From Bacteroidota bacterium (GTDB lineage Bacteria; Bacteroidota; Bacteroidia; J057; JADKCL01): DNA of 64,000 bases. The stretch is taken from assembly GCA_031424495.1 (NCBI GenBank), contig JANPHP010000485.1, positions 1,248 through 65,247 on the forward strand, read 5' to 3'. Both the position numbers and the translations under genes were made by a program. How positions within the stretch are numbered: position 1 is the first letter of the stretch; every line of letters starts with the position of its first letter. The notes beneath the pieces are model-generated. The model searched no databases and was not told the origin of the DNA. It saw only the letters and a list, made by a program, of their open reading frames with translations. Of this stretch, positions 1-64,000 are shown one piece after another.

Positions 1-132
1 GATCAGGAGCCGATTTTGCAAATCGTTGGTCAGGTCATAGCCGATTGGCGCCCACACCTTCTTCAAGATTTCATAGCCTGTAATCTTAAAAATCTGACGG
101 CGGATGCGCGTTTTCAAACTTATGTTTCCCAT
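1..132 (-). CDS. hypothetical protein, N-terminal part only (gene runs off the left edge)
   Basis: An ATG at 132-130 on the minus strand opens a stop-free frame to position 1 (MGNISLKTRIRRQIFKITGYEILKKVWAPIGYDLTNDLQNRLLI). Only 44 codons are visible and no motif is recognised. Confidence 0.25.
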   Translation of the reverse strand, partial: MGNISLKTRIRRQIFKITGYEILKKVWAPIGYDLTNDLQNRLLI

Positions 133-291
133 ATCGACGTGGATTTCGGCTGTGGACAATAGCGCGAAATTCGCACTTAGCCGCCGCAAATGAAAACAAT
201 TCCTAAAAAGCTCTTGGGGCAGGTGCTATTTAAAGCTGTATTTCAGCAATAGCGTCAGTTTGAAAAACTGAGCAGCGTGCAGGATCTTGGA

Positions 292-465
292 TCAATGACA
301 TCCGCAACCGCTGCGCGCCTGAAAATTCAGGAACGAAATCGGGGCTTTGTAGGCCTTGTGTGCCATGCGTGGTGGCGCATTGTTGTGCACGCGATAGGGC
401 GAGCAAGCGCAAGAGATGGCAATCAAAATGGCCAGCGTGAAACTCAAAATGGGATGCTTTTTCAT
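292..465 (-). CDS. possible small lipoprotein (57 aa) with a C-terminal CGCH
   Basis: An internal ATG of the 292..564 ORF gives MKKHPILSFTLAILIAISCACS..., a lipobox-like signal (AISC), and the mature part ends SGCGCH. It is short and unsupported by homology. Confidence 0.3.
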   Translation of the reverse strand: MKKHPILSFTLAILIAISCACSPYRVHNNAPPRMAHKAYKAPISFLNFQARSGCGCH

Positions 466-700
466 CTTTTGGATCGGGTAAAGATACAATTCCTTGCCTA
501 CCGTCATTCCTTGCAATGTGTTCAAAAATACAAATCCAAGCTGGTAACCCATCCCAGAAAACAATCCGGCGTGGGTGGGAGTTTACTATGAAATGGCGCA
601 AGAAACCGCAGCCGCGTTTTCGACTGGCCAGCAAAATTTCTAATTTCGCGTGCCAAGGGTGATTCATTCATCCGCACACAACGTTTAAAATATCTACACA

Positions 701-1297
701 ATGGCTTTTACACTCCCCTCCCTCCCCTACGCTTATGATGCCTTGGAGCCGCATATCGATGCGCGCACCATGGAAATCCACCACACCAAGCATCACCAAG
801 CCTATACCAACAATCTCAATGCAGCCATCGAGGGCACCGACCTCGCCGGCAAAACCATTGAAGAAATCTTGGCAACGGCAATGAGCGGCACGCCCGCGAT
901 CCGCAACAATGGCGGCGGTTTTTGGAACCACAACCTCTTTTGGGAGATCATGGCCCCCAATGGCGGCGGCTTGCCCGAAGGCGAATTGGCAGCGGCGATC
1001 GACCGTGACTTCGGCAACTTTGGCGAATTCAAAGCCAAATTCAATGCTGCCGCAGCAACACGCTTTGGCTCGGGTTGGGCTTGGCTCATCAAGGGCGCCG
1101 ATGGCAAATTGAGCGTGACCAGCACCCCCAACCAAGACAATGCCTTGATGGAGCCCGGCACGGGCACGCCCATCCTCGGCCTCGACGTCTGGGAACATGC
1201 CTACTATCTCCACTACCAAAATCGCCGCCCAGACTACGTCGGCGCGTTTTGGAACGTGATCAATTGGGCCAAGGTGGCCGAGTTGTACAGCAAATAA
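701..1297 (+). CDS. sodA: superoxide dismutase, Fe/Mn family (Mn-type features)
   Basis: The whole 198 aa is colinear with Fe/Mn SODs: [26 protein letters not shown] and [20 protein letters not shown]. The GG..NH and NQD context resembles MnSOD. Confidence 0.95.
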
Positions 1298-1505
1298 TTC
1301 GCGCAGCGATGCTTTTGCAGTGATGAAATGGATCGGGGTGGGCATGCGTTCACCCCGATTTTTTGCGGTATGGATGCCATCGTGCACAGCCGACGCCCGC
1401 ATGCCGGTATGGAATCATGCGCTTGGAAGGCTGCTAGGCGACACAGGACCGAATAGATTTTGCATTCTGGAAAACAATAGCTTATTTAGAACCATTCTAA
1501 ATAAT

Positions 1506-2153
1506 ATGGGCAAGGAGGCGATCAAGATCGTAGTGGCGGATGGGCAGTACCTCACAAGGGCTGGCCTCAAATACCTATTGGCAGGACAGCCGCAACTCAA
1601 GGTCGTGGGCGAGGCCACCGATCGTGACGAGTTGCAACAGGTGGTCAAGGCTATGCTACCCCATCTCGTGATCATTGACCATCACAATACCGATCTATTT
1701 TCCTTAGCAGACGTCGCTTGGATCCGCAGCAAGTATCCCAAAATCAATGTATTGCTGGTGACAGACGATCATGCGCGCAGCCACATCTTCGAATTGCTGG
1801 ACTTGGGCGTAAATTGCATTCTCACCAAACACTGCGGCCCTGAGGAAATTGTAAGTGCTGTCTTGGCGACGCACAAATCGGAAAAGTTCTTTTGCAACAA
1901 AGTCCTCGAAATCATCCTGGAAAAGGAAAATGATGTGGACATCAGTTGCCGCCCCAGCAACCTGAGTACGCGTGAAGCTGAGATCGTGATGCTCATCGCC
2001 AAGGGTGTGACCACCAAAGAGATTGCGGATCAGCTCTGCCTGAGCACGCATACCGTCTACACCCACCGCAAAAACATCATGAAGAAACTCTCGATCAATT
2101 CTGTCTCTGAAATGATCTTGTTTGCGATGCACGCTGGGATCGTGAAGCCCTGA
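1506..2153 (+). CDS. NarL/LuxR-type response regulator (receiver + HTH)
   Basis: The ATG at 1506 gives MGKEAIKIVVADG..., a receiver domain (VIIDHH, LLVTDD, LTKH). The C-terminal LuxR HTH reads LSTREAEIVMLIAKGVTTKEIADQLCLSTHTVYTHRKNIMKKL. The upstream part of the 1320 ORF looks non-coding. Confidence 0.85.
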   Translation: MGKEAIKIVVADGQYLTRAGLKYLLAGQPQLKVVGEATDRDELQQVVKAMLPHLVIIDHHNTDLFSLADVAWIRSKYPKINVLLVTDDHARSHIFELLDLGVNCILTKHCGPEEIVSAVLATHKSEKFFCNKVLEIILEKENDVDISCRPSNLSTREAEIVMLIAKGVTTKEIADQLCLSTHTVYTHRKNIMKKLSINSVSEMILFAMHAGIVKP

Positions 2154-2285
2154 CTACCCAATTTTAGGTAGCAACTTTCTTCAAAAATTGCCCATCATAC
2201 GGTATTGCCTCGGCGTTTCGCACCCATTAGCTTTGCCTCAATTTAGAATGAATCTAAATAAGGACTTAAAGAAATGGATTTACCG

Positions 2286-3347
2286 ATGAAAAAATACCTA
2301 TTCCCCGCATTCTGTCTCATGCTCCTCTGGTCTAGCTGCCGCAACGAGGACGACGACTATAAAGTACCGACGACTTACGATTTTGAAAACGTGAGTTATG
2401 ATGGGCAAATCACACGCCAAAACATGGTTGCCGAGATGACCTCTTATATGGAAACTGGGCGCAACTCCGGAACCGTGATCAATGGTCAGCACCTGAAAGA
2501 TATGTTTGCAAACCAAAACAACCCTTTTACATTCACCAGCACCAAGCAACTCAAAGACAAGTGTTTTCTTGCAGACCAGAACACCTTGGAGAGCTGGATG
2601 GATAGCCTTGCAGCTGCAAGCGCTTCCACGCAGCCCGCAGCCGCAGGCCAAGCCGGTATCGCAACGAGCCTAGATGGCAATGATCGCTACTTGCTGTCTG
2701 CTGGGGGATTTGATTACACAGAAATGATCGAAAAGGGTCTGATGGGCGCTGTGTTTTACTACCAAGCCGTCGGCAACTACCTCACGGCTGCCGAGATCGG
2801 CGATGGGGTAGACAATGAGACCGTGACGCCTGGCGAGGGTACGACCATGCAACACCATTGGGACGAGGCTTTTGGCTACCTGGGCGTGCCCAAAAACTTC
2901 CCTACCAATACGACAGATGCCCGCTTTTGGGGCGAGGCGACGCAGGAGCGTGACGCCCTGCTTGGCTGCAGCAAGATTTTGATGGATGCTTTCCTCCTCG
3001 GCCGCGCGGCCATCAACAACGACGACCACGATACCAAAGATGCCCAAGCACTCAAAATCAGCAATGAATGGGAGCGTGTGATCGCCGCCACGAGCATCCA
3101 TGAATTGAACGAAGCCAAGACTCACCTGAGCGACGACGCATTGCGCAACCATGAAATATCGGAAGCGATGGGCTACATGCGTGGCCTGCGTTGCAGCCCG
3201 CTCAAAAAAATCACCGATAGCCAACTGCAATCCTTGCTGGATAGCTTTGGAAATGACCTCTACAGCATAACTTTGCCCACGATTGATGCGGCACGCAATA
3301 CGCTCGCCGGCATCTATGGATTGGACGCCGTCAAAGACCAACTCTGA
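2286..3347 (+). CDS. lipoprotein, DUF4856-like (family call from memory)
   Basis: MKKYLFPAFCLMLLWSSC is a lipoprotein signal, followed by YDFENVSYDGQITRQNMVAEM. It is the first gene of an operon with imelysin, HTTM and TonB-receptor genes. Confidence 0.6.
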   Translation: MKKYLFPAFCLMLLWSSCRNEDDDYKVPTTYDFENVSYDGQITRQNMVAEMTSYMETGRNSGTVINGQHLKDMFANQNNPFTFTSTKQLKDKCFLADQNTLESWMDSLAAASASTQPAAAGQAGIATSLDGNDRYLLSAGGFDYTEMIEKGLMGAVFYYQAVGNYLTAAEIGDGVDNETVTPGEGTTMQHHWDEAFGYLGVPKNFPTNTTDARFWGEATQERDALLGCSKILMDAFLLGRAAINNDDHDTKDAQALKISNEWERVIAATSIHELNEAKTHLSDDALRNHEISEAMGYMRGLRCSPLKKITDSQLQSLLDSFGNDLYSITLPTIDAARNTLAGIYGLDAVKDQL

Positions 3348-4459
3348 TGAAAAAATTAACCCAGTTTTGTTTACCGCTCATGGCCGCCCTGATGGTGATG
3401 GCGGGTATTGGTTGCAATGACCGCAAGAATGAACCGCTGGAATATGACCGTAGTGCGCTGGTCACCAACGTGAGCGATGGCATCATCGTGCCCGCTTATG
3501 CCGATCTTTTGGCCAAATTGGACAGCTTAAAAGCCCACCAGGCGATTTTCAGGGCCGAACCTTTTGTGCATCGGTTGAACCAATTGCAGTTTGCATATAT
3601 GGACGCTTGGATCAGTTGGAAGCAATGCTCAGCCTTCGAGTTTGGGCCAGCGGCAAGCGTTTCTTTGCGCAGCGCGTTGAATACATTTCCCACCGATACC
3701 ACGCAGATCAAGCTCAATGTGAATGCTGGCAGCTGGGACCTGAACCTTGCTAGCAATACCGATGCACGCGGCTTTCCAGCGATGGATTTTATGCTCTATG
3801 GCCTTGGAAATGACAACTATGACATCTTGGCCAGGTATATCGCCCCGGCAGACTCTGCGCACCTGCAAGCCTACCTCGGCGCGCTTGTGGCCGACATGCA
3901 CGGCCTCGTCGCGGGCGTGCACAACCAATGGACGTCGAGTTATGGGCAGACCTTCAAAGCAAGCTTGGGCACAGACGTGGGCAGTAGCACGAGTCTGTTG
4001 GTGAATGAGTTGAACCGCGATCTCGAGATCGTGAAGACTGCGAGCATCGGCATTCCGCTCGGCAAGCAGACTTTTGATACGCCGCTGCCCGACAAGGTCG
4101 AGGCTCCTTATTCCAACAGTTCGGTGAATCTCGCGGTCGTCGAACTCTTTGGGTTAGAGCGCCTGTATTTGGGCCACAATCGCACGGGCGTGGATGGTTA
4201 TGGGATGGCCTATGCCCTCGACGCTTTGGACGCGCGCTACAACGGAGGCCCCTTGTCGCAGGCCATCGCCAATCAGTTTGTTGTCGCTGAGGACGCGGTC
4301 ACTGTCATTCCAGAGCCGCTGAGTGCGGCTGTGGTGAGCGATCGCTTACTTGTGGAAACTGCCTACAATGAGATTCAGAAACTGGTGATCCTCCTCAAAA
4401 CCGACATGGCCTCCGCCTTGAGCATTTTGATCACCTATACCGATGCCGACGGCGACTGA
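3347..4459 (+). CDS. imelysin-family (peptidase M75-like / EfeO-IrpA-like) lipoprotein
   Basis: The lipoprotein signal is MVMAGIGCND. Its length of about 370 aa and segments such as ARGFPAMDFMLYGLG resemble imelysin-like proteins. The TGATG stop-start overlap at 3345-3349 joins it to the upstream gene. Confidence 0.65.
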   Translation: MKKLTQFCLPLMAALMVMAGIGCNDRKNEPLEYDRSALVTNVSDGIIVPAYADLLAKLDSLKAHQAIFRAEPFVHRLNQLQFAYMDAWISWKQCSAFEFGPAASVSLRSALNTFPTDTTQIKLNVNAGSWDLNLASNTDARGFPAMDFMLYGLGNDNYDILARYIAPADSAHLQAYLGALVADMHGLVAGVHNQWTSSYGQTFKASLGTDVGSSTSLLVNELNRDLEIVKTASIGIPLGKQTFDTPLPDKVEAPYSNSSVNLAVVELFGLERLYLGHNRTGVDGYGMAYALDALDARYNGGPLSQAIANQFVVAEDAVTVIPEPLSAAVVSDRLLVETAYNEIQKLVILLKTDMASALSILITYTDADGD

Positions 4460-4465
4460 CCTGCC

Positions 4466-5848
4466 ATGCAACGCTTGCGCACCTACCTTTCCGAGCCGAT
4501 TTCGATCGCGCCGCTGACGAGTTTCAGGGTGCTGTTTGGCGGCGTCATGCTGGTGAGTGTGCTGCGGTTTTTGTGGAATGGCTGGGTGCATGATTTGTAT
4601 GTAAAACCCACGTTCTTCTTCAAATACTATGGTTTTGAATGGGTGCAGCCTGTGGGCGAAGTCGGCATGTATGCTCTCTTTGGAGTGATGGCCTTGGCTG
4701 CATTGGGTATCGCTTTGGGTTTATTTTACAGGATTGCAGCGGTCACATTTTTCCTCACGTGGACCTACGTCGAGCTGCTCGACGTGACCAATTATTTGAA
4801 CCATTATTACTTCGTCTCCATCGCGGCCTTTTTGCTGATTTGGGTGCCGGCGCACCGCGCATTTGCGGTGGATGCATGGCGTCGGCCTGAAATGGCTCTG
4901 CGGCAGGTGCCGCGCTGGGTCGTGGGTATATTCAGGCTTCAGATGGGCATGGTCTATGTTTTTGCAGGCATCGCCAAGGTGAATACCGATTGGTTGTTGC
5001 GGGCGATGCCGCTCAAGATTTGGTTGGCTTCACGCTCGCACTATCCGCTGATTGGTTGGTTGTTCAAAACGTCGTGGGGTGCGATGGCTTTCAGTTGGAT
5101 GGGTTGCCTGTATGACCTTTGCGTGCCGTTTTTGCTGCTGATGCGACGCACCCGGCCCTTTGCTTTTGGCGCAGTGATCGGGTTTCATTTGCTCACTTGG
5201 TGGCTGTTTCCGATCGGCATGTTTCCCTTCATCATGATCTTGGGGACGCTGATCTATTTGCCTGGGGAATGGCACGAAAAATGGCAGGCACGCATCTTGC
5301 GTTGGTTGCCGTTAAGGCCCGCGAATCTAAGCGGCCTACCTATTGCAAAAATATGGAAACCAAGATACGCGAATGCGTTTCTTCTATTTTTCTGCCTGCA
5401 TTTTACCATCCAACTGTTTTTGCCATTCCGGTATTTGCTGTATCCTGAGAATCTTTTCTGGCATGAGCAAGGCTACCGATTCAGTTGGCGGGTAATGCTC
5501 ATGGAGAAGGCCGGCTATGCCACGTTTCATGTGCGCGACCCGCAGACAGGTCGCTCGACCGAGGTGCAAAACCAAGACTACTTGCAACCCAATCAGGAAC
5601 GCATGATGTCAACGCAACCCGATCTCATTCTCCAATTCGCGCATTTCCTGGATGCTGAATATCAGCGCAAGGGCATTCAAAATCCCGAAGTCTATGCCGA
5701 CGTCTTCGCCACGCTCAACGGCAGCGGTTCGCGGCCTTTCATCGATCCCAAGGTCGATTTGAGTATGGTGGAGGATGGATTTGGGACTAAACAATTTATC
5801 CTGCCTTTTGAGCAGAATTTGCCAACATACTCACTGGAAACCCGATGA
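4466..5848 (+). CDS. HTTM domain membrane protein (vitamin K-dependent gamma-carboxylase-like)
   Basis: Polytopic membrane protein. The N-terminus SIAPLTSFRVLFGGVMLVSVLRFLWNGWVHDLYVKPTFFFKYYGFEWV matches the HTTM-domain pattern as I recall it. Confidence 0.75.
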   Translation: MQRLRTYLSEPISIAPLTSFRVLFGGVMLVSVLRFLWNGWVHDLYVKPTFFFKYYGFEWVQPVGEVGMYALFGVMALAALGIALGLFYRIAAVTFFLTWTYVELLDVTNYLNHYYFVSIAAFLLIWVPAHRAFAVDAWRRPEMALRQVPRWVVGIFRLQMGMVYVFAGIAKVNTDWLLRAMPLKIWLASRSHYPLIGWLFKTSWGAMAFSWMGCLYDLCVPFLLLMRRTRPFAFGAVIGFHLLTWWLFPIGMFPFIMILGTLIYLPGEWHEKWQARILRWLPLRPANLSGLPIAKIWKPRYANAFLLFFCLHFTIQLFLPFRYLLYPENLFWHEQGYRFSWRVMLMEKAGYATFHVRDPQTGRSTEVQNQDYLQPNQERMMSTQPDLILQFAHFLDAEYQRKGIQNPEVYADVFATLNGSGSRPFIDPKVDLSMVEDGFGTKQFILPFEQNLPTYSLETR

Positions 5849-8286
5849 AAGTTTTGCGTTTCCTTTTTGTTGCAATTGTTTTCTTACTATTCATGTCTTC
5901 GGTGGAAGCGCAGTCGATTCGCGGCCAAATATCCCTTGTTCGTGACGGTCATCATGAAAGCTACCGCATGGAGGAAGACTCTATCCATGTGGTTTTGCTG
6001 CCCAGCGGCGAGAAAACGATTACCGACTCGGCGGGCTATTACCGTTTCGGCCCCTTGAAACCTGGGAAATATAAGGTCGTGGTCGTCCTTGCTGAGGGGG
6101 TATATACCCGTGAGAAGGAGGTGACCCTGCTGAACCAAGATGTCACCGTCGATTTTGAGCTTACGGTCTCCGAGTATCAAATATCGCAAGTAGAACTCAC
6201 CGACCAAGCCAATAGCGTGAATTGGATGCGCTCGGTCGAGGGAACGGGCATCTACGCTGCCCGCAAATGCGAGCTGATCAACATCGACCAAGTGACAGGC
6301 AATCTCGCGACCAACAATGCCCGCCAAGTCTTCAACCGCGTCGCAGGCCTCAACATCTGGGAAAACGACGGCGGGGGCCTGCAACTCGGCATCGGTGGTC
6401 GGGGCCTGAGCCCCAACCGCAGCAGCAATTTCAACACGCGCCAAAACGGCTATGACATAGCCGCCGACGCGCTCGGCTATCCCGAGAGCTACTATTCGCC
6501 GCCGATCGAGGCGCTACGGCGCATCGAGGTTGTGCGCGGTGCCGCGAGCCTGCAATACGGCACCCAATTTGGCGGCATGGTCAATTTTCAATTCAAAGAA
6601 GGCCCTGAGGACAAAAAAATCCAGCTCACTTCGCGGCAGACAGGCGGCAGCTTTGGCTTTTTCAGCAGCTTCAATAGTATCGGTGGGCAGGTCGCCAAAG
6701 GCAAGCTCAATTACTATGCCTTCTACCAAGGCAAGCGCGGCAATGGATGGCGCGCCAACAGTGGTTTCCAACAGCATACAGCCTACGGCGGGCTGCGTTG
6801 GCAACTGAGCCCAGCGGTCAAGATTGGTGCGGAGTACACCTATATGCATTACCTCGCGCAGCAGGCGGGCGGGCTCACAGACGCGATGTTTGCACGCGAC
6901 CCGCGCCAAAGCATTCGCGATCGCAATTGGTTCCAAGTCGATTGGAACCTCGCTGCCGTGACTGCCGACATTCGTCTTTCAGCCTCTACCAAGCTCAATA
7001 TCAGAAACTTTGGCTTGTATGCACGCCGTGATGCGCTGGGCTTTTTGGGAGCGATCAATCGCATCGATCCGGGCGGAAACCGAGATTTGATTTCGGGTTC
7101 CTTCCAAAATTTTGGGAATGAGACCCGGCTCATGCACAAGTATGACATCCGCCATCGCCCTGCGGCCTTGCTAATTGGTGCCCGCTACTACCAAGGTTAC
7201 ACAACCGCGCAACAAGGCGCTGCCAATGCAGGCAGTGGAGCAAATTTCCAATTGCTGCACCCTGAGCAGCCCGAAGGCAGCGACTACGCCTTCCCTAGCC
7301 GCAACATCGCCGCATTTGCCGAGCAAGTTTTCAACCTGAGCAGCAAGTGGACACTCGTTCCCGGCATCCGTTACGAATTCATCCGCACCTCGTCGGTCGG
7401 TAGCTACCAAGTGCGCAACACCGACCTCGCCGGCAACGTGATCTTTGAGGCCACCGTCGCCGACAACCGCAGCCGCGACCGCAATGTCCTGCTTGCAGGC
7501 CTCGGCTCGGCATTCAAACCCAACGATCGCTTGGAGCTCTACGGCAATATTTCCCGCAACTACCGCGCGATCACATTCAACGACATGCGCGTCGCCAATC
7601 CCAATTTCCAGATCGACCCCAATCTCAAAGACGAAAAAGGCTTCAATGCAGACCTCGGTTTCAGGGGCAGTGCGGGCAAATGGTTCACCTTTGATGCCAG
7701 TGTGTTTTACCTCTATTATCAAGACCGCATCGGGCAGGTTTTGAAGACCGATACTGCGACCTTTCGCTATTACCGCTACCGCACCAATGTATCAGACAGC
7801 CGCAATGTGGGCCTAGAATGGTATGCAGAGGCCGATTTTATGCGGATGGGAGCCGCCAATCACAACAACTCGCGCTTGGCACTCTTCACGAACTTTGCTT
7901 GGATCGACGCGCGCTACATGGGCAGTCAGGAGCCTGCCTTTCGCGGCAAATTTGTGGAGCTCGTGCCTAAGATGAATCTCAAAGTCGGTATCGATTTTCG
8001 GCACAAAAACCTCCGCGCCAATGCACAATGGTCATTTGTGACCCAGCAATACAGCGACGCGACCAATGCCGAGACGTCGCCATCCGCAGTCGAGGGGCTC
8101 ATTCCGGCCTACAACATTTTGGACTTCTCGGCGGGCTATACTTGGAAAATGTTAAGTCTGGAGGCGAGCTGCAACAATGCACTCGACCAAATGTACTTTA
8201 CCCGGCGGGCAGCGGCCTACCCGGGCCCTGGGATCATCCCTAGCGATGGTCGCAGCTTTTTTGTGACCTTGCAGGTGAAGATTTGA
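5845..8286 (+). CDS. TonB-dependent receptor with N-terminal carboxypeptidase-regulatory-like domain
   Basis: Signal peptide, then a GKYKVVVV-type beta-sandwich, a plug region (GTGIYAARKCELINIDQVTGNLATNNARQVFNRVAGLNIWE, RIEVVRGAASLQYG) and a long beta-barrel. An ATGA overlap joins it to the HTTM gene. Confidence 0.85.
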   Translation: MKVLRFLFVAIVFLLFMSSVEAQSIRGQISLVRDGHHESYRMEEDSIHVVLLPSGEKTITDSAGYYRFGPLKPGKYKVVVVLAEGVYTREKEVTLLNQDVTVDFELTVSEYQISQVELTDQANSVNWMRSVEGTGIYAARKCELINIDQVTGNLATNNARQVFNRVAGLNIWENDGGGLQLGIGGRGLSPNRSSNFNTRQNGYDIAADALGYPESYYSPPIEALRRIEVVRGAASLQYGTQFGGMVNFQFKEGPEDKKIQLTSRQTGGSFGFFSSFNSIGGQVAKGKLNYYAFYQGKRGNGWRANSGFQQHTAYGGLRWQLSPAVKIGAEYTYMHYLAQQAGGLTDAMFARDPRQSIRDRNWFQVDWNLAAVTADIRLSASTKLNIRNFGLYARRDALGFLGAINRIDPGGNRDLISGSFQNFGNETRLMHKYDIRHRPAALLIGARYYQGYTTAQQGAANAGSGANFQLLHPEQPEGSDYAFPSRNIAAFAEQVFNLSSKWTLVPGIRYEFIRTSSVGSYQVRNTDLAGNVIFEATVADNRSRDRNVLLAGLGSAFKPNDRLELYGNISRNYRAITFNDMRVANPNFQIDPNLKDEKGFNADLGFRGSAGKWFTFDASVFYLYYQDRIGQVLKTDTATFRYYRYRTNVSDSRNVGLEWYAEADFMRMGAANHNNSRLALFTNFAWIDARYMGSQEPAFRGKFVELVPKMNLKVGIDFRHKNLRANAQWSFVTQQYSDATNAETSPSAVEGLIPAYNILDFSAGYTWKMLSLEASCNNALDQMYFTRRAAAYPGPGIIPSDGRSFFVTLQVKI

Positions 8287-8300
8287 GTGGAAGGTGCGGC

Positions 8301-9215
8301 CTATTTCTTCCCAAACAACCAATTCTTGGGCTTCAAACCGTCGAGCCAACCGGGCTTGGACCTGCGGCCACGGGAGGGAGTGCCGATCTCAAAGGGTAGC
8401 ACGGCAATGAGTTGCTCCATGAAGACGATTTCCAGGGTATACTCTCCGTCATACCATGTGCCTGCGGTGGAGCTGCCCCAGCCACCACAAATGTCGCCAG
8501 TCACCATGCTGGGCGCAAGCAGTGCAAGCTGATCATTGCGGCCTTTCAATTCGCGCGAACTGGTGTAAAACATGAAGCTCATCTCGCAAACCCATTCCTG
8601 CTGCCGCTGTAGGTTCTTGATCATGCATTCTGCCCAGAGATAACGTGTGGTGTCCCTTTGAAAACTGCTCGTATAGTTGCGATCCTCCAGACGATGCGGT
8701 AAATCTGATGGCCCCTCAAACAGCTTGACGGAGACAATGTCAAAATAGGGGTTGTGGTCGTGCGTGACGGTCCCTTCGCTTTGGACTCCAAAAGCCTGCT
8801 CTCCAACTGCTACGTCATCGATCCAAGCCACCCAGGCATAGGTGCCTACTGTCCAATAGGCGCCGGGGTTTGCATTGCCCCATCCATGATGCGCATAAAT
8901 GATGGGCTGATCCTTCGAGACTTTGACAATGACCTCTTGGCTTGCGAGCTCTTTCAGGTGTTGACCCTCCGCATTGAGGGGATGACATTTGAAAATGACC
9001 TTCAATTCCCAGTCTTCGAGATCGAAACGCTTGTTGTAGAGACTCAACTCGGCATACACATAGGAAAGCTTGCTGGCGTCAAACACCTTTCGGTATCTTT
9101 TCTTACCGTCTGCCAGAAACTCCGGCGATGCATAAGACAACAAATCCCGAAACTTGAAGTCCGTAAAACTGCTCGTGTTTTCAGTTGCCATTGGAAGCGT
9201 CGCAAAAAGCGTCAT
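8301..9215 (-). CDS. hypothetical cytoplasmic protein built from two homologous ~130-aa repeats
   Basis: No signal peptide. Repeat 1 (RKVFDASKLSYVYAELSLYN...HHGWGNANPGAYWTVGTYAWVAWIDDVAVGEQAFGV) parallels repeat 2 (SSFQRDTTRYLWAECMIKN...GGWGSSTAGTWYDGEYTLEIVFMEQLIAVLPFEI). Confidence 0.6.
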   Translation of the reverse strand: MTLFATLPMATENTSSFTDFKFRDLLSYASPEFLADGKKRYRKVFDASKLSYVYAELSLYNKRFDLEDWELKVIFKCHPLNAEGQHLKELASQEVIVKVSKDQPIIYAHHGWGNANPGAYWTVGTYAWVAWIDDVAVGEQAFGVQSEGTVTHDHNPYFDIVSVKLFEGPSDLPHRLEDRNYTSSFQRDTTRYLWAECMIKNLQRQQEWVCEMSFMFYTSSRELKGRNDQLALLAPSMVTGDICGGWGSSTAGTWYDGEYTLEIVFMEQLIAVLPFEIGTPSRGRRSKPGWLDGLKPKNWLFGKK

Positions 9216-9418
9216 TAAAATCTGTCACCAAGATATGAAACCACAGCTTGCCACCCTAGATGATCTACGCTACCGATTGAAGCTTTGGAAATTTCTTTCG
9301 CAGCAAAAAGCCGCTCCATTGCCCAAAACAGAGCTAAATTTACAGAACAGAAAAAAAATATTCGGCCCACGCACCAAAAAGCACCTGCTCGACATCTATC
9401 AGGTCAAAAGGCAGAAAA

Positions 9419-9955
9419 TTGCAAGAGGAAACACTCATAGCGGGATGCAAGCAGCAAGATAGAATGGCTCAAAAAGCCCTCTACGAGCGCTTTGCTTCCA
9501 AAATGCTGGGCGTCTGCCGCCGCTACATGAGCGTGCAGGCCGATGCTGAGGACGCCTTGCTCAATGGATTTTACAAGGCCCTGAGCCAAATCGACAGCTA
9601 TGAGGGCAAGGGCAGTTTTGAAGGTTGGCTGCGCAAGATCATGGTGAATGAATGCCTGATGGCCTTGCGCAAGCGGCTGCGCTTTCCTGAAGGCAGGGAA
9701 TTGAGCGATGTGCAACTGCGCACCTCTGACGATCCCGTGTCGATCCTGGCAGCGAGCGATCTCATGGCACTTATGGCGACGCTGCCCGAGGGCTACCGCA
9801 CGGTGCTGAACCTGCACGCGATCGAGGGCTATAAGCACCACGAAATCGCCGACATGCTGGGCATCAGCATCAACACTAGCAAGAGCCAACTGCTGCTTGC
9901 GAAGCAAAAACTGAAAACGATGGTGGGGCAACACATTTATCCGGAGGCGAGCTAA
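9419..9955 (+). CDS. RNA polymerase ECF-type sigma-70 factor
   Basis: The TTG start gives (M)QEETLIAGCKQQDRMAQKALYERF. Region 2 reads EDALLNGFYKAL, and region 4 is an HTH (YRTVLNLHAIEGYKHHEIADMLGISINTSKSQLLLAKQKL). Confidence 0.9.
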   Translation: MQEETLIAGCKQQDRMAQKALYERFASKMLGVCRRYMSVQADAEDALLNGFYKALSQIDSYEGKGSFEGWLRKIMVNECLMALRKRLRFPEGRELSDVQLRTSDDPVSILAASDLMALMATLPEGYRTVLNLHAIEGYKHHEIADMLGISINTSKSQLLLAKQKLKTMVGQHIYPEAS

Positions 9956-9956
9956 G

Positions 9957-11081
9957 ATGAAAGCGCAAGAAGATATCGAGCGGCAATTGGCTGCAGCGCA
10001 AGACGCTTGGGAGACGTCGCCAGCACCTGAGTTGTGGGAGCGCCTAGAGCAGCGTCTGGACGCGCAACTGCCCACACAAGGGGCAAAGGCGCCACGCAGG
10101 TGGCCCTTCAGGATCGTCATGATCGCCCTTCTGGCAACCGCAGGATTTGGCATCTGGGCGCTGCTGCCGACCGGCAAGGCGGCCCAGGTCAGCCAAGGCA
10201 AGGCTTTTGTGGGGCATGAGACCAGCTTTCATCCGCAAATGCCGCTTGCCGCTGGCCAGCCGATGCATATAGATGAAGTTGATGTCCAAAACATTGCTGC
10301 AAGCCTCGACCCAAATGCAGCCCCAGCACTTGCAGCTGCAAGGATTCCACAGCCGACGGGCCTGAGCAGCAGCCCCGCATCGCCCAGCTACAATACGAAT
10401 GGCTTCCTTCAAGTCAATGGGAACTCCGCGCAAGCGCCGATTGCGAATCTAATGCCCCTCACCAACTGGGCATCTACGGGGCTCGTCGTGAGCAATAGCA
10501 TGGGCAACCCCATCGACACCGTAAGTTCTCTGCGGCAATTTCGCAACTTGGTATCCCCGCAAGACAATGCCTATCTGCAGATCAATCCGTCGCGTAACCA
10601 AATGAATTTCAACTATGCAGGAGCCACGCCAGTCGACAATCAGCAGAACTTGCAGCACCTGAAATGGCTGCTTGGAAGCTGGAAGACGCAGGGCTCAAGT
10701 GGCGGAGCGATGGAGGATTGGCGGCAAAAAGATGATTTTACCTTGATCGGCCGAGGCTATTTTGTGGTGAACGGAGACACGGTCGTCACGGAAGAAATGC
10801 GCATCGAGCAGCGGGGTCCCGATACGTATTTCATTCTGCTCAAGGACCAAAATCATAAATCGATGAAATTCCGATTGCGGTCTAGCCAACCCAATGAGTT
10901 GATTTTTCAAAATGCCGTGTCCAAGGAAGAGGATGAATTGGTACTGCGCAACTTGCCAGCGACCAATGAACTCGAACGTGTGCTGCAGCCCTCGCCAACG
11001 AGGTCTACAGAAACGAGTTCAAAGCCAGATTTTTATCCATCCAAGAGCAAGCAGGTGTTGCAGCGCAGCCGTCGCCCCTAG
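9957..11081 (+). CDS. putative anti-sigma factor / single-pass membrane protein
   Basis: It starts 1 nt after the sigma gene stop. It has a short cytoplasmic N-terminus, one TM helix (FRIVMIALLATAGFGIWALL), a low-complexity linker and a C-terminal globular domain of about 110 aa. Confidence 0.55.
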   Translation: MKAQEDIERQLAAAQDAWETSPAPELWERLEQRLDAQLPTQGAKAPRRWPFRIVMIALLATAGFGIWALLPTGKAAQVSQGKAFVGHETSFHPQMPLAAGQPMHIDEVDVQNIAASLDPNAAPALAAARIPQPTGLSSSPASPSYNTNGFLQVNGNSAQAPIANLMPLTNWASTGLVVSNSMGNPIDTVSSLRQFRNLVSPQDNAYLQINPSRNQMNFNYAGATPVDNQQNLQHLKWLLGSWKTQGSSGGAMEDWRQKDDFTLIGRGYFVVNGDTVVTEEMRIEQRGPDTYFILLKDQNHKSMKFRLRSSQPNELIFQNAVSKEEDELVLRNLPATNELERVLQPSPTRSTETSSKPDFYPSKSKQVLQRSRRP

Positions 11082-11210
11082 GGCTTGCGGCGAGTGCTAA
11101 CAATCCACCCCGCATGAGCGGGGCGCACAATTACTTTTTCTAAACGCATTTCTGTATGGGAATCCCCATGCAGCAGGATCATATTGTTTACCATCAACGC
11201 TAAATAGATT

Positions 11211-12272
11211 ATGAAAACTAGCATTTTATCTCCCTCCAAATTGCTGAAAGTCATGGGCTTGCTCACGCTCATCGCCCTTTCCTACGCGCGGCTCCTGGCC
11301 GGCGGCGGATTCCTGTCGGTGCATCCCGAGGGGCTGCTGAACGGCTGGCAATTGGCAGTCGCCAACAATGACCCGATGCAGCCTATGCAGCACATATATT
11401 ATGTGAATCCTGCCTATGAGCCCTATGCTGTCAATCGCATCAACTACAATCCGCAACTGCCCGAGGTGGATGCCTATCTTTTGCAAGGAGAGCAAACCGA
11501 CACCCATCCACGCACGTCTTCCTTGCTCAACGATGACAGTAACCCATTTTCAGGTCCCATGAGTTACGTCACGAAGCCCGATGCGGCCGCTGCCTACCTG
11601 CACGCCCATGGTTGGGACGCAATTCTGGTCAAGATCGGCAAAGGCTATCCCAATCTCGTTTTGGAGAGCATCCAAGAAGACAGGCTGGTATTTTTGGGAG
11701 GCTTGCCCGAAACGAATCCCTTTCCAAACGATAGTTCGTTTTCCTTGATCGAAATGCCCACCAACCTTTCGCGCTGCGTGCTCGTGCGCAACAACCCTGC
11801 TGAACAGGATTGGATGACGGCGCAAACCAACAGCTTGATCGACAACAATATTCAACAGCAAATCACAGCGATACCCGACAACGTTGTGCAAGAAATCGTC
11901 TGGCTGGATGAAGGGGATTTTGGGAACATCGTGCAGGTCTTGGAAACGAATGCTGATTTGAGCGACGAGCCTGAAGCTGCTGCCACTGAGGAGGCCTACA
12001 AGCAGGAAGAAGCCATAGAATCTGCGATTTTGGAGATTCAAGCGTGGCCCAATCCGACAAGGGATGGGTTTCAGGTGAAGATACAGGGGTTTGAGGGAGA
12101 AACGCTTACGCTACAAGTCTTGTCATCGGAGGGGCAGCTGCTCATGAGCCGTGTAGATGTAGTGGGCGCAGCGGGATTTGACCTTTCCCAATATGCGGCG
12201 GGCACATATTATGTGCGTGCATTGACGGCTAGTGGCCGCACTTGGTCCACGCCTGTGATTTTGCAGCGCTGA
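11211..12272 (+). CDS. secreted hypothetical protein with T9SS C-terminal sorting domain
   Basis: It has a signal peptide and a C-terminus typical of Por/T9SS CTDs: IQAWPNPTRDGFQVKIQGFEGETLTLQVLSSEGQLLMS...AGTYYVRALTASGRTWSTPVILQR. Confidence 0.7.
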   Translation: MKTSILSPSKLLKVMGLLTLIALSYARLLAGGGFLSVHPEGLLNGWQLAVANNDPMQPMQHIYYVNPAYEPYAVNRINYNPQLPEVDAYLLQGEQTDTHPRTSSLLNDDSNPFSGPMSYVTKPDAAAAYLHAHGWDAILVKIGKGYPNLVLESIQEDRLVFLGGLPETNPFPNDSSFSLIEMPTNLSRCVLVRNNPAEQDWMTAQTNSLIDNNIQQQITAIPDNVVQEIVWLDEGDFGNIVQVLETNADLSDEPEAAATEEAYKQEEAIESAILEIQAWPNPTRDGFQVKIQGFEGETLTLQVLSSEGQLLMSRVDVVGAAGFDLSQYAAGTYYVRALTASGRTWSTPVILQR

Positions 12273-12381
12273 GCTAAAAAGTACAAACATTGCCCTTGCA
12301 GGCATCCCCGATCGTCGCGGCGTGGCATCGTAATCAGGGACTGGCAACTCTTCAATTGTCGATACAACTCATCAAAATTCA

Positions 12382-13335
12382 ATGAAAAAGCTACTTTCTT
12401 TATCGCTGCGCTGTGGCCTTGCGATGATTGGTTTCATGCTGCTGGTGCAGGCAGCCCGCGCAGGCGGAGCTGCAGTGCCCTTTCGTCAAACGTGGAGGGT
12501 GAGCTGGGCTACGCCATCTGACAGCGTCAAGTTTGACAAATTTCTTGGACGCGGCGAGCCCGCAGTCGATGAAGCATGCGACGTTGCTAACTGTGTGGCG
12601 TGTAGGGTGCGCAACGTGAACACGTCCACCGAGCTAGCTTTCAAGGACTGTCCATTGCATGTCGCTGATGCTACACATCAATGTGCTGACTTTGGCAGTT
12701 GGTGGCAGCAGCCTGTCGAGGCAACCCCTGCGAATGGGAAGCATGCAACTGCGGACTTCGGTTGCGCATTCACCAAGTGCCTCCATTGTCGAGCCAAGGC
12801 CTTGGGGCATGCGTCGGCCTCAGGGCAGGTCTGCAGCCACCATGCCGACAATACGGTGCACTATTGCCATGGGGTGACGGTGAGTACCACCACGTTCCAA
12901 GACATGAATCCCTCCTTAAGGTTTCCGATCATCGAGGAACTGCAAATTCGCAGCATGCCCTCAGTATCGGCATCAACCGATCATGATGGTGCACAGACGC
13001 TGACCTTTGATCTTGCGAATGAGGGAGCACAGTTGCTCGGAGAGTCGGGGAATGAAGAATTGAAAACTTCAGCTATACCGACTTCACAAGGGATTTTTGA
13101 GGCCCAATTTGCGGATGCGACACAGTTTCCGATCATGGTTAGCATCCTCAACGATCATGGAACCGTCATTTTGGAGCATCACGCGGAGGGGTCGAAGCTA
13201 GGCTTTGACCTCGCGAGCTTCCCCGCCGGCGTCTACAAGCTCTCTGCTCGCAATGCAAAAGGGGAATCTTGGGTAGGCGACATTGACTTGCAGACAGGCT
13301 ATCCTGCCAATTTCAATCTCAATTTTGGCTATTGA
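12382..13335 (+). CDS. secreted Cys/His-rich hypothetical protein (duplicated 5-Cys module, CTD-like tail)
   Basis: The signal peptide is MKKLLSLSLRCGLAMIGFMLLVQAARA. Two modules of C-x4-C-x2-C-R-x14/15-C-x10-C span residues 66-101 and 128-162. The tail VSILNDHGTVILEHH...FPAGVYKLSARNAKGESW resembles a T9SS CTD. Confidence 0.65.
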   Translation: MKKLLSLSLRCGLAMIGFMLLVQAARAGGAAVPFRQTWRVSWATPSDSVKFDKFLGRGEPAVDEACDVANCVACRVRNVNTSTELAFKDCPLHVADATHQCADFGSWWQQPVEATPANGKHATADFGCAFTKCLHCRAKALGHASASGQVCSHHADNTVHYCHGVTVSTTTFQDMNPSLRFPIIEELQIRSMPSVSASTDHDGAQTLTFDLANEGAQLLGESGNEELKTSAIPTSQGIFEAQFADATQFPIMVSILNDHGTVILEHHAEGSKLGFDLASFPAGVYKLSARNAKGESWVGDIDLQTGYPANFNLNFGY

Positions 13336-13427
13336 GACCCTCTTTCGTGCGGTGCAGGCGGGACATTGAGGCTAGACCTACGTCAAAGTAATACTCAAAA
13401 ACAAGCCATAAAATTACATCTGTGAAA

Positions 13428-13456
13428 CGCGGGGCATGATGCATGCCCTGCGTTTT
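13428..13456 (+). terminator. candidate intrinsic terminator
   Basis: The hairpin cgcggggcatg/catgccctgcg (one G-U pair) is followed by TTTT, about 90 nt downstream of the 13335 stop. Confidence 0.45.
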
Positions 13457-13866
13457 CAATTGAAAAACGCCTCTTTGCAACTCCAAAACATCTCAATTCT
13501 TCTAATTTCAACGGTTGATCGCTGGCCGTGCGCCTTGAGAAACGGCATCAAATCAATCCATCGGCAAAGTTATATCTGCGATGTGATTGGTTTTGGGCAG
13601 TGGTTTGGCCAAGTTACCTTCGTGACAATGAGAAATGTGCCATGCAACACCTGAAACCCGTAGTGATCCATATCAGATCGCGCACCGTAAGTGTAGGCAG
13701 ATGTTTTTCAGAAATGTTTGAACGCGAATTCATGAGCAACTAGAGAACTCGTACGAAAACCACTGTAGCCAACGGGGAAAATTGGCAACGGATGGCGCGA
13801 GGTGAAGCATGAATCGGCCGACCTGTGTAGGAGAGCTGGAGGAATGGAAAGAGGAAGGCAAGGCCG

Positions 13867-13897
13867 CCTGACCGCTGCTTGAGAAGCAGCGGTCAGG
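13867..13897. other. isolated perfect 14-bp-stem hairpin in a long non-coding region
   Basis: cctgaccgctgctt gag aagcagcggtcagg forms the stem-loop. There is no adjacent U-tract on either strand. Confidence 0.6.
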
Positions 13898-14211
13898 AGT
13901 GGCAATCGAAAAACAGAAAATTTAATTTTGGGGCGGATGCCCTTGTTCAAAAGCTGACTTTGGATGATTTTCTTCACGATTTTTGGCTTGCATTCGCAGC
14001 ATTCCGCGAAAATGGCAGAACATCCTGTAATCCGCTAGGATAGGTAGCCCTCCTCAATTGGATTTTAAGGCACTTTTTTTCTTGTCGGAGAAGCGACGAA
14101 ATCTGTGAAATCAACAATGGAAATCTTTGTTTTCATCAAAAACACATCTTAACTTGCTACATCTTTCTTCGAGTATTTAAAAAGTTGGTCCAATTAAATT
14201 CCTATATCAAC

Positions 14212-15852
14212 ATGAAAAAATTTACTTTGATGTTGGCTGCTGCTGCTGCTGCACTCACAGTGGGCACACAGACAACGGCTTCGGCTCAAGCGACACGCCA
14301 CGCCGTGATCCTTGAAATCGCAACAGGCACATGGTGCCAATACTGCCCAGGCGCTGCATTGGGTGCCGACGATCTTCACGCGAGCTCTGCCAGCATCGGT
14401 ATCGTGGAGCACCACGACAACGACCCTTACAGCACTCCAGATGCAGTGGCCCGCTATGACACCTACTATGGCGTCACCGGTTTCCCTACAGCTTTCTTTG
14501 ACGGTGCCAACAGTGTCGTGGGTGGCAATCACACCACCTCGATGTACAGCAGCTACCTGCCTAAGTACAATACTGCAATGGCTGTCGCAACTCCTTATGA
14601 CATCACAGCCACTTGGACCCAAAACGGTGCCAATATCGATGTGCATGCAGTCGTGACGCAAGTTGGCGCGGCCTCCCCTACCACCTTGCGCCTTCAGGCT
14701 GCCTTGACTGAAAGCCACATTCCTGTGGTATGGCAAGGACAAACTGAGTGTAGCTTCGTGAATCGCTTGATGCACCCTAGCGCTGCAGGTCAACCTGTCA
14801 CCGTTACCCAAGGCAATTCCCAGACTTTTGACTTCAGCTTGGCAATAAGCCCTTCATGGACACAAGACGAGATGGAACTCGTTGTATGGGTCGAGGATGG
14901 CGCTACCAAGCAAATCTTCAATGGCTCTTACTCACCACTTGCTGTTGCTGCATTCGCAAACGATCCTAGCGTTGTGGCTGTGCAAAATGACCTCGGTCCA
15001 AACTCTTGCATCACTAGCCTCACACCTGATGTCAAAATCAAAAACTTTGGTAGCGCAGCACTCACCTCTGTCAATTTCACTTACAACGTGAACGGTGGTC
15101 CAGCTCAAACCCATACTTGGAATGGCAACTTGTCATTCTTGGGCAGCGCTATCGCTACCCTGCCTGCGATCAACTTCACACCTGGTGTCAACAACACCTT
15201 GACTGTGACGGTTACCAACAGCAATGATGGCAACATGACCAACAACAACGTTACCAAAACTTGGACCAACGTTGTGCGCGGATTTGGTACGTTTGTGATG
15301 ACGATCCAGCCTGACAACTACGGTAGCGAAACTACCTGGCAAGTCAAAACTGGCGCTGGTGCTGTCGTCGCTTCTGGCGGCCCATACACCGATGGCAATA
15401 CCACTCCAGTGAACGTGAACGTGCCACTTTCAATTGCTGATTGCTACACTGTTTTGGTCAACGACCAGTATGGCGATGGCATGTGCTGCGCTTATGGCAA
15501 CGGTAGCTACACTTTCAAAGATCCTTCAGGCAACACTGTCGTCACTGGTGGCGAGTTTGGCGCTTCTGAGGCAAGGACTTTTGAGGCTGGCACTGCAACA
15601 GCTGTCGATGGCAACATCTCTGGCGAAGTCAGCGTGTATCCTAACCCTAGCCGTGGCGTGTTCAACATCGAAATCCCTAACACCACTGGTGCAGAGATCT
15701 CGATCATGACCCTCACCGGCAAATTGGTTTACACCTCCAATACTGCTGCTTCACTTGTGAAAGTGGACCTGACCAGCCTCGCAGCTGGCATGTACATGGT
15801 CACCGTGAAGACTGCCGAAGGCATCGCTTCCAAGAAGATCATCAAGGAGTAA
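14212..15852 (+). CDS. T9SS-secreted protein with N-terminal thioredoxin-like CxxC domain (Omp28-related-like)
   Basis: The ATG at 14212 gives the signal MKKFTLMLAAAAAALTV. The ATGTWCQYCPGA motif resembles the TGTWCxxCP motif of Omp28-related proteins. The C-terminus VSVYPNPSRGVFNIEI...AAGMYMVTVKTAEGIASKKIIKE is a T9SS CTD. Confidence 0.7.
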   Translation: MKKFTLMLAAAAAALTVGTQTTASAQATRHAVILEIATGTWCQYCPGAALGADDLHASSASIGIVEHHDNDPYSTPDAVARYDTYYGVTGFPTAFFDGANSVVGGNHTTSMYSSYLPKYNTAMAVATPYDITATWTQNGANIDVHAVVTQVGAASPTTLRLQAALTESHIPVVWQGQTECSFVNRLMHPSAAGQPVTVTQGNSQTFDFSLAISPSWTQDEMELVVWVEDGATKQIFNGSYSPLAVAAFANDPSVVAVQNDLGPNSCITSLTPDVKIKNFGSAALTSVNFTYNVNGGPAQTHTWNGNLSFLGSAIATLPAINFTPGVNNTLTVTVTNSNDGNMTNNNVTKTWTNVVRGFGTFVMTIQPDNYGSETTWQVKTGAGAVVASGGPYTDGNTTPVNVNVPLSIADCYTVLVNDQYGDGMCCAYGNGSYTFKDPSGNTVVTGGEFGASEARTFEAGTATAVDGNISGEVSVYPNPSRGVFNIEIPNTTGAEISIMTLTGKLVYTSNTAASLVKVDLTSLAAGMYMVTVKTAEGIASKKIIKE

Positions 15853-15876
15853 TCCTTGCGAATCAAAGAATTGCGG

Positions 15877-15915
15877 GACCGCCGCGCTCAGACGAGCGCG
15901 GCGGTCTTGCTTTTT
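15877..15915 (+). terminator. intrinsic terminator
   Basis: A 13-bp GC-rich stem (gaccgccgcgctc / gagcgcggcggtc) with loop agac is followed by ttgcttttt, 25 nt after the stop at 15852. Confidence 0.8.
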
Positions 15916-15964
15916 GTAGCCGAAGCAGTTGGTGAAGTGCTACCTAAAAACGTAGTTTTGCAAC

Positions 15965-17143
15965 ATGTGGAAGCGACAATTTAGATGGGTCTTGCTGGGC
16001 ATCATGTATTGTATCGGAGGAAGCGCAATGGCCCAATCCCCGCTGCTCAGGGATCCGTGGACATTGCTCGCGCAGCATGACAGCCTCTTGCGCAACGACA
16101 TCATCGGCAGCGAGCTCGTGCTCGACCTCGTAGAGCCAATGGTCGCAGACTCGATCGTCGATGCACGTCGGCAGCACCTCAAGGGCTTTGGAGGCTGGTT
16201 TATCCACCACACTTGGGCTCGGTATTGGGAGTATTACACCGATCACAAGCAAAAATATGTCGCCACCAATTGCAGGGACTACCACATTTTCAACGGTCCT
16301 GGCGATGAGATCGACATCAATATTTTTCTTATGCCTCACCTGCCGCGGTATGTGGCACGCGTGAAGGACGGATTTGAGCGGGCGCTCGACCGCGACCGCT
16401 CGCTCAAAGGCTTCAGATTTGACAAACCGTCTGGCTACCCCTTGCCCGAGGAGCTGCGTTACCAAGATTTTGGCTGCATCGTCACGGAGTGCGAAGTGAC
16501 CCCACCACATGAATTTAGCGACCGCTTGGAGCATGCATTCCTGCCGGTACGCGATGGTGTGTATGCCTTGGACACGCTCAAGTTTTTTGGTTGCAAACAC
16601 CCAAGCATGGGCATGACTGGCGTCTGGTGCATGGACTGCAACCACAATTGCCGCCCCGAGATCCATCCGATCGAGTGGCTATGGTGGCTGGACCTGAGCA
16701 AGGAGCGCCCCGGCACACCGATCGCCAAAAGCTGGATGGTCGCCTTGATCGTTGATGACAGCCATCGCTTCAAGGACTGGTCCGCAGGCCCGTTGAGCGG
16801 CGAAATTGCCATCCCATTTGTGGTACCCACCGCATGCACGACGATCATTGCCGATCTACAAAAAATAGCTGGAGACCCGATCGCAAACGACACCCTACCT
16901 CCTGGCGAATTCTACCAATCCGCAGACACCTCCTTTGTGATCCCCTATTTGCCGGGCACTGGAGAATATCCGAAGCTTGATATCCTGGTACGTACCTCGG
17001 GAGAATGGCCCCAAACGGGAACGCGTTACTGGTTTTCAGACATATCGACCTGCGACACGGGCTGGAAAGGATACCTGCATATCGCCACGACTGTGCAAAA
17101 TCTGCTGGCCATGCGTGTGACCATCGACGGCAGTAGAGACTGA
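15965..17143 (+). CDS. secreted hypothetical protein (Cys/His cluster CMDCNHNCRPEIHP)
   Basis: The signal peptide is MWKRQFRWVLLGIMYCIGGSAMAQ. No family is recognised. It is the first gene of a same-strand trio with an MBOAT gene. Confidence 0.65.
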   Translation: MWKRQFRWVLLGIMYCIGGSAMAQSPLLRDPWTLLAQHDSLLRNDIIGSELVLDLVEPMVADSIVDARRQHLKGFGGWFIHHTWARYWEYYTDHKQKYVATNCRDYHIFNGPGDEIDINIFLMPHLPRYVARVKDGFERALDRDRSLKGFRFDKPSGYPLPEELRYQDFGCIVTECEVTPPHEFSDRLEHAFLPVRDGVYALDTLKFFGCKHPSMGMTGVWCMDCNHNCRPEIHPIEWLWWLDLSKERPGTPIAKSWMVALIVDDSHRFKDWSAGPLSGEIAIPFVVPTACTTIIADLQKIAGDPIANDTLPPGEFYQSADTSFVIPYLPGTGEYPKLDILVRTSGEWPQTGTRYWFSDISTCDTGWKGYLHIATTVQNLLAMRVTIDGSRD

Positions 17144-17185
17144 CCTACGATTTTGTAAGGAGCTGATTCTTCTTATATTCACCTA

Positions 17186-18586
17186 ATGCTATTCAATTCG
17201 GTCCATTTCCTATGGTTTCTCCCACTGGTGGTCGTGGCCTACTATTTGCTGCCCGTGGCTTGGCGATGGGTGCTCATTTTGGCGGCGAGCTACAGTTTCT
17301 ATATGTTTTGGCGGGTGGAATACATCGGGCTGGTGATCGGCACCACCCTCGTGGACTACTGGACGGGCTTGCAGATGGGCAAGCGGCAATCCCAGCGCGA
17401 CCGCATCCCTTTCCTGGTCATCAGTCTCGTTGTCAACCTCGGTTTGCTCATTTCCTTCAAGTATCTGGGCTTTTTTGCTGCCGTGAGCAATCAGTTTTTG
17501 GGGTCTGAATTCACCGTGTTGCACCTGCTCTTGCCGCTTGGCATTTCGTTCCACACCTTTCAATCGGTGGGCTATGCGATCGACGTCTACCGTGGCAAGG
17601 TGGAACCTGAGCGTCACTTGGGCTATTTTGCTGTGTTTGTTGCCTATTTCCCGCAAATGGTAGCCGGCCCGATCGAACGCTATGAACACTTGGGTACCCA
17701 ACTGCGGGCCAAGCAAACGTTGCAATATGAAAACTTTGCCGCCGGCTTCAGGCTCATCCTTTTTGGATTTTTTGCCAAGATCGTCGTCGCCGACAACCTC
17801 GCGCCCATCGTGGATGCTTTTTACAAGGAACCGCTAGCTTATGGGAGGCGCGATGCTGCAATTGCCATCGGCACCTACGCATTTCAAATCTATGGCGATT
17901 TTTGGGGCTATACCCTCATCGCAACGGGCGCTGCACGCCTACTCGGCGTGAAGCTCGCAGATAATTTTCGCAGTCCCTACCTTGCCAGTTCGGTGACCGA
18001 CTATTGGCAGCGCTGGCACATTTCCCTCACCACTTGGTTTCGGGATTACCTGTTTGCGCCGCTGTCGCTGCAACTGCGCAATCTGCGCAGACTCGGCATC
18101 GTGCTGGCCATCATTTGCACCTATCTCCTCTCGGGATTCTGGCATGGCGCAAATTGGACTTTTTTGCTCTGGGGACTTATCTGGGGCATCCTTTACGCCT
18201 TTGAATTTTGGATTGGAAGGTACGTCCGCATCAGCACGCCCAAACCTTGGTCGATCGGTCATTTGCTGCGTGCGCCGGTCATCTTCCTGATTGCTGCACT
18301 CGCCTTGGTGCCCTTCAGGAGCGGCAAGATTTATACAACGTTGCAAGTCTATGAGACTTTGTTCTGTAGCCACGCCGACATCAAGCACATGCAGTTGCAA
18401 GTGCAGCCCTTTGTACTTTTGGGCTTGTTTGTGGCCTTTGACATCGCTTTTTTCAATAGCGATCCCGACAAATGGATCGCCGCCCGACATTTTGTGCTGC
18501 GCTGGCTCATCTATGCCGTTTTGCTCTTTTGCGTACTCGCATTGGGTGCCATCGAGGAGGTCCCCTTCATCTATTTCCAATTCTGA
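17186..18586 (+). CDS. MBOAT family O-acyltransferase (AlgI/DltB-like)
   Basis: Polytopic protein of 466 aa. It carries PLGISFHTFQSVGYAIDVYRG, FPQMVAGPIERY, NFRSPYLASSVTDYWQRWHISLTTWFRDYLF and GFWHGANW (with the conserved His). Confidence 0.9.
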   Translation: MLFNSVHFLWFLPLVVVAYYLLPVAWRWVLILAASYSFYMFWRVEYIGLVIGTTLVDYWTGLQMGKRQSQRDRIPFLVISLVVNLGLLISFKYLGFFAAVSNQFLGSEFTVLHLLLPLGISFHTFQSVGYAIDVYRGKVEPERHLGYFAVFVAYFPQMVAGPIERYEHLGTQLRAKQTLQYENFAAGFRLILFGFFAKIVVADNLAPIVDAFYKEPLAYGRRDAAIAIGTYAFQIYGDFWGYTLIATGAARLLGVKLADNFRSPYLASSVTDYWQRWHISLTTWFRDYLFAPLSLQLRNLRRLGIVLAIICTYLLSGFWHGANWTFLLWGLIWGILYAFEFWIGRYVRISTPKPWSIGHLLRAPVIFLIAALALVPFRSGKIYTTLQVYETLFCSHADIKHMQLQVQPFVLLGLFVAFDIAFFNSDPDKWIAARHFVLRWLIYAVLLFCVLALGAIEEVPFIYFQF

Positions 18587-18589
18587 GTC

Positions 18590-20122
18590 ATGGGAGAATT
18601 GAAAAAAATAGTGCTCAAGGGACTGCTGCTCATCGCATTGTTGGCTGGGCTCAATTGGATTTATCAGCAATTTTTCTTCCCTGCAGACCAGCATTTGCAT
18701 TCTGAGTCTGGCGAGATGCTTTGGGGCGTGCGTGACAGCGCAGACATTTTGTACTTGGGCGAGTCGAGCGATGTCACTGTAGGCGATCAGGACCGGGACA
18801 AATCCAGCATCTCAACGATGCTGGGCACCTATTACCCCGGCTTGCGCGTCGGCGCCGTGTCGAGGGGAGCGCTCCATGCAGGCAACTTTTACCACCTGCT
18901 CACCAATGTACCCTCGGGCAGCCACGTGCGCACGGTGATTGTGAGCATGAACCTGCGATCCTTTGACGCTACTTGGATCCACTCCAAGTTGGAGACTGCA
19001 TTGGAAAAGGAAATGGTCTTGCTCAAGCCCGGTCCGCTGCTTTGGCGCAGATTCATGCTGAGCTTGCGCAATTATGTCATCAAATCGACCGATCAATTGG
19101 CAGCCGAGGTGCGGCAGCAATGGCTCAGCGATACGCTCGTGATGCCTGCGCCATTTCCTTATGCCACGATGCTCGCTTGGGACTCTGCGATTGCTTGGAA
19201 GCATGATTTGCTCATGGACAGCAGCATTGTGCGGGGAGATGGCGACATCGACTTGGCCTGTCACTTTGTCAAGAACTTCGCCTTTCAAATTGATACGCTG
19301 ACCAATCCGCGCATCAGAGATTTTGACCGCATCGTGCAATTGGCGCAAGACCGTAAGTGGAACCTGGTATTGAACCTGCTGCCTGAAAATATGAAAAATG
19401 CTCGCCTGCTTGTCGGGCAAGAATTGGTCGACATCATGCGCCATAACCGCGACCTGCTGCAGGCCCGCTATGGCCATCTCCCCGGCGTGGTATTTGTGGA
19501 TGGCTTGGAAACTTTGGAGACAAGGGATTTTCTAGACAAAACTTGGCCCTCAGAGCACTACCTTGAGCAGGGCCGACGGCAAGTTGCCGATCGGCTCGCA
19601 CGCGCAATTTCACCGTTTCATCCCGGCCAATTGCATGCGCCGGCACCAATCAAAACGATGCTCCCATCCACGCATTTTAATGATTGCGAAGGGCAGACGA
19701 TTTGGGGACAGATGCAGACGCTAGACGATGGCCATGGCCACAGCGGCTCAAAATCAAGCTATACCGGCGGCAAGGGTGCAAAATTTGGCATCACATTCTC
19801 TGCTGCGGTAGCGGATCTGGACACTACGGCACTAGACAGCCTCGACTTTACGTGCTGGGTCTATCAGGATGGCGGTAGCCAAAATGCCGCGATTGCTTGG
19901 GAAAGCAGTGGAGAGGAAACAGCTTACCTGTGGGACACGATCCAATTGCGGCAGCTGGTGCATAACGATCAGCGTTGGCAGCAAATACACTTCCGCCTAG
20001 CTCTTTGGCCGTCGCTCAGTGCGGCAGATATCGTAAAGGTATACCCTTACAATCCTTCAAAAGAAAGTATCTGGTTTGATGACATTCAGATAACTTTTAT
20101 CAAAAAACAGAACTCCAAATGA
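18590..20122 (+). CDS. membrane-anchored extracytoplasmic partner of the MBOAT (possible SGNH/AlgJ-like region plus CBM-like C-terminus)
   Basis: It starts 3 nt after the MBOAT stop and has an N-terminal TM helix. The ILYLGESSDV segment sits where a GDS-type block I would be. The C-terminal ~130 aa (CEGQTIWGQ...GHSGSKSSY...IWFDDIQITF) looks like a carbohydrate-binding beta-sandwich. Domain calls are tentative. Confidence 0.6.
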   Translation: MGELKKIVLKGLLLIALLAGLNWIYQQFFFPADQHLHSESGEMLWGVRDSADILYLGESSDVTVGDQDRDKSSISTMLGTYYPGLRVGAVSRGALHAGNFYHLLTNVPSGSHVRTVIVSMNLRSFDATWIHSKLETALEKEMVLLKPGPLLWRRFMLSLRNYVIKSTDQLAAEVRQQWLSDTLVMPAPFPYATMLAWDSAIAWKHDLLMDSSIVRGDGDIDLACHFVKNFAFQIDTLTNPRIRDFDRIVQLAQDRKWNLVLNLLPENMKNARLLVGQELVDIMRHNRDLLQARYGHLPGVVFVDGLETLETRDFLDKTWPSEHYLEQGRRQVADRLARAISPFHPGQLHAPAPIKTMLPSTHFNDCEGQTIWGQMQTLDDGHGHSGSKSSYTGGKGAKFGITFSAAVADLDTTALDSLDFTCWVYQDGGSQNAAIAWESSGEETAYLWDTIQLRQLVHNDQRWQQIHFRLALWPSLSAADIVKVYPYNPSKESIWFDDIQITFIKKQNSK

Positions 20123-20380
20123 GTCCAATCCATGATGCGCAGCGCCGAAAAGTCATCAAAAAAGGTACATTTTGATTTCCATTTTGGATTGTTCTGACGA
20201 AGGCATCAATTATCGATACTACATTTTCAGGCAAAATCGCAGTCATGAGCTTAAAATGTATTCATTAAATATACAATATGATACATTATGTATTTATTTA
20301 TCTAAAACGAATGCAATGTGTAGCTAAACATGGGATTTTATTAGCCTCGATTTCGGCCAAAGTATAATGAGATTTGTCGC

Positions 20381-20833
20381 ATGGCAGTTATACTTGGAGA
20401 AATTATTCGCAGAGCAATCCGAGATGATAGTCGGTCTGCAAAACAGCTTTGTGACGAGCTCGGCATGAGCCGAGGCAACCTCGACAAGATTTACAAAAAG
20501 GATTCGATCAACACAGACTTGCTTGCCAAGCTGTGCATTGCCCTGAACTACGATTTCTTTCAGTACATCAATCCATTTACCCTTGCTGAGCGCGATGGGC
20601 CTCGTCTCTATGGAGCTGAAGAGGACCCGGGAGAGCGTCGCACGCCGATGACTCGCCTCAACCGTTGCCAACAAGACCTGCATGATGCCCAAAAGGACCT
20701 CAATTTCATGGAGCAGGAATTGGGTCGCATCAAGGCGCACACCAACGACAAGGATACGATCATCAAGATGTACAAAGAGCGCATTGATGAGCTGCGGGAA
20801 AAGCTCGACCAATGCAAAGCTGAGAAGGGCTGA
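20381..20833 (+). CDS. small HTH plus coiled-coil protein
   Basis: The N-terminal HTH-like segment is SAKQLCDELGMSRGNLDKIYKKDSINTDLLAKLCIALNYDF. The C-terminal heptad-rich region is DLHDAQKDLNFMEQELGRIKAH...IDELREKLDQCKAEKG. Confidence 0.6.
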   Translation: MAVILGEIIRRAIRDDSRSAKQLCDELGMSRGNLDKIYKKDSINTDLLAKLCIALNYDFFQYINPFTLAERDGPRLYGAEEDPGERRTPMTRLNRCQQDLHDAQKDLNFMEQELGRIKAHTNDKDTIIKMYKERIDELREKLDQCKAEKG

Positions 20834-21076
20834 GCAGCCCTGCTATCCACAATCCTGCATTAGCAACTGCGGTCAATTCCTGCGGATGTTGCAAGTAATT
20901 GATTATCAATATACAAATCTTGCTTTGCCAAAAAGTGGAGCGTCTACTTTTTCTGCGGCAATGTGCATATCCTCTATTTGCGACCGATTGCGGTTTGCCT
21001 AATTTTGGAGGCTAGCTTGGGCAAAAATATTTGCTCCTTGCGAAAATTGTTACGGAAGTAAGCATAGAATTAGCGT

Positions 21077-22948
21077 ATGGCAGCAGAAAAACAGCCCGTG
21101 TATGATGAAAGCTCGATCAAATCGCTTGATCCGCTGGAGCACATCCGCTTGCGGCCGGGCATGTACATCGGCAAGTTGGGCGACGGCACTTCTCCTGAAG
21201 ACGGCATCTACATTTTGCTCAAAGAGGTCATCGACAACTCCATCGATGAGTTCATGATGGGCGTGGGCAAGACGATCGAGGTCACGGTGACCCAAAACAA
21301 GGTGCGTGTGCGTGACTATGGGCGCGGCATCCCGCTCGGCAAGGTGATTGATTGCGTCTCCCAAATCAATACCGGCGGCAAGTTTGACTCCGAGAGTTTC
21401 CAAAAGTCGATCGGTCTCAACGGTGTTGGTACCAAGGCGGTCAACGCACTTTCATCCTCATTTTCAGTACAGTCCTACAGAGAAAACAAGACCAAACTCG
21501 CCGAGTTTGAATTTGGGCAGCTCACCAAGGACGACCCGATCGTGGAAAACTCGATGCGCCACGGCACGCTTACGGTTTTCACGCCCGACGAAAGCATTTT
21601 CAGGAACTACAAATACAACTATGAGTATGTCGAGAACCTGATTCGCAACTATGTTTTCTTGAACAGGGGCCTCACGATCATTTTGAACGGGGAGAAATAT
21701 GCGAGCGAAAATGGACTCAAGGACTTGCTGGAGTTTCACACGCAAGAAGAAGAGCGCCGCTACCCCGTGATCCACTTTTATGACGAGGACATCGAGGTCG
21801 CGATGACGCACGGCTCGCAGTATGGCGAGCAATACTACACCTTTGTGAACGGTCAAAATACCACGCAAGGTGGTACGCACTTGGCTGCATTTCGCGAGGC
21901 GGTCGTGAAGGCTGTACGCGAATTTTACGGCAAGCCGTTTGAGGCGAGCGACGTGCGCGCGAGTATCGTGGGCGCAATCGCCATCCGCGTGCAGGAGCCG
22001 GTCTTTGAGTCGCAGACCAAGACCAAGCTCGGCAGCACGCATACCGAGCCCAAAAACGAGGGCAAGGTGATCCGCACCTGGATCAACGATGTCGTGAAGA
22101 CGCAGCTCGACAACTTCCTGCACAAAAATCCGGCGGTGGCCGAGGATCTACTCAAGCGCATCCGGCAGAGCGAGCGCGAGCGCAAAGACATCGCCGGCAT
22201 CAAGAAACTCGCCAATGACCGCGCCAAAAAGGCCAATCTGCACAACAAAAAGTTGCGCGACTGCAAGATCCACTTCGATACCGACCATGCAAGAGGCGGC
22301 GAGTCGGTGATTTTCATCACCGAGGGTGACTCGGCGAGTGGGTCCATCACGACTGCGCGCGATCCGCACACACAGGCCGTCTTCTCCTTGCGCGGTAAGC
22401 CGCTCAACTGCCACGGCCTCACCAAAAAGATCGTCTACGAAAACGAGGAGTTCAACCTGCTCCAGCATGCTCTCAATATCGAGGACGGCATCGAGGGATT
22501 GCGCTACCACAAAATCATCGTCGCCACCGATGCCGACGTAGACGGTATGCACATCCGCCTGTTGCTGCTCACATTTTTCCTGCAGTTTTTCCCCGAGCTC
22601 GTGCGCAATGGTCACGTCTACATCTTGCAAACGCCACTTTTCAGGGTTCGCAACAAGAAGGAAACCTTCTATTGCTACGACGAAAATGAAAAGCAAGCTG
22701 CGATGGTGAAGCTCGGCAAGAATCCAGAAATCACGCGCTTCAAAGGTCTCGGCGAGATCTCGCCAGACGAGTTTGGCGGCTTCATCGGTGAGCAAATGCG
22801 CTTGGACCCGGTTATCATCCGCAAAGACTCCAATATCACGGTGATGCTCGACTATTACATGGGCAAGAATACACCGGTGCGCCAAGACTTCATCATCGAC
22901 AACCTACGGGTCGAGAAGGATATCATTGAAGAAGACAAGGTGGCGTGA
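21077..22948 (+). CDS. parE: type IIA DNA topoisomerase subunit B (topoisomerase IV ParE-type)
   Basis: GHKL ATPase motifs ([44 protein letters not shown]), a Toprim domain ([24 protein letters not shown]) and [11 protein letters not shown]. The 623-aa length and N-terminus fit Bacteroidota ParE rather than GyrB, as I remember them. Confidence 0.9.
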
Positions 22949-23011
22949 TTTGGGGAATAGGCGCAGCCAAATACGCCGACGCGCATTCCTACACCAGATA
23001 GCTTTTTAGAA

Positions 23012-23296
23012 ATGGAGGAGGAAGAGGCTAAAACATATTCGATTGCACTCAGGTTGCGACGTGTGGTTCATGAAGATGTCTACGTCACCGTATTCGTGGA
23101 TGACCAAATCACGAAAGAAAATGAGGACGGAACCCTCGGCATCGATTGGGACAAGTTTGTCGCAGCGGCAATCCAGACCAGCGAGCGCGAGGGGGCCGAT
23201 TGGCAGGTCGAGTCGACATCGATTGAGGTCCATCCCGTGCAACAGCCCAAACCGGAGGGGCGGACATCCATCAACTCTGCAAGCGAGAGTATTTGA
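23012..23296 (+). CDS. small acidic hypothetical protein
   Basis: A 94-aa ORF on the same strand, immediately downstream of parE. No motif is recognised. Confidence 0.4.
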   Translation: MEEEEAKTYSIALRLRRVVHEDVYVTVFVDDQITKENEDGTLGIDWDKFVAAAIQTSEREGADWQVESTSIEVHPVQQPKPEGRTSINSASESI

Positions 23297-23353
23297 GCAG
23301 GCTCTCATTCAAGACGACTTGGACGAAACCCCGATTTGAGCGAATCATTTTTC

Positions 23354-24166
23354 ATGAAAAAACCCACCAAAAAGCCCGCATCCGCCAAGAAACCTAGCGC
23401 AGCCAAGTCCAAAGGCTCATTCAAAGGCAGGGGCCGCCTCAAAAAAATTGCCTTACGTGCTCTCCTGGTAATGCTCGGCATCATCGCCATCATACCTGTT
23501 GCGCACTACTTCGTATTTCCGCAGCAAACTCGTTCCATTCTGATTGACTTCTCCAGTTTCAAGCGGGAAAATCGACTCTATCTCGACGCCAAGACTTCGC
23601 AAAGCAAAATCGACTCCGTGGGCAAACTGCTTGCACTAGCAGAACTGCGCGTCGACCAATTTTGGGGCGGCAAGACCTGCAATCCAAAATTCATCTATTG
23701 TGCAACTGATGCCGATTTTGCCAAATATGGGAGCGACCAAGATGTGCCCGCGGTCACGATCATGAAACTCGGCAGCTATATTGTGCTCAGCAAAGACGGC
23801 CTCGATCCCGACATCATCGCCCACGAGATGGCCCATGCCGAGCTCTACGAACGCATCGGATTTTATGCCCAGGAATTCAAGATCCCGACTTGGTTTAGCG
23901 AGGGACTCGCGATGCAATGCGATGACCGAGATTATTATTCTGAGGATACTTTACGTGCAAAATCAGACAATTTCAAAAACCTGCCCGATGTGAAACAGCT
24001 CCGCTCAGGTCGTGACTTCCATAAAGGCAGCCACGAGGAGGTCAAGCTGAATTACATGACCGCAAAGCACGTGGTCAAAAACTGGTACACACCCGAGAAG
24101 TTGGAGAGCCTGATCGAGCGCTTGAATGCAGGGTCGAGCTTTGAGGAGGCTTGGGAGACCAAATAA
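23354..24166 (+). CDS. membrane-anchored HEXXH protein (peptidase MA-like)
   Basis: The ATG at 23354 gives a Lys-rich N-terminus (MKKPTKKPASAKKPSAAKSK), then a TM helix (ALLVMLGIIAIIPVAHYFVF). The motif IIAHEMAHAELYE is followed by WFSEGLAMQ, matching the HEXXH...EG pattern of MA-clan peptidases. Confidence 0.6.
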   Translation: MKKPTKKPASAKKPSAAKSKGSFKGRGRLKKIALRALLVMLGIIAIIPVAHYFVFPQQTRSILIDFSSFKRENRLYLDAKTSQSKIDSVGKLLALAELRVDQFWGGKTCNPKFIYCATDADFAKYGSDQDVPAVTIMKLGSYIVLSKDGLDPDIIAHEMAHAELYERIGFYAQEFKIPTWFSEGLAMQCDDRDYYSEDTLRAKSDNFKNLPDVKQLRSGRDFHKGSHEEVKLNYMTAKHVVKNWYTPEKLESLIERLNAGSSFEEAWETK

Positions 24167-24180
24167 CACCTGCAAAAGAC

Positions 24181-24738
24181 ATGGCTGGACTTGCAATCAT
24201 CCTCCAAAATCGTTGGCGATACTTTTGGGCTTGCGCCTGCCTACTGTTGCTCACTGCCTGCACGCGAGAGCACAATACAGCACCGACATTCCCTGCATCC
24301 ACCATCACGGATTCTGCATCAGCCCCGGAAAAGGAAGCGGCTATCCCTCCTGCCGTGCACGCAGCACAACCGACTGATTCAAAACCACAAGGCATGCCCG
24401 ACAATTGGGGATACAAAACAGCGCACAAGGCGCAGCTGAAAACCATCATGGCCAATCCCTGCGCCATCGACAGCCTCATTTTTGAAGATCTGTATGACGG
24501 TCCACAAGCGATCGCCGACGATGCCACCGAGCGATCGATCCTCGTGCAAAAACTCAAACAGCAGGGCTTCCACCAGACCGGCTGGGGCAGGGGAAATTGG
24601 ATGGAAGGGCCGAGAATCGTGGCTTATGCATTCGCCAACGACCAATGCACCTGCAGCGTCTACAAACTCTACTATTCACCTGAGATTGAGGGAAAATGTC
24701 GTGTCGCAGAAGAAATCCATTGCAGCGACAAAAAATGA
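24181..24738 (+). CDS. hypothetical lipoprotein
   Basis: The ATG at 24181 gives MAGLAIILQNRWRYFWACACLLLLTAC, a lipobox. The C-terminal domain is Cys-containing (CTCSVYKLYY...GKCRVAEEIHC). Confidence 0.55.
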   Translation: MAGLAIILQNRWRYFWACACLLLLTACTREHNTAPTFPASTITDSASAPEKEAAIPPAVHAAQPTDSKPQGMPDNWGYKTAHKAQLKTIMANPCAIDSLIFEDLYDGPQAIADDATERSILVQKLKQQGFHQTGWGRGNWMEGPRIVAYAFANDQCTCSVYKLYYSPEIEGKCRVAEEIHCSDKK

Positions 24739-24779
24739 TTTTGGTCAAGATTGCCTGTCCTTGAGTTGATCAACCACCT

Positions 24780-25340
24780 ATGAAAACCCCCAAGCAAAAA
24801 CTCATCGTTTTCGACCTCGACGAGACATTGGTGCATGCGACGCAGCAACCGCTGGCTTTTGCTGCCGACCTGCGCTGGGAGGATTTTCACATCTACAAAA
24901 GGCCGGGCTTGGATGCATTCCTGACGGGATGCAGCAAGCTCGCCGAGATCGCAATCTGGTCATCGGCCGACGACGACTATGTCGCGGGCATCGCTCAACA
25001 GATTATCCCCGCCGGGATCAAGCCGACATTCGTCTGGGGCCGCAGCCAATGCTGGGTAAAAATCGTGCAGCAGCCCGTCGATGCCGCCAATCCCAGCATC
25101 ACTAGAAAAGTGCAACAGTGGATCAAGCCCTTGGAAAAAATCAGGCGCAAGGGCTACAAAATGCAAAACCTGCTCATCATCGACGACAGCCACGCCAAAG
25201 TGATCGACAATCCCGGCAACTACCTGCTGATCAATCCATTTGAAGGCGTGCAAGACGACATGGAGCTAGCTCAATTGCTCGCCTATTTGCAAACCAACGC
25301 ATTCACACCCCAAGCAACCCAAAACTGGAAAGAAACCTAA
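24780..25340 (+). CDS. HAD-superfamily phosphatase of the FCP1/SCP (NLI-interacting factor) type
   Basis: The DxDxT motif occurs in LIVFDLDETLVHAT, followed by IYKRPGLDAFL, IAIWSSADDDYV, LLIIDDSHAKVIDNPGNYLLINPFEG and DDMELAQLLAYL. These are colinear with CTD-small-phosphatase-like proteins. Confidence 0.75.
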   Translation: MKTPKQKLIVFDLDETLVHATQQPLAFAADLRWEDFHIYKRPGLDAFLTGCSKLAEIAIWSSADDDYVAGIAQQIIPAGIKPTFVWGRSQCWVKIVQQPVDAANPSITRKVQQWIKPLEKIRRKGYKMQNLLIIDDSHAKVIDNPGNYLLINPFEGVQDDMELAQLLAYLQTNAFTPQATQNWKET

Positions 25341-25384
25341 CCCGACTACCGCCCCACACTATACCGACGACAAGCGACTCATTA

Positions 25385-26536
25385 TCAACCCTCTCCCACT
25401 TCTTTCCGCCACTGACTTGGCGTCACCCCGACGTGTTTTTTAAAGATCATATTGAAGGATGACTTGCTGTTAAAGCCCGCGTCGTGGGCGATGGCGAGTA
25501 TGTTGTAGTGTGCCCACTTGGGATCGAGCAGGCGACGCTTGACCTCCTCGATGCGGTATTCGTTGATGAGGGTATAGAAATTTTTGCCGAGCTGCTCGTT
25601 GATGGTCTGCGTGAGGTGGTGTTGGGGAATGTTGAGCTCGGTGGCCACGTCTTGCAGCGTGAGGTCGCGGTGCATAAAGGGCTGCCCGCTGCCGAGGTAG
25701 GCTGTGAGCTGTTCGAGGTAGACTTGGGCTTGCTCCTGCGTGAGGCTGCTGTGTGCGTAACGCTCAGCCTGCTCGCCATGCGTGCCATTGCTCACCACCT
25801 GCTCGTCTTCGTCTTCCAGCGCATCGACAAAGCGTTCGTCGGGCTTGCGGGAAAAGATGACCGGCTGCCGGATGCCAAAAAAGGTGAATGCGAATGCAAA
25901 CACAGCAAATCCCAAGAACAAAAAGATACCTGGGTGGATGGTGATTTTGCCGGTGAAGACATTGACGAGGGCCGCGAAAAAGGAAAGCAGGAGCATGACC
26001 GTGAATCCGATCGCGACCATGCGCAGCCACTCGAGGCTGATGCGGTCAGAGTCATAGGAGAAAAACTCCATCAGGTTTTTGCGGTGTTGGCGCAGCAGCC
26101 GCACTGTGAGCGGGATGTACACGCCTGCCGACACGAGGCAGGCGATGGAGTACACGATGCGGTTGAGGTCAAATGCATGCCCAGTGAGCATGTCGAGGTC
26201 CACATTGGCATCGTTGGTGATCGCCGACACACTGAAGATCACAAAGGGCAGCAGGTGCAAGCCGTCTTGAAACTCGAGTTTGGGATTTTGCCGGGTGAGT
26301 GCACGCACATACAAAAAGAGAAAAGGGCCCAGCGCGAAGAAAAAAGGGAACAACTGCAACTGCGCCCAAGCCGACTCTGGCATTTTGGTCTTGAGCAGCG
26401 AGAGCACCATGAAGATGGTCATGAGCCCGAGCCAGATCGCCAAGATATAGTCGCTCAGTTGACGCTTGGGTTTCGTGACCGCAAGCAGGCCCGCAAAGAT
26501 GAATTGGGCGATGCTGATATAGAGTATGGCATCCAA
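25385..26536 (-). CDS. AraC-family transcriptional regulator with multi-pass membrane N-terminal domain
   Basis: About 230 aa of TM helices precede a C-terminal AraC HTH (LTLQDVATELNIPQHHLTQTINEQLGKNFYTLINEYRIEEVKRRL...AIAHDAGFNSKSSFNMIFKKHVGVTPSQWR). The start is a TTG. Confidence 0.85.
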   Translation of the reverse strand: MDAILYISIAQFIFAGLLAVTKPKRQLSDYILAIWLGLMTIFMVLSLLKTKMPESAWAQLQLFPFFFALGPFLFLYVRALTRQNPKLEFQDGLHLLPFVIFSVSAITNDANVDLDMLTGHAFDLNRIVYSIACLVSAGVYIPLTVRLLRQHRKNLMEFFSYDSDRISLEWLRMVAIGFTVMLLLSFFAALVNVFTGKITIHPGIFLFLGFAVFAFAFTFFGIRQPVIFSRKPDERFVDALEDEDEQVVSNGTHGEQAERYAHSSLTQEQAQVYLEQLTAYLGSGQPFMHRDLTLQDVATELNIPQHHLTQTINEQLGKNFYTLINEYRIEEVKRRLLDPKWAHYNILAIAHDAGFNSKSSFNMIFKKHVGVTPSQWRKEVGEG

Positions 26537-27272
26537 ATCGTGAAAGGCGTCAGGCTATGCCGACCGCTTTTTTCTCCAAGCAAATCGATGAGACAATCTT
26601 ACCTATTTTGGGCGCACAACGCAACCACAGGCGGTCCACACGAAGTGCAAACCGTGTGGGATGGACGCACTACACCACGTAAACAGGTGTCTTTGAGGAC
26701 TTCAGGAAAATGTAGGCTACCGAGCGGAAGTGATATTTTTGTGCAGGTCCAAGTCTGGGTGGATGGAATTGGGAGGAAGGCGAAGGGCGATGTCTGCGGA
26801 TGGGGGGATGATGGATGCGGTAGATACCCTCGCCGACATCAATGTTTGTGCAAATATGTTCCTCACAAAAAGAACCACAAAGCACGCCAACATCGCAAAG
26901 AGTACGACCGGCTCTGCGCACTCTGCATCCTTTGCGGTTTACAATAGGCCAATTTACTTTTCATCTAACTCTCGCGTGTGGGACCTTGATCTCGAGGTTA
27001 TCGTTGGGAGAAAGCTTCTCCAATTTGTGCCGAGGGCTTCATGTTGCCTATTGGTGCCAAGAATCCATTCCAGTTGAAAACAAATTTACAAAGAAACTAC
27101 CCAACGCAAGGCTTCCAAAAGCAAGCCAAGGATCCCCCAAAAGTAGCATCAGCCACCTCCCGCAACGTCCAAACCCCTCTCCCACGTCAATTGGACTTGC
27201 AAACGGTTAGCTGGTCGTCCTACTCGGTTGGGAAGGTCGAATTCGGCTGCGGGATGGCTCAGCTTTGGGACT

Positions 27273-28730
27273 ATGAAAAACACCGCATCTCACCTCGACA
27301 CCTTGCCTGCTCCGCCCATGCTCTCCAAAAAATGGCCGCTGCTCGGCCACGCCTTGGAGTTTGCCAAAGACCGCACCGCCCTCATCCAACGTGGGCAGGC
27401 AGCCTTGGGAAACATTTTTGCATTCAAACTTGCCACCAAAACGGCCATCGTCTTGAGCGGCCCCGAGTGGAATACCCTCTTCTTCAAAGAAACAGACAAG
27501 ACGCTCGACATGGCCAGACCCTACGGCTTTCTCAAGCCGATCACTGGCAACGTGAGTTTTGTGGCCGATCATGAGACCTATTTGAACCAAAAACCCTTGC
27601 TCTACGCGCCGTTTCAGCGGGAAAAGATGCTGCGTTACCTCGAAATCACCGAGCAAACCGTGCGCAGGTGGCTCGACGCGCTGCCGGACGAAGGCAGCAT
27701 GGAGCTCACCAAAACCATCACCCACCTTGTGCAGCAGGTAGCAGGCTACTCTTTTTTGGGTGCCAACTTCATGGAAAAAGCTGGCGATGATTTTTGGGCA
27801 GATTATGAGATCATCGGCAAGGCGCTCGACCCGCTGCTCAATCCCAATCTGCCGCTGCCCAAATTCATACGGCGTGACCGTGCGCGCAGGCGCATGGCCC
27901 GCACGCTCACACCCATTCTCGCAGAGCGCCGCGCATTCCCGTCGCGCTACGACGACCTCTTGCAAGACCTCATCAACACCGTCAAGGAAGATGGCGAGCC
28001 TGCAACCGATGCCGAATTGCTCAATTTCATCATCGCACTCATGTTTGCGGGCCACGAGACCACCGCAGGCCAAGCAGCTTGGACCATCATCCAATTGCTC
28101 GAGCATCCCGACTACCTCGCTCAGGTGCAGCAAGAACTCCACGATTATTTTCCCCACGGCAGCCATGTCGATGCGCGCACGCTCTCGACGCTCAAGCACA
28201 TGCGCTGGGCGATTGACGAAACCACGCGCATGCGTCCAAGTGCAGACATCGTGGTGCGCGTGACCAAAGAAGACATTGAAATCGGCGGCTATGCGATCCA
28301 AAAGGACACTCCGATCTTTTTGAATTCCAGCGCCTCCCATTTCATGGAAGACGTCTTCCCCAATGCGCAACAATACGATCCGGCACGCTTTTCTCCCGAA
28401 CGCAGCGAACACAAAGGGCACAAAAATGCCATCATGGGCTTTGGAGGCGGGGTACACAAGTGTCCGGGAATGAGTTTCGCGCAAAATGAGATGCTGGCGA
28501 TCACGGCATTGTTGCTGCAACAATTCGATCTCGAGTTGGTGACCCGCGACACCCATGCCCGGCTGGACCTCGGGGCAAGCCGCCCGAGCGAGACTTGGAT
28601 CAAATACAAGCGCAAGCCCGTTTCAGAAGCCGTGCCGACTGAGGTGATGCAAGCTGCCGTTGCGGCAGGCTGCCCGCACATGATGAAGGCAATGGCCGCC
28701 CAGCAAGCACTGCAACAGGTTGCAGTGTGA
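27273..28730 (+). CDS. cytochrome P450, CYP51-like
   Basis: The heme loop is FGGGVHKCPG, helix I is LMFAGHETTAG, and ExxR lies in AIDETTRMRP. The protein is colinear with M. tuberculosis CYP51 as I recall it (GHALEF..., LSGPEWNTLFF, LPLPKFIRRDRAR). The ATG at 27273 is preferred over the 27228 ORF start. Confidence 0.9.
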   Translation: MKNTASHLDTLPAPPMLSKKWPLLGHALEFAKDRTALIQRGQAALGNIFAFKLATKTAIVLSGPEWNTLFFKETDKTLDMARPYGFLKPITGNVSFVADHETYLNQKPLLYAPFQREKMLRYLEITEQTVRRWLDALPDEGSMELTKTITHLVQQVAGYSFLGANFMEKAGDDFWADYEIIGKALDPLLNPNLPLPKFIRRDRARRRMARTLTPILAERRAFPSRYDDLLQDLINTVKEDGEPATDAELLNFIIALMFAGHETTAGQAAWTIIQLLEHPDYLAQVQQELHDYFPHGSHVDARTLSTLKHMRWAIDETTRMRPSADIVVRVTKEDIEIGGYAIQKDTPIFLNSSASHFMEDVFPNAQQYDPARFSPERSEHKGHKNAIMGFGGGVHKCPGMSFAQNEMLAITALLLQQFDLELVTRDTHARLDLGASRPSETWIKYKRKPVSEAVPTEVMQAAVAAGCPHMMKAMAAQQALQQVAV

Positions 28731-28790
28731 GAATGGCGAGATTTCGCGCATGACAGTTGAGCGGAAAAATCGTGAAGGCTAGGCAATTGA

Positions 28791-28979
28791 CTGATTTCCA
28801 TTGGAACTACAGGTGCAGTGTCATTTTTTCTCCTGCGGATTGTGAACTTCACGACTTGCCTAGGCCTGCTGGCTGGGTATTATCAAGAAAAGTACAACAA
28901 CCACGTCTATGCCATCTTGGTACACATGGCAGGTAATTTTTTGGCGATCATCGCATCGTTTTCCTTACAAAATGGTTGA
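28791..28979 (+). pseudogene. 3' remnant of a CPBP (CAAX-protease-like) intramembrane protease gene
   Basis: A stop-bounded frame with no start codon reads LISIGTTGAVSFFLLRIVNFTTCLGLLAGYYQEKYNNHVYAILVHMAGNFLAIIASFSLQNG*. This resembles the last two helices of CPBP proteins, including the H-x3-N motif (VHMAGN). Confidence 0.4.
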
Positions 28980-29302
28980 CTTCTGACCAAGGCAACCTAC
29001 TGCATCATTGCTGCCGTTCATTAAATTGAGCGGAAGGGACATTCATGAAAAGTTGGCCAAAACGGCGCCGAATCCGCCCAGCCAAGGTGCAGCGGATTTG
29101 TAGTGATAACAGCCAATCAAAACACCAAAATTAGTTTGAGTTTCTAGCGCATTCGCAACGCAAAACACGAGAGTTGCTAACATGCCGTCAGAACATCCCC
29201 CAAGTTGCCCTTGACAAAAATTTGCATTTCGCTAAAATTACCGCAACATTGGCAGCGGTAATTGGTCCCAAAAAGGAAGTTAGTTCATCTATTTGTTGAG
29301 TT

Positions 29303-32300
29303 ATGAAGAAAATTTCATTGTTCACCCTCTTTTTCTGTGGGTTGGTGATGCTATATGGACAATCAGATAAGTCCTCAGGCGTCATTGTAGCCTCGGAGTT
29401 TCACGTAACACGTCCGCTTTCAGAGATTTTTGCAGAAAACCCTGTCGACGAAAGCAAAATCATCCACAAGGGTGAAGAATCTGAGGATCGCACCCACCGC
29501 ATCCCGACAAAATTCAAGAAAACTGTGGCCGACGGCCCAGCGTATGGCAACGACCCATCGACGGTGCAAGACAAGATGGGCCTCGTGCCAGGACAGCCAT
29601 TGCGAGCCAGTTTTGCAGGACAGGCTGCAAGTGGCTTTCGTCCATTTGACCCCAGTGGTGCTGTAGGCCCCAACCACTACATCCAAATGATCAACTCGAC
29701 GACCTTTAAGGTTTACAACAAGACCGGCTCAGTGTTGCTTACAGGCACCCTCGGCAACTTGTGGAGCCCCGCCACTGCCAATGCAGGCGACCCCATCGTG
29801 ATGTATGACAAAGCTGCTGACCGCTGGTTTTTGTCACAATTTGGCAGCTCGACCGATCGCAAGATCTTCATCGCGATCTCGACCACCAACAATCCACTTG
29901 GGTCTTACTACACCTATACTTATGTCTCGCCAGAATTTCCTGATTACCTCAAGTTTGGTGTCTGGCAAGATGGCTACTACATGACCTCCAACCAGAACAC
30001 GCAAAAGGTATTTGCCTTTGAGCGCACTGCGATGCTGGCTGGCACACCGGGTGCACGCGCCGTGTACACGAGCTATACCCCACCAAAATCTGGCTTCTTT
30101 GTACCCCTCGTGGGCGATGCAGCCGATGGCACATTGCCTCCTCCTGGCACACCTTGCCCGATCTTCTCCTACTCAGACAATGGCTGGGGCGCGAGCTATT
30201 TTGACCGGGTAAACATCTATAACATGACCGTAAACTGGGTGCCCACGACCCCGACGGCAACGATCACATTGGCAAGCAACCTGAACACGGCTGCTTTTGA
30301 TGGTTCCTATGACGTCAACTGGGATGACTGCCCACAACCTGGCACTACGCAAAAGCTCGACGGCATCGGCGGGGCCATGATGTACCGCGCACAATGGAAA
30401 ACATGGAGTGGCTACAACTCTGTCGTGCTCACATGGGCTGTCAAGATCAGCGCAACGCAACGCAGCATCAAATGGTGCGAACTGCGCCAAAGCCAGTCCA
30501 CTGGCACTTGGAGCATCTACCAAGAAGGCATCTATGCGCCTGATGCCAACACCCGCTGGATGGGTACGATGGCCATGGACAACAATGGCTCGATTGGCTT
30601 GAGCTATATCAAATCAAATGCGACTTCTATTTATCCTGGCCTCTACTACACGGGTCGCAGGTCATGCGATCCGCTAGGAACTTTGCCTGTGACCGAGACC
30701 GTGGTGATTGCAGGCACAGGCTCACAGACCGGCGGCGTGAACCGCGTCGGCGACTACGCGCAGACGACGCTGGATCCAGACGGGATCACTTTCTGGAGCA
30801 CGAGTGAATACATGGGCGGTGCAACTGGTGCCAATGCGGCAACTACGCGTATATTTTCCTACCAAATTACTCCTTGCAGCTCTGGCGCTACCGCAGGTGT
30901 CGCCATCGCACTTACCAGCGGTACCAACCCATCTTGCACAGGCGCATCGGTCACATTTACCGCCACACCTACCAATGGCGGCACCACGCCTGCATATCAG
31001 TGGAAAGTCAATGGCGTGAATGCTGGCACCAACGCACCGACCTTCACCACGACGACCCTCACCACGGGCCAAGTCGTCACTTGTGTGATGACCTCCAACC
31101 TCGTCGGAGCGCTCGGCAATCCTGCGACCTCCAACGCGATCACGATGACGATCAACTCGGCCGTCGCCCCAACCGTTTCCATTGCCCTCACCACAGGTAC
31201 CAACCCATCTTGCGCAGGCGCAGCCAAAACATTCACCGCTACCCCCACCAACGGCGGCACAACGCCCGCTTACCAATGGAAAATCAGCGGCGTGAATGCA
31301 GGCACCAACAGCAACACGTTTAGCACATCTGCACTCACCTCTGGCCAAATTGTGACTTGCGTTTTGACGAGCAACCTCGCTTGCGCCAGCCCCACCACTG
31401 CCACGAGCAGCGGCATCACCGCCTCATTTACTGCCGCTGTGACGCCAGCAGTGTCCATCGCCCTCACAGCAGGCACCAACCCCAGCGCAGCCGGTGCATC
31501 CGTGACCTTCACGGCCACCCCCACCAATGGCGGCACCACACCTGCCTACCAGTGGAAAGTGAACGGTGTGAACGCAGGTACCAACAGTGCCACATTCACC
31601 ACCACGACCCTCACCAATGGCGCGATCGTGACCTGCGTCATGACCTCCAATGCAGCTTGCCCTAGCCCTGCCACCGCAACCAGCAATGGCATCACGATGA
31701 CCATCACAGGCACGACCGGGCCTTGCACCGCAAGCACGACCAATGGCACGACGACCTTTGAGTACATCAGCAATGTGGTCATGGGCTCCATCAACAATGC
31801 CACCTCCAGGTCTTCCTACACCGACTACACCAGCCTCTCCACCAACGTGAGCGTGGGTACCGCTACCTCGATCACCGTCACCTTGGGCGCTGGCTATGCC
31901 TCTGACAAAGTGCTGATCTGGGTCGATTGGAACAACAACAACATCTTTACCGATGCTGGCGAAGCCGTCTATGTATCCGCTGCGGGAGTCGGACCATTCA
32001 CGACCACGATTACACCGCCAAGCGGTACCACCAATGGTGCAAAGCGCATGCGCATCCGCCTCACCGACAGTGGCAATGGCCCCAATCTCACGCCTTGCGA
32101 CGCCTCTACCTATGGTGAAGTCGAGGACTATACCCTCAACGTCGTCACCCCAGGCCCCTGCGCTGCTTCGACCACCAATGTGAATGCAGCGTCTTATGAG
32201 TACATCTCCAACGTGACTTCTGGCACGATCAACAACACGTCGACAGCAACTTCCTACACCGACTACAGCGCGATTTCGCGGAGCGTGGTGACGGGTACCG

Positions 32301-32881
32301 CATTTACGGTCACGGTTTCGATCGGCACACCTTTCTCCTCTGACAAAGTGCTGATCTGGTGTGACTGGAACAACAACGGCGTTCTTACTGACGCCGGTGA
32401 AGCTGTCTTTGCTTCCGCTACTGGCGTAGGCCCACATACCGCCACGATCACCGCGCCTGTGGGTACCTCTGTAGGTGCACATAGAATGCGCATCCGCCTC
32501 ACCGACACGGGAACTGGACCCAATGTCACTCCTTGCGGCGTATCATCCTACGGTGAAGTGGAAGACTATACGCTGAATGTGGCTGCTGCCAAATCGGGTG
32601 ACACCGGTCTGGCCGATGCCGAAAACAGTGCTACCGACCTGAGCAACACGATGGAGCTCACCATTTATCCCAATCCCAACAACGGTACCTTCAATGTGAA
32701 GTCGACCCAGTCAGGGACCTATTATTTGATGAATGAAATGGGCCAACTGATGCAGGCGATCACCTTGTCTTCCGACAATGGTTTTACCGCCAGCATCAAC
32801 AACCTGGCAGCAGGCGTCTACATCCTGTCTGGCCAAAACAAGAAAGGCATCACGAAGCAGAAAATCGTCGTGACGCATTAA
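29303..32881 (+). CDS. large T9SS-secreted surface protein: N-terminal ~520-aa domain, 3 Ig-like repeats, 2 GEVED domains, CTD
   Basis: It has a signal peptide and three 92-aa repeats (TFTATPTNGGTTPAYQWKVNGVNAGTN...TCVMTSN). Two ~140-aa domains end in YGEVEDYTLNV. The C-terminus is LTIYPNPNNGTFNVK...AAGVYILSGQNKKGITKQKIVVTH. Confidence 0.85.
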   Translation: MKKISLFTLFFCGLVMLYGQSDKSSGVIVASEFHVTRPLSEIFAENPVDESKIIHKGEESEDRTHRIPTKFKKTVADGPAYGNDPSTVQDKMGLVPGQPLRASFAGQAASGFRPFDPSGAVGPNHYIQMINSTTFKVYNKTGSVLLTGTLGNLWSPATANAGDPIVMYDKAADRWFLSQFGSSTDRKIFIAISTTNNPLGSYYTYTYVSPEFPDYLKFGVWQDGYYMTSNQNTQKVFAFERTAMLAGTPGARAVYTSYTPPKSGFFVPLVGDAADGTLPPPGTPCPIFSYSDNGWGASYFDRVNIYNMTVNWVPTTPTATITLASNLNTAAFDGSYDVNWDDCPQPGTTQKLDGIGGAMMYRAQWKTWSGYNSVVLTWAVKISATQRSIKWCELRQSQSTGTWSIYQEGIYAPDANTRWMGTMAMDNNGSIGLSYIKSNATSIYPGLYYTGRRSCDPLGTLPVTETVVIAGTGSQTGGVNRVGDYAQTTLDPDGITFWSTSEYMGGATGANAATTRIFSYQITPCSSGATAGVAIALTSGTNPSCTGASVTFTATPTNGGTTPAYQWKVNGVNAGTNAPTFTTTTLTTGQVVTCVMTSNLVGALGNPATSNAITMTINSAVAPTVSIALTTGTNPSCAGAAKTFTATPTNGGTTPAYQWKISGVNAGTNSNTFSTSALTSGQIVTCVLTSNLACASPTTATSSGITASFTAAVTPAVSIALTAGTNPSAAGASVTFTATPTNGGTTPAYQWKVNGVNAGTNSATFTTTTLTNGAIVTCVMTSNAACPSPATATSNGITMTITGTTGPCTASTTNGTTTFEYISNVVMGSINNATSRSSYTDYTSLSTNVSVGTATSITVTLGAGYASDKVLIWVDWNNNNIFTDAGEAVYVSAAGVGPFTTTITPPSGTTNGAKRMRIRLTDSGNGPNLTPCDASTYGEVEDYTLNVVTPGPCAASTTNVNAASYEYISNVTSGTINNTSTATSYTDYSAISRSVVTGTAFTVTVSIGTPFSSDKVLIWCDWNNNGVLTDAGEAVFASATGVGPHTATITAPVGTSVGAHRMRIRLTDTGTGPNVTPCGVSSYGEVEDYTLNVAAAKSGDTGLADAENSATDLSNTMELTIYPNPNNGTFNVKSTQSGTYYLMNEMGQLMQAITLSSDNGFTASINNLAAGVYILSGQNKKGITKQKIVVTH
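30899..31726 (+). repeat. 3 x 276-bp in-frame tandem repeat inside the large surface-protein gene
   Basis: Units start at 30899, 31175 and 31451 (period 276 nt = 92 aa). The protein level is well conserved while many synonymous positions differ. Confidence 0.85.
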
Positions 32882-32907
32882 GGTTTAGAAGACAATAGGT
32901 AATTTGA

Positions 32908-32942
32908 AATGGCGCTCGGCTTCGGTCGGGCGCCATTTTTTT
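32908..32942 (+). terminator. intrinsic terminator
   Basis: The hairpin aaatggcgctcggc-ttcg-gtcgggcgccattt is followed by a T7 run, 27 nt after the stop at 32881. Confidence 0.8.
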
Positions 32943-33265
32943 GGGTGGGGAATGGTTTTTGGTTTAGCCTGTACCTATTCGTTGGTTGGCGTGAATAGCT
33001 TACCTTTTCGTAGAAGCCCGCTTGCTGCATTTAGTTGCCCTTTCACGCCAGAATCCAGGGTTTTGCGTTGGCACCAAAGCCGGTATTGAAATGAGCCTAT
33101 GGCATTTGCAGCTCCTAGGTTGGTGATTGTTGCAGATACTGCGAAATATCAGGTGAAATCAGAATCGAATAGTAGCCGATCGACAGCAATAAAGCCGCGT
33201 TTCCCTCCTGATTTCCCTTCATCTTTCAAACCGAATGCAAGATCGATTTTAAACCGCAGCTCACG

Positions 33266-33946
33266 TTAAAATCGATACCCAAGCCCAAATTGCAGCGTGA
33301 GCATATTGCGAGTGGGGCGATTGGGGAATTCCAGAACCTGCGCTTGATGCAGGGCATGGCGATAAATGTATTGGGTGAATTTAAGTTCTCCACTGATGAC
33401 GAAATTCGAAATCAGGTCTTTCGTTCCCCTTGCTCCAGCAGTGATTCCGACGTCGCGCAAGTTGTAGCTGTAGGAGTTCACTTCGTAAGACGTCCGAGAA
33501 ATTAGGGTGTTTTCCTCTCCAATTCTGAAATTAACGCCAGCTATACCTGAAAGTGAATTGTGTCTATTGTGCAACAATTGCCGTTGATAGCAGGATTCAA
33601 AAAAGTATGCAACCCTGAAATTTATATCACCGGCTTGTCTTGGGTAGGTTCCATACCAATTGTTGATATTACAAATCGTCGTTGAGAGGATCAGCCCATT
33701 TTTTTCATCCAATTGCCTTGCATATTCTAGGCCAAAGGCTAGATTCATCCACCCAATTGATCCACTTGTTGGCCGTTGAACGATGGGGCTTTCATCAAAA
33801 AAATCATGTGAGGAAAGCAGTACACTAATCGTATTATACCTTTGTTTATGTGTGCTGCTGGAATCGCGAGCCTGGGCAAACAGGCCGTTGCATGCGAGTA
33901 GAAACATACTCGCTGGAACAAGGATCGAGATCAAATTACGTTTCAT
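33266..33946 (-). CDS. outer-membrane beta-barrel-like hypothetical protein (low GC)
   Basis: The signal peptide is MKRNLISILVPASMFLLACNGLFAQ. It has alternating amphipathic strands and a C-terminal LQFGLGYRF ending in Phe. Sampled lines give about 38% GC, against about 55% in the flanks. Confidence 0.6.
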   Translation of the reverse strand: MKRNLISILVPASMFLLACNGLFAQARDSSSTHKQRYNTISVLLSSHDFFDESPIVQRPTSGSIGWMNLAFGLEYARQLDEKNGLILSTTICNINNWYGTYPRQAGDINFRVAYFFESCYQRQLLHNRHNSLSGIAGVNFRIGEENTLISRTSYEVNSYSYNLRDVGITAGARGTKDLISNFVISGELKFTQYIYRHALHQAQVLEFPNRPTRNMLTLQFGLGYRF

Positions 33947-33965
33947 TGCCTTACAAGTTTAATGA

Positions 33966-34181
33966 TTATTGAATACTAATTACCTTGTTCGCCAAAGTCC
34001 GTGCAAGACCTGCGGCTTGCACCTGCAAAAAATACAATCCGCTGCCGAGGGTCGAAGGCAGGGGCAGGGCGATGGTGGCCTTGTCGCCTGCATGCAAGTC
34101 GAGCTTCTGGCTGGGCATGTCGAGACACAACTGGCTCGGTAAGAATTTTCTGAATTTCATCGGGATCAATTCTTGAAGCAC
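33966..34181 (-). pseudogene. probable orphan remnant of a T9SS C-terminal sorting domain
   Basis: The 71-aa ORF ends ...LDLHAGDKATIALPLPSTLGSGLYFLQVQAAGLARTLANKVISIQ, which looks like the last ~50 aa of a CTD. No cargo or signal peptide lies upstream. Confidence 0.4.
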
Positions 34182-34271
34182 AAATCTGCAACTTCAGGAT
34201 ATCCCAAAATAGGCAAGAATCTGTCCATACATCTGGGATGTAAATGGCATGGTCAAATATTTGCACCTGAT

Positions 34272-34867
34272 ATGGGCAGCTTTCTTGCTATCATTGCCCT
34301 AGGAATCAATACACTAAAAACGAAAAGCATCCACAGCGCATTCCTCCTACTCTTGATCGCGACCCTCTTTTTTACACACTGCAAAAAGGAAGAATCCTGC
34401 ACCGATGGCAAACTGAACCAAAATGAAAGCAGCATCGACTGCGGTGGCGTGTGCACAGCTTGCGCCACTTGTGCAGATGGCATCCGCAACCAAGATGAGA
34501 CGGATGTCGACTGCGGCGGCAGCTGCACTAATGTATGCAGCATCATTTCCAACCGCCAATCCTATACCACCGCCAACTCAGGCATCCCCAGTGATTACAT
34601 CGCCGATGTGCTTGAGGTGGGCGCCGCCATCTAGGTCGCCACCGACCACGGTGTCGGCGCGCTCGCCAACGGCATCTGGACCGTGAGCATGCAATATGGC
34701 TCAATGCAGGTGGACTCAGCAAATACGACAGCAATACTTGGACCCACTACACGACCGAAAACAGTGACAGCTACCTAGCAGGCACCCAAGCCTTTCTCAT
34801 CGACGCAAACGGCGTCCGCTGGGCCGGCACCAAGCAGGACGGTTTGATCTCATTCCAGTATCCGTAA
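34272..34867 (+). pseudogene. disrupted lipoprotein gene (2 Cys-rich DCGG repeats + regulator-propeller-like repeats) with in-frame TAG and a frameshift
   Basis: A lipoprotein signal ([13 protein letters not shown]) is followed by two repeats, [19 protein letters not shown] and [21 protein letters not shown]. The frame stops at TAG 34632-34634 within AAI*VATDHGV, where a Trp codon (TGG) would give the common IWVAT motif. Coding signal then continues in another frame from about 34690 (AIWLNAGGLSKYDSNTWTHYTTENS...VRWAGTKQDGLISFQYP*) to 34867. Confidence 0.5.
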
Positions 34868-35060
34868 AGCGCGATCAAGGCGAATTACCCTAGAAACATC
34901 ATCCTAAAGCCCAAGGAAGATGCACCAGCAAGTGCTAATGATAGGCTGTTGTATTATTGCCATGAATGATCAGCATCGCCTCCAACGGCTCTCCACGCTC
35001 AATTCTTCACTCACACTGAAAATTCTCTCGCTCTCACACTCCACACTCACTCTGAAAAAG

Positions 35061-35132
35061 TAGCCCCGCCAAGGATCGAACTTGGATCTGGTATTTAGGA
35101 AACACCTGTTCTATCCATTGAACTACGGGGCC
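35061..35132 (-). tRNA. tRNA-Arg (anticodon CCU)
   Basis: The minus strand reads GGCCCCGTAGTTCAATGGATAGAACAGGTGTTTCCTAAATACCAGATCCAAGTTCGATCCTTGGCGGGGCTA. It folds with a 7-bp acceptor stem (one G-U), a D arm GTTC/GAAC, an anticodon stem GGTGT/ATACC with loop TTCCTAA, and a T arm CCAAG-TTCGATC-CTTGG. CCA is not encoded. Confidence 0.9.
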
Positions 35133-35356
35133 AATTGGAGAACGGCTGCAAAGTTGCGAACAATTCTACCGACTGCCAAACCGCTGGGCTGTATTTTTTG
35201 GCGAATGAAGGGCGATTCAAGCCAGATGGTTCAGCCTAGCCCCGGGAAAGCTAGCTCGATAGGAATAGGAAGCCTGTCGCGTTAGTAACCGCAGAGCATG
35301 CCCCGCTCGCCACCAACCTTCGCCATTCGTCCTGAAAATTCCCGTAAATTGGCGAC

Positions 35357-37414
35357 ATGAACCCTCGCCTTGCGCACATTATCTTTTGCTTGTTGTTATT
35401 CTCATGCCTGCACAGCCTTGCCGTTGCCCAGGACTCCCTGCAAGCACGCTTGATGCATGCCGTCGAGCAAGACGACATTCGTCTTGTAAAGGAGCTGCTG
35501 AAACAAGGCGCCGACGTGAACATGAGCGTCGTGGCCACGAGTCCCAATTATCTCTTTTTCATCAGCCGCAAGCTCTACCTCGACGGCCTCGCCAAGTCCC
35601 GCCCGGGCGAAATCGTCTACGTGGGTCCCATCCACGCCAATGCCGACCGCGCCGACATCAAAGTCCTCCAAGTGCTGCGTAAGAAAAAGGCCAATATCGA
35701 GGCGGGCGACAGCGACGGCAAAACGCCGCTCATGTACGCCTTGCGCAATCCTGGGGGCGAGGCTTATGCGCTCTACCTCCTGAAAAAAGGCGCCAACTAC
35801 CGATCTGCAGACAATGCCGGTAATACCGTAATGCACTATGCGGCCTACGGCGGCAATATCGAGGGCCTGCGCATGACAGCCGGTGGCGGCGTCAATCCCA
35901 ATGTGCGCAACCACGAGGGCATCACGCCCCTGCATGCAGCGGCCGTGTTTTCTTCGGTGGCCGTCCTCGAGGAAATCGTGGGCTTGGGCGGCGATGTGCA
36001 TGCTGTCGACAGCGTCGGCATGGGAGCCTTGCACTACGCAGCGGCCTACGGCGACCGTGCTCGCCTCGATTGGATCCTGAACCAAGCCCCCGAGCAAAAT
36101 GTCGCCGCCAAAAATGGTTATACGCCCCTCGACATCGCCCGCAACGCCAAAAACAACGAGGCTGTCGAATTCCTCAAAAGCAAGGGTGGCCACTATGCCG
36201 CCTACAGGTATGCAGAAATGCTCGACGCCATGCACCGCCGCGACCACCAGTTGCTGCGGCAGATTTTGGAGGATGGCGCCGATCCCAACCGCAAGGTGCA
36301 GGAATACCCGCTCATTATTGCTGTGGAGCAAGACGACAATGTCTCGGCCGACTTGCTCATCGCGGCAGGTGCGCGGGTGAATGAAAAAAACAACAAAGGC
36401 GTGGCCGCTTTGGAGATCGCCATCGCAAAAGGCAATCCGGTGATGGCATTGTCTTTGGTGCGGGCCGGTGCAACGGTAAACAGCGAATTGCTCGGCGCAA
36501 GCATGGATCAGGTCGCCAAGGGCGGGCCCATGGGATTTTGGGGAGATCTCGTGCAGCAAATGTTGCCCAAGGTCGCCGACATCAATGCCGCCTGCGGGCA
36601 GCTCAAGATTCCGGTATTGCACCAAGCGGCCTATATCGGTCAGGAAGATTTGGTGAATGCGATCTTGAAGGCTGGGGCGAATGCAAATGCGACCGACCCC
36701 GAGGGATGGACTGCCCTGCACTGGACCGTGATGAAACGTGACTTGCTGCGCCTGCACTTGGAGAAATTGCGCATTGCCCAGGCTTTGATCGCTGCCGGTG
36801 CAGCCATCAACCCCCAATCAACAAGCAGCAAATCCTTGCCGCATACCGAGCCCTACCTCGCCCGCCGCATCCCTGCCCATGCCACCCCATTCGACCTGCT
36901 CACCTACGCCCTCCCCAAAGACAGCGACATCAGCGAATTGCTGCTCTCCAAGGGCGGCAAGTCGGGCCTAGGCGCCGCCGACTACCTCGACAATGGGCGT
37001 CAACTCTTTGAAAACAACGATTTCCAAAGTGCGACCATGGATTTCAACCGCGCCATCGTCGCCAACCCCAACGTCGCCGAGGCCTATTACTTGCGTGCCC
37101 GCTGCCTGAGCATGAGCAGCCTGTATGCAGAGGTCGAGCGCGACCTCAACAAAGCCCTCAGTCTTCAACCCATTTATCCCGAAGCCTTGGTAGCCCGCGC
37201 CAAAGCCCGCATCGAACTGCAAAACCTCCCTGGCGCAGAAAATGATGTGAACCTGGCCCTGCGCACAGGCTTCCCCCGCGGCGAGGGCCTCTACTGGCGC
37301 GGCAAAATCAAACTCCGCGCCGGCAACCGCGACGCAGCCTGCACCGACTTCACCGACGCTGGCCAAGCCGGCTACGCCGACGGCGCACAGGCAGTGAAGT
37401 TGTATTGCAAGTGA
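35357..37414 (+). CDS. secreted ankyrin-repeat protein with C-terminal TPR-like region
   Basis: A signal peptide is followed by more than 10 ankyrin repeats (GKTPLMYALRN, GNTVMHYAAYGGN, GITPLHAAAVFSS, GMGALHYAAAYGD, GYTPLDIARNAKN, GWTALHWTV...). The C-terminal TPR-like helices read AEAYYLRARCL and PEALVARAKARIEL. Confidence 0.85.
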   Translation: MNPRLAHIIFCLLLFSCLHSLAVAQDSLQARLMHAVEQDDIRLVKELLKQGADVNMSVVATSPNYLFFISRKLYLDGLAKSRPGEIVYVGPIHANADRADIKVLQVLRKKKANIEAGDSDGKTPLMYALRNPGGEAYALYLLKKGANYRSADNAGNTVMHYAAYGGNIEGLRMTAGGGVNPNVRNHEGITPLHAAAVFSSVAVLEEIVGLGGDVHAVDSVGMGALHYAAAYGDRARLDWILNQAPEQNVAAKNGYTPLDIARNAKNNEAVEFLKSKGGHYAAYRYAEMLDAMHRRDHQLLRQILEDGADPNRKVQEYPLIIAVEQDDNVSADLLIAAGARVNEKNNKGVAALEIAIAKGNPVMALSLVRAGATVNSELLGASMDQVAKGGPMGFWGDLVQQMLPKVADINAACGQLKIPVLHQAAYIGQEDLVNAILKAGANANATDPEGWTALHWTVMKRDLLRLHLEKLRIAQALIAAGAAINPQSTSSKSLPHTEPYLARRIPAHATPFDLLTYALPKDSDISELLLSKGGKSGLGAADYLDNGRQLFENNDFQSATMDFNRAIVANPNVAEAYYLRARCLSMSSLYAEVERDLNKALSLQPIYPEALVARAKARIELQNLPGAENDVNLALRTGFPRGEGLYWRGKIKLRAGNRDAACTDFTDAGQAGYADGAQAVKLYCK

Positions 37415-37465
37415 GGGCACGATGCGGCTAGCATTGCCCATTCCCATCGCCTGAAAAAACGTCCC

Positions 37466-37592
37466 GAAGCCGTTTGCCAACCCTAACCAAAAGCAAGCTT
37501 GAGGGTTGGCAAACAGCTTCCAAAACCGCTCTGAAGCCGTTTGCCAACCCTAACCAAAAGCAAGTGTGAGGGTTGGCAAACAGCTTCCAAAG
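37466..37592. repeat. tandem 67-bp repeat (2 units), each unit a long imperfect hairpin
   Basis: Unit 1 starts at 37466 and unit 2 at 37533, with 57 of 60 aligned nt identical. Each unit folds as gaagc-c-gtttgccaaccct [17-nt loop] agggttggcaaac-a-gcttc, a 5+13 bp stem. The two internal differences lie in the loop. Confidence 0.85.
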
Positions 37593-37630
37593 CCCCCTTA
37601 ATCCGCACCCGAACCGTAAACTCGTATCCG

Positions 37631-37673
37631 AACTGAAAAGGCTCACGCAACACAAAAGCGTGTAGCGTGAGCC
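37631..37673 (-). terminator. candidate intrinsic terminator for the 37698..38258 gene
   Basis: The minus strand reads ggctcacgc-tacacgcttttgtgtt-gcgtgagcc followed by ttttcagtt, beginning 25 nt after the stop. Confidence 0.6.
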
Positions 37674-37697
37674 AAATCTGAACACAAAACCAAAAAA

Positions 37698-38258
37698 TTA
37701 CTTGCGCGGCACGCGGCAAACAGCATTCTCTGCCATTTGCACCAGCTCATTGTCTTTGAGCAGCGCCTTGCTTTCTTGCACAAATGCACCTTGTTGCCTA
37801 GCATTGAGCTCGGTAAGCGCAAAACAATAGTCGGTCTCGCCTTCGCGGCCCCAACCTACGGTTTCATGCTTCAGCTTGCCGCTGTTGCGCTTGCCAAAGT
37901 CGAGTACAAAAGCATCAAACTTGGCCTTGGCCTTGTAGTCGATGCCGGCGCCGATGCTGATGAAGGAGATCGTGAAACGATACTTGCCGCCAGAGCCCGG
38001 TGCGGGGACCTTGGAGCCAGCCGACTTGTCGGTGGCATTGCCAGCTTGCTTGCCATCGGCGACGACGGCCGCAGGCGAGTCAGCGGGTGCAGGTGGCACA
38101 TCGGCAACGGCGATGCTATCCACTACCACGGGGGTGGTATCCTTGGCAGCGACAGCAGTAGAGTCGGCGTTTGTGGCTGGAGGCGTGGTGCTCGGGGTGC
38201 AAGCAGTTACGATCAGCAGGGCGACCAACAATACGGGGAATAAGGCTTTGATTTTCAT
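37698..38258 (-). CDS. hypothetical lipoprotein
   Basis: The ATG at 38258 gives MKIKALFPVLLVALLIVTAC, a lipobox. A Pro/Ala/Thr-rich linker precedes a C-terminal ~100-aa domain. The listed ORF start at 38273 is a TTG. Confidence 0.6.
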   Translation of the reverse strand: MKIKALFPVLLVALLIVTACTPSTTPPATNADSTAVAAKDTTPVVVDSIAVADVPPAPADSPAAVVADGKQAGNATDKSAGSKVPAPGSGGKYRFTISFISIGAGIDYKAKAKFDAFVLDFGKRNSGKLKHETVGWGREGETDYCFALTELNARQQGAFVQESKALLKDNELVQMAENAVCRVPRK

Positions 38259-38269
38259 CTTGTGGGAAT

Positions 38270-39535
38270 TCAATGGGTAACGACAACTTTTTGGGTGAGC
38301 AACTGATTACCAGCCGCAAGGCGCACGAAATACAGGTCGCTAGGCAGCTTGCTTAGGTCCATGGAGTAGGGGAATGCATGCACTGCATCGTAGCGCATCA
38401 CCTCGACACCGAGGGCATTGGTGACGCTAATTGTGGCTTGGCGCGGCGTGAAGTTGCGGGTTTCCACGGTGACCATGCCATTGCTTGGATTGGGATAGAG
38501 GGAAATGGTAGGATTGCCAGCAAGGTCGCGCACGCCTGTCGCGCCCGAGCAGCCCGCCGAACTCAAGAGCGCAGAGCGGTCGCCGTTGAGTGCCGCACGC
38601 ATCCTTGCTTTTTGGCCAGCTGTAAACATGGCCATACAAGCGTCGTCAGTATAGTCCATGTAGTTCATGTACATCTCGCCGTTCACGCCAGATCCGCAAT
38701 TGTTGTTGGCATTGAAGGGGAATGTGAAGCAGCCATAATTGGCGTCTTCGGCAGGTTCGGTATCGGCGACGAGGTCATCGCCACAGATTTGGTCGCCCCA
38801 GATATGGCTCAGGTCGAGCCAGTGACCGATTTCGTGTGAACCCGTGCGGCCCTGATCGCCAGGGGCCACCACGGCGCCAACCGTACCAAATGAATTGTAA
38901 TTGATCACTACACCATCATAATTGGGATCGACAGCGAGGTCTGATGGGAAGGTCGCATATCCATACAATTGGTTGCCAAGGTCGCAAACCCAGAGATTGA
39001 GGTATTGTGTAGGATCCCAATTGTCTTTACCACCTGCCGACGTGAATTTGATGTCGTCGATATTCAGGTTCTGAAAAGTATTGTGGGTCGTGCTGGTGCG
39101 CGTAATACCAGTGGTAGCGTTGCCATTGGGATCGATGGATGCCAGACAAAACTCAATCTCTGCATCGGCCGTCACGCTCCAAAATGGATGCGTATTGTCC
39201 AATGAATCAGGATTGAGAAGCCGGAAATCTTGGTTGAGGACGTCGATCTGCGAATAAATCTGGGCGTCAGAGATATTTTCCGTCTGGTTTTTGTACACGA
39301 CGTGCACAACCACGGGGATCGTGATCACTGCCGCCGTTTCATCGGCTTGGGGGTGGGACGAAATCCAGTTTTGAATGGCCAAATCGGATTGTTGCTTGCG
39401 CTCGATCATGGATGGGTCGCGCAGTGCCTTGGTTTCCCAAATGTCGTGGGTGGCACATTTGTGGGTTTGAGCTTGCAGCCCTGCAAATCCCGCTAAGGCG
39501 AGCCCCAGAGACAGAATGAGTCGACGTGTTTTCAT
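38270..39535 (-). CDS. M43-family (cytophagalysin/pappalysin-like) zinc metalloprotease with T9SS CTD
   Basis: The ATG at 39535 gives the signal MKTRRLILSLGLALAGFAGLQAQ. The zinc site is GSHEIGHWLDLSHIWGD. The C-terminus is ISLYPNPSNGMVTVE...DLYFVRLAAGNQLLTQKVVVTH. Confidence 0.85.
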   Translation of the reverse strand: MKTRRLILSLGLALAGFAGLQAQTHKCATHDIWETKALRDPSMIERKQQSDLAIQNWISSHPQADETAAVITIPVVVHVVYKNQTENISDAQIYSQIDVLNQDFRLLNPDSLDNTHPFWSVTADAEIEFCLASIDPNGNATTGITRTSTTHNTFQNLNIDDIKFTSAGGKDNWDPTQYLNLWVCDLGNQLYGYATFPSDLAVDPNYDGVVINYNSFGTVGAVVAPGDQGRTGSHEIGHWLDLSHIWGDQICGDDLVADTEPAEDANYGCFTFPFNANNNCGSGVNGEMYMNYMDYTDDACMAMFTAGQKARMRAALNGDRSALLSSAGCSGATGVRDLAGNPTISLYPNPSNGMVTVETRNFTPRQATISVTNALGVEVMRYDAVHAFPYSMDLSKLPSDLYFVRLAAGNQLLTQKVVVTH

Positions 39536-39793
39536 GCTTTTAGTTAAGTTGATGCGAATGGGAAATGTCCCAAACATCGTGCAAGTTAACAATCCTAGGC
39601 TGAGATGGCAAAGCGTGAATCGTCAGCGGCAGGACATCCCTTGGTTTGGGACCGAATGCTGCAAGGCAAGTCTAGCTCACATTCAAATTTACCAAGCGCT
39701 GCCCTTGAGCGAACCGATTTGCAGTAAGATTTAAGGACGGCAACCGTTCCAATATTTTAATTCCTACAAAATCGGCAAAAAAAATCCACAACG

Positions 39794-41770
39794 TCAGATC
39801 ATCCCCCGCACCACCACATCCGCCAGCGCCATCACACTCATCATCGGGTTGATGCCGGCGCTCGTTGGCATGAGGCTGCCGTCGGCGACGAATACCCCTT
39901 TGAGCCCCCGCAATTGGCCTGTCGGGTCGACGGGATGCCTTGCGGCATCGCTTCCCATCGCGCAGGTGCCCATTTGATGGGCTGTGAAGAGCGCAAATTG
40001 ATTCGCCTTCCAGCCCCAGCCCGGCATCTGATCCAGCCAAGCATCCGCAGACATTTTGCTGGTCGCGATATTATAGGTCTTGCGGGTCACGTGGGGGAAT
40101 GTCACTTGGGCAGCACCCGCTGCGCGGTGGAGCTCAAATGCATGTCGCATTCCCAAAAGCAAATGGTTGCGGTCATAAGCCGATAGCCGGTAATCCACGA
40201 CGGGATGCCCCGCCTTGTCGACCGTGACCTGCCCCCCAAACTTGTCGCGCGTGAGCACGATAAATGCAGCCAAGTGCGCCGAGTCCGTCACATTGCCCAC
40301 ATGCTGCTGCGGATTTTCCCAAGCCAAGGCCATGGCCCCGACACCCGGGTGCAGCGGTGGCGTCTCCACCCAATGCCCATAATTGCCGTCGCGCTGAATG
40401 TACTCCTTGTTCACAGCGCTCATCATCACCCCAAACCAGGGCTTGATTGGCTCCGCATATCGGCCCGTCACACCCACCGTCGGATGAAAAAACAGGTTTT
40501 TTCCAATAGCAGGGTGGGCGATGCCGCTGCGCAGCAAAATCGCAGGCGTATGGATGCTGCCCCCTGCGAGCACGACGCGCGGCGCCTGCACCTGCAAGCG
40601 CACTTGCCGCCCCTCAGGCGTGGTCACCAGCGCCTCGACGCCCGTCGCGTGGCCGAGCGACTGTGTCACCGTGCGCACCTCTGCGCCCACGACCGTGCGC
40701 GCGCCCTTGTCCGATGCTCGTTGGATGTAGGTGGTGAGCGTTCCGCGCTTGTTGCCACGGCGGCAACCCATGCCGCAGTAGCCGCAACTGTCGGTGCCAG
40801 GATGCGCGGCGCAACCCTCAACATTGCGTGCGATGACCGCAACCGATTGCTTCAATTTTTCCGAACCCCTCCACAAGGCTGCATTCTGAGGATTGTTCGG
40901 CGAATTGTCGGCATTTACAAAAGAAGCGGCCTGCACGCGGGTCATGCTTTTGGCATATTCCCCATCGGTGGCAAAGGCGAGGCCGTGGTCGCGCGCCCAT
41001 TCATCCAGCACATAATCTGGCGTCTCAAATGCACCCGTCCAATTGATCGTGGTGCCGCCGCCGAGGCAGCTGCCCGCGTAAATCGTGACGCCGCCGTCGC
41101 TCGTCTGGAAAGCCCCTTGCTTGTCATAAGTCTTGCGGATCATCTCCGACTCATGCTCCGTGAATTCCTCCCCACTCAAAAACGGCCCTTTCTCCAACAA
41201 AATCACATCCAGCCCCGCCTCCGCCAACAAACCAGCCGCCAATCCGCCGCCGGCCCCACTGCCCACGATCACCACATCGCATTTCAAAACCGTGTCTTGT
41301 GTGATCTTCAAGGGACGAATGCTGGACTTCGGACCTGCCTGCGAACCCAGTGCGCCCACGTAATCGATGGACGCCCAGGCAGGATGCTGACCTCCATTGT
41401 GGCTGCCGTAATGCAAAAACAGCGTGAGTTTTTTGAGCATCGCAAATGCCTTGCGCAAGAGGTTGAGCCTGCTGCCCATCCACTTTTGCAAAATGCGCGC
41501 CCGTTGCTCGACAGGCATCGCCCGAAAAGCCGCCCAACTGCCACCAAAAAGCAGTCCAGCAATCTTGGAATTGAGCAAGCCCAGCAATTCCCGGAACTCG
41601 GCCTGCTCGGAGAGGTTTTGCGTGGCCATCATTTCCAAGATTTGCCCAGCGACATCAAAATCCTTGGGAACGGCCACTAGGGGTGCCGATGCAGGATCAG
41701 ACAGCGGGAGGAAGGCTTCACAGGCAGCCTCAAGGGCCGCACGTTCTTCAGGACTGACTACAAATGGCAT
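39794..41770 (-). CDS. GMC-family FAD oxidoreductase (long-chain alcohol oxidase-like architecture)
   Basis: The FAD fingerprint is CDVVIVGSGAGGGLAAGLLAEAGLDVILLEKG, and the GMC C-terminal region includes AHQMGTCAMG. An N-terminal extension of about 150 aa precedes the Rossmann fold. Confidence 0.85.
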   Translation of the reverse strand: MPFVVSPEERAALEAACEAFLPLSDPASAPLVAVPKDFDVAGQILEMMATQNLSEQAEFRELLGLLNSKIAGLLFGGSWAAFRAMPVEQRARILQKWMGSRLNLLRKAFAMLKKLTLFLHYGSHNGGQHPAWASIDYVGALGSQAGPKSSIRPLKITQDTVLKCDVVIVGSGAGGGLAAGLLAEAGLDVILLEKGPFLSGEEFTEHESEMIRKTYDKQGAFQTSDGGVTIYAGSCLGGGTTINWTGAFETPDYVLDEWARDHGLAFATDGEYAKSMTRVQAASFVNADNSPNNPQNAALWRGSEKLKQSVAVIARNVEGCAAHPGTDSCGYCGMGCRRGNKRGTLTTYIQRASDKGARTVVGAEVRTVTQSLGHATGVEALVTTPEGRQVRLQVQAPRVVLAGGSIHTPAILLRSGIAHPAIGKNLFFHPTVGVTGRYAEPIKPWFGVMMSAVNKEYIQRDGNYGHWVETPPLHPGVGAMALAWENPQQHVGNVTDSAHLAAFIVLTRDKFGGQVTVDKAGHPVVDYRLSAYDRNHLLLGMRHAFELHRAAGAAQVTFPHVTRKTYNIATSKMSADAWLDQMPGWGWKANQFALFTAHQMGTCAMGSDAARHPVDPTGQLRGLKGVFVADGSLMPTSAGINPMMSVMALADVVVRGMI

Positions 41771-41787
41771 AAGCTGATGGCCGCAGA

Positions 41788-42033
41788 CTAGGCAAACCTC
41801 AGCGAATATACATCTGAAAGGTAATTGCTGAGTACATGCCAGTGCTCGCCACGGTCGCTGGAGAGAAATACATTGCCGGTGGTAACCTTAAAAAGTAAAT
41901 TAGAAACGGTGTCATGCCGACCGAATCGACTGATGTAGCGGAGGCATCTTCCGAGCAGATACAGGTCGCGCACACAAGGCCTGCATAGAAGTCGCGCTTG
42001 CAAGTTCGCCGTGATGATTGCTTTTTTGGGCAA
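41788..42033 (-). pseudogene. possible 3' remnant of a BNR/sialidase-like repeat protein gene
   Basis: The 81-aa ORF ends VTTGNVFLSSDRGEHWHVLSNYLSDVYSLRFA. This resembles the C-terminal tail of BNR-repeat proteins as I remember it. The N-terminal half looks non-protein-like. Confidence 0.3.
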
Positions 42034-42223
42034 TGCCGTGCCTTTTTTGTGGCTCTGACGACGTTGCTACGGAAATTTCCTGAAATCTAATCAGCAGCTC
42101 ACGTTACCTAAATAGTTGAAGAAATCCGGTTTCAAGGGAAAGTAAGGCCGCAGTGTAGGTGGTGTATCGTTACTGAAGATGCCTCCGCTTCTCCGCCGCG
42201 GCAGATCCGGTCGGCATGACAAC

Positions 42224-42871
42224 TTATTTCCCATTCACCAAGGTCGAAGCCGACTTGGTCAGCGTCGCCTTGAAAGGCAGGGCTTTGGGGGTCTTGGTCC
42301 ATTCGCCGACGAGCTCTACGCCATCTGCGGTCGCGGTCGCGCCTTGGATGTTCATTTCGAGCTTTTCTTTGCTGGTTTGGCTGGCCCAATAAGACTTGGA
42401 CTCATCCATGTAGCCGCCGTAGACGATCATGCTGGCATTGCTCGGGCGGGTGCTGAAATTCACCAAAAAGACGCTGAGACCGTTGCCGGCATCCATCAAT
42501 TTGGAGCTGGTCTGCACAAATTCGACCTCTTCGGGCATTTCTTTGAGAATGCCTTGCGCAAAAAGCACGATCGATTCACGGCTGATGATTTGGTCCAGCC
42601 ATTCGGGCAATGGAGTGTTCACAGGAATAAGCTTCGTTGCAGCGACTTTGAGGCCTTTTTCTTCGGAAATCGTAACTGCTTTACCAAACAGCGCATCTTC
42701 AAGTTCGTTCACTGGAAAATCTTGGGGCTCCACGTGCACAACCTGTGTGGTATCGAGTGAATCTTTGCTCTTGTCACCGTCTTGCGTGCCGCCCTTGCAG
42801 CCTGTGGCCCAGATCAGTGTGCTTGCGAGTGCAAAAGTCGAGAGCAAAATGCGTGCTTGCATGAATTTCAT
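42224..42871 (-). CDS. hypothetical lipoprotein
   Basis: MKFMQARILLSTFALASTLIWATGC is a lipobox signal. No family is recognised. Confidence 0.6.
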   Translation of the reverse strand: MKFMQARILLSTFALASTLIWATGCKGGTQDGDKSKDSLDTTQVVHVEPQDFPVNELEDALFGKAVTISEEKGLKVAATKLIPVNTPLPEWLDQIISRESIVLFAQGILKEMPEEVEFVQTSSKLMDAGNGLSVFLVNFSTRPSNASMIVYGGYMDESKSYWASQTSKEKLEMNIQGATATADGVELVGEWTKTPKALPFKATLTKSASTLVNGK

Positions 42872-43095
42872 AGGGTCAAATTATTTTTTTCAGGCCAAAT
42901 GTACCGTTTTGAGGCGTTTTTAGAAAATCTTTCAACTTTTTTTATGACGCGATTAAACCATGTCTACCTCGTCTAGTCAAAGCAGCAGATTCGGCAGGAA
43001 GGCCACTCGCTGACCGCCCGCCGAATCGACCAATCGTTTGGCCAAACGTGTTTCAATTCTGATTTTCTATCATTGAACTAGAAAGCATAAGCAGT

Positions 43096-43917
43096 ATGAA
43101 AAAGCACATCGTAAAATTCGCAGCCCTCGCCTTTGTCATGTCGCTCTTCGTGACATCCTGCCAAAAGGACGCTGTCGAAGCCAATGACACGCAGATCTCT
43201 GGCGCCCAATCATCCTCAGAAACCTCGGGCATGGTCGAGGACATGGGAGATGAAGCAGAATTTCGCATGGCCCCCAATACGCCGATCACAGGTTGCCCCG
43301 CAATCTCCTCTGCCGTACCCCAAGGCACCTTCCCCAACACGATCACGATCGACTTTGGCACCGGTTGCACCGGCCAAAACGGCCGCTTGATCGCTGGCAA
43401 AATCATTATCGAGATCACCGGCGGCTACTTCACCCAAGGCGCAGTGCGCACCGCCCATACCGATGGCCTCACCGTCGATGGCAATAGCCTCGAATACACC
43501 CGCACCGTCACCAACATGGGCCTGAATGCCAGCGATCAGATGTACTGGACCGTCGAGGTCTCGGGCACCCGCACCAAAGCCGCCGATGGCAAGACTGCCA
43601 CCTGGACTGCAAGCCGTGTGCGCACCATGATCGAGGGCCAAGCTACGACCGAAGATATGCTGGACGATACCTATGAAATCACGGGCAGCGGTACGGGAAC
43701 CTGCCACATGGGCAAAACATTCACCAGCACCATCACCACGCCCCTCATCAAACGCGCTGATTGCCAGTGGGTCGTGAGCGGTGTCGAGGAAATCACCGGT
43801 GAAGGCCGCAGAGGCAACCGCAGCTTGGACTTTGGCGACGGCACCTGCGACGACAAAGGCACCGTCACCCTCTCCAATGGCGACACCCGCGAAATCACCT
43901 TGCATCGCCCACGGTAA
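43096..43917 (+). CDS. hypothetical lipoprotein
   Basis: MKKHIVKFAALAFVMSLFVTSC is a lipobox signal. The protein is Gly/Thr-rich and beta-type in composition, and the gene is followed by a terminator. Confidence 0.65.
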   Translation: MKKHIVKFAALAFVMSLFVTSCQKDAVEANDTQISGAQSSSETSGMVEDMGDEAEFRMAPNTPITGCPAISSAVPQGTFPNTITIDFGTGCTGQNGRLIAGKIIIEITGGYFTQGAVRTAHTDGLTVDGNSLEYTRTVTNMGLNASDQMYWTVEVSGTRTKAADGKTATWTASRVRTMIEGQATTEDMLDDTYEITGSGTGTCHMGKTFTSTITTPLIKRADCQWVVSGVEEITGEGRRGNRSLDFGDGTCDDKGTVTLSNGDTREITLHRPR

Positions 43918-43942
43918 AATTTGAGAGCAGAGTAGTGTTTTG

Positions 43943-43975
43943 GATCGGTCCCTTCGCAGGGGCCGATCGTTTTTT
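43943..43975 (+). terminator. intrinsic terminator
   Basis: The hairpin gatcggtccc-ttcgca-ggggccgatc is followed by gtttttt, 26 nt after the stop. Confidence 0.75.
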
Positions 43976-44067
43976 GTCGCCGCCGATCCATTGTATCGTC
44001 GAGGCACTCCCAAATGTCGACCGTAAAACTTATATTTGCGGCCATCAAAAAGATAAATGTGATTGCA

Positions 44068-44775
44068 ATGAAATATTCTCTTTCAACTCTTTTGCTTTGC
44101 TTGCTCGCCTTTCAATTCGGCTTTGCCCAGACAGCTCCCAAGCCTGCAAAACCGATTGCCCTCAAAACCAACCAAGACAGTGTCGGCTATGCCATCGGCA
44201 TGGACATCGGCAACAACCTGAAAAAACAAGGTATTGAAGTGTCTATGGAGGCACTCAAAAAGGGCATGGAAGATGCCTATGCCACGAAGCCGACGCAACT
44301 CACCGAAGATCAAGTGCGCCAGGTGATGGCCGTGTTTCAGCGGAATATGCAACTGAAGCAGGAGAAGGAAAAAGCAGCAGCTCAAGAAGCCAACAAGAAA
44401 AAAGGTGCCGATTTTCTTGCCCAAAACAAGACTCGCCCCGGCGTGATCGTACTCCCGAATGGGCTGCAATATGAAGTGATCAAAGAGGGCACGGGCCGTC
44501 AGCCGCTCGCGACCGACCAAGTCACCACCCACTACCATGGTACACTGATCGACGGCACTGTCTTTGACAGCTCGGTCGACCGTGGCGAACCTGCGACATT
44601 TCCTGTGAATGGTGTGATCCAAGCTTGGCAGACCATCCTCCCGATGATGAAAGAAGGCGGCAAAGTGCGCATCGTTTCTCCGTCAGAGTTGGCATACGGC
44701 GCGCAAGGCGCAGGTCCAAAGATTGGCCCCAACGCAGTGCTGATCTTTGAGATCGAGCTCATCAAAGTCAATTGA
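44068..44775 (+). CDS. FKBP-type peptidyl-prolyl cis-trans isomerase (Mip/FkpA-like, secreted)
   Basis: The ATG at 44068 gives the signal MKYSLSTLLLCLLAFQFGFAQ. An N-terminal helical dimerisation region precedes the FKBP domain (LQYEVIKEGTG...VTTHYHGTLIDGTVFDSSVDRGEPATFPVNGVIQAWQ...ELAYGAQGAGPKIGPNAVLIFEIELIKV). Confidence 0.9.
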   Translation: MKYSLSTLLLCLLAFQFGFAQTAPKPAKPIALKTNQDSVGYAIGMDIGNNLKKQGIEVSMEALKKGMEDAYATKPTQLTEDQVRQVMAVFQRNMQLKQEKEKAAAQEANKKKGADFLAQNKTRPGVIVLPNGLQYEVIKEGTGRQPLATDQVTTHYHGTLIDGTVFDSSVDRGEPATFPVNGVIQAWQTILPMMKEGGKVRIVSPSELAYGAQGAGPKIGPNAVLIFEIELIKVN

Positions 44776-44797
44776 TCTAGCTTTTGCCTGATCTGCG

Positions 44798-44853
44798 ATC
44801 GGCCACCTCTCCCACTTGCCGCAACGGCGTGTGGAGGAGGTGGCCGATTTTTG
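44798..44853 (+). terminator. intrinsic terminator
   Basis: The stem atcggccacctc / gaggtggccgat, extended by ctcccac/gtggag with one bulge, is followed by ttttt. Confidence 0.7.
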
Positions 44854-44931
44854 TTGGGGGGGCAGTGGGCACGTGCGACCATTGAACAAGATCGTCCCGC
44901 CGCGATGTACCATTCTTCAATTCAACGATGG

Positions 44932-45582
44932 TTATTCGTTGGCCAAAACCATGTTTGCGATCACCGTTTGGTGGTGCGCGAAGTGGTTGAGTGTGAGCAT
45001 CAGCATCTCCCGTAGCGTCACCAAGCCGATATAGGGGAATGGCAATTGCAGATCGTCGAGTTGCGCCTCGTCATAATTGCCGATGAGCGTGATCAGTGCC
45101 TTGCATTGCCCCATCAAAACCGCCACAACTTCTTCCTGTGTCGTCTTGTCTGCGGTGGGCAATTTGTCGGGCAACCCAGGAAATTGTGAGCCTGTGAGGG
45201 CATAAAAATCTGCACCGACTTTTTCATTCGCTGCAGAATGGAGCACTGCATTCTCTTCTGCACCCGTTGTGGTCTTGGGAACAAATGCAGGCAGCGTTTT
45301 CCATCCTGTCCCGGTCGTGGCCGCCTTGTAATCGGCCCAAAAATCGGCTTGGCTGCGCGAAGCCCTGCCCGAATGACCCCAACGTTCTGCAAATGCAGCC
45401 GGCTGCTTGAGCAAATTCGTCACCGGCAACAGGGTCAGCGTGAGGTGTTGTAGGTGCTCGCAAGGCGACCAAGCCTCGGCATTTTCCCTGCGAAAAAAAT
45501 CTGAACGACCCATTTGCGCAGCATAGGTCGACATTGTTGAAAATTCAAACTCCAATTGGGTGAGCAGCAGTTGCGTTTCCAT
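44932..45582 (-). CDS. DinB-family (DinB_2-like) four-helix-bundle protein
   Basis: The ATG at 45582 gives METQLLLTQLEFEF.... The segment AEAWSPCEHLQHLTL and the C-terminal LNHFAHHQTVIANMV fit the DinB His-triad pattern. Confidence 0.6.
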   Translation of the reverse strand: METQLLLTQLEFEFSTMSTYAAQMGRSDFFRRENAEAWSPCEHLQHLTLTLLPVTNLLKQPAAFAERWGHSGRASRSQADFWADYKAATTGTGWKTLPAFVPKTTTGAEENAVLHSAANEKVGADFYALTGSQFPGLPDKLPTADKTTQEEVVAVLMGQCKALITLIGNYDEAQLDDLQLPFPYIGLVTLREMLMLTLNHFAHHQTVIANMVLANE

Positions 45583-45661
45583 CGTATTGTGTCTCAATTG
45601 TGATCAAAAACCTTGTGAATTGAAACCAAATGTAGGCCGCGCAATCTGCCGAAAAATTAAC

Positions 45662-46258
45662 CTAGGTTACATTCTGCTGAGGCTTTGCCAGTTTTTTGCG
45701 CAGGCGGCTCAGGCTTTCCCTTTCGATGCCGAGGTAGGAAGCGATATGAAACAGTGGCACCTTCTCAAACAACCATGGCCGCTTTTGCAAGAGCTTGAGG
45801 TAACGCTCCTCTGCGCTGAGAAACATGAGGTTCTCGGTGCGCTGCTCGGCCAAGACATACACCTTTTCAGCGATGATGCGTCCAAACTGTTGCCAAGCCA
45901 TCGAGCTCTTGTAGGCATTTTGTAGGGCCTCATTGGAAATGGTAATGAGCTTGCAATCCTCAAGGGCTTGGATATAATATTTGCCTTGGTTTTGGAGAAT
46001 GAAGCTTTGGTAGGAGACCACAAAATCATTTTCAAAGAAAAATTGCAGATTGATCTCCTTGCCACGATCGTTGATGTAATACATGCGCAAAACACCCTCC
46101 TCGACAAATGCCAAATCGGTGCAGACATCACCCGCTTGCACAAAAAACTCCTTGGCCTTGAGCTGCAAGGGATGTCGACTGTTGCTGAAATAGAGATCAC
46201 AATCCGGCAAGGGAATGGTGGTGATGCGTTCGACTTTTGCCCTCAACTTGGTAGCCAT
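45662..46258 (-). CDS. Crp/Fnr-family transcriptional regulator
   Basis: The cNMP-binding beta-roll reads FFVQAGDVCTDLAFVEEGVLRMYYINDRGKEINLQFFFENDFV. The C-terminal HTH reads VPLFHIASYLGIERESLSRLRKKL. Confidence 0.85.
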   Translation of the reverse strand: MATKLRAKVERITTIPLPDCDLYFSNSRHPLQLKAKEFFVQAGDVCTDLAFVEEGVLRMYYINDRGKEINLQFFFENDFVVSYQSFILQNQGKYYIQALEDCKLITISNEALQNAYKSSMAWQQFGRIIAEKVYVLAEQRTENLMFLSAEERYLKLLQKRPWLFEKVPLFHIASYLGIERESLSRLRKKLAKPQQNVT

Positions 46259-46470
46259 ATTCTGTCTCGATGATTGGGTGTGGCATCGTCCACGGTAGCG
46301 TACAAAGCCAATTTCGCAATTTTTGAGGCGAATAACAAACAGCGTTCATCGCTGTGGAACTTCTAAAGCCCCTCGTAAGCGTGTACATCAGGCAAAAAAA
46401 TGGGAGCAGGGTCTTGCTCATCGTGTTTTTTTGTTTCTTGCAGTCGATCACAGCGTAATATTGGTTGACT

Positions 46471-47604
46471 ATGGTAAAATTCAGGCCCCTCAAGGACCGC
46501 TATATCAAGAGCATCAAATCCTTGAATGCATTTTTGGAGCTGCGTGGCTCACTTGCCAATTGCACTTTGGTAGATTTGGATTTCACAGCCAATGTCGTCG
46601 ATTGGATGCAAGTGCAAATCGAACACACCACCTTTTTGGGATGTGCATTTCGCTCGGTGGACGAAATGATCTTGCGGGAGAAAGGGGCATTCATTTACCC
46701 ACGCCATCCCGATCTTGCCTACAATCCCTACCGCAAGGCGCTTTATACTTGGCAAGAATTGATGGAGGGCTTTAGCCCCGAAAATGATGGCAGCCTCGAC
46801 CTCGCGATCTTCCAGCAATTTTCAGAATGCCGCTACAATCCCAGCATCAATGAGGCGCTCAATCAACGCATCCACGACCACGCGATTGACGAGGCCCTGC
46901 GCAGCTTGCTCAAATATGACGCCGAGGGCATGACCGAGAAACGCTGCATCGGCATCATGGGCGGGCACGGCACCAAACGCAGCGACGATTGTTACCGCAA
47001 GGTCGCCCACACAGCGCTAATGCTCACGCAAGCGGGCTTTTTTGTGGCCTCAGGCGGAGGCCCAGGCATCATGGAGGCCGCAAACCTCGGTGCATGGATG
47101 GCTAATTATACTGCTGCAGATTTGAACGTTGCGATCGCCATATTGTGCCGAGCTCCACATTTCAACGACATCGGCTATTTTGATGCTGCAAAAGCTGTGC
47201 TTGCGCAATATCCAGACGGCCGGGAGAGCTTGGCGATCCCGACTTGGTATTATGGTCATGAGCCCAGCAATTTGTTTGCGACGGCCATCGCCAAATATTT
47301 CAGCAATAGCATCCGCGAGGATACACTCTTGGCTGTGAGCCTGCACGGGGTAGTTTTTGCGCCGGGAAGTGCCGGCACCACCCAAGAGATTTTTATGGAG
47401 GCCACCCAAAACCATTACGCCACCTTCAATTACTACAGTCCCATGGTCTTTTTGGGCCGCAATCGATACGAAACCGAGACGATGATCTATGCGCTGGTGC
47501 AGCAGCTTTCGGCAGGGCAACCCTACCATGAATTGTTGCACCTGGCCGACGAGGCCGAGGAAGTCTTGGACTTTTTGCTGCGGCATGGGCCCATGAAGCG
47601 GTGA
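46471..47604 (+). CDS. LOG-family (Rossmann nucleotide-binding, PpnN/YgdH-like) protein with N-terminal extension
   Basis: The core reads CIGIMGGHGTKRSD...AGFFVASGGGPGIMEAANLGAW...GVVFAPGSAGTTQEIFME, matching the GGGxGxMEA and PGGxGTxxE-like motifs. The ATG at 46471 is preferred over the TTG at 46465. Confidence 0.75.
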   Translation: MVKFRPLKDRYIKSIKSLNAFLELRGSLANCTLVDLDFTANVVDWMQVQIEHTTFLGCAFRSVDEMILREKGAFIYPRHPDLAYNPYRKALYTWQELMEGFSPENDGSLDLAIFQQFSECRYNPSINEALNQRIHDHAIDEALRSLLKYDAEGMTEKRCIGIMGGHGTKRSDDCYRKVAHTALMLTQAGFFVASGGGPGIMEAANLGAWMANYTAADLNVAIAILCRAPHFNDIGYFDAAKAVLAQYPDGRESLAIPTWYYGHEPSNLFATAIAKYFSNSIREDTLLAVSLHGVVFAPGSAGTTQEIFMEATQNHYATFNYYSPMVFLGRNRYETETMIYALVQQLSAGQPYHELLHLADEAEEVLDFLLRHGPMKR

Positions 47605-47627
47605 GGGGGGCACTAAAGAATTCCGGA

Positions 47628-49196
47628 TTATCCTTTTGCTACTTTGGTTTTCAAGAATTCCGAAATTGCGCTGGTAGCACCGTTGATTCGATCATCAACC
47701 CCTAGATATGGCAATCGCAATATGACTTCATTCATTCTGCCAAGTCTTGCAAGTGCTTTGAGATTCAAAATCAAGGAGTAATCTGTCAAATAGCTCTGTG
47801 TCCAATCAATCAAATCAAAGATGGCAACCGACGCGGCATCGTTCTTCCACCGACATTGTGTAAATCGCATGAGGCCCGAGATCGAACTATATTTGATAGG
47901 TTTCCCTTGGTTTACGAACTTCTGCAAGATCTCTTGAAATGCATCTTCCAAGCGATTTGGCTGGCCCAGTTTGGATTTTTCCCATTCCAAAAACAGACCA
48001 AGTTCCCAATCGCGAATAGGAGACAATCTCATAATCAGACTGTTCAAAGCATCATGCAAAGCAAGATTCCCATGGTGTGCCAAGGCGGGAACGAGTCGTG
48101 GCCAATAGATATCCCTTTCAGATTCAAGTTCGGTGAGCGTACATTGGAGATCCCAGCGATTGATCCAAGCAAAGACCAGGTAACGATAGGTAATTTGAAT
48201 TTTGAGATCAGCTCCATCACACTCTTGCATTGTGTCGATACGCGCGACCCATTGTAGTATATACTCCATTTCTTGTGGCGGCGCACAACTAGCATAAGTC
48301 GCCAAGGCAACAAAATTTACTGCCTTTCCCATCAGCGGAAGGTCTGTGAACCTTTCTAGGTAGTGCGCTTTGAGAAGGTGGGTATCGTTCGTTTCAATGA
48401 GCTGCTCACAGAGCGTTAGCATCAAAGAATCATACGATAGCGGCGCAGACACAATAATTCGAATAGCCAAAGGTATGTCCCTGAGCAATGCTGCAGCTCG
48501 AACGCCGAGGACTTGGAATACGTTCTCTTTTGTATCTGGATAATCTCCTACGTATGTCCCTATTAATGCCCAGAATTCAACTTCTAACCCTCGCGAAAGT
48601 AGAGCATGAACAAAGCCATGGTCATTGTAAAAATTGATATTGACAGGATCCAAGTGAGCGATGATCTGCCGAAGGCGATCGATTGAATTGCACTCGGCAA
48701 AACTTTTGATTGCATCGATTGCCTCCCAATAATTGTAGTGCCGATCCAGATCGATTTGATCGAAGTACTGATTCATTTTCTGAAAATCACCTCGATCAAA
48801 GGCCAGTTTACCCAAATCACAACAATACTGATTGCGATGTTGCGTTGCCATTTCAAATTCTCCCAAAGACATACTTACAGCGAGGGCATCTGCAAATTTT
48901 TCCTCCCATTCCAGCGCCTTTTCTGCCATTTTCTGGCGCCCAAAGGCTTTTGCGAGACTTCTTGCCAAAGGGGTCTGTTCGTATGATCCAGTGATCAATG
49001 GCCAATAACTTTCAGCCCATAAAGTGAATCCTGCATCGGCAATAGCATGGCCAATACCAGAATTTGCACGACTAACCCAGCTCTCATAACTTATGTAGCT
49101 TTCGATGGAAGCCCTTTCCTCATCATTCAATGTCAGTGTCAATTCGATCAAGGCATTCAAATCGATTCTGTCTTGTTCTGATAGAGAATTTTCCAT
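47628..49196 (-). CDS. hypothetical 522-aa cytoplasmic, predominantly helical protein (low GC)
   Basis: A long clean ORF with an ATG start, no signal peptide and no recognised motif. Three sampled 60-nt lines give 40-42% GC, against 52-55% in the neighbouring genes. Confidence 0.7.
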   Translation of the reverse strand: MENSLSEQDRIDLNALIELTLTLNDEERASIESYISYESWVSRANSGIGHAIADAGFTLWAESYWPLITGSYEQTPLARSLAKAFGRQKMAEKALEWEEKFADALAVSMSLGEFEMATQHRNQYCCDLGKLAFDRGDFQKMNQYFDQIDLDRHYNYWEAIDAIKSFAECNSIDRLRQIIAHLDPVNINFYNDHGFVHALLSRGLEVEFWALIGTYVGDYPDTKENVFQVLGVRAAALLRDIPLAIRIIVSAPLSYDSLMLTLCEQLIETNDTHLLKAHYLERFTDLPLMGKAVNFVALATYASCAPPQEMEYILQWVARIDTMQECDGADLKIQITYRYLVFAWINRWDLQCTLTELESERDIYWPRLVPALAHHGNLALHDALNSLIMRLSPIRDWELGLFLEWEKSKLGQPNRLEDAFQEILQKFVNQGKPIKYSSISGLMRFTQCRWKNDAASVAIFDLIDWTQSYLTDYSLILNLKALARLGRMNEVILRLPYLGVDDRINGATSAISEFLKTKVAKG

Positions 49197-49234
49197 GGTT
49201 CAAAATTTGTTTGTAGTTGAATCCAAAAAGTCAA

Positions 49235-49615
49235 TCATTCCTCCTCCACATCCAAATTCAGGAGGTGCAATACCCGATGAATCGCAGGTGCCAACAATAC
49301 AGCCGCTGTCGTCAAAAACGCAATTCCACTAAACAGGGCATACAGTGAGGCGAAGATCTTTGCAGCATCAGTCTGCATCGGCGTCACAGGTCCCATGCCC
49401 GTGAGGATCATGCTCGCATTGTAAAAGCCATCGATCAGGGAGACATCGCCAAAATAGCAGTAGCCTACGATTCCGATCAGCAACGAAAACGAGATAATCA
49501 CACTTGCATAAGCCAAAAAGCGCAACTGCCGATGGGCAAATTGTTTCCTGCTCAAGAGGGGCTGCCGCCTGTGCTCAAAGTTTCTCCCGATCCTAGTTTT
49601 AGGCCTTTCTTTCAT
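49235..49615 (-). CDS. 2-TM/P-loop ion-channel-like protein with degenerate selectivity filter
   Basis: TM1 is FLAYASVIISFSLLIGIVGYCYF. The pore-helix-like DGFYNASMILTGMGPVTP has TGMGP where K+ channels carry TVGYG. TM2 is IFASLYALFSGIAFLTTAAVLLAPAI. An ATGA overlap joins it to the upstream esterase gene. Confidence 0.6.
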   Translation of the reverse strand: MKERPKTRIGRNFEHRRQPLLSRKQFAHRQLRFLAYASVIISFSLLIGIVGYCYFGDVSLIDGFYNASMILTGMGPVTPMQTDAAKIFASLYALFSGIAFLTTAAVLLAPAIHRVLHLLNLDVEEE

Positions 49616-51138
49616 CGCTTCAAGATAACGATCTTATTGGTGATTCGCAGTCCGTCCATGTTCAATTGAAGGGCAAAAATGCCCGTTGCAAGGTGGTCGA
49701 CGGGGAGCGTGCGCAGGAGCAATCCATCTGTCACGCCACTCCAAGAAGCTACTCTTTTCCCTTGCATATCAATCATTTCCAATAGATAATCTCCTGCTGG
49801 AAAATTCACACCTTGCAATTGAAAATCTTGTAGGTCACCTACCGTTGCAATCCGCAATTCAGGAGTAATTCCGAGCTCAGATCCAAGCCCTACAGGCCCC
49901 ACAACGACTTGCAATAGTGCAGGATCTGCGGCCGCGTCCAGATAGCTGAATGCGCGCGCTGTAATCGTGCGCAATCCCAGCGTCTGCCATTGGATATCAA
50001 TGGTATTGGCGTTAGGATTGGCCGACACGATCGTGCCGCCATTGACGGTCCAGCACCAGTGATGACCAGCTTGAAACGGCACCGAGTAGGTCTCTATTGC
50101 ATTGGGATATGAATATCCAATTCCCGAAATCGCACCCGTCACGGGCTTCAAGAAATTCCACAAAAAATCGCGTGTATCCACCAGAATAGGATTCCAATAT
50201 TGCGTGGGGCCGCCGACAAAATTGTTGGCGACGACTGTGCCCCAGACATTGTGGCCCTCTCCCGGAAATGGAACAAATTCGCTGTAAATGCCTAGGTGCT
50301 GCAAGCGTGGATGGATCAATGATGAACCATAAACTGCGGGCAAAGTGATCAATGCGGTGAAGGGATATCCATAACCATAAGGCACCACGGGATCCAAATC
50401 CCCGTGAAATGAAATCATCGGCGTGCTTTCGCTGGGTTCGATCCATGAGGTGTCGCCGATGGCGCCCCAAGCGTTGACAAGCGCTTTGACCTTGGTGGAA
50501 TGGTTGTAAGTATTGCCACTGCAAGTCTTGCAACCCAAATCAGGCGCAATAAAAGGAAGCCCTGAAGCATAACTGCTCGCAGGGCGCTCGGCCTCGCTCA
50601 TGTATTGAGAGTGCATCGCGGAGATGCTACCCGCACTCACGCCACCCGCAAAAACCCAATTGGTATCGATGCGAAAACTATCTGCAAATTCCTTGAAATA
50701 CCGTATCGCCGCGCTCCAATCCTGCACCGCACGATAGACGGCCCGCTCCCCCGAACTGCCGTCGGCGACATTCATGCCGAGGCGATAATTGATGCTCGCG
50801 GTTACAAAGCCTTTGCGCGCAAAGGAATCGCACAGCGAACGCGCGTCTTCATCCTCCTTGGCGCCGATGAGAAATCCGCCGCCAAAGGCAAACATGATGA
50901 GCGGCCTGCGGGCGAGCGTATCGCCGAGGGGCTCGTACAAATCAAGCTTGAGGTCTTGGGTGACCGTGACATTCTCATTGACATAGACGGCCGGAATCGC
51001 TTGCGCTGTACCATAGACGATATCAGCAGTCTTCTGGACTTGGAAAATGGCTTGGCGGTAGCGCAACGTGTCACAGGTCTGCGCGTGAGCCGACATGGTG
51101 AGCAGCAGTGCGAATATGAGCAGAGATAACGTGCGCAT
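49612..51138 (-). CDS. alpha/beta-hydrolase esterase/lipase with T9SS CTD
   Basis: It has a signal peptide, an oxyanion-type FAFGGGF, the nucleophile elbow GGVSAGS (GxSxG), and later HGDLDPVVP and GEGHN. The C-terminus DYLLEMIDMQGKRVASW...ATGIFALQLNMDGLRITNKIVILKR is a CTD. Confidence 0.8.
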   Translation of the reverse strand: MRTLSLLIFALLLTMSAHAQTCDTLRYRQAIFQVQKTADIVYGTAQAIPAVYVNENVTVTQDLKLDLYEPLGDTLARRPLIMFAFGGGFLIGAKEDEDARSLCDSFARKGFVTASINYRLGMNVADGSSGERAVYRAVQDWSAAIRYFKEFADSFRIDTNWVFAGGVSAGSISAMHSQYMSEAERPASSYASGLPFIAPDLGCKTCSGNTYNHSTKVKALVNAWGAIGDTSWIEPSESTPMISFHGDLDPVVPYGYGYPFTALITLPAVYGSSLIHPRLQHLGIYSEFVPFPGEGHNVWGTVVANNFVGGPTQYWNPILVDTRDFLWNFLKPVTGAISGIGYSYPNAIETYSVPFQAGHHWCWTVNGGTIVSANPNANTIDIQWQTLGLRTITARAFSYLDAAADPALLQVVVGPVGLGSELGITPELRIATVGDLQDFQLQGVNFPAGDYLLEMIDMQGKRVASWSGVTDGLLLRTLPVDHLATGIFALQLNMDGLRITNKIVILKR

Positions 51139-51286
51139 CGATCGTGTATTTGCAGGGAAAGGTAGGAAAATTCTGGGATGGATGCTTGATTTCTGCCGAA
51201 TTGGTCAAAAGGATGCAGGTCCCGAGGGGGAGAAGCCACTTTGCAGCGGTCTTGCAAAAAAAGTCTACCCTGTGTATCTTCGCAGT

Positions 51287-52213
51287 ATGTCAAAGTACAT
51301 CAATCCATATACCGATTTTGGTTTCAAAAAACTCTTTGGAGAAGAAGCCAATAAGGATTTGTTGATAGACTTTCTCAATCAATTGCTGCCGCCGCATCAT
51401 CAGATTGCAAAGCTGCAATTCAAGAACAATGAAAAACTATCGGATCTTCCCGATCAGCGCAAGGCTTATTTTGATATCCATTGCAAGTCCAAGACCGGCG
51501 AGCAGTTCATCGTCGAGATGCAAAAAGCGAAGATGAACTTTTTCAAGGATCGATCTTTGTTCTATTCGACCTTTCCGATTCGCGACCAAGCTAAGCGCGC
51601 CAAGCATTGGGACTTCAAACTCAACGATGTCTACTTCATCGCCATTTTGGACTTTGAATACGACGAAAACGAAGAACGCCGCAAGTTTCTGCGCCATGTG
51701 CAGCTGAAAGACCAAGATGGCGACCTGTTTTACAACAAGTTGCATTTCAAATTTTTGCAAATGCCGCTGTTCAAGAAGAAAGAACATGAGTTGGAATCAC
51801 ATTTCGACAAGTGGGTCTACTTCTTGAAGAATCTGAGCAAATTCGAGCGAATTCCAGCCATTCTGAAAGAACCGATTTTTGAAAAGGCTTTTCACACAGC
51901 CGAAATGTCCAATATGACTCAAGCGCAATATGAGGCTTATGAGCGCAGTTGGCTTGACTATTCGACCATGAATGCCGTCGTCAACAGCGCAATCGACCAA
52001 GGCTTGGAGAAAGGAATTAAGCAGGGAATTGAGAAAGGGGTGGAGATTGGCCGTGAAGAAGAGAAACTCAAAAGTCAAGAAGAGGCAGAAAGAAAGGAGC
52101 GTGAACTTATCTTGCGCATGCATGCGAAAGGCCAGAGCCCTGGCGAAATCGCGGACCTTACAGGCATCGAGGTCGAAAGGATCATCGAAATCATCGCCGA
52201 CATACAGGATTGA
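51287..52213 (+). CDS. Rpn-family recombination-promoting nuclease / PD-(D/E)XK putative transposase
   Basis: The ATG at 51287 gives MSKYINPYTDFGFKKLFGEEANKDLLIDFLNQLLP. It continues YFDIHCKSKTGEQFIVEMQ (D...E.Q nuclease core) and has a repetitive EKGIKQGIEKGVEIG C-terminus typical of this family. Confidence 0.8.
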   Translation: MSKYINPYTDFGFKKLFGEEANKDLLIDFLNQLLPPHHQIAKLQFKNNEKLSDLPDQRKAYFDIHCKSKTGEQFIVEMQKAKMNFFKDRSLFYSTFPIRDQAKRAKHWDFKLNDVYFIAILDFEYDENEERRKFLRHVQLKDQDGDLFYNKLHFKFLQMPLFKKKEHELESHFDKWVYFLKNLSKFERIPAILKEPIFEKAFHTAEMSNMTQAQYEAYERSWLDYSTMNAVVNSAIDQGLEKGIKQGIEKGVEIGREEEKLKSQEEAERKERELILRMHAKGQSPGEIADLTGIEVERIIEIIADIQD

Positions 52214-52231
52214 TCGATCCCTACAATATCC

Positions 52232-53371
52232 CTAAAACACCTTCCGCACGATCCATCCCACCAAGCCTCGTTTGCCGGCCCGTCCGATCAGCCAATTGAG
52301 CAGCCATATCCTGTCGCCAACCAAGCGTTGCGCCCAGTATTTTTGGCGCAATTCTTTGCTGAGTTTCGAATGCAGTGTTTTGCTGTAGCCTTCCAGAAAA
52401 TTTGTGCTGAAATCCTTTCGTTTGAAGGCTTCTAGGACCCACTTCACGGCGATTTGCGCGCTCCACATGGCGTTGCCTAACCCCTCGCCTGTCGCAGGAT
52501 CGATCAGTGACGCGGCATCGCCACACAACACAAATCCATCTCCACTCATCTGTACCCAGCGCGAGCCGAGCGGCAGACCAAAGCCTTGTACCTTGCCGAG
52601 CATGCGTGCTTGCGCGAAGCGCTCGCGCAATGCAGGCGCTTGCGCGATGATTTCGGGGAGTGCCGTTCGCAGTGCGATTTTGCGCTGCGCAATATCCTTG
52701 CTCAGCATCCCAAAACCGACGTTGCATTCCGTTGCGCTCACTGGAAAAATCCAAAAATAGCCCGGCAGACTATCCTTCAACAAATGGATCTCCATCGTGT
52801 CGGGTTGCAAGTCGGCAACATCGGCAAAATAGGCCCGCACTGCCGCGCAATGGTGCTGCGGATCCATCTCAAAACCAGCCAATTGGCGTGCCGTGACGCC
52901 ATTGGCGCCGTCGCAACCGATGATGAAGCGCGCGCTCAGCATTTGCTTCGCCGTCTTGATTTCCCATCGATCACCATCACGCACAATCGCCTCAACCGTG
53001 GTCGCCGCCAAGAAATCTATCCTCCCATCCGCCAAAGCCTCTTCCAACAGAAACGCATCAAAATCCATCCGCCGCGCGCAATATCCCGATGTCGTAAAAG
53101 TATAAGTGAATGGTCTCCCATCAGGCGCTACGACTTTGCAAGCGCGAATCGTGGTCTTCTTGGGCCAAGCTGCCAAAGTTTGCACAGACGAGGGCGAAAG
53201 CTCGCGCAGCACGCGCACCGCACGGGCAGGAATGGCATCCCCGCAAACCTTATCTCGTGGAAAAACGGCTTTGTCCAACATGACCACACGCAAGCCCGCC
53301 CCACGCAAGGCAAGTGCGCAGGTCGCGCCCGCAGGGCCGGCGCCGATGATGGCGATGTCGTAGGAGACCAC
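52232..53371 (-). CDS. geranylgeranyl reductase-family FAD-dependent oxidoreductase
   Basis: The GTG start gives (M)VSYDIAIIGAGPAGATCALALRGAGLRVVMLDKAVFPRDKVCGDAIP. Later motifs are GCDGANG and LCGDAASLIDPATGEGLGNA. Confidence 0.85.
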   Translation of the reverse strand: MVSYDIAIIGAGPAGATCALALRGAGLRVVMLDKAVFPRDKVCGDAIPARAVRVLRELSPSSVQTLAAWPKKTTIRACKVVAPDGRPFTYTFTTSGYCARRMDFDAFLLEEALADGRIDFLAATTVEAIVRDGDRWEIKTAKQMLSARFIIGCDGANGVTARQLAGFEMDPQHHCAAVRAYFADVADLQPDTMEIHLLKDSLPGYFWIFPVSATECNVGFGMLSKDIAQRKIALRTALPEIIAQAPALRERFAQARMLGKVQGFGLPLGSRWVQMSGDGFVLCGDAASLIDPATGEGLGNAMWSAQIAVKWVLEAFKRKDFSTNFLEGYSKTLHSKLSKELRQKYWAQRLVGDRIWLLNWLIGRAGKRGLVGWIVRKVF

Positions 53372-53424
53372 GGTGCAAGATAGGAGCAGAATTTACAGAA
53401 TTTGTAGAATCATGGGGGACGGTT

Positions 53425-53547
53425 GAATTATTTGCTTTCAGGGTGGGGGTTAGATCTGATTGGGCGAATCATTTGCTTTCTGGTTGGGGATTCGATCAGG
53501 GGCAATGAATGATGTTCTTTCGCGTGGTTTGATTTGATTTCGTGGAA
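53425..53547. repeat. 3 x 41-bp imperfect tandem repeat in a divergent promoter region
   Basis: Units start at 53425, 53466 and 53507 and share the core gaatNatttgctttcNggNtgggg.tt.gatc. By my count units 1 and 2 share 27 of their first 32 nt. Unit 3 is more diverged, matching unit 2 at 14 of the first 19 nt. Confidence 0.6.
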
Positions 53548-53623
53548 AGAGTGGGACTCCGAGAGCTCGTTCGAAATCAGGAATAGCGATTTGAAGTTCC
53601 TTGTTCATTTCGTAAATTTCGGG

Positions 53624-56038
53624 ATGAAAATTCAGTTTTTGCTGTTTCTAGTGGCATTGAGCTTTTTGGCTTGGGGTTGCAAATCCCATGATGATGCAAG
53701 TTCGCCCACCGTGTTTGAGCGGCCTGTGCCCGCAAGCATTGGCTTGTTTTCGCCCATCCAATTGGCGGCTGACACGACCCTTATTGTTTTGGAGGACTAT
53801 TTTCCCAACGGTGAATGGCCTGATTCCATCGCAATGAGTGATTTCTTGTCCTTCAAAGCCGATTCTGTGGCCGGGACGATCACGGTCACCAAAGCCACTG
53901 AAGGCCTGCCTTGGTTGTCGACCTTGGACCTGGGATTTGGTAAGCACCACTACAATATTTTGGTGCGCCGCTCGCGCGAAGCCGATGTTGTAATCGCTTT
54001 TGACCCCAAGGGCAAAACTTTTGAGAAGGTGCAAGTGGCTGGCGAAATCAATGGATGGAATCCGGAAAACGGGCCGATGACACTACAGGACGGCAAATGG
54101 CAAATCCCGATGCGCCTCAACCCTGGCCGCTATCAATATCAACTCGTGATCGATGGCAAATGGATGCTCGATCCAGCAAATCCCATCAAAGTATCCAATG
54201 GCATTGGCGGTGTGAACTCAGAGTTGGTGGTGGGCGAAGGATTGGGCCGCAGCGTGGAAAATGTGACCTTGCGCTGGGGAATCGGCAAAGCAGACGATGC
54301 GCTGATGATCCTGCCATTCGAGCTTGACACTGCGTTGCACCATTTTTCGGCAAGCAATGTCTTCGCATTTTGGGAAAATGAGCGCATTCAAGTGATCGAA
54401 TCAAAAGACTTTCGCGAAGCAAACAATATGATCCAAATTCCGGCTGCCACCAAGGACAAAAAGCGCAGTCACATTCGCATCTTCGCGCAGGGCGAGCGTT
54501 TTTGGACCAATGACTTGCTCATTCCCCTAGAAAATGGCAAGCCCGTGTTGAGCGCGCAAAATCTCTCGGATGCCGATCCTCACAAAAACATCATCTATTT
54601 TATGATGGTGGATCGTTTCAGCAATGGAGACAAATCCAATGATGCGCCACTCCACGACGCGCGCGTCGATTACAAGGCCGATTTTCACGGTGGCGACTTG
54701 GCTGGCATTGCACAACGTATCAAAGAAGGTTATTTCGATTCGCTCGGCGTGAACATGCTTTGGATTTCGCCGATTGTGCGTAATCCGGAAGGCGCCTACC
54801 AAGAATACCCAGAGCCACGGCGCTGGTTTTCAGGCTACCATGGCTATTGGCCCATTTCCAGCACCCACGTCGATCACCGATTTGGGACCGATCAGGAGCT
54901 GATCGACATGGTGAAAGAAGCACATGCGCACGGCATCAAAATCATCCTAGATTATGTCGCCAACCATTTGCATGAAGAGCACCCCATGATCAAGGCGCAT
55001 CCGGAATGGAAAACCGAACTCTATCTCAAAGACTCAGTGCTCAATGTGCGGCTCTGGGACACCCACCGCATCGGCACTTGGTTTGATACCTTCATGCCGA
55101 GCTTGGACTATTCCAAGCCCGAAGTCGTTGAATTTCAAAGTGATTCTGCTTTGTATTGGGTACAACATTTTGGCCTGGATGGTTTCAGGCAAGATGCCAC
55201 CAAGCATGTGCCGACTGAGTTTTGGCGCCGCCTCACACAAAAGCTCAAGACGCAATATATGATTCCTGAAAACAAGGAATTGTACCAAATCGGCGAAACA
55301 TTTGGCAGCCGTGAATTGATCGGAAGTTATGTTGGTTCGGGATTGTTAAGTGGTCAGTTTGACTTCAATTATTATTGGACGCTGAAAGGTGTGTTTTCCG
55401 GCGGCGAAAAGAACTTTGTGCGCTTGCCTGAGAGCATGGCAGCAAGCGAAACCGCTTATGGCAGCCACTCCCTCATGGGCAATATTACGGGCAACCATGA
55501 TATGCCGCGTTTCATCGCCTACGCAGGCGAAGCGATCAGCAACGATGAGGATCCAAAAGAAGCAGGATGGAACCGCGAGGTGAAGCTCAAAAACAAAGAC
55601 GGCTACAAACGCTTGCAAATGTTGCAAGCTTGGCTGCTCATGGGCCCAGGCATTCCAGTGATGTATTATGGTGATGAAATCGGCATGGTCGGCGCTGGAG
55701 ACCCTGACAATCGCAGAGATATGATCTTTTCAGGGCTATCGCCCGAGGAGCAGGAGACCAAAGCTATTGTGAGCAAACTCGCCCACCTTCGCCAAAACAG
55801 CATGGCCGTTTTGTATGGCACGACTGAAATATTTGTGCAAGGCAACCTCATTGCCATGCGGAGGCAATATGTCTCCAAGCCAATTTGGCTCGTCGTAAAC
55901 TTGGGCAAGACCGACGGCAAATTTACATTTCCGTCCACAAGTGACTTTGAGGCATCCACGCTGCTCTTTGGAAAAGGATTTGCTTTGGATGGCGGCGTCT
56001 TGGATCTGCCTGCTCTGAGTTTTGAGGTGGTGGAATAA
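53624..56038 (+). CDS. GH13 alpha-amylase-family glycoside hydrolase lipoprotein with N-terminal E-set/CBM48-like domain
   Basis: The ATG at 53624 gives MKIQFLLFLVALSFLAWGC. The CBM-like region is VQVAGEINGWNPENGPMTLQDGKWQ...YQYQLVIDGKWMLDPANP. GH13 regions are DYVANH, GFRQDATKHV, IGETFG and GNHDMPRF. Confidence 0.9.
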   Translation: MKIQFLLFLVALSFLAWGCKSHDDASSPTVFERPVPASIGLFSPIQLAADTTLIVLEDYFPNGEWPDSIAMSDFLSFKADSVAGTITVTKATEGLPWLSTLDLGFGKHHYNILVRRSREADVVIAFDPKGKTFEKVQVAGEINGWNPENGPMTLQDGKWQIPMRLNPGRYQYQLVIDGKWMLDPANPIKVSNGIGGVNSELVVGEGLGRSVENVTLRWGIGKADDALMILPFELDTALHHFSASNVFAFWENERIQVIESKDFREANNMIQIPAATKDKKRSHIRIFAQGERFWTNDLLIPLENGKPVLSAQNLSDADPHKNIIYFMMVDRFSNGDKSNDAPLHDARVDYKADFHGGDLAGIAQRIKEGYFDSLGVNMLWISPIVRNPEGAYQEYPEPRRWFSGYHGYWPISSTHVDHRFGTDQELIDMVKEAHAHGIKIILDYVANHLHEEHPMIKAHPEWKTELYLKDSVLNVRLWDTHRIGTWFDTFMPSLDYSKPEVVEFQSDSALYWVQHFGLDGFRQDATKHVPTEFWRRLTQKLKTQYMIPENKELYQIGETFGSRELIGSYVGSGLLSGQFDFNYYWTLKGVFSGGEKNFVRLPESMAASETAYGSHSLMGNITGNHDMPRFIAYAGEAISNDEDPKEAGWNREVKLKNKDGYKRLQMLQAWLLMGPGIPVMYYGDEIGMVGAGDPDNRRDMIFSGLSPEEQETKAIVSKLAHLRQNSMAVLYGTTEIFVQGNLIAMRRQYVSKPIWLVVNLGKTDGKFTFPSTSDFEASTLLFGKGFALDGGVLDLPALSFEVVE

Positions 56039-56081
56039 TTGATCGACGACGGCAAGCTAAGGCCGCACAATCGCGCTCACT

Positions 56082-56615
56082 ATGAATAGAAGAGACTTTT
56101 TCAAACTCGCAGGGCTAGGCGCTAGCGCCCTTTTCCTCACTCCAACGGTGGTGACTGCGGCTTGGACGGATGCTTGGCGGGCAGAAGACGCCGTGAAATT
56201 TGCGGTTGCGCAAGCGCAAACCCTCGGCGCCACCTACGCAGATGCACGCATCGGCCCCTGCGAGCTCACAGGGCACGGCGACGACTTTGCCCCGATTGGC
56301 CTACTTGATACCGACCTGCTGGGAATACGGGTGTGCACGCCACAAGGTTGGCGCAAACTGGTGATCCGAAAATTTGATCAAGCATCCATCAAAGAAAATC
56401 TTGCGCTTGCATTTGGCCCTGCATCCGACGCACATACAGAGCGGAAAAACTGGCTTACTGCCCAATTTTGCAAAGAAAAAGTTCTTGCACACCGCAGCAG
56501 CGACCCCACAACCGACACCCAGCTCAATATGGCCATGTTGCGCTACGGGCTACCCTTGCCTTCCCCTGAAAACGGTCCTCAAATCCTCTTTTGTGACATC
56601 CTCTTGCATCAATAA
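56082..56615 (+). CDS. Tat-signal protein, N-terminal TldD/PmbA-like segment, possibly truncated
   Basis: The twin-arginine leader is MNRRDFFKLAGLGASALFLTPTVVTA. The segment AVAQAQTLGATYADARI...LLGIRVCTPQGW resembles the start of Tat-exported TldD-like proteins as I remember them. The ORF is only 177 aa and ends 2 nt before the next gene. Confidence 0.45.
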   Translation: MNRRDFFKLAGLGASALFLTPTVVTAAWTDAWRAEDAVKFAVAQAQTLGATYADARIGPCELTGHGDDFAPIGLLDTDLLGIRVCTPQGWRKLVIRKFDQASIKENLALAFGPASDAHTERKNWLTAQFCKEKVLAHRSSDPTTDTQLNMAMLRYGLPLPSPENGPQILFCDILLHQ

Positions 56616-56617
56616 TC

Positions 56618-59305
56618 ATGGCTGAAAAAATCAATACGACGCTCAACGGGCTCGCGCAAACTTTTGAGGTTGGGATCGAAACCGCCGCCATATCGGTGAT
56701 CAGGGAGCAAGCGGGCCTCAAGGGCACCAAATTTGTCTGTGGATCAGGCACTTGCGGTGCCTGCACGGTGCTTGTAGATGGCGCGGCGCATTGCAGTTGC
56801 ATCATGCCTGCCCTGCACATGGAGGGCAAACAAATCATAACCATCGAGGGCCAAGCCAAGGGCGATTTGCACCCTGTGCAAAAGGCTTTTCTAGCTCACG
56901 ATGCCTTGCAATGTGGCTATTGCACACCAGGATTCATCAACGAGGGCATCGCATTCTACAACGAATGGCGCCAAAAAAATGATGATCCCGAAAACCCGAA
57001 ATCTCCATCTCGCGAAATTATCGCAGAAGCAATGGCGGGCCATTATTGTAGATGTGGTGCCTACCAAGGCATTTATGAAGCGATCATGGATGCCTGTTCG
57101 GGCAAATATGACGGCCCAGAGATGCCCGATTATTTGCGCAACGACGGCCCTGCCAAGGTCACGGGCGCAGCAAAATATACCACTGATATTGCGCTAGATG
57201 GCCAATTGGTCGGCGTCATTTTCCGCTCGACGATCCCGCATGGCAAGATCAAACGGCTGGACCTCAGTAAGGCGCAGGCGATGAACGGCGTCAAGGCGGT
57301 ATTGCGCTTGAAGGCGGATGACCATACGCATTACGAAGGTGAGCCGATCGCCGCACTTGCAGCTGTGGATCGCGCAACTGCGCATGCCGCAATGCAGGCC
57401 ATCGAGATCGAATATGAAGCATTGCCTTTCTTGACAGATATCAAGAGCGCGATGAAACCCGAAGCTATTTTGCTCACGCCGGAGGATCGTAAAACGGTTC
57501 CCACGGCCTCGGAAGCGCCACCATTTCCCGGCAAATGGGAAGGCAATGTACGCCAAACGACTTTGAGCATCTCGTCCTCCGAAAAGGCGAAAGCAAAACG
57601 AAAAATTGAAAATTCATCGCCTGAAAAAGCGACACATTTTGAAGCAACCTTTGTCACGCCGACACAATTTCACACGACGCTGGAGCCACATTGTGCCGTT
57701 GCGGATTGGAAACAAGACGGCACGCTGACGGTTTATGCCTCCACCCAAGGCGTCTATTTTCTTGCCAAGGATATTGCGGAGCGTTATGACTTGAAAGAAG
57801 ATCAAGTGCATGTCATCGCAGAGCATGTTGGAGGCGCATTTGGTTCCAAGTTGACCTTGCACACAGCGATCAAAACCGCAATTGAATTGTCGCGCGCAGC
57901 AAAGGCACCGGTTGCGGTGATCTATTCACGCGCAGAAGAATTCACGGAGGCGGGATATCGCCCCTCGGCAGAGATCGTCACCACGATCACAGCCGACCCC
58001 GATGGCGGCAACGCAGCCTATACCATGGCAGCGTATGGCAATTCGGGCTACGCCATAGGCTCCAATATTGCGGATATTTCGGGCCTCGGATACACGGGCA
58101 TTTCGAAGTCACTGGTGGATTATGATGTCTTGACTAATTTCCAGCCGGGGTCTGCATTCAGGGCACCCGGAGGTCCTGCGGCCTGTTTTGCGCTGGAGCA
58201 GGCCATCGACCAATTGGCGGTGCAGCTCAATCTGGACCCAATCGCATTTCGGAGGAAATGGGAGGAGCACCCTGGCTATATTGCGCTGTTTGATTGGGTG
58301 GAGAAATTGCCCCTCTGGAAAAAACGGCCCACCGTCCACACCAAAACAGATCGTTATCAGCGCGGTGTCGGCGTGGCTTTTGGCGGATGGATGCATATCT
58401 ACATGCCCTCAGTCGTCGTGGAGGTGGAGGCGAGCCCGGCGGGTATTACGGTGCGCAATGCCGTCCAAGACATGGGGCAAGGCGCACGCTCGGTATTGTC
58501 CAAGGCCGTCTCAGACGTCTTTGGCATTCCCGCCAAGGACATCAAAGTCGAGGCCGGCCACAGCACCTACACGATCGGGCCGTCATCAGGCGGCAGCCGC
58601 ACCACCGCTTCCATCTATCCCGCAGCCTTTGAGGCCGCCGAAAAACTGCAAGCATCCATCCTCAAGGAAGTCGTGAATAAATTGAGCTTGGCAGACGCCC
58701 AAATAGCGCCTGGAGGCATCGCGCATGCCGCTGGATTGCTCACTTGGCAAGAGGCCCTTAAGTATATTACGCTTTTGCAGGAAAAGGCTACGCGTGGCCA
58801 CAACGATGGATTCAATCCCATGGGAATGATCCCCTTGGGGCAAGGCATGGAACTCGGCCAAAAAAGATCGTATGGCGTCTATGTAATTGAGGTAATGGTC
58901 GATACATTGCTCGGAAAAACAACCGTAACGGAGGTGCAAGGCGCCATGCGCGTGGGCAAGGTACATGTGCGCCCACTTGCTGAGAGTCAATGCCAAGGCG
59001 GCGTAATCCAAGGCATCGGCCACGTATTGTATGAAGATCGCGCAATATGCCCGACCACGGGGCGCTTGCTCAGTCGCGGATTAGAGGACTATCGCCTTGC
59101 AGGTATGGGCGACATTCCGCCGATCCACATCGATTTCATCGAGGAGGGATTTGAAATGGTGAAGCAAAAAGGCGTGGGCTTGGCGGAATTGTGTACGATT
59201 CCAGTGGCTGGCGCGGTCGCGAACGCAATTTACAATGCGACCAATTACCGCCCATTGGTTGCGCCCATCATTCCACAGCGCCTTTTGGCAGGTCTCAAAG
59301 CATAA
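56618..59305 (+). CDS. xanthine dehydrogenase/aldehyde oxidase-family enzyme, fused [2Fe-2S] + molybdopterin-binding subunits
   Basis: The N-terminal ~160 aa carry both Fe-S motifs (CGSGTCGACTV...CSC and CGYCTPGF...CRCGAY). The Mo-binding part follows (GPAKVTGAAKYTTDI, IPHGKIKRLD, FRAPGGPAACFALEQ, GQGARSV, GVGLAELC). Confidence 0.9.
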   Translation: MAEKINTTLNGLAQTFEVGIETAAISVIREQAGLKGTKFVCGSGTCGACTVLVDGAAHCSCIMPALHMEGKQIITIEGQAKGDLHPVQKAFLAHDALQCGYCTPGFINEGIAFYNEWRQKNDDPENPKSPSREIIAEAMAGHYCRCGAYQGIYEAIMDACSGKYDGPEMPDYLRNDGPAKVTGAAKYTTDIALDGQLVGVIFRSTIPHGKIKRLDLSKAQAMNGVKAVLRLKADDHTHYEGEPIAALAAVDRATAHAAMQAIEIEYEALPFLTDIKSAMKPEAILLTPEDRKTVPTASEAPPFPGKWEGNVRQTTLSISSSEKAKAKRKIENSSPEKATHFEATFVTPTQFHTTLEPHCAVADWKQDGTLTVYASTQGVYFLAKDIAERYDLKEDQVHVIAEHVGGAFGSKLTLHTAIKTAIELSRAAKAPVAVIYSRAEEFTEAGYRPSAEIVTTITADPDGGNAAYTMAAYGNSGYAIGSNIADISGLGYTGISKSLVDYDVLTNFQPGSAFRAPGGPAACFALEQAIDQLAVQLNLDPIAFRRKWEEHPGYIALFDWVEKLPLWKKRPTVHTKTDRYQRGVGVAFGGWMHIYMPSVVVEVEASPAGITVRNAVQDMGQGARSVLSKAVSDVFGIPAKDIKVEAGHSTYTIGPSSGGSRTTASIYPAAFEAAEKLQASILKEVVNKLSLADAQIAPGGIAHAAGLLTWQEALKYITLLQEKATRGHNDGFNPMGMIPLGQGMELGQKRSYGVYVIEVMVDTLLGKTTVTEVQGAMRVGKVHVRPLAESQCQGGVIQGIGHVLYEDRAICPTTGRLLSRGLEDYRLAGMGDIPPIHIDFIEEGFEMVKQKGVGLAELCTIPVAGAVANAIYNATNYRPLVAPIIPQRLLAGLKA

Positions 59306-59322
59306 TATCGGGAGGAATAAAG

Positions 59323-60288
59323 ATGAGTACGATTGCAAAGACAATTTCAGCAGCGCAAAATTCCCAAGGCGAATACCGCGCAGGTGGCACCGACGTCATG
59401 GACCGCCATCGCCACCATGTCTCAACGGGCGAAGTCGTCGATATCTCCGGCATTCCCAATCTCTCCGAAATCGCAAAAGCGACTGACGGCAGCCATAGCA
59501 TCGGAGCCTTGGTCACCGTCGATGCGCTCGCGCACAGCATGCTGATTCAGAAGCATTACCCTGGCTTGGCGATGGCTGCAGGCGCACTTGCGAATCCGCA
59601 AATCAGGCGTGCTGCGAGCGTGGGCGGATCGTTGTTACAACGCAATCGTTGTTGGTACTATCGCCACGAAGATATTGCGTGTTTCAAAAAGGGCGGGAAT
59701 TCCTGCCCAATGCGGGAAGGCAACCATCAATTTGGCGTTTGTTTTGACCTCGGGCCCTGCGTTTCGCCGCATCCCAGCACTTTGGGTATGGTATTGCTCG
59801 CTTACGATGCACAAATCGAAATCGCAGACAAAGGCCTGCGCAATATTGCGGACCTGTATGGAGACGGCAAGGATGCCAAACACGACCACACGCTGGCGGA
59901 GGGCGAATTGTTGACACAAATCCATTTGCCTGATGTGCGCAAGGATGAATGGGCATTTTACTTTCGCAGCATCAGCCGTGCACATGCCGAATGGCCGCTC
60001 GTGGAGGCGTTTGCGCGCGGCTACAAGGGCGAAGGCGGCGTGATGGAGCAGGTCCGCGTCTCGGTCGGCGGCGTGGCCAATATCCCATTGCGATTACCCA
60101 AAGTCGAGGCTTTTCTGAATGGCAAAATCCCAAGCGCCGAAGTCTACAAAGAAGCGGGCCGCATCGCCGCCGTAGGCGCCCTCCCGCTGCCGGGCACGCA
60201 ATATAAGGTGGAGTTGCTGTCAGCAACGCTGGAAGAAACCTTGCGCAATGCATTCGGAGGCCTAGAAATCAGGCCCAAAGGCGACTAA
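59323..60288 (+). CDS. FAD-binding subunit of the molybdoenzyme (CoxM/XdhA-FAD-like)
   Basis: The ATG at 59323 is preceded by gggagga. Motifs are YRAGGTDVMDRHR, VVDISGIPNLSEI, ANPQIRRAASVGGSLLQRNRCWY and a C-terminal CO-dehydrogenase flavoprotein-like domain. Confidence 0.85.
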   Translation: MSTIAKTISAAQNSQGEYRAGGTDVMDRHRHHVSTGEVVDISGIPNLSEIAKATDGSHSIGALVTVDALAHSMLIQKHYPGLAMAAGALANPQIRRAASVGGSLLQRNRCWYYRHEDIACFKKGGNSCPMREGNHQFGVCFDLGPCVSPHPSTLGMVLLAYDAQIEIADKGLRNIADLYGDGKDAKHDHTLAEGELLTQIHLPDVRKDEWAFYFRSISRAHAEWPLVEAFARGYKGEGGVMEQVRVSVGGVANIPLRLPKVEAFLNGKIPSAEVYKEAGRIAAVGALPLPGTQYKVELLSATLEETLRNAFGGLEIRPKGD

Positions 60289-60300
60289 TCACCAGCATTT

Positions 60301-61377
60301 ATGGCCGCATCCCACAGTGAAATCCGCAATATACTCGCCGTGCTTGCAACGACGGCACAGCCGATGCAAGCGATGGCATTGGCGACGGTAGTCGATGTCG
60401 AGGGCTCCTCTTACCGTCGCACGGGTGCGCGCATGCTCATCCAAGACAACGGCCATTGGACGGGCACGATCAGCGGTGGCTGCTTGGAAGGCAATGCCTT
60501 GCGTCGCGCACGCGAGGTGATGCGCACCCAAATGCCACAATTGGCGGTCTACGACACGCGCAGCGATGAAAATGCCAAGGCATTGGGCGCAAGTCTCGGT
60601 TGCAATGGCATCATCCACGTTTGGATCGAGCCACTTACGGATATTGTGGTGGATGGATTGCGCTTGCTGGAAACGGCATTCAAGGGATCTGAAAGCGTCT
60701 GGTTTGCACGAAAATTGCAGCCGGGGGCTCAGAAAATATTTGCTATAGCTGGCGAGGATGATGCGCAATTGCCGAAGGAGGCTTCCTTGCGTGTCGAAGA
60801 AGGCCTGCAAACCATTTTGCTGGCCGATGGCGAGGTGCAGTTTGCGGTGGAAAATGTGCAACCGGCTTTGCGGTTGCTTATTTTTGGCGGTGGCGATGAT
60901 GCCCGTCCGCTCTGCCAATTGGCGGCGCAGATGGGTTGGCGGGTCACCGTGACCGACGATTGCAAAGCCAAGGCCCTGCCCTTGCGCTTTCCAGAGGCCG
61001 AGCACGTGCTGCAACTCGACCGCAATATTGCGACCGAGGCCCTGCAACCCAATGCTTTTACCGCCGCCGTGCTGCTCTCGCACAATTATGCTTATGATCA
61101 AGCGATTGTGACTGGCTTACTGCCATTTGCATTGCCCTATATCGGCATATTGGGGCCGCGCAAGCGCTTTGACCGAATGGACGCTGAGCTCGGCGGCATC
61201 TTGCGCGACCGCGCAGGTTTGCATGCACCCATCGGCTTGGACATTGGCGCGCAGACGCCTTTTGAGATCGCATTGGCGATCATCGCCGAGATCCAAGCTG
61301 TTTTCGCACAGCGCGACGCCGGATTTCTAAAATCCCGTGCAGGCTTTATTCACGAGCGCAAAGCGATGTTGTCATGA
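60301..61377 (+). CDS. XdhC/CoxI-family molybdoenzyme maturation protein
   Basis: The N-terminal XdhC domain reads ALATVVDVEGSSYRRTGARMLI...GTISGGCLE. The C-terminal Rossmann domain reads LLIFGGGDDARPL...YIGILGPRKR. Confidence 0.85.
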   Translation: MAASHSEIRNILAVLATTAQPMQAMALATVVDVEGSSYRRTGARMLIQDNGHWTGTISGGCLEGNALRRAREVMRTQMPQLAVYDTRSDENAKALGASLGCNGIIHVWIEPLTDIVVDGLRLLETAFKGSESVWFARKLQPGAQKIFAIAGEDDAQLPKEASLRVEEGLQTILLADGEVQFAVENVQPALRLLIFGGGDDARPLCQLAAQMGWRVTVTDDCKAKALPLRFPEAEHVLQLDRNIATEALQPNAFTAAVLLSHNYAYDQAIVTGLLPFALPYIGILGPRKRFDRMDAELGGILRDRAGLHAPIGLDIGAQTPFEIALAIIAEIQAVFAQRDAGFLKSRAGFIHERKAMLS

Positions 61378-61958
61378 ACAACAATATTGCCATCGTCTTG
61401 CTTGCCGCAGGCAGCAGTTCGCGGATGGGTTCACCCAAGCAACTCATCGATTTCCAAGGGAAAAAGCTGATCCAAATCGTCGTGGAGCGCCTATTGGCAT
61501 GCCGATGTTTCCCGACCGTCGTGGTCTTGGGGGCAAATGCCAAAAATATTGCGCCCTATTTGGACTATCCTGATTTGAACGTCATCGAAAATCCAAGTTG
61601 GTCCACCGGCATGGCGAGCAGCATCCGTTCTGGATTGGAATTTGTGGAAACGATGTTTCCCGAGGCAGGGCAAATCCTTTTTGCCTTGGTCGATCAGCCC
61701 TTTGTGGAGGCCGAGCATTATTATGTCTTGGTCGAGGCGGCAGAGCGGCATCCCGACAAGGTGATTGCCGCATTCTACGAGGGGCAAGCCGGCGCGCCGA
61801 TGCTTTTCCCGCGCAGGCACTACGCGCTGCTGTCTCGCCTCACAGGCGACCGCGGAGCAGGCGCAGCCGTGCGCAGCATGTCTGCCGAGGAGGTGGTGCA
61901 TGTGCCGCTGCCGACGGCGGCGGTGGACTGGGATTTTTTGGGGGATGTGGGGGGATAG
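61374..61958 (+). CDS. MobA/MocA-like nucleotidyltransferase (molybdenum cofactor cytidylyl/guanylyl-transferase)
   Basis: Motifs are IAIVLLAAGSSSRMGSPKQL and later LVDQPFV. An ATGA overlap joins it to the XdhC gene. Confidence 0.8.
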   Translation: MNNNIAIVLLAAGSSSRMGSPKQLIDFQGKKLIQIVVERLLACRCFPTVVVLGANAKNIAPYLDYPDLNVIENPSWSTGMASSIRSGLEFVETMFPEAGQILFALVDQPFVEAEHYYVLVEAAERHPDKVIAAFYEGQAGAPMLFPRRHYALLSRLTGDRGAGAAVRSMSAEEVVHVPLPTAAVDWDFLGDVGG

Positions 61959-61991
61959 GGATTTATGCTGACCTTCCTTCATGTAAAAACC

Positions 61992-62372
61992 CTACTCCTC
62001 CATCAAAGCCACCAAAATCTCCAGATTTGCATACTGTCCATGGACCGTTTTGGCGTCTTGGATTGTTTCAATGTCCGCAAGGACAGACTGTCCTGAAAAA
62101 AGCGAGGTTACTGGCATAAACAGGGTTTTCCAAACGCTGGGTTCAGATTCTTCATGTTGGATTACGAGAATTTGAGCGGCATAAGCTACAATCTCAGGTG
62201 CGGTGATATTGTCCCGGATGAAGGCTTTGAATTCTCTGGATGAAGATTCGAAATTGGCGTAGTCTTGGATTAAGCCGCTTGCAAATGCGATTCGCGCCTG
62301 TTGTTGCAAGTTGGCAATGCCTCTTTGCAACATGCGCTGCTGTTTTTCGAAGTCCATTGCGGGCTGTTCCAT
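61992..62372 (-). CDS. hypothetical 126-aa helical protein, paralog of 62408..62797
   Basis: EQPAMDFEKQQRMLQRGIANL...SSSREFKAFIRDNITAPEI aligns with the neighbour's QQPEMTLEKQRKMILRCIADL...TASERFKEFVREHITIPQI. No signal peptide. Confidence 0.6.
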   Translation of the reverse strand: MEQPAMDFEKQQRMLQRGIANLQQQARIAFASGLIQDYANFESSSREFKAFIRDNITAPEIVAYAAQILVIQHEESEPSVWKTLFMPVTSLFSGQSVLADIETIQDAKTVHGQYANLEILVALMEE

Positions 62373-62407
62373 GGCTAAAAAATTTGTTTTAATAGCTACT
62401 GTGTCGA

Positions 62408-62797
62408 TTACTCCATCTCCCGCACAAAACGCTTCATTTCTTGATAATGCGCGATCATCACATGGGCGGTCTTGATGGTCGTTGCATTAGGGCGGGATTC
62501 TTCTTTGCCGGCAAAGATGCTGTACATTGCACCAAATATGCCTGCGCGACCTCCTAAACCGCTTTCTGGCTGCTCTTCGATCGCGGGGATGTCTTCGATG
62601 GCTGCCTTGATCTGTGGGATGGTGATGTGTTCGCGCACAAATTCCTTGAATCGCTCCGAGGCGGTCTCCAATGCGTAGAAGTGCTGGACGTCTTGGTTGT
62701 TGAAGGCAAGGTGGGAGTTGTCTTCGAGGTCGGCGATGCAGCGCAAGATCATTTTGCGTTGCTTTTCGAGGGTCATTTCTGGTTGTTGCATTCCCAA
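62408..62797 (-). CDS. hypothetical 129-aa helical protein, paralog of 61992..62372
   Basis: Colinear similarity of roughly one third identity by eye to the downstream gene. No signal peptide or TM helix. Confidence 0.6.
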   Translation of the reverse strand: MGMQQPEMTLEKQRKMILRCIADLEDNSHLAFNNQDVQHFYALETASERFKEFVREHITIPQIKAAIEDIPAIEEQPESGLGGRAGIFGAMYSIFAGKEESRPNATTIKTAHVMIAHYQEMKRFVREME

Positions 62798-62891
62798 AAA
62801 TGCGCATTCACTTTCAATTTACCAAACGATGGCGCTACCCGCAATGCATTGAACAAAAGCCTACAAGATCGCATCAGCCCCCCTTGATGGA

Positions 62892-63626
62892 CTATTGATG
62901 ATCCCAACGCGCTTTGAAGCCGCGCACGTCGATGTGGATCACTGGCGAACCGGGATAACGACCGACGCCTCCCGCACGGCCTATGATTTTGGATTCGAGG
63001 ATTTCCAGCAGGGGCTTTTTGTCGACCTCGTCGACCTTGCCGTCGCGGTTCACGTCGCCGATGAGCAGGTCGATGGCCTCGCCCCACTGATGGCGGCTTT
63101 TCGGCGCGCCACCTGCACGCGCGTTCAGGCTCGGATGCCGAAAACCATAGTTGATCATGACTTGGTCGGTGTCGTAGTCATGCGCTTGCATCCATTGCAA
63201 AAGGTCGAGCAGCTTGTGCAATACCCGACGATCGATGCAGAAATAGGCCTGATCGTTGGCTTGCACCTGATTGTCCAAGTCCAGCACATAAGCGTCATGA
63301 GCCATGAAGTCGCGCAGCTTGAATCGACCGACGACATTTAGGTTCGCTTGCTCGCCCATGACGGCATACCACGTCTTTTTGGACAGGTCTTTGCGCCAAT
63401 GGCCCTCGATGCCTGCGGTCTGCAGGTACTGCGGATCCAAGTCGGCAAAGGGCACAATCCGCAACTGTGCCAACACGGAATCGAGCTGACTGTGACGGAT
63501 GACTGGCAGCTGCGTGTCGCGGTCGCAACTGCGGATGCCTGACTCAGGGGCGGAATTACATCCCCCTAAAATGAGCAATAGACTCCAAAGGAAGCCTTGA
63601 AAATGGATTTTGAGGGATGTCTTCAT
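62892..63626 (-). CDS. peptidase M15-like (YcbK/DUF882-type) lipoprotein
   Basis: The lipobox is LLLILGGCNS. The zinc-site pattern is GFRHPSLNARAGGAPKSRHQWGEAIDL...VIHIDVRG, matching the S.H..G.A.D...H.D layout of M15 D,D-/L,D-peptidases. Confidence 0.7.
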   Translation of the reverse strand: MKTSLKIHFQGFLWSLLLILGGCNSAPESGIRSCDRDTQLPVIRHSQLDSVLAQLRIVPFADLDPQYLQTAGIEGHWRKDLSKKTWYAVMGEQANLNVVGRFKLRDFMAHDAYVLDLDNQVQANDQAYFCIDRRVLHKLLDLLQWMQAHDYDTDQVMINYGFRHPSLNARAGGAPKSRHQWGEAIDLLIGDVNRDGKVDEVDKKPLLEILESKIIGRAGGVGRYPGSPVIHIDVRGFKARWDHQ

Positions 63627-64000
63627 CTGTAGGGGGAAAATTCAAGTGCCCAATCTGCTGCCTGCAAGGCGCGGGAAATGCGTCGTGCCAGTGCCGGGTC
63701 GGATTCGCTCACATCGAAAAAAGCCTGCTCCATCACGGGAAAGTGGGACCGCAACCAATTGACCACCTCCAGTCCATTCAGCGGCATTGCCTTGTGGTAA
63801 CTATCACGCTTCCCTTGCCCCAGCCATTCGGGGATCAGCTCTTCCGTAGCGTGGATGGCGTGTTGCAAATGCAAAGCATCGGTTTCGGGCTTCCAAACTG
63901 CGAGCAATTCCTCATGAGACAGGCCGGCATTGAGCAATTCAGGCAACCACTGCAGCAAGTTGTAGCTACTCCCTTCCCCCAATAAATCTCGCCAATAAAA
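63623..64000 (-). CDS. hypothetical protein; 5' end uncertain and may lie beyond the window
   Basis: The ORF track starts at TTG 63982, but the frame stays open to position 64000. An ATGA overlap (63623-63626) joins it to the M15-like gene. No motif is recognised. Confidence 0.5.
   Translation of the reverse strand, partial: FYWRDLLGEGSSYNLLQWLPELLNAGLSHEELLAVWKPETDALHLQHAIHATEELIPEWLGQGKRDSYHKAMPLNGLEVVNWLRSHFPVMEQAFFDVSESDPALARRISRALQAADWALEFSPYR

What the first reader, a model, noticed from the sequence alone, without database searches (positions are those of the whole stretch)
2286..8286. Translationally coupled lipoprotein / imelysin / HTTM (gamma-carboxylase-like) / TonB-receptor operon
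Seen in the sequence: four same-strand genes are packed with a TGATG overlap (3345-3349), a 6-nt gap (4460-4465) and an ATGA overlap (5845-5848). They encode two lipoproteins, one polytopic membrane protein and one outer-membrane receptor. Established knowledge: imelysin/EfeO/IrpA-like proteins are linked to iron acquisition. HTTM is the bacterial counterpart of the membrane domain of vitamin K-dependent gamma-glutamyl carboxylase, and to my knowledge it has no demonstrated bacterial activity. Inference: this is an envelope uptake module in which the HTTM protein performs an unknown membrane-associated chemistry, possibly on one of the co-encoded lipoproteins or on the transported ligand. In the imelysin ORF, the segment GFPAMDFMLYG occupies what I recall as a conserved His/Glu-containing site, so metal binding may be altered. 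That point is recollection only.
Basis: partly seen in the sequence, partly recalled or inferred. Interest (0 to 1): 0.55.

Follow-up and report, generated by a model that had tools for sequence, protein, structure and literature searches.

The report
Iron-regulated uptake operon with carboxylase homologue
This is a four-gene, iron-starvation-controlled outer-membrane uptake operon conserved across aerobic Bacteroidota. Its inner-membrane component is a seemingly active bacterial relative of the human vitamin K-dependent carboxylase, always paired with a lipoprotein ending in the same acidic tail, which points to a testable role for these enzymes in bacteria.

Summary
Four same-strand genes (2274/2286-8286) are joined by TGATG, a 6-nt gap and ATGA. 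They encode a DUF4856 lipoprotein, an imelysin-like lipoprotein, an HTTM + VKGC-lumenal membrane protein and a TonB-dependent receptor.

The cassette keeps this order in 72 of 80 related genomes. No other gene is conserved next to it.

New findings:
1. A Fur box (2241-2259, 17/19 identical to the Riemerella consensus, 1 mismatch when its central base is left free) lies 5 nt after a -7 promoter box. Similar sites precede the cassette in 54 of 72 loci, a 333-fold enrichment. The Riemerella orthologues are induced by low iron and by fur deletion.
2. The HTTM protein keeps the catalytic Lys, the naphthoquinone pocket and the CO2/Glu-pocket residues of human GGCX in 81 of 81 sequences. It lacks the propeptide-binding C-terminal region.
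4. All 82 imelysins immediately upstream of an HTTM gene, in Bacteroidota, Myxococcota and unclassified metagenome contigs, end in D-G/N-D-COOH. None of 120 canonical imelysins do.

Best reading: a Fur-repressed iron-uptake cassette in which a menaquinol-driven carboxylase works on or with its imelysin partner. The chemistry is inferred, not shown.

The parts
2154..2171 (+). Terminator-like hairpin directly after the stop of the upstream response-regulator gene. It marks the upstream edge of the operon's control region.
   Evidence: Consensus scan. Weak on its own: terminator-like sites in the region are no more frequent than in shuffles.
2228..2235 (+). TAGCTTTG, an exact match to the Bacteroidota -7 promoter element TAnnTTTG. 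An ATTG at 2204-2207, 20 nt upstream, is a possible -33 element.
   Evidence: Read from the sequence. The consensus is from my own knowledge, and the -7/-33 elements are also mentioned in PMC5609570. In 28 of the 41 related loci that have both elements, the Fur site starts 5-7 nt after such a box. Here the distance is 5 nt.
2241..2259 (.). Fur box ATTTAGAATGAATCTAAAT. It is 17/19 identical to the Riemerella anatipestifer Fur-box consensus ATTTAGAATTATTCTAAAT (1 mismatch to the searched pattern, whose central base was left as N) and overlaps the expected transcription start.
   Evidence: only 2 matches with up to 3 mismatches in 64 kb, against 0.01 expected; the same site is found within 220 nt upstream of the first cassette gene in 54 of 72 loci. 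The consensus and EMSA are from PMC5609570.
2274..3347 (+). DUF4856 lipoprotein (alternative start 2286; lipobox Cys codon 2337-2339). The acidic stretch after the Cys (RNEDDD) resembles the Bacteroidota surface-export signal. The invariant polar cluster is H190, D193, E194, H289 and E293.
   Evidence: Pfam. Lipobox and acidic linker in 70 of 73 orthologues. Conservation. AlphaFold model with pLDDT 93.8, all-alpha. No relative among solved structures.
2853..2867 (+). HHWDE motif of DUF4856 (residues 190-194 counted from the 2286 start). It is a candidate ligand or metal site.
   Evidence: H190 67/73, D193 72/73, E194 69/73. A second helix carries H289 73/73 and E293 73/73.
3347..4459 (+). Imelysin-like lipoprotein (lipobox Cys codon 3413-3415).
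   Evidence: Pfam Peptidase_M75, E 9e-30. PDB relatives are 3n8u, 4ecg and 3pf0.
3770..3802 (+). GFPAMDFMLYG, the position of the family's GxHxxE motif, here GxPxxD.
   Evidence: Alignment to PIBO 3n8u. Pro 70/77 and Asp 60/77 in cassette orthologues. Coordinates checked.
4442..4456 (+). D-A-D-G-D at the exact C-terminus of the imelysin-like protein. This tail is invariant in HTTM-linked imelysins.
   Evidence: 77 of 77 cassette imelysins end in D-x-D-G-D; five further HTTM-adjacent imelysins (two Myxococcota, three metagenome contigs) end in DGD or DND. Controls: 0 of 120 canonical imelysins and no other ORF among 1442 apart from one paralogue.
4466..5848 (+). Inner-membrane HTTM + VKGC-lumenal-domain protein, a homologue of human gamma-glutamyl carboxylase residues 49-490. 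Catalytic Lys171 is at nt 4976-4978 and His113 at nt 4802-4804.
   Evidence: Pfam. PDB phmmer E 2e-39. Residue mapping. AlphaFold model matches only GGCX in the PDB (E 1e-17, TM 0.72-0.76).
5845..8286 (+). TonB-dependent outer-membrane receptor: signal peptide, CarboxypepD_reg domain, plug, 22-strand-type barrel. Its start overlaps the HTTM stop (ATGA).
   Evidence: Pfam. NCBIfam siderophore, haem and FecA models hit but all fall below their cut-offs. Only weak PDB relatives.

Best explanation
Window 2228-8286 is one Fur-repressed operon. It is an ordinary copy of a self-contained four-gene cassette for TonB-dependent iron acquisition that is conserved in gene order across aerobic Bacteroidota, including the Balneolales/Rhodothermales lineages.

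How it is controlled (shown by sequence plus literature): with iron present, Fur sits on a 19-bp palindrome that starts 5 nt after the -7 promoter box and blocks initiation. Under iron starvation the four genes are co-transcribed and translationally coupled.

[quoted passage not shown] That homologue keeps the catalytic Lys, the naphthoquinone pocket, the CO2-trapping Phe/His and the carboxylate-binding Asn/His/Tyr, but lacks the propeptide-binding C-terminal region.

How it most likely works (inferred): the enzyme uses the cell's own menaquinol (vitamin K2, the respiratory quinone of these bacteria) plus O2 at a periplasm-facing, membrane-interface active site to generate a strong base. It then carboxylates an acidic residue of its dedicated partner, the imelysin-like lipoprotein, most probably in the free C-terminal Asp-rich tail. 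This would create malonate-type chelating groups that bind Fe(III), or an iron ligand brought in by the receptor, and pass it on. DUF4856 is the likely surface or periplasmic ligand-capture protein for the receptor.

My confidence by layer: Fur-controlled iron-uptake operon about 0.85; catalytically competent quinol-dependent enzyme about 0.7; imelysin as its direct partner about 0.6; carboxylation of the C-terminal tail about 0.3.
For: Operon and cassette. The junctions are confirmed. The order DUF4856-imelysin-HTTM-receptor is found in 72 of 80 related genomes, with 3 genuine exceptions. No other flanking gene family is shared by more than 7 of 80 loci. Intergenic distances are short or overlapping.

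Iron and Fur. The Fur box at 2241-2259 is one of only 2 matches in 64 kb, against 0.01 expected. There are 74 such sites in 15.8 kb upstream of the cassette versus 18 in 1.28 Mb elsewhere, and 54 of 72 loci have one. The spacing to the TAnnTTTG box is fixed at 5-7 nt in 28 of 41 loci. In Riemerella anatipestifer the adjacent genes RAYM_09779 to RAYM_09794 (TonB receptor, 'vitamin K-dependent gamma-carboxylase', 'lipoprotein imelysin', hypothetical) all rise under low iron (ratios 2.1-3.1) and in the fur mutant (1.4-1.9). Boxes of this consensus bind Fur in EMSA (PMC5609570).

Enzyme competence. Human K218, H160, N159, V210, A214, W223, G259, D263, F286, F294, F299 and M402 correspond to identical residues that are invariant or nearly so in 81 sequences (M402 was scored in the 15-sequence and 12-sequence alignments only). 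Y395 is Y in 69 and F in 12. The fold matches only GGCX. Wu et al. report independently that the catalytic and CO2 residues are conserved in bacterial orthologues, including a flavobacterium, and that MloH carboxylates Asp.

Imelysin as partner. Imelysin-HTTM adjacency recurs without DUF4856, and sometimes without the receptor, in unclassified metagenome contigs (L086, L087, L089) and in Myxococcota (L093, L094). All 82 HTTM-adjacent imelysins end in D-G/N-D-COOH, against 0 of 120 canonical imelysins and no unrelated ORF.
Against: No biochemical data exist for any member of this cassette. Carboxylation, the substrate and even vitamin K epoxidase activity are untested.

The tail could be a docking or metal-binding element rather than a substrate.

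The main-chain contacts for the Gla domain in human GGCX (N158, R436) and K217 are replaced (L, M/Q, A), and the propeptide exosite is absent, so substrate recognition must differ.

The HTTM model has low confidence (pLDDT below 50) over residues 325-348, the linker that forms part of the Glu pocket.

HTTM is coupled most tightly to the receptor gene (overlap in 40 of 66). This would also fit an enzyme that processes the imported ligand.

The tail-specificity control is one clade of canonical imelysins. IPPA-type imelysins that are not next to an HTTM gene were not sampled.

The Fur assignment rests on one species' consensus. Fur-family paralogues (PerR, Zur) can bind similar palindromes.

That the fourth Riemerella gene is DUF4856 is assumed from its position and was not checked.
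Confidence: 0.55

Rival explanations
1. The HTTM protein is a menaquinol-driven redox enzyme, either a ferric-chelate reductase or an oxygenase, that processes the iron ligand imported by the receptor. It would play the role of the inner-membrane reductases paired with TonB receptors elsewhere (FoxB, XusC/PepSY type). The imelysin tail would only dock the lipoprotein or carry the metal to the active site.
For: The tightest gene coupling is between HTTM and the receptor (overlap in 40 of 66, within 20 nt in 58 of 66). L029 keeps only HTTM and the receptor. The quinone pocket and catalytic Lys are invariant. A haem-free, iron-free redox partner would make sense under iron starvation (inference). 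Imelysins are usually paired with a redox enzyme such as EfeB or DUF1111 (Xu 2011).
Against: The residues that trap CO2 and hold the substrate carboxylate (F299, H160, N159, Y395, M402) are conserved as strictly as the quinone pocket. This is not required of a simple reductase. In Myxococcota HTTM occurs with imelysins and a di-haem oxidoreductase but without a receptor. No HTTM protein is known to reduce metals.
Confidence: 0.2
2. The enzyme is a true carboxylase, but its substrate is not the imelysin tail. The substrate could be DUF4856, another envelope protein, or a small carboxylate ligand. The imelysin-like protein would then be a non-substrate subunit that replaces the missing propeptide-binding domain of GGCX and presents the substrate.
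For: The bacterial protein ends near human residue 490 and lacks the PBD-2/CTD region. In Firmicutes a separate DUF5819 protein is predicted to occupy the place of part of the GGCX lumenal region next to an HTTM protein (bioRxiv 10.64898/2026.08.19.745780). DUF4856 has a conserved D/E-rich linker next to its membrane anchor. MloH acts on a small-molecule intermediate.
Against: DUF4856 is dispensable in the L005, L086, L087, L089, L093 and L094 contexts, whereas the imelysin and its tail persist. The D/E-rich linker is explained by the general Bacteroidota lipoprotein export signal. The cassette contains no biosynthetic genes for a small molecule.
Confidence: 0.15
3. The cassette is not primarily for iron. 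The palindrome would be bound by another Fur-family regulator (PerR- or Zur-like), and the module would serve oxidative-stress defence or uptake of another metal or cofactor.
For: Leptospira imelysin operons are induced by peroxide as well as by low iron (PMC7567364). The window has a superoxide dismutase gene 1 kb upstream and a second copy of the box in front of a response regulator. The receptor reaches no curated siderophore or haem receptor cut-off, and one of its weak PDB relatives is the PQQ transporter.
Against: The Riemerella orthologues respond to iron restriction and to fur deletion, and boxes of this consensus bind purified Fur. The imelysin family is iron-regulated in several phyla. 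L087 carries a TonB gene and a periplasmic binding protein next to the module.
Confidence: 0.07
4. The HTTM protein is a non-catalytic scaffold or membrane anchor, and the conservation only reflects fold stability.
For: No activity has been measured. The exosite is missing.
Against: The catalytic Lys, the acid-base partner Asp, the CO2-stacking Phe and the carboxylate-binding Asn/His are each 81/81 identical to the human enzyme at 25-26% overall identity. This is the signature of a retained active site.
Confidence: 0.03

Closest known systems
[quoted passage not shown]
   Same: Homologous over human residues 49-490 (E 2e-39; model TM 0.72-0.76). Same multi-pass HTTM membrane domain plus the first lumenal domain. 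Identical catalytic Lys218, Asp263, naphthoquinone pocket (V210, W223, F286, F294, F299, H160), CO2-trapping Phe299/His160 and carboxylate-binding Asn159/Tyr395.
   Different: About 300 residues shorter, with no propeptide-binding PBD-2/CTD. N158, K217, M401, H404 and R436 are replaced, and the Glu-pocket linker carries two extra basic residues (R338, R342). It sits in a bacterial inner membrane, would use menaquinol, and is encoded in an iron-regulated uptake operon. No Gla-domain substrates are present.
MloH of Streptomyces (malonomycin biosynthesis), the only bacterial VKGC orthologue with a shown carboxylase role in the papers I read
   Same: A bacterial HTTM/VKGC-type enzyme that carboxylates an aspartyl residue. 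This is the precedent for Asp rather than Glu as the target.
   Different: MloH acts on a PKS-NRPS intermediate inside an antibiotic gene cluster. Here there are no biosynthetic genes; the neighbours are lipoproteins and a TonB receptor. The sequence relationship to MloH was not tested.
Canonical imelysin clusters (P. aeruginosa PA4370-PA4373, V. cholerae VC1264-1266, Leptospira LruB operon; EfeUOB)
   Same: Fur- or iron-regulated envelope systems containing imelysin-fold lipoproteins, often one with GxHxxE and one without the His (IPPA type). In Myxococcota the same imelysin, di-haem oxidoreductase, imelysin trio is followed directly by an HTTM gene.
   Different: The Bacteroidota cassette has no EfeB or DUF1111 peroxidase and no EfeU permease. 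Its single imelysin is His-less (GxPxxD) and carries a C-terminal DxDGD tail absent from 120 canonical imelysins. It adds DUF4856 and a TonB receptor.
TonB receptor plus lipoprotein plus inner-membrane processing protein modules (Bacteroides XusABC; FoxA/FoxB; HmuY/HmuR). The comparison is from my own knowledge, except that HmuYR is Fur-regulated in Riemerella.
   Same: The same logic: an outer-membrane receptor, a lipoprotein that captures the ligand, and an inner-membrane protein that chemically processes it, all under iron control.
   Different: The inner-membrane partner here is an HTTM/VKGC enzyme rather than a PepSY-type reductase. The lipoproteins belong to other families, and the ligand is unknown.

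Membership tests
HTTM / vitamin K-dependent carboxylase (VKGC) family | HTTM membrane domain above the Pfam gathering score | tested here: met
   PF05090: 274.8 bits against a cut-off of 27.7, residues 11-269.
HTTM / vitamin K-dependent carboxylase (VKGC) family | VKGC lumenal domain following the membrane domain | tested here: met
   PF22777: 191.3 bits, residues 303-450, covering profile positions 3-151 of 152. The model matches only GGCX chains in the PDB.
HTTM / vitamin K-dependent carboxylase (VKGC) family | Catalytic base Lys218 and its partner Asp263 | tested here: met
   K171 and D217, both 81/81.
HTTM / vitamin K-dependent carboxylase (VKGC) family | Naphthoquinone head-group pocket (V210, W223, F286, F294, F299, H160) and tail tunnel (A214, G259) | tested here: met
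   Identical residues, 79-81 of 81. Tail-tunnel residues N290, G258, V254 and V255 differ.
HTTM / vitamin K-dependent carboxylase (VKGC) family | Substrate carboxylate and CO2 site (N159, H160, Y395, F299, M401/M402) | tested here: met
   N112 and H113 81/81; Y337 is Y in 69 and F in 12; F253 81/81; M401 becomes V343 (81/81). M402 corresponds to M344, invariant in alignment A1 (15 sequences) and M in all six imelysin-linked proteins of the 12-sequence alignment. The main-chain contacts N158 and R436 are not kept.
HTTM / vitamin K-dependent carboxylase (VKGC) family | Propeptide-binding exosite (human residues about 495-513 and the C-terminal domain) | tested here: not met
   The alignment ends at human residue 490 and the protein ends 26 residues later. 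This is therefore a VKGC-family enzyme but not a GGCX-type propeptide-directed carboxylase.
HTTM / vitamin K-dependent carboxylase (VKGC) family | Quinol epoxidase and carboxylase activity | not testable with these tools
   Needs membranes, menaquinol, O2 and labelled bicarbonate.
Imelysin-like superfamily (Peptidase_M75) | Imelysin domain above the Pfam gathering score | tested here: met
   PF09375: 104.6 bits against a cut-off of 23.5, residues 47-344. PDB 3n8u E 1.7e-9, 4ecg E 1.3e-5.
Imelysin-like superfamily (Peptidase_M75) | GxHxxE functional-site motif (imelysin, IrpA and EfeO families of Xu 2011) | tested here: not met
   GFPAMD here; Pro 70/77 and Asp 60/77 in orthologues. It resembles the His-less IPPA family (GxxxxE, Pro194), but the Glu is also changed. 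By sequence it is closer to PIBO/IrpA than to IPPA (E 0.012).
Imelysin-like superfamily (Peptidase_M75) | Genomic association with an EfeB or DUF1111 peroxidase | tested here: not met
   No conserved neighbour beyond the four genes in 80 Bacteroidota loci. The association is met in the Myxococcota loci L093 and L094 and in L089.
DUF4856 | Pfam DUF4856 domain | tested here: met
   PF16148: 126 bits against a cut-off of 22.3. All 40 aligned homologues match. The family has no known function or solved structure.
TonB-dependent receptors | Plug domain plus beta-barrel | tested here: met
   PF07715 and PF00593 above their cut-offs.
TonB-dependent receptors | Membership of a curated substrate class (siderophore, haem, FecA, PqqU and others) | tested here: not met
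   All NCBIfam hits are far below their cut-offs, for example TIGR01783 at 120 bits against 223.5.
Bacteroidota Fur regulon | Fur box at the promoter | tested here: met
   2241-2259 is 17/19 identical to the Riemerella consensus (1 mismatch to the searched pattern with a free central base), 5 nt after the -7 box, and conserved in 54 of 72 loci.
Bacteroidota Fur regulon | Iron- and Fur-dependent expression | not testable with these tools
   Shown only for the Riemerella orthologues, in PMC5609570 Table 4.

The most novel reading that the evidence does not exclude
Bacterial VKGC homologues have a physiological protein substrate. In iron-starved Bacteroidota and Myxococcota they would use menaquinol and O2 to carboxylate the invariant C-terminal Asp-x-Asp-Gly-Asp tail of a dedicated imelysin-like lipoprotein. 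This would turn it into a protein-borne, malonate-type Fe(III) chelator that works with a TonB-dependent receptor. It would be a vitamin K-dependent post-translational modification in bacteria, and an iron-uptake principle not described before.
Probability: 0.25. Interest if true: 0.9.

Novelty: new variant of a known kind. Interest (0 to 1): 0.68.

Why it matters
What bacterial relatives of the vitamin K-dependent carboxylase do has been open since they were first seen in genomes. The only assigned role I found in the papers read is in one antibiotic pathway (MloH).

Its active site is intact, and it is always partnered with an imelysin-like lipoprotein carrying a unique acidic C-terminal tail.

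This ties together three poorly understood families (HTTM, imelysin, DUF4856). It gives imelysin biology a new enzymatic partner. It also turns a vague 'unknown membrane chemistry' into a single experiment: look for HTTM-dependent +44 Da on one defined C-terminal peptide in culturable, genetically tractable bacteria such as Riemerella, Flavobacterium or Melittangium.

If the enzyme is active, it also implies O2- and menaquinone-dependent iron acquisition in a major environmental phylum.

Tried and rejected

2. HTTM as the replacement for the EfeB/DUF1111 peroxidase that normally accompanies imelysins. Weakened, because in Myxococcota and in L089 the di-haem oxidoreductase and HTTM occur in the same cluster.

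3. The upstream response regulator (1506-2153) as the cassette's dedicated regulator. Rejected, because no flanking family is shared by more than 7 of 80 loci.

4. Assigning the receptor's ligand from homology. All curated models fall below their cut-offs, and the PDB relatives are weak.

5. Finding the C-terminal tail in solved imelysin structures. No alignment was obtained.

6. Prior descriptions of the module. Full-text searches for HTTM + imelysin, for DUF4856, for HTTM + TonB-dependent and for 'K-dependent gamma-carboxylase' + TonB returned either nothing or only the Riemerella Fur paper and an unrelated DUF-interaction preprint.

7. The genuine exceptions L005, L029 and L059 were inspected for alternative partners. 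Their neighbours are unrelated.

8. Source organism. The exact HTTM protein occurs only in two metagenome runs. The nearest named relatives are Cytophagales at 54-59% identity.

Full report
**1. Observation**

The junctions are exactly as described: TGATG at 3345-3349, TGA-CCTGCC-ATG giving a 6-nt gap at 4460-4465, and ATGA at 5845-5848.

Pfam assigns the four proteins as follows:
- DUF4856, E 2e-36.
- Peptidase_M75/imelysin, E 9e-30.
- HTTM, E 1e-81, plus the VKGC lumenal domain, E 1e-56.
- CarboxypepD_reg + Plug + TonB-dependent barrel.

NCBIfam gives the receptor only sub-threshold hits to siderophore, haem and FecA models. Both small proteins have a signal peptide ending in a lipobox Cys.

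**2. Is the arrangement meaningful?**

The best 80 loci were fetched with 10-kb flanks. They come from Cytophagales, Flavobacteriales, Chitinophagales/Saprospiraceae, Sphingobacteriales, Balneolales and Rhodothermales.

tblastn with the four window proteins shows the order DUF4856, imelysin, HTTM, receptor on one strand in 72 of 80 loci. Five of the remaining eight are cut by contig ends. Three are genuine variants: L005 lacks DUF4856, L029 has only HTTM and the receptor, and L059 lacks an adjacent receptor.

Clustering all flanking ORFs shows that no other gene family is shared by more than 7 of 80 loci. The four genes are therefore a self-contained cassette inserted in varied neighbourhoods. 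Gene spacing is tight throughout. HTTM and the receptor overlap in 40 of 66 loci and lie within 20 nt in 58 of 66. Imelysin and HTTM lie within 20 nt in 40 of 76.

**3. Regulation**

One paper in the library holds both 'imelysin' and 'vitamin K-dependent carboxylase': the Fur study of Riemerella anatipestifer (PMC5609570). Its Table 4 lists four adjacent genes:
- RAYM_09779, TonB-dependent receptor.
- RAYM_09789, lipoprotein imelysin.
- RAYM_09794, hypothetical.

All four are raised by iron restriction (ratios 2.11-3.07) and in the fur mutant with iron (1.36-1.93). The paper derives a Fur box, ATTTAGAATTATTCTAAAT, and shows Fur binding to four promoters with such boxes. The authors do not comment on the module. 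That RAYM_09794 is DUF4856 is my assumption from its position.

In the window this palindrome (searched with its central base as N, up to 3 mismatches allowed) occurs only twice in 64 kb, against 0.01 expected from shuffles. One site is at 2241-2259 (17/19 identical to the Riemerella consensus), 14 nt before ATG 2274 and 26 nt before ATG 2286. The other is at 1484-1502, 3 nt before the ATG of an upstream response regulator.

In the related loci, 54 of 72 evaluable ones have at least one such site within 220 nt upstream of the DUF4856 start. That is 74 sites in 15.8 kb against 18 in the remaining 1.28 Mb, a 333-fold enrichment. Shuffled upstream regions give 0.135 sites per replicate.

The window has TAGCTTTG, an exact Bacteroidota -7 element (TAnnTTTG), at 2228-2235, so the Fur box starts 5 nt later. 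The same 5-7 nt spacing is found in 28 of the 41 loci that have both elements. The box thus covers the expected transcription start, the classic position for repression. A terminator-like hairpin at 2154-2171 separates the operon from the upstream gene.

I conclude that the cassette is a conserved member of the Fur regulon. Expression itself is shown only for Riemerella.

**4. The HTTM protein**

It aligns to human gamma-glutamyl carboxylase residues 49-490 (E 2e-39). An AlphaFold model (pLDDT 76.6) matches only GGCX chains in the PDB (E 1e-17, TM 0.72-0.76 normalised to the query, 25-26% identity).

I mapped the residues identified in the cryo-EM papers (Zhong et al.; Wu et al.) onto 81 cassette proteins, except where noted:
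- The catalytic base K218 corresponds to K171 (81/81), and its partner D263 to D217 (81/81).
- The naphthoquinone pocket residues V210, W223, F286, F294, F299 and H160 are identical and invariant or nearly so. A214 and G259 of the tail tunnel are also identical.
- Of the residues that hold the substrate carboxylate and trap CO2, N159 and H160 are 81/81 and F299 is 81/81. Y395 is Y in 69 and F in 12. M402 corresponds to M344, which is invariant in the 15-sequence alignment A1 and M in all six imelysin-linked proteins of the 12-sequence alignment.
- Not conserved are K217 (Ala), N158 (Leu), M401 (Val), H404 (Met) and R436 (Met/Gln). In the human enzyme these contact the Gla-domain main chain or couple to the propeptide-binding domain.
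- The Glu-pocket linker gains two bacterial-invariant arginines, R338 and R342, at human G396 and D400.
- The protein ends about 26 residues after human position 490, so the propeptide-binding PBD-2/CTD is absent.

Wu et al. reported independently that the catalytic and CO2 residues are conserved in bacterial orthologues, including the flavobacterium Kordia algicida, and cite MloH as an Asp carboxylase.

The protein is best read as a catalytically competent VKGC-family enzyme with a different mode of substrate recognition. These bacteria use menaquinone (vitamin K2) as their respiratory quinone (my own knowledge), so the cofactor would be at hand in the inner membrane.

**5. The imelysin-like protein**

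It matches PIBO (3n8u, E 1.7e-9), BDI_2603 (4ecg) and, weakly, IPPA (3pf0). The segment RGFPAMDFMLY aligns with RGFHTLEFLLY of PIBO, so the family's GxHxxE is GxPxxD here. In 77 cassette orthologues the position is Pro in 70 and the acid is Asp in 60. Xu et al. (PMC3143127) describe a His-less IPPA family with Pro at this position but with the Glu retained.

A feature that I did not find described in the papers I read is the C-terminus. All 77 proteins, which tblastn shows to be only 28-46% identical to the window protein, end exactly in D-x-D-G-D-COOH. The window has ITYTDADGD, nt 4430-4456. The tail lies outside the Pfam domain. Among 1442 ORFs of at least 100 residues in the window and the 80 loci, only these proteins and one paralogue (L001) end this way.

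**6. How far does the HTTM-imelysin link reach?**

An exhaustive search found 4742 cluster representatives at E up to 1e-3 and 1661 at E up to 1e-30. I sampled nine representatives at 36-43% identity.
- Six are stand-alone genes in unrelated contexts: L083, L085, L088, L090, L091 and L092.
- Three have an imelysin gene immediately upstream:
  - L086: imelysin-HTTM.
  - L087: binding protein, TonB, imelysin, HTTM, receptor, without DUF4856.
  - L089: a GxHxxE imelysin fused to a di-haem oxidoreductase, then a second imelysin, then HTTM.

Two myxobacterial genomes reached through the canonical imelysin of L089 are Melittangium boletus and Myxococcales bacterium 68-20. Both show imelysin(GxHxxE), di-haem oxidoreductase, imelysin 2, HTTM.

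The five HTTM-adjacent imelysins in these loci end in TDNDGD, TDADND, NETDGD, NDNDGD and NVTDGD. This holds even where the protein keeps GxHxxE (L089).

In total, 82 of 82 imelysins directly upstream of an HTTM gene end in D-G/N-D-COOH. By contrast, 0 of 120 canonical imelysins (119 of them with GxHxxE) do. The first imelysins of L093 and L094 do not, and neither do the tail-less extra paralogues in L049 and L051.

The tail therefore tracks adjacency to HTTM across phyla. That argues for a direct functional contact between the tail and the enzyme. The control is limited to one clade of canonical imelysins.

**7. DUF4856 and the receptor**

DUF4856 has no hit in the literature library and no sequence or profile relative in the PDB. 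A confident all-alpha model (pLDDT 93.8) has no Foldseek match at E below 1. It is not detectably related to imelysin.

Its conserved polar residues are H190, D193 and E194 on one helix and H289 and E293 on another. They look like a ligand or metal site, but their proximity in 3D could not be checked.

The four to six residues after its lipid-anchored Cys are strongly acidic in 70 of 73 orthologues. This resembles the Bacteroidota lipoprotein surface-export signal (my own knowledge). The protein may therefore be the surface ligand-capture partner of the receptor.

The receptor cannot be assigned to a ligand class.

**8. Mechanism**

Shown:
- Operon structure, cassette conservation and the Fur box.
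- Iron/Fur response of the orthologues in one species.
- An intact VKGC-type active site.
- Loss of the imelysin His.
- The HTTM-linked C-terminal tail.

Inferred:
- Under iron starvation the enzyme oxidises menaquinol with O2 and carboxylates its imelysin partner, most plausibly the exposed Asp-rich tail (there is a precedent for Asp in MloH). This would produce malonate-type groups suited to binding Fe(III).
- The receptor and DUF4856 bring the iron source across the outer membrane.

Rivals:
- A quinol-driven reductase or oxygenase acting on the imported ligand, supported by the very tight HTTM-receptor coupling.
- A carboxylase whose substrate is something else, with the imelysin as a presenting subunit.
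- A non-iron role under another Fur-family regulator.
- A dead scaffold.

None can be excluded without biochemistry. I give the layered best explanation 0.55 overall and the specific tail-carboxylation step about 0.3.

**9. Novelty and verdict**

The window's copy is an ordinary member of a widespread cassette, and gene-by-gene annotation of such loci already exists in public genomes. I found no paper that describes the module, its Fur box, the conserved catalytic centre in this context, or the HTTM-linked imelysin tail. It is a new variant of a known kind of system, a Fur-regulated TonB-dependent uptake locus with a VKGC-type enzyme as its inner-membrane partner. Interest is moderately high, because it makes the long-open question of what bacterial VKGC homologues do directly testable.

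Noticed in passing
window 1484-1502 and 1506-2153 (+): A second Fur-box-like site (ATTTAGAACCATTCTAAAT, 1 mismatch to the searched pattern) lies 3 nt before the ATG of a REC + LuxR-HTH response regulator directly upstream of the operon. This regulator is not a conserved neighbour of the cassette in other genomes.
   Followed up: partly
window 701-1297 (+): An Fe/Mn superoxide dismutase gene lies just upstream of the Fur-boxed response regulator. A long antisense ORF (668-1402, minus strand) overlapping it is probably spurious.
   Followed up: no
window 4000-6000: AT skew drops to between -0.2 and -0.3 across the HTTM gene. This is probably the T-rich codon usage of a Phe/Leu-rich membrane protein and not a separate feature.
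   Followed up: no
window 9957-11081 (+) and 11211-12272 (+): Downstream genes encode a DUF6265 protein and a protein with a type IX secretion C-terminal sorting domain. ORFs 8301-9215 (minus strand) and 12382-13335 have no Pfam match.
   Followed up: no
L006, L007, L012, L021-L023, L031, L048 (Pontibacter), about 50-125 nt upstream of DUF4856: These loci carry two Fur-box-like sites about 61 nt apart in front of the cassette, which suggests cooperative or double operator sites.
   Followed up: no
L001 6032-7165; L049 and L051 6440-7555; L027 5694-7154; L057 2353-3501: Some genomes carry an extra imelysin or an extra DUF4856 gene directly upstream of the cassette. The extra imelysins also lack the His. 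The L001 copy has the DNDGD tail, while the L049 and L051 copies end in ...EITY without it.
   Followed up: partly
L093 (Melittangium boletus CP022163.1, 2224505-2241683) and L094: In Myxococcota the classic iron-regulated trio of imelysin, di-haem oxidoreductase (DHOR/DUF1111) and imelysin is followed by an HTTM/VKGC gene and has no TonB receptor. L089 even fuses the first imelysin to the oxidoreductase.
   Followed up: partly
L087 3037-9515: A distant version of the module reads periplasmic binding protein, TonB C-terminal-domain protein, imelysin (tail TDADND), HTTM, receptor. It has no DUF4856, and the receptor has no CarboxypepD_reg domain.
   Followed up: partly
L092 5001-6845: A stand-alone HTTM/VKGC gene lies next to a DCC1-like thiol-disulfide oxidoreductase gene on the opposite strand. 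This echoes the HTTM-DCC fusions mentioned in the DUF-interaction preprint.
   Followed up: no
L025 6796-6814; L078 13967-13985: Perfect or near-perfect Fur boxes occur elsewhere in a few loci, for example just downstream of the receptor in L078. They probably serve neighbouring iron genes.
   Followed up: no
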